Assembly (NCBI GenBank): GCA_031290475.1
Contig: JAITNM010000033.1
Coordinates: 1-13,257 of the forward strand
From: Treponema sp.
Lineage (GTDB): Bacteria > Spirochaetota > Spirochaetia > Treponematales > Breznakiellaceae
Reading direction: 5' to 3'
Length of the DNA: 13,257 nucleotides
This document shows positions 1 to 13,257 of the stretch, in pieces. Position 1 is the first letter of the stretch. Each line of letters begins with the position of its first letter. The notes below the pieces were generated by a model, which ran no database searches, was not told the origin of the DNA, and saw only the letters and a list, made by a program, of their open reading frames with translations. The position numbers and the translations under genes are program-made.

Positions 1-573
1 AAGCTTGCGTACCGGATTTATAAGGATGGGTTCTTCCCCGATGTGATATACGTTTCCCTCCGGGGGGGCGCCTACCTGGGGAATGTAATCAGCGAATACT
101 TCAAGATCCTAAGGCGGGAAGATGAGGGACGGCCGGTATATTACGCCGCAGTGGTGGCCCGATCCTACACAGGGGTTGCGGCGGCGGAACAGGTAAAGGT
201 TGAAGGCTGGACCTACAACCCGGAACATCTCCGGGTGGGGGACAAGGTACTTCTGGTGGATGACATCTTTGATACCGGGAGGACCATCAACCACCTGACG
301 CAGATCATCCTGGAAAAGGGAATACCCCGGCGGGACCTTAAGGTTGCGGTCCATGATTACAAATACTATGTTGATAAGCCCAAACAGCTTCCCATTCAGC
401 CCGATTACTGGTGCCGGAAGCTTGAGCTTTCTATCAATGATGAAGACAAGTGGATTCACTATTTGAGCCACGAGCTTGTGGGGCTTACGGCGGAAGAATT
501 GGAAAAGCATTACTACGGCGATGATCCGGAGCTTCGGAAAATTCTCGGTTCCCTTACCCAGCGGCCCCTGTGA
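1..573 (+). CDS. Phosphoribosyltransferase family protein (type I PRTase fold), 5'-truncated at the window edge
   Basis: The reading frame is open from nt 1, so the gene starts upstream of the window; the first in-frame GTG at 43 is not the start. The PRPP-binding motif VLLVDDIFDTGRT is present. Stop TGA at 571-573 overlaps the next gene's GTG start (GTGA). Confidence 0.7.
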   Translation, partial: KLAYRIYKDGFFPDVIYVSLRGGAYLGNVISEYFKILRREDEGRPVYYAAVVARSYTGVAAAEQVKVEGWTYNPEHLRVGDKVLLVDDIFDTGRTINHLTQIILEKGIPRRDLKVAVHDYKYYVDKPKQLPIQPDYWCRKLELSINDEDKWIHYLSHELVGLTAEELEKHYYGDDPELRKILGSLTQRPL

Positions 574-1265
574 ATGATTCGTTGCGAAGGGTACATACCC
601 CGGCCCCTGGGGCGGAATCAAGGGTATGTACCCTGAGTCAAATACCTTACGAGAACAACATACCCCGACCGCTTGCGGCGGGGTTGTTGATTTGCGGCAT
701 TGATGAGGCAGGGCGGGGACCTCTGGCAGGTCCTGTCTGCGCCGCCGCAGTAATTCTGACCGATAATTTTAACCGGGGTATATTAAAGGATTCCAAAAAA
801 CTAAGCGGCCCAAAGCGGGCGGAGGCCATGCAGGTTATCTACGCGGAGGCCCTGGCCTGGGGCGTGGGCTGGGCCTCGGCCGCGGAAATTGACGAACTCA
901 ACATTCACCACGCGGCCCTTTTGGCCATGAAGCGGGCCTTTCTGGAAATGCGGCGGGGTATGGTGCCGTCCGCCGCCGGTAATGGACAGGGCGCGGATAT
1001 TACCGCTATTGTTGACGGCAAATTTGTCCCCGGCATCCCCGTCCCCTGCAAGGCCCTGGTCAAGGCCGATGACCAGATCCCGGAAGTGATGGCCGCTTCC
1101 ATCCTCGCCAAGACCGCCCGTGACCGTATGATGGAGCGCTACTCCTGGTTCTACCCGGAATACGGCTACGAAAAACACAAGGGCTATCCCACCGTCTTTC
1201 ACTATGCCCGGCTTGCAAAGTACGGACCCTCGCCCATACAGCGTATGAGTTTCAGGTGGCGGTAG
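570..1265 (+). CDS. rnhB: Ribonuclease HII
   Basis: GIDEAGRGPLAGPV catalytic motif and RNase HII-like length. A GTG at 570 overlaps the upstream stop (GTGA). The real start may be an internal TTG near 670-690, because about 40 aa precede the conserved LxxGIDE block versus about 10 in typical RnhB. Confidence 0.85.
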   Translation: MNDSLRRVHTPAPGAESRVCTLSQIPYENNIPRPLAAGLLICGIDEAGRGPLAGPVCAAAVILTDNFNRGILKDSKKLSGPKRAEAMQVIYAEALAWGVGWASAAEIDELNIHHAALLAMKRAFLEMRRGMVPSAAGNGQGADITAIVDGKFVPGIPVPCKALVKADDQIPEVMAASILAKTARDRMMERYSWFYPEYGYEKHKGYPTVFHYARLAKYGPSPIQRMSFRWR

Positions 1266-1324
1266 CGCTGCCCATGGAGGCCTACCCGTGGGGCTGCCCA
1301 TAGGGGCTTCCCCCTCAAACAAGA

Positions 1325-1867
1325 TCAGTAATTCGCCGCCCTGATCCAGAAATAGCCTTTGGGGTGTTTGCACACCGGGCAAAGTTCGGGCGCTTTTTTA
1401 CCTACCACAATATGGCCGCAGTTAGAGCACTGCCATACCTGGTCCCCATCCCGTGAGAACACCAGGCCGCCTTCAAGGTTGGCGAGCAGTTTCTTATACC
1501 GCTCCTCATGTTCCTTCTCTATGGCAGCTACCATTTTGAAAAGGGCGGCTATGTCTTTAAAGCCCTCTTCCTCGGCGGTTTTGGCGAAACCGGCGTACAT
1601 ATCGGTCCACTCGTAGTGTTCCCCCGCAGCCGCATCCTTCAGGTTAGCGGCGGTATCGGGGATATCGTTGTTATGGAGCAGCTTAAACCAAATTTTGGCG
1701 TGCTCCTTTTCATTATCCGCAGTTTCCCGGAAAAGAGCGGCTATCTGGTTATAGCCTTCTTTTTCGGCTTTGGATGCGTAATAAGTATACTTATTACGCG
1801 CCTGAGATTCCCCCGCAAAGGCGGCCTGCAAATTAGCTTCTGTTTTTGAACCTTTAAGTTCAGACAT
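1325..1867 (-). CDS. rbr: Rubrerythrin (di-iron ferritin-like domain plus C-terminal rubredoxin-like CxxC...CxxC)
   Basis: Paired E..ExxH motifs ([16 protein letters not shown]; [16 protein letters not shown]), C-terminal CSNCGH...CPVCKH, GGAGGG RBS upstream of ATG at 1867. Confidence 0.9.
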
Positions 1868-1906
1868 ATCTACCCTCCAAAAGACGCGCCTGGCACGTAT
1901 TTTTTA

Positions 1907-1935
1907 AGCATAGACTTTTTATTTGCGGGTTTCAA
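1907..1935 (-). promoter_or_regulatory. Candidate sigma70-type promoter for rbr (TTGAAA-17-TATGCT on minus strand)
   Basis: -35 at 1930-1935 and -10 at 1907-1912 on the minus strand with a 17-nt spacer; about 35-nt leader to the RBS. Confidence 0.4.
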
Positions 1936-1971
1936 ACAAATTTTTCATAAAAACAAGGACTTTTGAAAAAA

Positions 1972-2226
1972 AACAACAATTCCAATTCAAAAACTGTCCG
2001 GCTTTTATCGGCCAACTGCCGTTTTTTCGTAATTTCCTCACTAATAAGACAGCAATTCAGTATTGAACGCCATCGAAAGTGCCTCAAGAGCATACTTGAG
2101 GGGTGGCGGCGAAAAAAACATGGGCGGGACCACCGGGAGGACCCGTGTTTTTTTCGGCCGACAGGACCCCAAGTAAATTTTTCAAGGCAAAATTTCAATG
2201 TCTTTGTTTGAATTTGGAATTGCTGG
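1972..2226 (+). repeat. Intergenic repeat element, copy A. Core 2093-2226 is ~98% identical to the inverted copy at 6158-6307; outer part 1972-2092 is ~70% similar to 6308-6420.
   Basis: Direct comparison with the reverse complement of 6158-6420. The core differs by 2 substitutions plus one 16-nt indel. It contains a GC hairpin flanked by A7 and T7. Confidence 0.75.
2112..2154. terminator. Bidirectional intrinsic terminator-like hairpin inside repeat copy A
   Basis: AAAAAAA-ACATGGG-CGGGACCACCGGGAGGA-CCCGTGT-TTTTTTT: a 7-bp GC-rich stem (one U.G) with an A-tract 5' and a T-tract 3'. Confidence 0.5.
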
Positions 2227-2228
2227 AA

Positions 2229-2259
2229 TAAAAAAGCCGCCTCGCAAGGCAGCTTTTTT
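2229..2259 (-). terminator. Rho-independent terminator downstream of rpsU (bidirectional, A6/T6-flanked)
   Basis: AAAAAAA-GCCGCC-TCGCAA-GGCAGC-TTTTTT: a 6-bp stem with one mismatch, 25 nt past the rpsU stop on the minus strand. Confidence 0.55.
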
Positions 2260-2283
2260 GAAATGGTCCTTATGACCCTAAGC

Positions 2284-2487
2284 TTAGTATTCCGTTTTCC
2301 CTTTCCGGGATTTCTTGAGAAGTTTTCGTTTTATCGCTTTCTTTTTCCTGTTCAAAATGGTGGAGGGTTTTTCGTAATATTCCCGTTTTTTATATTCCCG
2401 GATGATACCTTCTTTTTCGACCATCCGTTTAAACCGTTTGATAGCCTTTTCCAGTATCTCGTTATCATCTACGATGATATGCGCCAA
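2284..2487 (-). CDS. rpsU: 30S ribosomal protein S21
   Basis: Basic 67-aa protein; the block [27 protein letters not shown] matches the S21 signature (RRFKR...EVRRREFYEKP). GGAGGTGA RBS sits 7 nt before a TTG at 2487. The tracked GTG at 2496 lies inside the SD and is unlikely to be the start. Confidence 0.85.
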
Positions 2488-2527
2488 ACAAATCACCTCC
2501 TTTCCTGCCGGTCAATATGAGGCGCAT

Positions 2528-2547
2528 CTAAAAACTGAAGTTTTTAG
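2528..2547. promoter_or_regulatory. Perfect palindrome CTAAAAACT-GA-AGTTTTTAG in the rpsU upstream region
   Basis: 9-bp perfect arms with a 2-nt spacer, about 40 bp upstream of the rpsU start (minus strand). Confidence 0.4.
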
Positions 2548-2617
2548 AGATCCTCTATGGGCAAAGACTAACAAGGCGGTCCCCAGGTCAGCGACCCGCG
2601 AACCGCCCCTCCTTGCG

Positions 2618-3742
2618 TTACCAGTTCAGTTTACTGAATATCGCGTTTTTGTCAAGCAGGGGCCGGGCCATGAAGACATCGGGGTCCGCATTTTCTCCGG
2701 CTACCCTGATTTCCCAGTGCAGATGGGGTCCGGTGGCAAGCCCGGTGGACCCCGATAGCCCCAGGAGCGTTCCGGTTTCAACCAGTTCGCCTTCGTTTAC
2801 CCCCAGGGAATCCATGTGATAGTAAAGGGAATAAACCCCCGGAAGATGCTCAATAATCACCGAATTCCCGGTGACGATACGGGATCGCGCCAGGATGACC
2901 TTTCCCGGGGCGCAGGAAGTAACCGGCGTTCCCCTGGGCGCCCCGTAGTCGATCCCCGCGTGAACCGAGGCTTCGGTGGCGCCGGTCACGTAGCGAAACA
3001 TCCGGCGGTCCCCGAAAAAGCTCGTCCGCCGGGTGACGGTTACCGGAGCGGCAAAGGCTTCTTCGGCGTAGATGCTGCTTCCGGTACGGTTCAGGATGGC
3101 CCAGAGCCGGTTAGCCTCGCCGGTTTTTTGGGGATCCGGTTCGGTACGGATCGCGGTATTCCGCTCGTCCAGGTCGATGGTTTCAGAACCAAACTCCCTT
3201 TCAGGAACGGCAATCCCCAGTTCTTTTCCTTCAAGGCCTGTTATGCCTTCAACCACGACTTTGGCAAGCCCGGCCCGCATGGTGCTTGGTATGGTCAGGA
3301 GCGCCGCCAGCAATGCCGCGTTCGCGTCCGGGCCGGGACTTTTTTCATCCAGGGTGAAAAAGGCCGCCTTCCCCAGCCGTTCCCCTCCGGGGCTTACCAG
3401 TACCGCCCGGGGCGCCGAATTTACCGTACCTGTCTCTGGCCGGATAAATCCCCCCGGCAGGACCAGCGCCGCCACAAAAGGCTCCCCCGGCCGGGGGTTT
3501 TCGGGAAAGACTGCCAGGACCGGGGCGATAATGTTCCGCCCGGGAGGGGCAGGTTCCTGAGACGCCGGGACGGTCAATACCGGCGCGGCGCCGGAAAAGC
3601 TGGTTTCCGCCGCCGCCGCCAAGACGGTTTCCGCCCGGGGCGCATCTTCCGCTCCCGGCGGCGGGGAAGCGCAGGTGGAGGCGGCTAAGCTTAGGCTGAT
3701 GAAAAGCGCCGCCAGGAGTTTGTCGGGCTTTAGCCCTTCCAA
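2618..3742 (-). CDS. M23 family metallopeptidase (LytM/lysostaphin-like), secreted or lipoprotein, with an Ala/Pro-rich low-complexity linker
   Basis: C-terminal HAGIDYGAPRGTPV (HxxxD) and GPHLHWEIR (HxH) M23 motifs. The N-terminus has KPDKLLAALFISLSLAASTC, a signal peptide with a possible lipobox. The start is uncertain: a TTG at 3742 is proposed because the upstream 190 nt of open frame contains two perfect palindromes. The alternative is ATG at 3931 (437 aa). Confidence 0.75.
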   Translation of the reverse strand: MEGLKPDKLLAALFISLSLAASTCASPPPGAEDAPRAETVLAAAAETSFSGAAPVLTVPASQEPAPPGRNIIAPVLAVFPENPRPGEPFVAALVLPGGFIRPETGTVNSAPRAVLVSPGGERLGKAAFFTLDEKSPGPDANAALLAALLTIPSTMRAGLAKVVVEGITGLEGKELGIAVPEREFGSETIDLDERNTAIRTEPDPQKTGEANRLWAILNRTGSSIYAEEAFAAPVTVTRRTSFFGDRRMFRYVTGATEASVHAGIDYGAPRGTPVTSCAPGKVILARSRIVTGNSVIIEHLPGVYSLYYHMDSLGVNEGELVETGTLLGLSGSTGLATGPHLHWEIRVAGENADPDVFMARPLLDKNAIFSKLNW

Positions 3743-3746
3743 TAGA

Positions 3747-3772
3747 GAATTTTGCGATTTATCGCAAAATTC
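3747..3772. promoter_or_regulatory. Perfect palindrome GAATTTTGCGAT-TT-ATCGCAAAATTC
   Basis: 12-bp perfect arms in the recJ-to-M23 intergenic region; shares the GAATTTT(T)GC half-site with the palindrome at 3808-3838. Confidence 0.5.
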
Positions 3773-3807
3773 TACCTTGCAAACTCCCAAAGGAGCCGGT
3801 TTATCGG

Positions 3808-3838
3808 GAATTTTTGCTCCCTTATGGAGCAAAAATTC
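3808..3838. promoter_or_regulatory. Perfect palindrome GAATTTTTGCTCC-CTTAT-GGAGCAAAAATTC
   Basis: 13-bp perfect arms with a 5-nt spacer, about 64 bp centre-to-centre from the first palindrome. Confidence 0.5.
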
Positions 3839-3930
3839 ACAAGTCCGACAGGCTCCCAGGATCATTTTAACGGATACCGCGGAAAAGGCGCATTCGGCGG
3901 GAGGCCGCCTCTTTGTACCGGGTTTTTTCA

Positions 3931-6057
3931 TTAAACCCCGGTCCGCTTAAGATCGGTGATGATCATCTGGGGCGTTTCAATGCCGTTGAAAAAATTCCGG
4001 TTTACCTGGAATACTAAATCTACCTTGTCTTCCAAATCGAATTCTTTTTTTACCTTATCCGCAGCCTGCCAATACACCGCAGGCCATTTGTACTTTCCCG
4101 CATCCAGAGTGAGCTTTACATGTTTCGCCTCACTCTTTCCGATAAAGGACAGATCCGCCACCCGAAGGCCTTTGGCCATAAACACCAGAGGGCTGTTTTC
4201 TTCGCCGTAGGGCTCAAAACGATCCACTGTTTTAAAAATATCCGGAGTCAGGTATGCCTGGGGAAGCTCCGCATCAACAGTAACCGTGTTTTCCTTTTCC
4301 GCTTCCCCAAGTTCAATGGTACGGGAAGCCAGCTTGAGCCGTTCCAGAAAGGCTTCCCAATTTGCCATTTCCAGGCTGAAACCGGCGGCAAAATTGTGCC
4401 CGCCCCAGTCAATGAAAAATTCCGAGCAGGATTCCAACAGGGGCCGCAGTTCATAGCCCCTGGCGGAGCGGAAGGAACCTGTGGCGATTTCCCCGATAAA
4501 AGAGACCACCAGGGCAGGCGTCTTAAAGCGGTTTGCCAGGCGGTTCGCCATAATTCCTGTTACACCACGGGCAATGTTTTCCCCGGCGGCCATTACAAGC
4601 TTTTCTCCGAATAATTCAAGACTCTCCGCCGCCAGGGGCTCCACGATAGTCCAGATCTCCTCTCCCAATTTTTTCCGTTCTTCGTTCATACCGATGATTC
4701 CGGCGGCAAGGGTATCTCTGGTTTTAGGATCCTCTTCCATTAAAAGTTTAGCCGCCATGTCAGGGTTTCCCATCCTGCCTGCGGCATTGATGGCAGGACA
4801 TAGCTGCCAGGAAATGTCCCCCGCCCCGAGGTGTTTCCCGGCAAGGGAAAGCTTGAAGAGGAGATCCTGCAAACCCGGCCGGGGCGTTTTCTCTAAAGAG
4901 GCAATGCCGCTTCTCACGATGATCCTGTTCTCATCCCGCAGGGGCATGATGTCCGCTATGGTTCCCAGGGCGGCGAGCTGTAGATCCCTGCTGTCTTCGC
5001 CGGTAAAGTGGCGTTCCCGTCTTTGGAAGAACGTGGTAAACAGGTTAATGAAAACATCCAGTTCTTCCGCCGCCTTGGGGGAATACTTGGCAATCCGGGA
5101 AACTTCCCGCAGCCGGAGCAGGCTCTTCCCCGCGGTCTGGGGAATCTCCTTTCCGATCTCCTCCGCCATATCAAACATGCCTACTTCCACCGCGGAACCG
5201 AAAATTTTTGCAATGTTTTTTTTCTGGAGCTGCGCGTCCCACACAAATATCTCGTGCCCTTCAAGAAAAGCGGGGAGCCTGGTCCCGGAAATGTTCACCA
5301 TGCCCGGCACGACCGTCTCTGTTACCCTGCCTGTTACTACCAGGTTGCGCAGTTTTACTGCTTCAATGATGTACGCGTCATTTGAAGGCCTGGTATTAAG
5401 CAGGCACACCGAGTGGCCGTAGAGGCCGCTCTTCAGGGCAAAGCGCAGGGCGGACGCTAATTTGTATGCCACTCCGCACCCCGCAAGGTCCCGGAAAGGG
5501 TAGGAGGAGTCCTGCAGTTTGGGGTTTATAATAGCCAGCGCCGGGGGCAGTGTTTCCTGGGGGTTGTGGTGGTCGGTGATAATTACGTCGATTCCGAGTT
5601 CATTCGCCTTTTCAATTTCGGCAATACAGGAGATTCCGCAGTCAACAGTAATAATGAGGGTAATTGAATTTTGAACGCATTCCTCCACCGCTTCCACCGA
5701 AAGTCCGTAAGGATCATTCCCTACGGGGAGCCGCCAGGACGCTTCCATGCCAAGGCCGGAGAGGCAGCTTGTCAGGAGGGCAGTGCTTGTAATCCCGTCA
5801 ACATCCCGGTCTCCGAAGACCAGAACACGCTCTCCCTCTTCCTTGGCCGCCAGGATCCGGTCCACCGCATCCTCCATGGCGGAAAATTCAAAGGGATTTC
5901 TGAGATACCTGAGGTCATCTTCCAGGAAATACCGGATCTCCTCCCCGCCGGTGAGCCCCCGGCGCGCCAGAATCGACGCCGTAAGGAGATCGCAGCCGTA
6001 TTTCGCGGAGAGATCTTTTACCAATTCCTGAGGAATTTCCTTCTTTTCCCAAATCAT
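3931..6057 (-). CDS. recJ: Single-stranded-DNA-specific exonuclease RecJ (DHH/DHHA1 family)
   Basis: Motifs VLVFGDRDVDGITS and IITDHH (DHH), DWGGHNFAAGF (DHHA1 GGH); 708 aa; ATG at 6057. Confidence 0.9.
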   Translation of the reverse strand: MIWEKKEIPQELVKDLSAKYGCDLLTASILARRGLTGGEEIRYFLEDDLRYLRNPFEFSAMEDAVDRILAAKEEGERVLVFGDRDVDGITSTALLTSCLSGLGMEASWRLPVGNDPYGLSVEAVEECVQNSITLIITVDCGISCIAEIEKANELGIDVIITDHHNPQETLPPALAIINPKLQDSSYPFRDLAGCGVAYKLASALRFALKSGLYGHSVCLLNTRPSNDAYIIEAVKLRNLVVTGRVTETVVPGMVNISGTRLPAFLEGHEIFVWDAQLQKKNIAKIFGSAVEVGMFDMAEEIGKEIPQTAGKSLLRLREVSRIAKYSPKAAEELDVFINLFTTFFQRRERHFTGEDSRDLQLAALGTIADIMPLRDENRIIVRSGIASLEKTPRPGLQDLLFKLSLAGKHLGAGDISWQLCPAINAAGRMGNPDMAAKLLMEEDPKTRDTLAAGIIGMNEERKKLGEEIWTIVEPLAAESLELFGEKLVMAAGENIARGVTGIMANRLANRFKTPALVVSFIGEIATGSFRSARGYELRPLLESCSEFFIDWGGHNFAAGFSLEMANWEAFLERLKLASRTIELGEAEKENTVTVDAELPQAYLTPDIFKTVDRFEPYGEENSPLVFMAKGLRVADLSFIGKSEAKHVKLTLDAGKYKWPAVYWQAADKVKKEFDLEDKVDLVFQVNRNFFNGIETPQMIITDLKRTGV

Positions 6058-6119
6058 GTCTTATTCCGCACGTCCATGCAGGACGCGGCTTCCTTTTCCC
6101 TTGGAGGGGGGCTGGAAGC

Positions 6120-6148
6120 AGTATAGCAGGTAGGCCAAGGCTAAGCAA
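6120..6148 (-). promoter_or_regulatory. Candidate sigma70-type promoter for recJ (TTGCTT-17-TATACT on minus strand)
   Basis: -35 at 6143-6148 and -10 at 6120-6125 on the minus strand. The leader of about 55 nt contains a GCTTCC...GGAAGC hairpin. Confidence 0.4.
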
Positions 6149-6223
6149 GCAATTCACCCAGCAATTCCAAATTCAAACGAAGACATTGAAATTTTGCCTT
6201 GAAAAATTTACTTGGGGTCCTGT

Positions 6224-6238
6224 GCAACCTTCGGTTGC
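6224..6238. repeat. Mini-hairpin GCAACC-TTC-GGTTGC, present only in repeat copy B
   Basis: A perfect 6-bp stem with a 3-nt loop, sitting inside the 16-nt indel that distinguishes copy B from copy A. Confidence 0.5.
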
Positions 6239-6245
6239 TTGGCCG

Positions 6246-6289
6246 AAAAAAACACGGGTCCTCCCGGTGGTCCCGCCCGTGTTTTTTTC
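6246..6289. terminator. Bidirectional intrinsic terminator-like hairpin inside repeat copy B
   Basis: AAAAAAA-ACACGGG-...-CCCGTGT-TTTTTTT; here the stem is perfectly paired. It lies downstream of the flavoprotein gene on the minus strand. Confidence 0.5.
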
Positions 6290-6460
6290 GCCGCCACCCC
6301 TCAAGTACGTTATTGGGGCACTTTTTACGCCGGTTAATACTATGAATTGCAGCCTTATTGGGTAAGGAATCACTGAAAAAACTGGAGTTGGCCCGTAAAA
6401 ACCGGTTAATTTTCTGAATTGCGAATTGTTGCAATTCACCATTTAATCCTGCATGTGTTC

Positions 6461-7045
6461 TTAGGCTGTTACTGTTTCTCCTGCTTTTCTGCCTTGGGCC
6501 ATGGCTTTTGCGGCGGCATAGGCCGCCTGTTTCTTATAGTCATTGTTCCAGCGGTTGACGCTGATATAATCAAAGATCACGGCTCCCGTGTGACGGCAGA
6601 AACGGTCCATTTGTTCAAGACAGCTGAGCGCTCCGTTGCCGGAACCTCCCGGGGAGGCGACAAGCAGCGCCGGTTTGCCTGCAAAGGCCGAATCGGCCGC
6701 ATTGCCGTTGAACTGCTTTGTAGCTTCGCAACGGCGCAGGCGGTCAAAGAAATTCTTCAGGGCCTCTGCCATCTCTCCCCAATAGACCGGAGTGATAAAG
6801 CAGTAAGCCCCGGCGGACTTTATGCTTTCCTGAGCCCCGTTGAAACCGTCGCCGCCAAAGGCGCAGCGGTGCTGTTCCCGGCAGATCCCCCAGCCGTCGC
6901 CGCAAACGCGGCAGCGCTCAAGCTTCTCCAGGGTGAGTACTTCGTACTCCGCGCCGCCCTCCTTAAGCCCCCGGATGATTTCTTCCGTCACTGCATGACA
7001 GAGCCCGTCTTTTTTCGGATTCCCCGAAATGATAAGAAATTTCAT
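6461..7045 (-). CDS. Flavodoxin-like fold NAD(P)H-dependent FMN reductase / iron-sulfur-flavoprotein-like protein
   Basis: MKFLIISGNPKKDG N-terminus typical of the NADPH-dependent FMN reductase / flavodoxin-like fold. Compact Cys cluster CRVCGDGWGICREQHRC (Cx2Cx6Cx5C). AAGGAGGAG RBS 5 nt before ATG at 7045; the tracked upstream M at 7072 is less likely. Confidence 0.65.
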   Translation of the reverse strand: MKFLIISGNPKKDGLCHAVTEEIIRGLKEGGAEYEVLTLEKLERCRVCGDGWGICREQHRCAFGGDGFNGAQESIKSAGAYCFITPVYWGEMAEALKNFFDRLRRCEATKQFNGNAADSAFAGKPALLVASPGGSGNGALSCLEQMDRFCRHTGAVIFDYISVNRWNNDYKKQAAYAAAKAMAQGRKAGETVTA

Positions 7046-7056
7046 ACCGCTCCTCC

Positions 7057-7086
7057 TTTGCTTCTCCGGCATAAATCAAGTATAAT
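7057..7086 (+). promoter_or_regulatory. Candidate promoter TTGCTT-17-TATAAT in the divergent region (a second, TTGGAA-17-ATAATA, lies at about 7119-7147)
   Basis: Consensus-like hexamers upstream of the lipoprotein gene. The GTTCCA-N13-TGGAAC inverted repeat at about 7109-7133 lies between them. Confidence 0.35.
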
Positions 7087-7173
7087 AGTAAGATGAGCTT
7101 GTTCCAGAATCTGACATTTTGGAACTGCCTTAGATATTAGCATAATATCCTGCTGCCTGTAAGGAGGCCTCTT

Positions 7174-7563
7174 ATGAAGCAATGGCTGTTTTTTCTGGTT
7201 GTTCCGGTCCTTTTTGCAAGCTGCGGCGGTGATAGCTGGAATGATTCTTCTTACTTTAGTTATGACCTTGTGGGAAAATGGGAATCCGCGCCTATCGGCT
7301 ATTTCGATTACTGGGGCGTTCTGGAGATAGACTATAACAAAATTACGATAACCGGGTACAGCGGTTACGGCCCATCAACTCCTTTTGCGGAATTTACCAG
7401 AAATGTGCCCCTTGAAGGTTACTCCGAAGAGGGGAAGATATTTATTAAGGACCGGGGTTCCTGGCAGGCAGGACTGCCCTATGCGTACTGGAAGGACGCT
7501 GTGGGAGGAGGACACCTAACCTTCACTTTTGGCGGCAGAGAAGAAACCCTGCATAAAGAATGA
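7174..7563 (+). CDS. Small lipoprotein of unknown function
   Basis: Signal peptide MKQWLFFLVVPVLFASC with an LFASC lipobox; AAGGAGG RBS 6 nt upstream. Confidence 0.7.
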   Translation: MKQWLFFLVVPVLFASCGGDSWNDSSYFSYDLVGKWESAPIGYFDYWGVLEIDYNKITITGYSGYGPSTPFAEFTRNVPLEGYSEEGKIFIKDRGSWQAGLPYAYWKDAVGGGHLTFTFGGREETLHKE

Positions 7564-7746
7564 AGAAGGTATCTGCGCCGGAAAGTCTGGTACCCTGTAA
7601 ATACTAAATGGCAAGGTAGAACAAAAAAAATTTACCACTGACCTCGCAGACACCACAGACTTGTTGTCCGAAATCTTTGTCCGCGTGGTCTGTGGTTAAT
7701 CCGAACTTGGAATTAAAAAAATTCTCCATCTTTTTCAAAATTCCAC

Positions 7747-7797
7747 TTGACATATTGTACTAGTTCATTTACGATTGTACTAGATGAATAGTACAAT
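7747..7797 (+). promoter_or_regulatory. Promoter (TTGACA-17-TACGAT) plus candidate GntR operator: ATTGTACTAG x2 direct (7754, 7774) and an inverted partner TAGTACAAT (7789)
   Basis: -35 at 7747-7752 and -10 at about 7770-7775. The inverted repeat ATTGTACTA-N6-TAGTACAAT spans the ATG at 7784, and a third copy sits 20 bp upstream. The GTAC core fits the GntR-family operator pattern. Confidence 0.5.
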
Positions 7798-8194
7798 TCT
7801 TGAACCGGGGATAAGCTTCTCTTTGGACCAGGAAAACGGGGTGCCGATTTACCGTCAGGTGATTCAGCAGATCGAGTACGCCATCCTTTCGGGGCGGATG
7901 AGCTGCGGGGACAAGCTCCCCACCATCCGGTCTTTGGCGGTGGAACTCAGGATCAACCCCAACACCATCGCCAAGGCCTACAACGAGCTTGAAATTCGGG
8001 GCATTGTGAGCACCCAGGTGGGAAGCGGTACCTTCATCTCCGACAAGAAACCGGAAGGGGAAGCGGATGTCCGGAAGACGAAGATCCTGGGGATCTTTCA
8101 CCGGTTCATCCAGGATATGGCGGACCTGGGGGTTGACCGGGCCGATGTTGCCGAAATGTGCCGGTCATTAGAGGCCGGTATAAAGGAGAAATAG
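7784..8194 (+). CDS. GntR-family transcriptional regulator, YtrA-like subfamily (short C-terminal domain)
   Basis: N-terminal winged HTH PIYRQVIQQIEYAILSG...KLPTIRSLAVELRINPNTIAKAYNELEIRGIVSTQVGSGTF. The 136-aa length is typical of the YtrA subfamily that controls adjacent ABC transporters. Confidence 0.85.
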   Translation: MNSTILEPGISFSLDQENGVPIYRQVIQQIEYAILSGRMSCGDKLPTIRSLAVELRINPNTIAKAYNELEIRGIVSTQVGSGTFISDKKPEGEADVRKTKILGIFHRFIQDMADLGVDRADVAEMCRSLEAGIKEK

Positions 8195-8196
8195 GG

Positions 8197-9348
8197 ATGT
8201 TTCTTAAAAAACCAAATGAAGGGACGGAAAAGCGCTTGGGGGAGAGGCATATCGAAAAAACGCCCCTCGTAAAGAAACGCGCAAAACGGGAAAAGCGGCG
8301 GGATTTTTCAATTGGCATCGCCGGAATCAGTCTTTTGGTGATTCTCATGCTCTTTGTCATTGCCGTGGGCCTGTACCGGGGCGCCCTGCCTTCCCTGATC
8401 GAAATGGCGGTTTTGGTGTGCGTCCCGGCAGCGGTAATGGTACTCATGATCTTCTGGCCCAGGTGGCCGGGGGGCATTAAGATAGGGGTTTTGGTGATCT
8501 GCGCCGTGGCCGTTTCAGGATACCCCGATTTGGCCCTGGCCGTTATTTTTGCCGCCCTGGCGGTGTTTGTGGCGCCCTCTTTACAGAAGGCCGAGGAATG
8601 GGAACGGGCGATAGTGCTCCGGTTCGGGAAGTTCCACGGGGTGCGGGGGCCGGGGCTCTTCTTCCTTATTCCGCTGGCGGACCGGGTGGCCAGTGTGGTG
8701 GACATCCGCATCAGGGTAACGGATTTTTCCGCCCAGGAAACGTTGACCAGAGATTCCGTGACGGTTACGGTGGACGCCCTCTGTTTCTGGCTGGTCTGGG
8801 ACCCGGAAAAGGCGATCCTGGAAGTTGAGAATTACAACGACGCAGTGGTACTGTCTTCCAAGACGGCGCTCAGAAACGCGGTGAGCAGTAACGATCTTTC
8901 CACGTTCTTGCAGCACGGAGAAATTATCGCGAATCAGATCCAGGAAGAGGTTGACCGGAAAACTACCGAGTGGGGCATCACGGTGCAGCACATCGAGATC
9001 ACCGACATACAGATCCCCGGGGCGTTGCAGGATTCCCTTTCCAGGGTGGCCCAGGCGGAACGGGAAAAGAAGAGCCGGGTGCTCCTGGCCGAGGCGGAGA
9101 TCGAGATTGCGGGGAAACTACAGGAAGCGGTGGAGATCTACGCCAGGAACGAGCCAGCCATGAAGCTCAAGATCCTCTCAATTCTGAACGAGGGGCTCAA
9201 GGCGGGGAACTCCATGATGCTGGTCCCCAGTTCCATGGCCGAGGAGCTTAAAACAAAGGATATTTTCGGGCTTGAAGCATTAACCGAACTGCGGCAGCAC
9301 AAGGCCGATGCCAATAAGACTGATAAAGACAAAGGAGAAATAAAATGA
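8197..9348 (+). CDS. SPFH/band-7 (stomatin/HflKC-like) membrane protein with an N-terminal basic segment and about 3-4 TM helices
   Basis: SPFH core EWERAIVLRFGKFHGVRGPGLFFLIPLADRV...VDIRIRV...TRDSVTVTVDA, then a coiled-coil-like EAEIEIAGKLQEA. ATG at 8197 has an AAGGAG RBS, so it is preferred over the tracked GTG at 8158. The stop overlaps the next start (ATGA). Confidence 0.8.
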   Translation: MFLKKPNEGTEKRLGERHIEKTPLVKKRAKREKRRDFSIGIAGISLLVILMLFVIAVGLYRGALPSLIEMAVLVCVPAAVMVLMIFWPRWPGGIKIGVLVICAVAVSGYPDLALAVIFAALAVFVAPSLQKAEEWERAIVLRFGKFHGVRGPGLFFLIPLADRVASVVDIRIRVTDFSAQETLTRDSVTVTVDALCFWLVWDPEKAILEVENYNDAVVLSSKTALRNAVSSNDLSTFLQHGEIIANQIQEEVDRKTTEWGITVQHIEITDIQIPGALQDSLSRVAQAEREKKSRVLLAEAEIEIAGKLQEAVEIYARNEPAMKLKILSILNEGLKAGNSMMLVPSSMAEELKTKDIFGLEALTELRQHKADANKTDKDKGEIK

Positions 9349-10031
9349 CCGTAGTAAAAGCGGTAAACGTGGTTAAAGATTATTCTCTAAACGGGATTGA
9401 AATTCATGCGCTGCGGGGGGTAAACCTGGAATTTCAGAAAGGTGAATTCGCCGCCATTGCGGGTCCTTCGGGGAGCGGGAAGTCCACCTTTTTGCATCTG
9501 GCAGGATGTCTGGACACTATCACTTCCGGCAATATCAAAGTAAGAAACGAGGATGTGGAGAAACTTTCCAAAAAACAGCTTGCCCTGCTCAGACGGCACA
9601 GCATCGGTTTTATCTTCCAGGCCTATAATCTTATTCCGGTGCTTTCGGTGGAAGAAAACATCGGCTTCCCCCTGACGCTCCTGGGGGTGGATAAAAAGGA
9701 AATTCAGGAACGGGTAGAAAAGGTGCTGATCCAGGTCGGCCTGGGCGGCATGGAAAAACGGCGGCCCAAGGAAATGTCCGGCGGCCAGCAGCAGCGGGTG
9801 GCCATTGCCCGGGCCCTGGTGAAACGGCCCGCACTAATCCTGGCGGACGAGCCCACGGCAAACCTGGACTCCAAAACCGGCCGGGAAATTCTGGAAATCA
9901 TGGTGAGACTCAATCAGGATGAAGGAACCACCTTTATCTTCTCCACCCATGACAGCATGGTCATGGAATTTGCCCGCCGGGTTGTGTTTATCCGGGATGG
10001 GCAAATTGAAAAAGAGGAACGGAAATCCTGA
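9345..10031 (+). CDS. ABC transporter ATP-binding protein, MacB/LolD family
   Basis: Walker [10 protein letters not shown], signature [14 protein letters not shown], Walker [13 protein letters not shown]-loop STHD; 228 aa. Confidence 0.9.
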
Positions 10032-10052
10032 CGGATTTCTCAGGAGAAAGCA

Positions 10053-11795
10053 ATGAAGTTACAGGCAATATGGGAATTAAAGCGTATGGCGTTCAGAAAT
10101 CTGGCCCGGCACAAGGTAAAGACCACCCTGTCCATTTTGGCGATAGCGGTGAGCGTGGCGGTTTATATTTTCATGGATAGCTGGATGGTGGGCATGATTG
10201 TGGATTCCGAGCGGAATATCGTAAGCTACGAAACCGGAGCGGCAAAGCTCCAGACCAAAATGTACTTTGAAAAACTCGACGACAGGCCCATGTACGAGAA
10301 TTTTGATAACTGGGAACAATACGCCGAGGCTCTGGACAGGGCGGGTTTTGACGCCGCCCCCCATTTCGTTTTTACGGGGACCCTCTATTCGGAAACAGGC
10401 GCCGCCCCGGTTGTCTTTAACGCCGTTGACCCGGTCCTGGATCCTAAGGTCCTGCGGGTGTCCGAGGCTCTTGACGCGGGCCGTTACCTTAAAAGCGGCG
10501 CCTTTGAAATCATCCTGGGAAACATGACCGCTGATAAACTTAAGGTAGGGCTTCCCATGCGGCCCACCAGAGGGGAACTGGAAGGGGAAATTCTCCCCCA
10601 GCTTCCCCCTTCGGAGCATGATTTTGTCCGGGGGCTTTATCAGCCTGTAGGGAAAAAATCAGGCAGCATCTACGCTTCCAAAAAGACGGCGCTTCCCCAG
10701 GGGGAAGAACTCTCCCCTGAGAGAGTACGGCTCCTCATCAAACGGGACCTCTCCCAGGCCGACAAGGACCGCTATTGGGCGCTGCTGGCGGAAACCGGCC
10801 GCATGAATGTGCGGATCTCCACGGTTATCGACATAAAGGCCCCACCCGATTCAATACGTCAGGACAAGTTTGAAGCGGATCTGGCGCCGGCCTTGAGCGC
10901 CGAAGAAATGGGATTTTTCAAAAGGGTCTATGAATATGATGAGCTTACCGGCGCCTGGCATTTAATTGACGATGATCCTGTGGTCTTGGGGGAACTATTA
11001 CAGGCCATGGTGCGGATCGATTATTCCGGGGCCATACGCCATGTGAACCAGCTTATTTCAGCGGTGGTCGTGGGAACCATTAATGCCCCCAACCCCCAGC
11101 TCAACAACAACATGGCCTTCATTCCCCTGGACGCGCTTCAGGACGACGCGGGGCTTATGCTGGATGGACATGTGACGGAACTAATTGTCCGGCAAAAGAA
11201 GGCCGATGATTCCCGGATTCCCGGCCTTGCCGAATCCGCGCCGGTAATAAAAACGGCCCTGGAAAAAGAGCTCGGCGCTCCCCTGCCTTCCAGCCTGGAT
11301 GTCTTCGGCTGGGAAGGATACGCCAGGGATTTTATCGCCGCTTCCGCCGGGGATAACTGGACCACCCGGATCATAGCAGTGATACTTTTTATCCTCTCAT
11401 TCCTGGGGATTGCCAATACCATGCTCCTGGCCATTCTGGAGCGGACCAAGGAAATCGGCATGATGCGGGCCCAGGGCATGACCGACGGCCAGCTTGTCTT
11501 CACCCTGATGATCGAAGCGGGCATGGTGGGGATTATTGGTTCAGCCATCGGCATACTCGCGGGCTGTCTTGTCAATATACCCATGGTTGAATACGGCATA
11601 GACTTTTCCGCCATGACCGAGACCATGGGGGGCAATATCGGTTACCGAGTGAACGGGGTGTTCCGCTCGGCCTGGAATGTCCCGGTGATCATCGCCACAG
11701 GCATTGTGGCCACGATCCTTTCAGCGGTCATGGCCTTTTTCCCCACCCGGCGCGCCCTCAAGATGCCGGTCACCGAAAGTTTACGGTTTGAATAA
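10053..11795 (+). CDS. ABC transporter permease, FtsX/MacB/LolCE family, with a large periplasmic domain of roughly 370 aa
   Basis: TM1 LSILAIAVSVAVYIF, a long hydrophilic domain, then a C-terminal FtsX module (LAILERTKEIGMMRAQGMT plus 3 TM helices). GGAGAAAG RBS. Confidence 0.85.
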   Translation: MKLQAIWELKRMAFRNLARHKVKTTLSILAIAVSVAVYIFMDSWMVGMIVDSERNIVSYETGAAKLQTKMYFEKLDDRPMYENFDNWEQYAEALDRAGFDAAPHFVFTGTLYSETGAAPVVFNAVDPVLDPKVLRVSEALDAGRYLKSGAFEIILGNMTADKLKVGLPMRPTRGELEGEILPQLPPSEHDFVRGLYQPVGKKSGSIYASKKTALPQGEELSPERVRLLIKRDLSQADKDRYWALLAETGRMNVRISTVIDIKAPPDSIRQDKFEADLAPALSAEEMGFFKRVYEYDELTGAWHLIDDDPVVLGELLQAMVRIDYSGAIRHVNQLISAVVVGTINAPNPQLNNNMAFIPLDALQDDAGLMLDGHVTELIVRQKKADDSRIPGLAESAPVIKTALEKELGAPLPSSLDVFGWEGYARDFIAASAGDNWTTRIIAVILFILSFLGIANTMLLAILERTKEIGMMRAQGMTDGQLVFTLMIEAGMVGIIGSAIGILAGCLVNIPMVEYGIDFSAMTETMGGNIGYRVNGVFRSAWNVPVIIATGIVATILSAVMAFFPTRRALKMPVTESLRFE

Positions 11796-11804
11796 GGATG
11801 AAGA

Positions 11805-13097
11805 ATGAGTATGAGTAATACTTACAAACAGGGCGGCGCGGGTTCTTTTGGAACCTTGGTAAAGATCGCCTACCGGAATATATGGCGGAATATGCGGCGG
11901 ACGATCCTCTGCATTACCGCAGTGGGCATAGCGGTGTTTTTCATCATTGTTATGCAGTCGATGATGGGCGGGATGAACAGCGGCATCGAAAAAGTGGTGA
12001 GGGTTTTTGATACCGGACACGTCAGCGCCGCCTCCACAGACTACGAGGCGGAAAAGGAATATATGCCCGTTCAATATCCTGTGGGGAACGGCGGACCTTT
12101 CAGTGAACTGGAGGCGGAGATTAAGGCCATCCCCGGAGTCAGGGCGGTTTTCCCCCGGATCAACGCGTACGCCACCCTACAGGACAGTACGAAAAAACAC
12201 GCCCTCCTGTGGGGGCTTGATGTGGAAGCGGAAACCGCCCTGAACGCCTTTAACCTTACTACCCAGGGCAATGGCCTCTTGGAAGGCAGGTACCCCGCCG
12301 CAAACGCCAACGAATGCGCCATAGGGATCGGTATGGCGGAGAAGGCGGGCTTCAAAATCGGGGATCGTATTCCCCTGAAAACCGTTTCCGCCCAGTTCTC
12401 CGACAAAATGTGGAGTCCCGAAATAACCGGCATCTTTAAATTCGATTATCTCAAATACGATGAAGACGCGATTCTGGTGGACTTCCGCAGGCTTCAGCGG
12501 CTCCTCGTTCTGGGGGACGCAACCCAGCAGATTTTTGTCTATGCCGAAAAGGAAACCCAGAGCAAGGCCATCGCGGCCCAGGTGCAAAAAATTCTGAACG
12601 GACACGAAGGGTCCGATGTGGTCCGGGACTGGCGGGACAATTACTTTGTTGTCATGATGCAGCAGAGTATGGCTATTTTCATTGTGATTGAACTCATCTT
12701 TCTTATCGTGGCCAGCTTCCTCATCATCAATACTGTGGTAATGATCATCCACGAGCGGATCAAGGAAATCGGCATGATGGGAAGCCTGGGCATGACCAGG
12801 GGGGAAATCGTGAAGGTCTTTTTCTTTGAATCGGTTTTTTTGAGTATCTTCGGTTCTCTCGCGGGGGTTCTGCTTGGGGGCATCGTCACCGGCGTCGGCT
12901 CCCTCTTTCCATTGGACTTCAGCGCCATGAGCGGGGGGTTCAAGGAATATCCCATATCGGCAACCCTGTTCCTGGAATTTGGTCCGGGCATACTCGCCAT
13001 GGGTTTTTTCTTCGGCGTAATAATTGCGTCGGTATGCACCCTGTTCCCTTCGCTCAAAAGCGCGTTCGTAGAGCCTGTCGAGGCTTTGCGGAGATAG
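11805..13097 (+). CDS. ABC transporter permease, FtsX/MacB/LolCE family (second, shorter paralogue)
   Basis: TM1 ILCITAVGIAVFFIIV, a periplasmic domain of roughly 230 aa, and a C-terminal FtsX module (IHERIKEIGMMGSLGMT plus 3 TM helices). AAGGA RBS 7 nt upstream. Confidence 0.85.
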   Translation: MSMSNTYKQGGAGSFGTLVKIAYRNIWRNMRRTILCITAVGIAVFFIIVMQSMMGGMNSGIEKVVRVFDTGHVSAASTDYEAEKEYMPVQYPVGNGGPFSELEAEIKAIPGVRAVFPRINAYATLQDSTKKHALLWGLDVEAETALNAFNLTTQGNGLLEGRYPAANANECAIGIGMAEKAGFKIGDRIPLKTVSAQFSDKMWSPEITGIFKFDYLKYDEDAILVDFRRLQRLLVLGDATQQIFVYAEKETQSKAIAAQVQKILNGHEGSDVVRDWRDNYFVVMMQQSMAIFIVIELIFLIVASFLIINTVVMIIHERIKEIGMMGSLGMTRGEIVKVFFFESVFLSIFGSLAGVLLGGIVTGVGSLFPLDFSAMSGGFKEYPISATLFLEFGPGILAMGFFFGVIIASVCTLFPSLKSAFVEPVEALRR

Positions 13098-13115
13098 GAA
13101 GAAGATAAATGGGGT

Positions 13116-13183
13116 CCGCGAATTACGCGAATTGATGTGAATTAAGATAGTGAATAATTCGCGTTCATTTGCGTAATTCGCGG
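13116..13183. repeat. Nested inverted repeat: [CGCGAATT]x2 ... [AATTCGCG]x2; outer arms CCGCGAATTACGC / GCGTAATTCGCGG
   Basis: 13-bp perfect outer arms (13116-13128 and 13171-13183); inner arms ACGCGAATT / AATTCGCGT (13125-13133 and 13157-13165); followed by an AT-rich stretch. Candidate terminator for the ABC operon and/or operator for the downstream gene. Confidence 0.5.
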
Positions 13184-13216
13184 ATAAAATTTTGATATTC
13201 ATTTTGGAGGTTTATG

Positions 13217-13257
13217 ATGAAAAAAACAGTATTTCTATCGGTCTTAATGGCAGTATC
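13217..13257 (+). CDS. 5' end of a signal-peptide protein, truncated by the window edge
   Basis: GGAGG RBS 6 nt before ATG at 13217; MKKTVFLSVLMAV looks like a signal peptide; only 13 codons are visible. Confidence 0.35.
   Translation, partial: MKKTVFLSVLMAV

Follow-up and report, generated by a model that had tools for sequence, protein, structure and literature searches.

Two inverted copies around rpsU, an M23 peptidase gene and recJ

The stretch of DNA analysed here (the window) is an entire contig of 13,257 bp from a short-read MAG of a termite-gut Treponema. Between positions 2284 and 6057 it carries, on the minus strand, the genes for S21 (rpsU, 2284-2487), an M23 peptidase (2618-3931) and RecJ (3931-6057); these Pfam assignments agree with the three genes that an earlier, sequence-only reading had placed there. 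The order RecJ-M23-S21 is kept in relatives. The rpsU operon has its own intrinsic terminator on the minus strand (2232-2262; 13-bp stem and T-run, -17.2 kcal/mol), which is kept in L169, the closest relative (~93% nucleotide identity).

This block is bracketed by an inverted-repeat pair, which the sequence-only reading had noticed and which both a repeat finder and pairwise alignment establish as real. The repeat finder returns the inverted arms 2059-2159/6241-6341 (101 nt, 89%) and 2161-2226/6158-6223 (66 nt, 98%), the arm being split in two because a 16-nt indel alone lies between them. The two copies are one and the same element in opposite orientation: copy A is 252 bp long (1974-2225, plus strand), with the rpsU terminator just outside it, and copy B is 273 bp long (6159-6431, minus strand), so that the outer limit first drawn for the pair, at 6420, was 11 nt too short. 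The core and 3' end (2093-2225) are identical between A and B at 130/133 positions, apart from the indel, against 93/119 in the outer ~120 bp (1974-2092), and this difference, already perceived as a near-identical core beside a diverged flank, is significant (Fisher p = 6e-7). Within the A/B pair only copy B carries the 16-nt insert AGCAACCGAAGGTTGC (6224-6239, minus strand), which according to alignment and folding is a small hairpin itself.

Both copies are small (under about 600 bp) and without coding capacity, as MITEs are: Pfam gives no match for the ORFs that cross them, and the indel breaks the reading frames between A and B. The two intergenic regions had been called AT-rich islands, which is true only mildly, as their GC content is 0.42 and 0.47, with 0.44-0.45 for the elements and 0.53 for the window.

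The A and B sites were compared with the corresponding sites in L169, and a clean empty site was found at neither. At position 2226 exactly, the edge of copy A, L169 ceases to be homologous to the window, its next 29 nt being unlike the far flank of the window, and at the B site it holds a different, truncated member of the family.

Ends, target-site duplications and the insertion sequences that share them

The two copies have in common a terminal inverted repeat (TIR) of ~19 bp, CAGCAATTCCAAATTCAAA. It is intact at the 3' ends: that of A (2207-2225, minus strand) matches 19/19 the ends of insertion sequences (IS) at at least 118 public loci, and that of B (6159-6177, plus strand) is 19/19 against the IS-end consensus. 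The 5' ends are degenerate inverted copies of it; that of A, CAACAATTCC-AATTCAAAAAC (1974-1993, plus strand), has one substitution and one deletion relative to the consensus, and that of B, CAACAATTCGCAATTCAGAAAAT (6409-6431, minus strand), was recognised from the sequence and a motif search. This search finds the end motif four times in the window, against 0.06 expected, and chance is excluded as its source. A further TIR-like sequence, CAGCAATTCAGTATTGA (2050-2066, plus strand; motif search, 2 mismatches), lies inside the left arm of A; the same alignment column is kept in copy B and in the MITEs of Treponema Gsp477_bin179, which hints at a nested or stepwise origin of the element.

Each copy is also flanked by its own direct target-site duplication of 9 bp. 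At copy B the two halves are identical at 9/9 positions (CAATTCACC on the plus strand, at 6150-6158 and 6432-6440) and directly abut the TIR pair at 6159/6431. At copy A the left half is GAAAAAAAA (1965-1973) and the right half GAATAAAAA (2226-2234), the latter overlapping the T-tract of the rpsU terminator; since they agree at 8/9 positions and lie within an A-rich tract, they are weaker evidence than the duplication of B.

An exact scan with the 19-mer CAGCAATTCCAAATTCAAA gave the at least 118 public loci mentioned above, with many matches at contig ends. The same ends bound insertion sequences of 1.34-1.55 kb that encode a DDE transposase, make 9-bp duplications too and are hosted by cyanobacteria, Anaerolineales and termite-gut Treponema. 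Among the public matches listed, 18/40 TIR-bounded units, full-length and miniature, have direct flanks of 9-10 bp (an Acaryochloris copy, for instance, has the duplication CTTCTTTGA), and window copy B is a further 9-bp-flanked unit outside this count. Plasmid homologues of the transposase are labelled 'ISNCY family transposase' by NCBI, ISNCY being a holding category ('not classified yet') and no defined family. No NCBIfam model matches the transposase, although some homologues carry PF01609/PF13808. The ISMae2 group of ISNCY in ISfinder, which makes 9-bp duplications, may be a lead.

Full-length copies include L079, L120, L010 and L015. The first, a contig of 1431 bp, has the repeat at both ends and encodes a 442-aa protein with a weak DDE_Tnp_1 match, below threshold, while L010 (1338 bp) and L015 (1346 bp) are found in Treponema/Spirochaetaceae MAGs. 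Between the L015 and Nostoc proteins identity is 37% (E = 1e-77), and a search with the former returned 1769 homologues at E <= 1e-30, including Treponema MAG proteins. Many of these homologues are intact (428-435 aa, on contigs of 1.3-2 kb), and intact transposases are present in related Treponema. The window copies belong to this ISNCY-labelled family, with ends CAGCAATT..., by their 19-bp terminal sequence and the length of their duplication; unlike these insertion sequences, they encode no transposase. Their interior was not derived from the IS by deletion, as BLAST similarity to the full-length copies is found at the ends alone.

The element is not restricted to the window. L172 and the contig of P0141 each have one more close copy from the subfamily to which A and B belong, in unrelated contexts; this brings the close copies in the sequence examined to four, and fits the earlier suggestion of a dispersed repeat. 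A related subfamily is found in Gsp477_bin179, with elements of 284-298 bp that have the same ends and a homologous interior; for these, three in number, no clear duplication was found. Against a third copy, the core of the window element is 91% and the left arm 74-80% identical, compared with 98% for the core of A against B. The near-identity of the core had been put down to gene conversion or to constraint, and both have a place here: the core is, to judge from these alignments, more constrained than the left arm across the whole family, and its likeness between A and B speaks for gene conversion or for a mosaic origin.

MITEs that derive from DDE insertion sequences, or are mobilised by them, are known in prokaryotes, among them Nezha (Anabaena/Nostoc, ISNpu3) and Chunjie (Geobacter), with target duplications of 9 bp for Chunjie and a 10-nt DR listed for one Nezha copy (PMC3184786; PMC6042816). 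Like these, the window copies are small, non-coding and intergenic, have TIRs identical to those of an IS, direct target duplications and a strongly folding palindromic body. They differ in their host, a termite-gut Treponema instead of cyanobacteria or Geobacter, and in their interior, which is no shortened IS but holds a second, nested repeat. Nezha was compared by description only, and the cyanobacterial units of 120-260 bp that share our ends may or may not be Nezha; in the two displayed end segments of the Nostoc punctiforme plasmid homologue L119, the same ends were not seen by eye.

A palindromic module carried inside the element

The ~98%-identical core is a nested palindromic module of ~120 nt, in which an A-run, a GC hairpin and a T-run are enclosed within longer stems. 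We built an HMM from 7 free-standing copies and a covariance model (R1), and these match both window copies and 19 other sites. In A the module spans 2073-2198 (plus strand; HMM 2080-2195, E = 4.5e-13; R1 72 bits, E = 4.7e-15) and folds at -50.2 kcal/mol; in B it spans 6186-6330 (minus strand; HMM 6321-6189, E = 7.8e-12; R1 30.5 bits) and folds at -53.2 kcal/mol, its lower R1 score being due to the 16-nt insert. This insert lies 3' of the main hairpin, while the extra hairpins in other module copies lie 5' of it. The module is also found free-standing in termite-gut metagenomes. Such repeats break contigs in termite-gut MAGs.

At the centre of each copy is the A7-hairpin-T7 unit that had been recognised from the start, with a GC-rich 29-nt hairpin followed by the T-run like a bidirectional intrinsic terminator, at 2112-2154 in A (-26.6/-22.6 kcal/mol, plus/minus strand) and at 6288-6246 in B (-36.4/-34.5 kcal/mol). 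However, the elements had been thought to be placed at two terminators, and this has to be turned around: the unit is cargo inside the element, as part of the nested palindromic repeat. The FMN reductase gene lies 130 nt upstream of module B and runs in the same direction.

The general form of the module is CAGAAATGTATGCC...TACTTGAGGGGTG-(A-run, variable hairpin, T-run)-GACAGGACCCC...AATTTTT...GGCATACATTTCTG, over 117-141 nt, with a 15-bp outer stem CAGAAATGTATGCCT/AGGCATACATTTCTG, a variable apical hairpin, an invariant GGGGTG on the 5' side and GACAGGACCCC on the 3' side, the last being fixed by the pattern used for retrieval. As one fixed 3'-side pattern served to collect the whole module set, the conservation of its 22 positions reflects that retrieval. 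The pairing is kept by compensatory changes, as covariance analysis across the copies reveals: paired cells make up 82% of the total, whereas shuffles reach 72.5% and a slid partner gives 35-51%, and changes on both sides are seen at 22 pairs. When related sequences are aligned to the model, the forward strand has 78 G.U pairs against 22 A.C. About 10 of the 13 assessable copies are co-directional with a gene and lie 18-185 nt 3' of its end. Rfam gave no relevant match at E <= 1, either in the window or in the 13 loci with canonical module copies.

From its sequence and fold, the module most likely acts in RNA as an intrinsic terminator, possibly bidirectional, or as a 3'-end hairpin. One may go further and see in it a new mobile family of terminator or 3'-end hairpins, selected at the RNA level and spreading both alone and as MITE cargo in termite-gut spirochaetes and their neighbours; we regard this as a tentative proposal, rather doubtful at present. 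Among known repeats the module most resembles SPRITE, a terminator-like repeat of pneumococci. The two have in common a dispersed, intergenic distribution, a terminator-like hairpin with a T-rich tract and an enrichment near gene 3' ends; neither has a recognisable IS partner or a clear duplication, and both sit in or beside other repeats (PMC3049150; PMC10969869). However, their sequences and hosts are unrelated, the module is longer, and, unlike SPRITE, it travels here as cargo of another MITE.

Origin of the pair

Because the copies have IS-type ends and 9-bp duplications, we read the pair as two MITE insertions, and neither as a local duplication nor as a dedicated switch. Very probably a non-autonomous MITE of the ISNCY-labelled DDE-transposase family was inserted twice, independently and in opposite orientation, and of the explanations offered beforehand it is the dispersed non-coding, MITE-like repeat that is borne out, by TIRs identical to IS ends, by the duplications and by the copies on other contigs. 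A full-length copy would supply in trans the transposase, which would bind the ~19-bp terminal repeats and excise the 252-273-bp unit, probably by cut-and-paste chemistry; the unit would then be inserted at a staggered 9-bp cut, whose repair would leave the duplication. An active transposase partner may reside within this genome. As a terminator, copy B would end the transcript of the FMN reductase gene before recJ. S21, the M23 peptidase and RecJ are passengers between the insertions and lie outside the element.

We consider it very improbable that the core is instead a chromosomal structured-RNA gene (an sRNA or a cis-regulatory RNA) present in two copies, with the flanking similarity being incidental. 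The whole element does fold far better than shuffles (z = -4.1 for the plus strand, -7.6 for the minus strand), the compensatory changes and the G.U excess on one strand would suit an RNA, and copy B is upstream of recJ and co-directional with it. However, palindromy is expected in MITEs regardless of function, the fold amounts to one long, simple hairpin with runs of A and of T, such as terminators and MITEs have, and the Rfam search was empty. Moreover, the duplications bound the whole 252-273-bp element with its IS-type ends and not the core alone, and copy A is directed away from any downstream gene.

The chance that the pair is an invertible-segment system, in which the repeats flip rpsU-M23-recJ in a programmed or a recurrent RecA-mediated manner, appears smaller still. 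Inverted repeats do flank the segment, ~133 bp at 98% identity are enough for homologous recombination, and MITEs have been described as recombination hot spots (PMC10969869). In more distant relatives the order is RecO-PYNP-RecJ-M23-S21, and synteny with them is broken at two places, which coincide with the two elements. However, flipping the block would not recreate the PYNP-recJ adjacency of these relatives. A single crossover would swap the inner halves of the duplications, whereas each copy has its own matched one, so there has been no net inversion of rpsU-M23-recJ since the insertions. In its present state the block is co-oriented with its neighbours, all five genes from 1325 to 7072 pointing the same way, and no site-specific recombinase or invertase is found among the window ORFs with Pfam assignments. 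The second orientation was not observed: L169, the only comparable assembly, has the order FMNred-recJ-M23-S21 and the orientation of the window, and the matched duplications are the parental configuration. Thus, of the earlier idea of an inversion substrate only a passive by-product is left, as RecA-mediated inversion of the 3.9-kb block through the pair is possible in principle. Correia elements of Neisseria, whose target duplication is TA, are likewise MITEs with TIRs, and differ in ends, size and duplication. They influence transcription of their neighbours, can be terminators or promoters, and can provide substrates for recombination or inversion (PMC10969869); the sequence of the window element gives no sign of promoter activity or inversion.

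Least probable of all is that an intergenic segment was long ago duplicated locally in inverted orientation, or that a metagenome misassembly through the repeat produced the pair: the 13-kb contig has only two copies, comes from a short-read MAG and has a neighbouring synteny unlike that of relatives, but a widespread IS family has identical ends, a segmental duplication or misjoin would not make a perfect or near-perfect duplication at each copy, further copies occur in unrelated contexts, and the FMNred-recJ-M23-S21 joins are confirmed by the independent assembly L169.

The inversion switch, or new RNA, that had been suspected around this housekeeping block is thus ordinary mobile DNA, and the matched duplications provide a simple internal test that the block is not inverted and the contig not misjoined. 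An IS family best known from cyanobacteria is, together with its MITEs, putatively active in termite-gut Treponema, with 19-bp ends that are identical though the transposases are just 37% identical. The MITE carries as cargo a second, terminator-like repeat that has no Rfam entry, and its description may aid the annotation of termite-gut MAGs. If the module does spread as a mobile family of terminators, transposition would bring ready-made bidirectional terminators between host genes.

Two insertions of an IS-derived element

The window holds two insertions of an IS-derived MITE that carries a nested terminator-like repeat. The inverted-repeat pair described in the sequence-only reading is real: the repeat finder recovers its arms as 2059-2159/6241-6341 (89%) and 2161-2226/6158-6223 (98%), with a 16-nt indel alone between them, and in a pairwise alignment the arms remain similar out to about 1974 and 6431. 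In this alignment, the two copies are identical at 93 of the 119 positions of 1974-2092 and at 130 of the 133 positions of 2093-2225, plus one 16-nt insertion in the right-hand copy (Fisher p = 6e-7 for the contrast in identity). The genes between the arms (S21, M23 peptidase and RecJ) are all on the minus strand, as are the flanking rubrerythrin (1325-1867) and FMN reductase (6461-7072) genes; the window is the whole of a contig (13,257 bp) from a termite-gut 'MAG: Treponema sp.'.

Folding of the region showed a terminal inverted repeat (TIR) closing each of the two copies. On the outward strand, the inner-side end of both copies reads CAGCAATTCCAAATTCAAA, and the outer-side end carries the inverted sequence in degenerate form, CAACAATTCC-AATTCAAA in copy A and CAACAATTCGCAATTCAG in copy B; the motif occurs 4 times in the window, against 0.06 expected. 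Directly outside the TIRs of both copies lie 9-bp direct repeats, namely CAATTCACC at 6150-6158 and 6432-6440 for copy B (9/9), and GAAAAAAAA at 1965-1973 versus GAATAAAAA at 2226-2234 for copy A (8/9). The TIRs and these adjoining repeats thus delimit copy A as 1974-2225 (252 bp, plus orientation) and copy B as 6159-6431 (273 bp, minus orientation).

The same ends are found in a family of IS. An exact scan of one genome per species with the 19-mer end returned at least 118 loci. The matches listed are mostly cyanobacterial (Nostoc, Chamaesiphon, Pseudanabaena, Leptolyngbya) and include Anaerolineales and ten loci of termite-gut Treponema/Spirochaetaceae MAGs; many of those listed lie at contig ends, as is the case for repeats in short-read assemblies. 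One locus, L079, is a 1431-bp contig with the repeat at both sides, encoding a 442-aa protein that has a sub-threshold match to DDE_Tnp_1 and no NCBIfam model, and whose plasmid homologues are annotated 'ISNCY family transposase'. The Acaryochloris copy has CTTCTTTGA at both flanks. All the fetched public loci together yield 40 units bounded by TIRs and 120-2850 bp long, and 18 of them, full-length and miniature both represented, have 9-10-bp direct flanks. The host clade itself contains full-length copies with frameshifted transposase genes (L010, 1338 bp; L015, 1346 bp). Identity between the L015 and Nostoc proteins is 37% (E = 1e-77), and a database search with the former gave 1769 homologues at E <= 1e-30. 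Many of these are intact, with 428-435 aa and on contigs of 1.3-2 kb; Treponema MAG proteins are among the homologues, as is a protein with the name ISNCY family transposase, and PF01609/PF13808 occur in some. That copies A and B are a deletion derivative of an IS was rejected, as full-length elements were matched at the terminal repeat only in BLAST across all loci.

Miniature elements of 284-298 bp, with the same ends as the window copies and interiors that align with them over about 170 bp, are present in Treponema Gsp477_bin179. This genome has at least six copies or fragments of the related ~290-bp MITE (L017 190-445, 2743-3040 and 3040-3284, the last two abutting; L019 2845-2931 and 6550-6719; L059; L096), and a recognisable 9-bp duplication is absent from its three complete MITEs. 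A TIR-like sequence, CAGCAATTCAGTATTGA, lies inside the left arm, which is the outer ~120 bp of the element (2050-2066 in the window, aligned with ~6352-6336 in copy B), and is also kept in the Gsp477_bin179 MITEs; a TIR-module-TIR element of ~176 bp may have been the shorter precursor of the 252-bp unit. An 89-aa ORF called by JGI sits on copy B and, used as a probe, led to two further close copies of the MITE on other contigs. The sample that gave the closest relative strain also gave one of them, L172, which follows an arabinofuranosidase gene at a distance of 64 nt, in the same direction, and is truncated by the end of its contig. An element encoding a small protein was considered and rejected, since the frame of this ORF is not kept in copy A and it has no Pfam match. 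With IS-type TIRs, 9-bp duplications and further close copies on other contigs, the earlier suggestion of a dispersed MITE-like repeat is borne out, and, leaving aside clean empty sites and the number of copies in the source genome, A and B have the features that define a MITE.

Possible conversion of the core and orientation of the block

The core is more conserved than the left arm across the whole family. Indeed, A and B are 98% identical in the core and 74% in the left arm, and the corresponding values against the third copy, L172, are 91% and 74-80%. The core tree groups A with B, whereas the left-arm tree groups B with L172, and such discordance is characteristic of a mosaic origin or of gene conversion between the two window copies. 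The proposal of gene conversion or of a constraint on the core therefore agrees with these data, the identity of the core being higher family-wide, and raised further between A and B.

The idea that the pair could serve to invert the rpsU-M23-recJ block fares less well. Had a crossover joined A and B, 2226-6158 would be inverted and the inner halves of both duplications swapped. The halves of each duplication still match, and the insertions therefore took place in the present arrangement; for the same reason, a misassembly through the repeat is disfavoured. In addition, the contig of the closest relative, L169 (~93% nucleotide identity), has the FMNred-recJ-M23-S21 order of the window, and no recombinase was found among the window ORFs with Pfam assignments.

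More distant relatives (L166, L167 and L168; RecJ 73-76% identical) have the order RecO-PYNP-RecJ-M23-S21, where PYNP is pyrimidine-nucleoside phosphorylase, and the PYNP stop overlaps the recJ start (window 6058-6460 compared with these loci at 5676-7004). In the window and in L169, recJ is preceded by FMN reductase. Both synteny breaks thus coincide with the positions of the MITEs, and a single A-B inversion would not restore the order of the distant relatives. The M23 peptidase ORF (2618-3931) has 437 aa in the window, its start overlapping the recJ stop, and is called at 272-312 aa in relatives (L169 4324-5220, L166 9304-10122); its N-terminal extension may reflect a genuine difference or an artefact of the start codon that was called.

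A nested terminator-like module

The near-identical core is more than 'the conserved part': it is a second repeat nested in the first. Of 45 loci that a short core pattern retrieved from metagenomes, about 15 hold a free-standing palindrome of 117-141 nt, on termite-gut-type metagenome contigs (L121 1817-1935; L134 1697-1814; L163 1404-1521; L159 416-532; L128 2202-2342; L131 1128-1267; L145 971-1111; also L137, L142, L143, L148, L160 and L139). The canonical 5' half reads CAGAAATGTATGCCyyAATAAAGTACTTGAGGGGTGkCrG, followed by an A-run, a variable GC hairpin and a T-run, after which the 3' half reads CyGACAGGACCCCArrTAAATTTTTTAGGCATACATTTCTG. In the free-standing modules, GGGGTG / GACAGGACCCC boxes are conserved, an AGG is bulged and the apical hairpin varies; the set was retrieved with a fixed 3'-side pattern, so that conservation on this side reflects the retrieval. 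An HMM of seven canonical copies matches the window copies over almost its full length (A 2080-2195, E = 4.5e-13; B 6321-6189, E = 7.8e-12), and a covariance model has 21 hits in total.

Repeats of this kind are expected to be palindromic irrespective of function. In an alignment of 12 mutually related sequences, itself fitted to the model, the paired fraction of cells is 82%, compared with 72.5% after column shuffling and 35-51% with slid partners, and 22 pairs are changed on both sides. The sequence of the apical hairpin is entirely different between copies, and its pairing is kept; on the forward strand, G.U pairs number 78 and A.C 22. The modules are intergenic, and about 10 of the 13 assessable copies are co-directional with a gene, 18-185 nt past its end.

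The 16-nt 'indel' of copy B (6224-6239) is a small hairpin, GCAACC-GAA-GGTTGC, placed 3' of the main hairpin, whereas the added hairpins of other module copies are on the 5' side. An extra hairpin, TAGAAGCCGCGAAAGCGGCTTCTA, is inserted in L128 (~2240-2300), L131 (~1165-1225) and L145 (~1005-1065), and L139 and L160 have larger inserts. The module appears to tolerate or attract added stem-loops. A hairpin-like conserved block, TCTAGCGTnnTATGTCACCTAACGACACTATATATAGCGGATACTGATC, adjoins the modules upstream in L121 (~1745-1816), L128, L131 and L134, and downstream in L139, which suggests further nested repeats.

No duplication was found for the module itself, nor, among the fetched loci, an IS partner for its own 14-bp ends. 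As the module is an imperfect palindrome 3' of ORFs, an integron attC site was considered and rejected by eye: the GTTRRRY/RYYYAAC boxes are missing and the conserved part is central, not terminal. No tRNA or tmRNA was found, and Rfam at E <= 1 gave nothing relevant for the window or for 13 loci that carry canonical modules, its only matches, to MIR2617 (13115-13183) and CcsR1 (inside the FMN reductase gene), being spurious. The former (E = 0.75) arises from an inverted repeat at 13115-13184 with 30-nt arms, 83% complementary, a 10-nt loop and a richness in CGAAT/ATTCG, just past the second FtsX gene and before the partial ORF at the contig end; a similar string, ATTCGCGTAATTCG, adjoins the module in L134. 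Among described repeats, the closest analogue is the SPRITE repeat of S. pneumoniae, which is dispersed, resembles a Rho-independent terminator, is enriched at gene 3' ends, has no known IS partner and occurs inserted in other repeats (PMC3049150; PMC10969869). The module family, undescribed in Rfam and the searchable literature, is the sole mildly novel aspect of the finding.

Turnover and local effects at the two sites

At the A site, homology with L169 stops exactly at 2226. At the B site, L169 (1628-1815) has a different, 5'-truncated member of the family, with flanks 93-97% identical and an interior that is barely alignable; its 3' junction, ..GAATTGCTG/GGT, coincides with that of copy B, and it has its own terminator-like hairpin, AAAACCT-TCG-AGGTTTT. 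The element at this fixed B site has been replaced or converted. No clean empty site was found in L169; in the relatives with RecJ at 73-76% identity the flanks are not syntenic, and members of the rubrerythrin cluster have only ~79-80% nucleotide identity and another context. The expected empty sites are ...CTTTTGAAAAAAAA/GCCGCC... for A, with one mismatched base either way, and ...TTAAATGGTGAATTGCTTGCTT... for B.

Directly past the rpsU terminator (2232-2262), copy A is inserted into the T-tract of that terminator. A promoter scan, which was at chance level (4 found, 3.1 expected) and is not counted as evidence, places a promoter-like site for rubrerythrin at 1935-1907, outside copy A. A repeat finder also located a tandem 26-nt direct repeat, 77% identical, at 1262-1313, in the short spacer where the RNase HII and rubrerythrin genes converge. 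Copy B has the stop codon of the FMN reductase gene on one side and the stretch upstream of recJ (6149-6058) on the other. This stretch is ~97% conserved in L169 and contains, by eye, TTGCTT-17-TATACT; from this sequence, the native promoter of recJ has probably been retained. No other hairpin occurs in the 29 nt that separate copy B from the FMN reductase stop, which makes the module of copy B the likely terminator of the FMN reductase transcript. As for the two positions themselves, the differences with L169 at both sites indicate that they turn over between close strains.

Follow-up and report, generated by a model that had tools for sequence, protein, structure and literature searches.

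In the window, i.e. the whole 13,257-bp stretch of DNA analysed here, which comes from a termite-gut Treponema MAG, a gene for a 136-aa regulator (7784..8194) stands at the head of an operon. All features named below lie on the + strand. The regulator gene is followed by genes for an SPFH/Band 7 membrane protein (8197..9348; Pfam Band_7, 4.9e-36; Shine-Dalgarno sequence AAGGAGA), a MacB/LolD-type ABC ATPase (9345..10031; Pfam ABC_tran) and two permeases of the FtsX/MacB type (10053-11795 and 11805-13097; Pfam FtsX plus MacB_PCD). The ATPase gave NCBIfam matches to DarD, LolD and DevA-like families, every one of them below cut-off, and no NCBIfam equivalog was found for the transporter. Each of the four downstream genes has AGGAGA or AGGATG 1-4 nt before its start (5/6 anti-Shine-Dalgarno match), which bears out the ribosome binding sites that a first-pass annotation of this DNA had ascribed to them. 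No Shine-Dalgarno sequence was detected for the regulator gene, the best upstream anti-Shine-Dalgarno match being 3/6, and an in-frame TAG directly precedes its ATG (7784-7786).

The regulator belongs to the GntR superfamily and, by its fold and short two-helix C-terminal domain, to the YtrA subfamily, as the same annotation had supposed. Members of this subfamily have a C-terminal domain of only about 50 aa, built from two alpha-helices. Pfam GntR matches residues 23-85 above the gathering score (E = 4.6e-18). The AF2 model (pLDDT 82) contains a winged helix-turn-helix of three helices and a two-strand wing, followed by two C-terminal helices (94-114 and 119-135); the model is disordered at residues 1-6 (pLDDT below 50). 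A profile built from 34 homologues gave full-length matches to the YtrA-type structures 4R1H, 4HAM, 3NEU, 3BY6 and 2DU9/2EK5, while 6SBS was matched in its N-terminal region only; the same YtrA-type structures were the best Foldseek matches of the model. A large effector domain is missing from the 136 residues, and the absence of a LacI/GalR-type sugar-binding domain in particular excludes the protein from the AraR subfamily. In NCBIfam, the regulator matches PmtR with 55.8 bits (cut-off 200) and Rv1152 with 70.5 bits (cut-off 170), and no equivalog was found. Nearly all homologues at 62-87% identity start with MNSTI.

Proposed promoter and operators of the regulator gene

The sequence here reads ...cacTTGACAtATTGTACTAGttcatTTACGATTGTACTAGATGAATAGTACAATtc... 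and contains the arrangement TTGACA-17-TACGAT, which had been proposed as the best promoter and indeed scores highest (10/12) among sigma-70-like matches within 7000-8400. The -35 hexamer TTGACA (7747..7752) lies at a fixed distance from the ATG; the -10 hexamer TACGAT (7770..7775) follows after 17 nt. An A/T-rich stretch (7724..7746, tttttnAAAAt in the family) precedes the promoter and may function as an UP-like element. Its composition rather than its exact sequence is kept (0.3-0.8 bit per position in 71 unique cassettes, as we call the conserved unit of promoter and operators). Farther upstream, an inverted repeat at 7652-7696 folds with z = -0.9 and is not followed by a T-run.

The distance between -10 hexamer and transcription start is usually 6-8 nt. 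Since the -10 hexamer ends 8 nt before the ATG, and this distance is invariant in nearly all cassettes, the predicted start falls on A7782, G7783 or A7784, leaving a leader of 0-2 nt. Canonical spacing would place it at A7782; the leader would then have 2 nt and the AUG would not be strictly 5'-terminal. The 5' part of this putative leaderless mRNA (7782-7860) displays no unusual structure (z = 0.11).

The direct repeat ATTGTACTAG occurs at 7754-7763 and 7774-7783, 20 bp apart from start to start, exactly where it had been reported. The inverted repeat described around the ATG was recovered as well: TAGTACAAT at 7789-7797 pairs perfectly over 9 bp with 7774-7782 across the 6-nt spacer GATGAA. 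When both strands of the 13,257-bp window were searched with up to one mismatch, ATTGTACTA was found in three exact occurrences, all at this site, against an expectation of 0.89. When the intergenic region was shuffled 20,000 times, 34 of the resulting sequences (0.17%) had any 9-mer at least three times within 50 bp. Judged by its conservation (see below), the arrangement is not due to chance.

The first-pass annotation had interpreted these repeats as a triple half-site. Three copies are present, but comparison of related loci indicates that the anatomy is one of two palindromes built on one half-site, with four half-sites in all. The compact palindrome O1 (7755..7768; 14 bp, TTGTACT/AGTTCAT) lies inside the promoter spacer and includes the first repeat copy. 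Its form in the window, TTGTACTAGTTCAT, has an imperfect right arm and is the third commonest in the family; the commonest is TTGTACTAGTACAT, and the consensus can be written TTGTACT/AGTACAt or TTGTACTAGTwCAt. Promoter spacers are normally free of sequence constraint. Here, conservation extends to the left arm of O1 (1.1-1.5 bit) and, on the right, to positions C-18 and A-17. An extended -10 element (TGn) was considered as the cause of this conserved CA and ruled out because the positions do not fit.

The long palindrome O2 (7775..7796, TTGTACTA-GATGAA-TAGTACAA) begins with the final T of the -10 hexamer. It covers the predicted transcription start, carries the start codon in its spacer and codons 2-5 of the regulator gene (AAT AGT ACA ATT, encoding NSTI) in its right arm. 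Its length in the family is 22-24 bp. In this window it is a perfect 9-N6-9 palindrome of 24 bp (7774-7797) with GT and AC 16 bp apart. Past the arms, conservation is limited to ACAA and does not extend to ACAAT.

The distance between the TTG and CAA cores is 8 nt in O1 and 16 nt in O2. Because of these different arm spacings (8 vs 16 bp), no single rigid dimer fits both operators. Pairing of the left arm of O1 with a partner 16 bp away, in the style of O2, was tried and ruled out, as 3/8 bases match. In several loci O1 has degenerated whereas O2 is retained, so O2 probably represents the primary site. Symmetric changes in both O2 arms were found in L011 and L017 only and probably go back to a single event; confined to this single lineage, arm covariation was too weak to be used as evidence. 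The operator as a whole can be written as TTGTACTA-N6-TAGTACAA together with TTGTACTAGTACAt. Among the matches listed, full-text literature hits to TTGTACTAG were primers or unrelated sequences.

It had also been stated that each half-site contains the GTAC core expected for GntR operators. This wording is loose, the family consensus being GT...AC, and the closest documented half-sites are those of the AraR boxes, TTGTnC/GTACAA (PMC3592433).

Conservation of the cassette

We collected 80 genome loci by means of protein patterns distant from the N-terminus. Their sources include termite-gut Treponema MAGs and the cultured carriers T. primitia ZAS-10, Breznakiella homolactica RmG30, in which the start codon is GTG, and Brucepastera parasyntrophica RmG11. 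In 72 of the 80, the O2 22-mer was found at the regulator ATG with at most three mismatches. Alignment on the start codon showed that all parts of the cassette keep fixed distances, TTGACAtATTGTACTAGt(t/a)CAtTTAnnATTGTACTAG-ATG-AATAGTACAA, and an exact-match scan of metagenomes added at least 120 further loci with O2. Promoter and repeats at fixed spacing are present in more than 160 unique loci, a number inflated, like all conservation counts given here, by the shared ancestry of termite-gut treponemes, whose loci are not phylogenetically independent.

The -35 hexamer, the first repeat, C-18/A-17 and TAnnAT, none of which had been used for locus selection, are conserved at 1.1-1.7 bit per position. 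Among 162 unique regulator cassettes, TTGACA is exact in 114 and has at most one mismatch in 140; TAnnAT is present in 115, T-14 and A-13 being nearly invariant. Past +13 and upstream of -38 the alignment is essentially unconstrained. Upstream neighbours vary from locus to locus and, by a crude longest-ORF call, are encoded on the opposite strand at roughly half of the loci, so the promoter must sit inside the cassette.

In the 1.06 Mb of collected loci, all compact 14-mers (163/163) and all long palindromes are located within cassettes. These adjoin either the regulator gene or its ABC operon; one lineage also has a cassette at a neighbouring patatin gene. Several genomes encode at least two paralogous regulators sharing one operator sequence. 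As far as the shared sites can tell, "auto"-regulation may really be cross-regulation between paralogues. One subclade (L025/L039/L041/L078) has unchanged helix-turn-helix residues, while the upstream half of its cassette has been replaced and the first codons have diverged to encode MNNAK, MNNVK and MSTVK.

Overlap of the proposed operator with coding sequence

The conserved N-terminal peptide can be examined at the level of codons. Codon 2 is AAT in 68 of 71 genes, a codon that accounts for 40% of the codons of that amino acid elsewhere in the same genes. Codon 3 is AGT in 63 of 71, compared with 6.2% of Ser codons elsewhere, and codon 4 is ACA in 70 of 71, compared with 16.6% for its amino acid. 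Since these synonymous codons are otherwise rare, codon usage indicates that it is DNA, not protein, which is under selection at codons 2-4, and that MNST is dictated by the operator arm. A structural role does not explain the conserved peptide either, because residues 1-6 are precisely the part of the AF2 model with pLDDT below 50.

In 72 of 72 loci, the motif ATG and the GntR domain share one reading frame without intervening stop codons, even though the linker between this ATG and PIYRQ occurs in 14 lengths (15-39 codons). In regulator cassettes the start codon is ATG in 166 cases and GTG in 2 (n = 168). Leaderless mRNAs lack a Shine-Dalgarno sequence and have their 5' end at, or a few nt from, an AUG or, rarely, a GUG.

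Copies of the cassette at other genes

In the window, the ABC ATPase gene has no cassette of its own because its start overlaps the SPFH stop codon. In some genomes, the orthologous ATPase gene (MTVVKA...) bears its own cassette copy, followed by its own GGAGG and by an ATG 20-60 nt downstream of the cassette. We found 13 such copies without selecting on the spacer, in a search that did require both O2 arms. All of them retain the -35 hexamer, O1 and the -10 hexamer. Their spacers read GATAAA (four copies), GATGAA (two copies), GATAAT, GTTAAA, GTAGAT, GGCAAA, GAAGAA, GTTGAA and GGTAAA. The ATG is thus kept in 2 of 13 ABC-gene copies, as opposed to ATG or GTG in 168 of 168 regulator cassettes (Fisher p = 6e-16).

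This comparison separates the two overlapping functions. The ATG behaves like a start codon, because it is retained only where an open reading frame follows, and the O2 arms behave like an operator, because they recur together with the promoter elements in non-coding copies of the cassette. On this comparative evidence, ATG 7784 is the start codon of the regulator gene. Another copy, in front of a gene for a secreted patatin-like phospholipase (L005/L009), puts MNSTI before the signal peptide.

Discussion

Taken together, the data make it likely that 7747-7797 is a sigma-70-type promoter with two operators, that it serves autorepression by promoter occlusion, and that it gives rise to a leaderless mRNA (leader of 0-2 nt). 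One or more dimers of the adjacent YtrA-type GntR regulator would occupy O1 and O2 and keep RNA polymerase from binding or opening the promoter. Operators placed between the hexamers and over the transcription start form the textbook arrangement for repression by occlusion. The regulator would in this way repress itself and, co-transcribed with it, the genes for the SPFH protein and the MacB-type ABC transporter. Transcription would begin 0-2 nt ahead of the ATG. The regulator would be translated from a leaderless mRNA devoid of a Shine-Dalgarno sequence, presumably at low level, and the four downstream genes strongly through their AGGAGA sites. The inducing signal may, by analogy with YtrA/PmtR-type systems, be an envelope or export-substrate cue.

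The adjacent regulator is the obvious candidate for the repressor, its binding being deduced from the norm for YtrA proteins, from the AraR-like half-site, from the confinement of the motif to cassettes and from the parallel with archaeal YtrA. YtrA motifs are known as long palindromes of about 24 bp, their GT and AC lying well away from the centre (Rigali 2002, cited in PMC6746942 and PMC4494728), before single ABC operons (PMC4494728, PMC6746942), autoregulation of such an operon being the YtrA rule (PMC4494728). According to Suvorova et al., YtrA regulons mostly have single sites. The Treponema cassette shares the ABC operon context but contains two palindromes, O1 and O2, instead of a single site. 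Short-leader and leaderless mRNAs occur in another spirochaete, Borrelia (PMC5314773); this study alone was found in our literature search for Treponema transcription starts or leaderless mRNAs.

It is rather improbable that the cassette, while consisting of promoter and operators, is bound by some factor other than the adjacent GntR protein, for instance a global or stress regulator. Such a factor would account for the clade L025/L039/L041/L078, in which identical helix-turn-helix residues coexist with the lack of a site at the own gene, and paralogues sharing one operator within a genome likewise mean that the link between site and gene is not strictly one to one. Against this alternative stands the restriction of all 163 compact 14-mers and all long palindromes in 1.06 Mb to cassettes of the regulator, its ABC operon and the patatin gene. 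Moreover, the TTGTAC/GTACAA half-sites match documented boxes of the GntR-type protein AraR (PMC3592433), the 24-bp length fits the YtrA norm (PMC6746942), and autoregulated single ABC operons are the rule among YtrA proteins (PMC4494728). That the adjacent regulator activates the promoter rather than repressing it is hardly credible. Some GntR proteins do both, which is general knowledge and nothing specific to this locus, whereas sites between -35 and -10 and over the transcription start are placed for steric repression and do not fit class I/II activation, and a promoter this near to consensus (10/12, 17-nt spacer) should need no activator.

The two remaining alternatives concern the transcript. 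The inverted repeat could act mainly as RNA: in transcripts started upstream, UUGUACUA/UAGUACAA would form a hairpin whose loop contains the AUG and which controls translation or stability. The 23-nt repeat does fold well (-8.0 kcal/mol, z = -5.1) and the commonest change in the left arm, C to T, still permits a G-U pair; A to C, T to C and A to T substitutions in the arms, however, break pairing and are uncompensated. The conserved -35 and -10 hexamers place the predicted transcription start inside the repeat, which leaves the left arm untranscribed from this promoter, and O1, sitting in the promoter spacer, cannot work as RNA. Since upstream genes vary and roughly every second locus has a divergent one, read-through is no conserved property, and an Rfam scan of the whole window gave no match. 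We therefore regard a primary role of the hairpin as very improbable; it is at most a secondary safeguard silencing read-through transcripts. Equally hard to believe as activation is that translation of the regulator begins farther downstream, at TTG 7823 (after GGGGA) or GTG 7841 (after AGGAAAA), and that the operator ATG is incidental. Both codons are in frame in the window and have purine-rich stretches upstream. Yet protein-level conservation includes residues 10-19 (ISFSLD..NG), which precede GTG 7841, and position 20 varies among homologues (V, A, I, T, F). The in-frame motif ATG in 72/72 loci over 14 linker lengths and the contrast between regulator cassettes (ATG/GTG 168/168) and ABC-gene cassettes (ATG 2/13) also speak against a downstream start.

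The copies in front of other genes invite a bolder extension of this reading, which we consider unlikely. The cassette would be a portable module of promoter, repressor sites, leaderless start and "operator-encoded" MNST tag, whose 5'-terminal AUG has been selectively destroyed on ABC operons. If it is true that a leaderless mini-ORF or the tag regulates, for example by competition between leaderless and Shine-Dalgarno-led initiation, the result would be a coupled transcription-translation switch, of a kind not described for GntR regulators.

Almost no transcription factors have been characterised in termite-gut treponemes, and the site provides a precise, testable candidate operator and promoter for a regulator family widespread among them. 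A 2015 comparative survey of GntR motifs does not include spirochaetes among the groups listed (PMC4494728). The cassette also offers a clean natural dissection of overlapping codes, 22 bp being kept whether coding or not and the ATG only before an open reading frame. Annotators should bear in mind that a conserved N-terminal peptide such as MNST can mirror a constraint on DNA and not protein function. Furthermore, a likely leaderless gene is added for Spirochaetota, and a compact repressible promoter could possibly be put to use in poorly tractable treponemes.

Comparison with known systems

YtrA of Bacillus subtilis is likewise encoded in, and represses, an ABC transporter operon with accessory membrane proteins, and has a long palindromic operator. 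Salzberg et al. reportedly established this operator in 2011 as AGTGTA-N13-TACACT. We know of no report of a leaderless ytrA mRNA in B. subtilis or of an extension of the ytrA operator into coding sequence. The two cases differ in phylum (Firmicutes vs Spirochaetota), in the half-site and in the transporter, which in Treponema is of the MacB/FtsX type and accompanied by an SPFH protein. The YtrA/ytrGABCDEF system, prototype of the subfamily, resembles the Treponema case in that its repressor is a small GntR protein whose C-terminal domain consists of two helices (PMC12772383, PMC4494728). Two further YtrA-type proteins, PmtR of Staphylococcus aureus and Rv1152 of Mycobacterium (NF047563, NF053730), regulate functions in export or in the envelope; in NCBIfam the regulator matches these two best, far under the cut-offs.

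YtrA of Sulfolobus acidocaldarius (6SBS), a structural neighbour of the Treponema regulator model, also represses its own membrane-protein operon through a palindrome over the transcription start (PMC6746942). Flanking half-sites aid its binding, and its regulon is tiny, comprising its own operon and one other locus (PMC6746942). The archaeal system differs in its BRE/TATA promoter, compact dimer and 14-bp core, whereas in the Treponema cassette the 22-24-bp O2 is dominant and the 14-bp O1 auxiliary.

Nearly the same half-sites, TTGTnC/GTACAA, occur in the B. subtilis AraR boxes ORA1 (AAAATTGTTCGTACAAATATT) and ORR3 (AAATTTGTCCGTATACATTTT) (PMC3592433). AraR places one GntR-type winged helix-turn-helix on each half-site via a TNG core and accepts core spacings of 6 and 8 nt (PMC3592433). 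O1 of Treponema has the AraR-like spacing of 8 nt, while the 16 nt of O2 are far beyond any AraR box. The similarity concerns the operator half-site alone, since AraR, a member of a different subfamily, carries an effector domain of the LacI type.

Leaderless repressor genes have precedents in acuR, lambda cI and tetR of Tn1721, which likewise come first in their transcripts, lack a Shine-Dalgarno sequence and start at or near the 5' end. In the acuR-acuI-dddL operon of Rhodobacter sphaeroides, the leaderless promoter-proximal repressor gene is translated less than its operon partners (PMC3017554). The design common to these three cases lets downstream genes with Shine-Dalgarno sequences be translated more and the repressor stay low. 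Their products are proteins of the TetR or lambda type, and in the accounts consulted the repressor does not owe its first codons to the operator.

Already known are YtrA/ABC operons that repress themselves, operators over the transcription start and leaderless repressor genes. What is new is this particular operator, its phylum and the reuse of the cassette before other genes, including that of a patatin-like phospholipase. Equally new is the tightness of the overlap, with the start codon placed in the operator spacer and codons 2-5 in its right arm.

Cassette copies at other genes

The predicted promoter-operator cassette (-35, O1 palindrome in the promoter spacer, -10, O2 palindrome at the ATG) is also found ahead of a gene unrelated to the regulator. 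In two of the homologous loci fetched from other genomes, a patatin-like phospholipase gene (770 aa, Pfam PF01734) sits behind a copy in which O1 is degenerate and O2 intact (L005:542-2860 and L009:390-). Since the cassette ATG is in frame with the phospholipase ORF at both loci, the predicted protein begins with MNSTI, followed by M and a signal peptide. As judged from the reading frame, an unrelated secreted phospholipase is thereby predicted to gain an operator-encoded prefix.

In three cases (L054 and L055, L014/L060, L016/L032), a single genome or contig has a pair of regulator loci that carry the same operator. L054 and L055 lie on BNUT01000001.1 (30083-36469 and 47843-54229) in opposite orientation to each other, and the sequence around their starts is identical. 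Because the operator is shared, such paralogous modules could cross-regulate each other.

Region upstream of the cassette

The stretch of the window that separates the cassette from the upstream ORF contains an inverted repeat at 7652-7696, ACCACAGAC/GTCTGTGGT, whose 9-bp arms match perfectly and enclose a loop of 27 nt. No T-run accompanies the repeat, and its folding energy is unremarkable (z = -0.9). An ORF of 129 aa at 7174-7563, equipped with a GGAGG Shine-Dalgarno (SD) sequence, encodes an N-terminus that is hydrophobic and resembles a signal peptide (MKQWLFFLVVPVLFA); it matches nothing in Pfam or NCBIfam.

Variant and aberrant loci

The only symmetric change of both operator arms seen, an identical C-to-T change in each, gives TTGTATTA...TAATACAA at L011:2992 and L017:2437, with N-termini MNNTK and MNNTI. 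Both loci are close to the regulator clade that lost the cassette. That clade has about 13-15 consecutive G residues starting 1-4 nt 5' of the regulator ATG (L025:2975-3000, L078:2980-3000), a homopolymer that could stand in for an SD or be phase-variable.

At L180:4141-4260, the secondary cassette has the spacer GTTGAA and is followed by tandem GGTTCGAAAAA repeats where an SD and the start of the ABC ATPase gene would normally be. Behind a perfect cassette at L176:1575-, the regulator ORF resembles the family for about the first 14 codons only (MNSTRSDRKIQILLDPARAVAP...). A frameshift is the apparent cause, reflecting either a pseudogene or an assembly error. Finally, an identical cassette and regulator are present on a contig labelled 'Fibrobacteria bacterium GUT31' (L033, LIUH01000052.1), suggesting mis-binning or horizontal transfer.

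Follow-up and report, generated by a model that had tools for sequence, protein, structure and literature searches.

In the HflK/C-FtsH system, the 'cage plus client' model, an SPFH scaffold serves a single membrane machine, in genetic as well as in physical terms, and HflK/C is here a periplasm-facing hetero-oligomer which encloses the protease. The SPFH domains of stomatin and QmcA are cytoplasmic. Stomatin forms domes, 140-160 A by 100 A in size, in which AQP1 and UT-B are enclosed (PMC12407830), and the usual operon partner gene of prokaryotic stomatins is NfeD (PMC2636767). With respect to transport across the envelope, the Borrelia lp38 cluster BBJ23-BBJ29, in which MacB-like, LolA-like and outer-membrane barrel genes are found together, has been proposed as an export system (PMC13078400). 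Regulators of the YtrA type are without an effector domain, and GntR operators follow a GT..AC palindrome rule (PMC4494728). One YtrA-type regulator, MbrR, is controlled through sequestration at the membrane by a partner which is an ABC ATPase (bioRxiv 10.64898/2026.02.18.706565).

A stretch of 13,257 nucleotides from Treponema sp. (GCA_031290475.1 JAITNM010000033.1:1-13257; hereafter the window) was analyzed. Five genes predicted between 7784 and 13097 were confirmed by open reading frames and domain matches, at unchanged coordinates and all on the plus strand. They encode a YtrA-subfamily GntR regulator (7784..8194; 136 aa; PF00392 at residues 23-85, E 4.6e-18), a stomatin-type SPFH protein, or slipin (8197..9348; 383 aa; Band_7/SPFH PF01145, E 4.5e-36), a type VII ABC ATPase of the LolD/MacB/FtsE/YtrE class (9345..10031; 228 aa; ABC_tran PF00005, E 5e-34), a long FtsX permease (10053..11795; 580 aa; MacB_PCD at residues 24-166, FtsX at 440-572) and a short FtsX permease (11805..13097; 430 aa; MacB_PCD and FtsX). 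As read from the sequence, the GntR stop and the SPFH ATG are separated by 2 nt, the SPFH start being placed at ATG 8197, behind AAGGAG, where a mechanical ORF list gives GTG 8158 instead. The ATPase start overlaps the SPFH stop as ATGA, a gap of 21 nt separates the ATPase gene from the long permease gene and a gap of 9 nt the two permease genes. These data support one tightly packed unit with a single promoter. The close packing with an ATGA overlap had been predicted correctly, and co-translation of the genes, also predicted, would fit the tight spacing and the single strong promoter before the GntR gene. The SPFH gene might have had a promoter of its own; the scan gave no promoter-like site inside the cluster on the plus strand, and terminator-like sites in the cluster were no commoner than in shuffles. 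The unit does not end at 13097 as first drawn, since a sixth gene begins at ATG 13214 or 13217 (plus strand; its 5' end, 13214..13257, is cut by the end of the window at 13257) and related loci carry seven genes.

The explanation that we prefer, and hold as a whole with moderate confidence, is that genes 1-5 and the opening codons of gene 6 of a seven-gene operon conserved in Spirochaetota lie in the window, and that the operon specifies a Lol-like exporter across the envelope which is repressed by the YtrA-type regulator and has a cytoplasmic stomatin dome as an accessory. It is built on the genes and their domains and spacing, the synteny, the promoter and operator sequence, the topology signals and the barrel fold. 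In agreement with the original prediction, no description of a GntR regulator, an SPFH scaffold and a type VII ABC exporter combined was found in the literature.

The promoter is of the sigma-70 type and lies at 7747..7775 on the plus strand, with a -35 element TTGACA (7747-7752), a 17-nt spacer and a -10 element TACGAT (7770-7775). It was the best match of the region (10/12), and the only strong one, located in front of the GntR gene. A total of 70 distinct related loci preserve its register, the consensus being TTGACA-N17-TATtAT. The GntR ATG at 7784 is 8 nt past the -10 element and no Shine-Dalgarno sequence precedes it. A promoter running straight into the start codon in this manner implies a leaderless, autorepressed transcript; on the deduced transcription start the mRNA is probably leaderless. 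Two operators are predicted. The first, O1 (TTGTACTAGTTCAT, 7755..7768, plus strand), lies in the promoter spacer, contains an exact TTGTACTAG at 7755 and is a near-palindrome of the family consensus TTGTACTAGTACAA; its position-specific consensus is 80-99% conserved in the 70 loci and is consistent with the GT..AC rule (PMC4494728). The second, O2, is an inverted repeat, TTGTACTAG-ATG-AAT-AGTACAA (7775..7796, plus strand), which can also be written TTGTACTA-N6-TAGTACAA and has matches at 7775 on the plus strand and at 7788-7796 on the minus strand. It covers the predicted transcription start, the start codon and GntR codons 2-4 (AAT AGT ACA, N-S-T), which show about 90% or more nucleotide conservation across loci, and it is still kept by loci that lost O1. 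The promoter/operator consensus TTGACATATTGTACTAGTaCATTTATtATTGTACTAGATGAATAGTACAAT, with its two TTGTACTAG operators, is near-invariant and holds in the 70 distinct loci.

The GntR protein aligned over its full length to regulators of about 125-134 aa (Lmo0741, Lmo2241 and Lin1836), in agreement with the YtrA-type assignment originally made, and to the YtrA-type structures 4r1h, 4ham, 3neu and 3by6. It has the GntR winged helix-turn-helix and a short (about 50 aa) C-terminal part without an effector domain, and its gene belongs to an ABC-transporter operon with a palindromic GT..AC operator, predicted from sequence, at its own promoter. The repressor presumably binds both conserved TTGTACTAG-based operators, one in the spacer and one at the transcription start and start codon, and would in this way autorepress a probably leaderless polycistronic mRNA. 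By analogy with MbrR, induction could plausibly come about through the ATPase sequestering the repressor.

The SPFH protein consists of a K/R-rich N-terminal tail, four transmembrane (TM) helices (approximately residues 37-128), the SPFH domain and a C-terminal helical or cap region, and the prediction of a multi-TM SPFH protein is thus upheld. The PF01145 match extends over residues 131-301 at 125 bits against a Pfam gathering cut-off of 23.6. Among solved relatives, stomatin is nearer to the protein than are the branches of HflK/C, prohibitin and flotillin, with E-values of 1e-37 for human stomatin (which forms 16-mers), 2e-33 for PH1511 and 2e-26 for QmcA, as against 1e-9 for HflK, 4e-5 for HflC and 2e-4 for prohibitin. 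A conserved NSMMLVP aligns to stomatin NSTIVFP, and a conserved C-terminal segment aligns to the stomatin cap region, which is suggestive of a homo-oligomeric dome or cage. The anchor is not a single hairpin or a single TM helix, as four hydrophobic helices precede the SPFH domain. Within the family there are 36 four-TM and 37 two-TM forms, giving an even TM number in 73/75, and K+R counts reach 7-10 in the N-terminal tail and 6-7 behind the last TM helix, against about 1 in the loops. The even TM number, together with the K/R-rich tail and post-TM segment, places both ends on the same side, the cytoplasmic one, and the SPFH domain is therefore predicted to be cytoplasmic. This conflicts with the original prediction, which had set a periplasmic face of the SPFH protein against the periplasmic domains of the permeases. 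Judged from stomatin and the HflK/C cages, the protein would most likely assemble into a homo-oligomeric dome at the inner membrane, on its cytoplasmic face; an AF2 model of its monomer was poor (pLDDT 55). No NfeD gene was found among the Pfam matches of the window genes or among called genes within 8 kb in three related loci (L001-L003).

The transporter is supported as a type VII (MacB/LolCDE-like) ABC system, and the prediction of two distinct FtsX permeases held, with MacB_PCD and FtsX on both and relatives among Lol, Ytr and MacB proteins. The best partial NCBIfam matches of the ATPase were DarD, LolD, FtsE, DevA and MacB, those to DarD, LolD, FtsE and DevA all falling under the curated cut-offs, and its PDB matches were MJ0796, LolD, MacB, BceA and YtrE. 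Two unlike permeases (580 and 430 aa) with one ATPase is the Lol-type arrangement. The long permease matched YtrF, LolF, LolE and MacB in the PDB over its C-terminal TM part and has a periplasmic domain with a variable insertion, family members ranging from 504 to 616 aa. The best PDB matches of the short permease were LolE (3e-13) and LolC over residues 103-429, followed by LolF, and the protein appears LolC/LolE-like over most of its length. The original prediction had missed a LolA-like carrier and an outer-membrane barrel, with which the system is complete. In the window gene 6 has GGAGG followed by ATGATG and a signal-peptide-like start, M(M)KKTVFLSVLMAV..., and from its position it is likely to encode the carrier; in related loci the gene at this position matches PF17131 LolA_like (E 5e-48, 164 bits). 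Its only other Pfam match was a weak one to MucB_RseB, with none to the LolA family proper, and a lipobox is absent in 53/55 gene 6 copies. The last gene of the operon in related loci encodes an 18-strand porin-like outer-membrane barrel. The pairing of an HlyD/MFP periplasmic adaptor gene with a TolC-like outer-membrane factor, which marks systems of the MacAB-TolC type, was not found. The transporter would extract a presumably hydrophobic or lipid-anchored cargo from the inner membrane, the soluble periplasmic LolA-like protein would carry it, and the 18-strand barrel would receive it or pass it on at the outer membrane.

A long hairpin of about 29 bp (13114..13184, plus strand; inverted repeat I3) lies in the gap of 116 nt that separates the short permease gene from gene 6. 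Its folding energy is -44.9 kcal/mol (z -7.2), and 0/200 shuffles fold as well. The hairpin is absent in 132/132 related loci and is specific to this genome.

The gene order recurs in about 110 informative spirochaete loci, a sample drawn from a single phylum in which most genomes are incomplete MAGs. An SPFH-seeded genome scan kept 80 loci, all Spirochaetota, and ABC genes adjoined SPFH in 61/75 distinct loci with a complete SPFH ORF. In a metagenome scan seeded with the long permease, SPFH preceded the ATPase gene in 29/30 loci with enough upstream DNA. The neighborhood survey that had been called for thus shows the order to be conserved rather than rare or unique to this genome. The full order GntR-SPFH-ATPase-FtsX-FtsX-LolA_like-barrel was seen wherever the contig was long enough. 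Even a divergent ABC lineage (L049, L050, L057, L065 and L078; ATPase about 50% and FtsX about 30% identical) is still located behind GntR-SPFH. The tightest pair is GntR-SPFH: the GntR gene is directly upstream of SPFH in nearly all loci with upstream DNA, and this junction overlaps in 60/92 loci. The SPFH-ATPase junction overlaps in 39/79, with a gap of 25 nt or less in 52/79. Fourteen loci carry the GntR-SPFH pair with unrelated genes downstream and without ABC genes, and in one locus (L115) the GntR gene is followed by the full transporter without SPFH, which implies that neither SPFH nor transporter is strictly needed in cis. The predicted link between SPFH and transporter is strongly conserved, but SPFH is not tied to the transporter alone. 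Of the 141 columns with at least 90% conservation among ABC-linked SPFHs, the SPFH proteins of ABC-less loci retain 132, and across these 141 columns no relaxed 'interface' was visible.

Several other explanations of the locus were considered. The original prediction pictured a periplasmic SPFH cage around the periplasmic domains of the permeases, as HflK/C surrounds FtsH. This has the HflK/C-FtsH precedent and the conserved synteny in its favor, and HflK is among the PDB matches of the SPFH protein, but an even TM number in 73/75 and K/R-poor loops between K/R-rich segments point to cytoplasmic ends, and in sequence the protein stands much nearer stomatin and QmcA than HflK/C; we regard such a cage as highly improbable. 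It is equally hard to credit that the ABC genes are the housekeeping LolCDE lipoprotein-release system. Among solved structures LolE and LolC are the nearest to the short permease, two unlike permeases accompany a LolD-like ATPase and a LolA-fold carrier gene comes next. However, scores to the NCBIfam Lol equivalogs are far under the cut-offs (LolD TIGR02211, 220 against 307.75 for the ATPase; lolCE TIGR02212, 111 and 57 against 362.45 for the short and long permease), the carrier is PF17131 LolA_like, outside the LolA family, and the operon has predicted repressor control and ends in a porin-like barrel. In addition, the related T. pallidum has a canonical Lol set assigned elsewhere (TP0580-0582 and TP0333).

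The partner of SPFH could instead be the YtrA-type repressor, with a cytoplasmic SPFH assembly that senses the state of the membrane and tethers or releases the repressor, and with the ABC, LolA-like and barrel genes as merely regulated cargo. The near-constant GntR-SPFH pairing, its frequent overlaps and its occurrence as a two-gene unit are consistent with this, as are the predicted placement of the SPFH domain in the cytoplasm, where the repressor is too, and the full conservation of SPFHs without ABC neighbors. YtrA-type regulators without an effector domain (PMC4494728) and sequestration of MbrR at the membrane by a partner protein (bioRxiv 10.64898/2026.02.18.706565) also fit. Yet the only worked example sequesters through an ABC ATPase and not through SPFH, L115 retains the GntR gene and transporter without SPFH, and when an autoregulated operon is split its two leading genes would stay paired with no partnership needed; we consider this reading unlikely. 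A general membrane-stress or quality-control scaffold (cf. B. subtilis YdjI and the flotillins), merely co-induced with an envelope exporter by way of one stress-responsive repressor and making no specific contact with either partner, is possible though doubtful. The module is separable in both directions, no interface-specific relaxation was detected, SPFH proteins are reported to be tied to envelope stress responses in other bacteria (PMC8581546, PMC11222466), and Bacillus YtrA operons to respond to cell-envelope antibiotics (PMC12772383). Against this, the linkage persists from both seeds, even across deep ABC divergence, and with frequent start/stop overlaps with the ATPase gene, which exceeds what is usual in loosely co-regulated genes. 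In the exporter reading that we prefer, the SPFH dome would confine or organize the transporter on its ATPase side, or the surrounding lipid patch; any physical contact with the transporter, or encagement of it, is above all an inference.

For bacterial SPFH scaffolds, testable candidate clients are rare, and the operon supplies one; it unites a small repressor, a membrane scaffold of the stomatin type and an export route which resembles a lipoprotein transporter and leads from the inner to the outer membrane. With the stomatins and prokaryotic slipins (human stomatin, P. horikoshii PH1511 and E. coli QmcA), its best matches, the SPFH protein shares the Band_7/SPFH domain, a cap-like C-terminal segment and a cytoplasmic SPFH domain (predicted here). 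While those proteins have one hairpin or a single TM helix, the operon SPFH has four (or two) full-length TM helices; NfeD, which is usual there, is present neither in the window nor in the three Pfam-annotated related loci, and the SPFH gene here is flanked by a YtrA repressor gene on one side and by a type VII ABC transporter on the other. Compared with HflK/C-FtsH, the operon SPFH is a single gene, predicted to be cytoplasmic and distant in sequence (HflK E 1e-9; below NCBIfam cut-offs). A type VII ABC transporter, in which one ATPase is combined with two unlike FtsX permeases, and a soluble periplasmic LolA-fold carrier are shared with LolCDE-LolA, from which the operon differs by its below-cut-off scores, PF17131 carrier, large variable insertion in the long permease, 18-strand barrel at the place of LolB, predicted repressor control and SPFH gene. 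The Borrelia BBJ23-29 cluster likewise has a MacB-like ABC transporter and a LolA-like protein together; it encodes only one permease (as a homodimer), together with an Omp85-type barrel and two chaperones, and no SPFH or GntR gene is mentioned for it (PMC13078400), whereas the operon has neither an Omp85-family barrel nor a single homodimeric permease. Finally, B. subtilis ytrGABCDEF and S. salivarius MbrR-MbrAB share with the operon a short, effector-less GntR gene first in an ABC operon and palindromic operators at its own promoter, and YtrE and YtrF are among the solved relatives of the transporter. These YtrA-type systems belong to monoderm Bacillota and are without SPFH, LolA-like carrier or outer-membrane barrel, and in contrast to them the operon has two predicted operators, one of which lies within the opening codons of a gene that is probably leaderless.

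The reading best supported by the analysis is a seven-gene operon, widespread in spirochaetes and autorepressed by a YtrA-type regulator, which would form a Lol-like inner-to-outer-membrane export route and carry a cytoplasm-facing scaffold of stomatin type as a conserved accessory. Five of the genes are complete in the window, all on the + strand. Pfam and NCBIfam searches assigned a GntR-family protein of 136 aa (7784-8194) and a Band_7/SPFH protein (8197-9348); these are followed by an ABC ATPase (9345-10031) with best partial matches to DarD, LolD, FtsE, DevA and MacB, and by a long permease of 580 aa (10053-11795) and a short permease of 430 aa (11805-13097), each composed of a MacB periplasmic core domain and an FtsX C-terminal domain. 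None of the five operon proteins reached a curated equivalog cut-off in the NCBIfam search. The tight packing claimed in the original prediction was borne out, with the SPFH ATG (8197) coming 2 nt after the GntR stop, an ATGA overlap of the SPFH and ATPase genes, and then gaps of 21 nt and 9 nt. The SPFH start in a mechanical ORF list is a GTG at 8158; the ATG at 8197 is preceded by AAGGAG. Residues ~170-430 of the long permease comprise a large periplasmic-domain insertion without a Pfam match, and the total length of this permease among relatives ranges from 504 to 616 aa, with ~60-75 residues absent in some lineages.

The same prediction had closed the unit (7784-13097) after the fifth gene; its gene set was retained and its end at 13097 was not, as two further genes follow in relatives. 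In the relatives Breznakiella homolactica and Sediminispirochaeta bajacaliforniensis, gene six is of the PF17131 LolA_like family (E 5e-48), and gene seven encodes a protein of ~390-410 aa for which no Pfam family was found. The window itself, which ends at 13257, contains a ribosome-binding site followed at 13214/13217 by a start resembling that of a signal peptide, M(M)KKTVFLSVLMAV. Signal peptides of the LolA-like proteins are of the ordinary kind and a lipobox is absent in 53/55, which argues that these proteins are soluble carriers, as LolA is, and not anchored receptors of the LolB kind. Between the short permease and LolA-like genes lies a hairpin of ~29 bp (13114-13184; dG -44.9 kcal/mol, z -7.2) with an A/U-rich stretch directly after it. 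It was rejected as a conserved operon element, being absent from 132/132 related loci, and may represent either a repeat element specific to this genome or an attenuator or processing site inside the operon; as the latter it may separate expression of the inner-membrane genes from that of the periplasmic and outer-membrane genes. One related locus (L110:12553-22550) has the GntR, SPFH, ATPase and both permease genes, with no LolA-like or barrel gene found by tblastn within 10 kb downstream.

The surroundings of the operon are ordinary chromosomal genes, encoding a phosphoribosyltransferase-domain protein, RNase HII, rubrerythrin, an M23 peptidase, RecJ, an FMN reductase and a small lipoprotein. 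No NfeD was present among the Pfam matches of the window genes, and no known RNAs or tRNAs were found in the window. The window SPFH has its closest relatives in termite-gut Treponema and in Breznakiella, which marks the source as a spirochaete. A predicted lipoprotein of 129 aa (7174-7563), with a signal peptide ending LFASC and no match in Pfam or NCBIfam, lies directly upstream of the operon promoter; it is placed outside the conserved unit because upstream neighbours differ in the other loci examined (L001-L003). A sequence of ~170 nt occurs twice in inverted orientation (2059-2226 and 6158-6341), the copies lying 3.9 kb apart in the intergenic DNA that flanks the M23 peptidase-RecJ gene pair and being 89% complementary over 101 nt and 98% complementary over 66 nt. 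Short ORFs over these copies have no Pfam match and look non-coding, and the copies could represent an intergenic element present more than once, or else mark the two ends of a segment that is invertible or mobile. An anti-phage defence system was also considered and rejected, PADLOC returning generic ABC/FtsX similarity only and nothing for the SPFH or GntR protein.

Conservation of gene order was surveyed in both directions. In the forward survey, one genome per species was scanned with the SPFH alignment and family-specific patterns, the best 80 of 150 relatives were kept, and the seven proteins were mapped onto these loci by tblastn, with counts referring to distinct loci with a complete SPFH ORF. 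All of the best 80 of 150 loci were from Spirochaetota. Among them a GntR gene lay directly upstream of SPFH in nearly every locus having upstream DNA, the ATPase and following genes adjoined SPFH in 61 of 75 loci, and the full seven-gene order was present wherever the contig was long enough. At the remaining 14 loci of this set, in which most genomes are incomplete MAGs, GntR-SPFH is followed by unrelated genes, often on the opposite strand, and the transporter genes may lie elsewhere in these genomes. A neighbour-joining tree scattered these 14 ABC-less loci within the termite-gut clade and placed the transporter on all deep branches; the seven-gene arrangement therefore appears to be the ancestral one, with the two-gene arrangement derived. 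A divergent transporter lineage (ATPase ~50% and FtsX ~30% identical, two permeases of about 415 aa) also occurs behind GntR-SPFH. In the reverse survey, a metagenome scan from the long permease gave 40 orthologous loci; SPFH lay ahead of the ATPase in 29 of the 30 with enough upstream DNA. At the exception (L115:1295-5026, metagenome contig Ga0209018_1005441) the GntR gene runs straight into the ATPase gene and SPFH is absent, and as its sister loci (L111, L113, L114, L116) retain SPFH, it offers a natural 'deletion mutant' for comparison. The GntR-SPFH junction is an overlap in 60/92 loci; the SPFH-ATPase junction is an overlap in 39/79 and is 25 nt or shorter in 52/79. Within this one phylum the gene order recurs widely and is not confined to a single genome, and nothing points to a separate promoter for SPFH, so on both counts the original observation stands and is extended. 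In one contig (BNUT01000001.1) the whole operon is found twice in inverted orientation (L025, 24104-41072; L026, 43240-60208), with identical tblastn coordinates and identities, either by recent inverted duplication or as an assembly artefact.

The SPFH protein was matched to human stomatin (E 1e-37), PH1511 (2e-33) and QmcA (2e-26), and to HflK at only 1e-9, which by sequence places it in the stomatin branch; its C-terminal part includes a strongly conserved stretch, LNEGLKAGNSMMLVP, that can be aligned with the C-terminal region of stomatin. The window protein is unusual in having four hydrophobic helices ahead of the SPFH domain. Across the family 36 proteins have four helices, 37 have two, one was scored as three and one is truncated, giving an even number in 73/75. 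Mean K+R is 7-10 in the N-tail, about 1 in each loop and 6-7 directly after the last helix; by the positive-inside rule and the even helix number both ends are predicted to be cytoplasmic, and the SPFH domain would thus face the cytoplasm. From the AF2 model (14-sequence alignment, pLDDT 55) only helix positions were used, as it was too poor for a fold search. The predicted topology contradicts the earlier proposal that a periplasmic face of the SPFH protein touches the periplasmic domains of the permeases; contact with the transporter, if any, would be at the membrane-embedded or ATPase side. Judging by the dimensions of LolCDE, a type VII transporter with its ATPase dimer would fit a dome of stomatin size. 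Solved structures of human stomatin are 16-mers, and the dome, ~140-160 A wide and 100 A high, encloses AQP1 or UT-B (PMC12407830).

Within 7500-13257 a single strong promoter match was obtained, TTGACA-17-TACGAT (7747-7775), which ends 8 nt before the GntR ATG; no Shine-Dalgarno sequence precedes that ATG. The motif TTGTACTAG occurs at 7755 and 7775, with an inverted copy at 7788-7796 within GntR codons 2-4. Alignment of 70 loci with distinct sequences gave a promoter-region consensus in fixed register, TTGACATATTGTACTAGTaCATTTATtATTGTACTAGATGAATAGTACAAT, in which most positions are 80-99% conserved, compared with 50-75% identity of the proteins. On the + strand this alignment contains the -35/-10 pair with its 17-nt spacer, a predicted operator O1 within that spacer (a 14-bp palindrome, TTGTACTAGTACAA) and a second predicted operator, O2 (TTGTACTA-N6-TAGTACAA), over the start codon and the probable transcription start. 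The conserved N-terminus of the regulator, MNST, would thus in part be an operator half-site. YtrA-type regulators of ~125-134 aa (Lmo0741, Lmo2241, Lin1836) can be aligned with the GntR protein along its entire length, and both O1 and O2 fit the GT..AC palindrome rule for operators of this family (PMC4494728). The natural reading is autorepression of a leaderless operon, with repressor binding and the transcription start both predicted from sequence. The result is a very clean predicted regulatory element, consisting of two operators and a leaderless promoter with one operator within the first codons of the gene. Six loci (L009, L014, L016, L021, L030, L069), mostly GntR-SPFH units without ABC genes, have lost O1 and kept O2, which suggests altered repression, weaker or single-site.

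Whether the SPFH protein works with the transporter or with the repressor was weighed from the same surveys. The linkage of SPFH and transporter is persistent in both directions, across deep divergence and with two transporter lineages, and start/stop overlaps are frequent; this argues for a partnership, and it is plausible that the scaffold physically organises the transporter. That SPFH is merely co-regulated with the exporter appears somewhat unlikely beside such linkage, even though an SPFH-less transporter operon and transporter-less GntR-SPFH units both occur, which is neutral on a transporter partnership or counts against it. The same is true of the observation that GntR-SPFH is the tightest pair, and it directs attention to the YtrA repressor as the partner of SPFH, a reading we regard as unlikely. 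Of the 141 columns conserved at 90% or more in transporter-linked SPFHs, 132 are retained by SPFHs of transporter-less loci; the one column below 60% is a conservative I/V change, and no interface-specific relaxation is visible among the 141 conserved columns compared, a result that speaks neither for nor against contact.

MbrR, a repressor of the YtrA family, is regulated through its capture by the ATPase of the cognate ABC transporter (preprint, 10.64898/2026.02.18.706565). By analogy such capture would suit the spirochaete operon too, and this mechanism makes a role for a cytoplasm-facing SPFH protein in repressor capture conceivable. A combined reading, in which a cytoplasm-facing stomatin dome would enclose the ATPase side of the Lol-like transporter and also capture the YtrA repressor, so that one membrane microdomain couples transporter load to operon transcription, we hold to be quite improbable; if true, it would be the first bacterial SPFH cage with an operon-hard-wired transporter client, and also the first case of an effector mechanism in a YtrA regulator of a diderm.

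To our knowledge, few clients have been described for bacterial SPFH scaffolds apart from the HflK/C-FtsH case, and stomatin-type proteins usually come up only together with NfeD. In the present operon a gene of this type occupies a fixed place across the phylum, with a repressor gene before it and a complete inner-to-outer-membrane export route after it, and the operon names concrete, testable candidate partners, which gives a bacterial stomatin a defined client candidate. Traffic of lipids and lipoproteins at the outer membrane of spirochaetes is poorly understood. These organisms are diderms without LolB (PMC13078400), and the operon would represent a second, inducible Lol-like pathway in them.

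The combination is built from known kinds of parts, and literature searches (including full text) for SPFH with FtsX, MacB, YtrA or LolA-like proteins found no description of it. A broad survey of prokaryotic SPFH operons mentions NfeD and neither ABC transporters nor GntR (PMC2636767). The T. pallidum genes TP0786-TP0789, suggested by the Pfam label 'TP_0789-like' and by PMC5015957, were rejected as the same operon: TP0784-0786 gave models of LptC, LptA and an ABC protein, TP0789 is a LolA-like protein standing on its own with an RND gene as neighbour, and the canonical Lol genes of T. pallidum are assigned elsewhere. With no adaptor and no TolC-like factor, the spirochaete operon is not a MacAB-TolC pump. 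It resembles LolCDE in having two unlike permeases, with LolE and LolC the best solved relatives of the short one; it differs in falling below every Lol equivalog cut-off and in having a PF17131 carrier rather than LolA proper. The nearest described relative of the export part is a Borrelia plasmid cluster of a MacB-like transporter, a LolA-like protein and an Omp85 barrel, proposed to be an export system in a paper that mentions neither an SPFH nor a GntR gene (PMC13078400); its barrel and permease arrangement differ from those of the operon described here.
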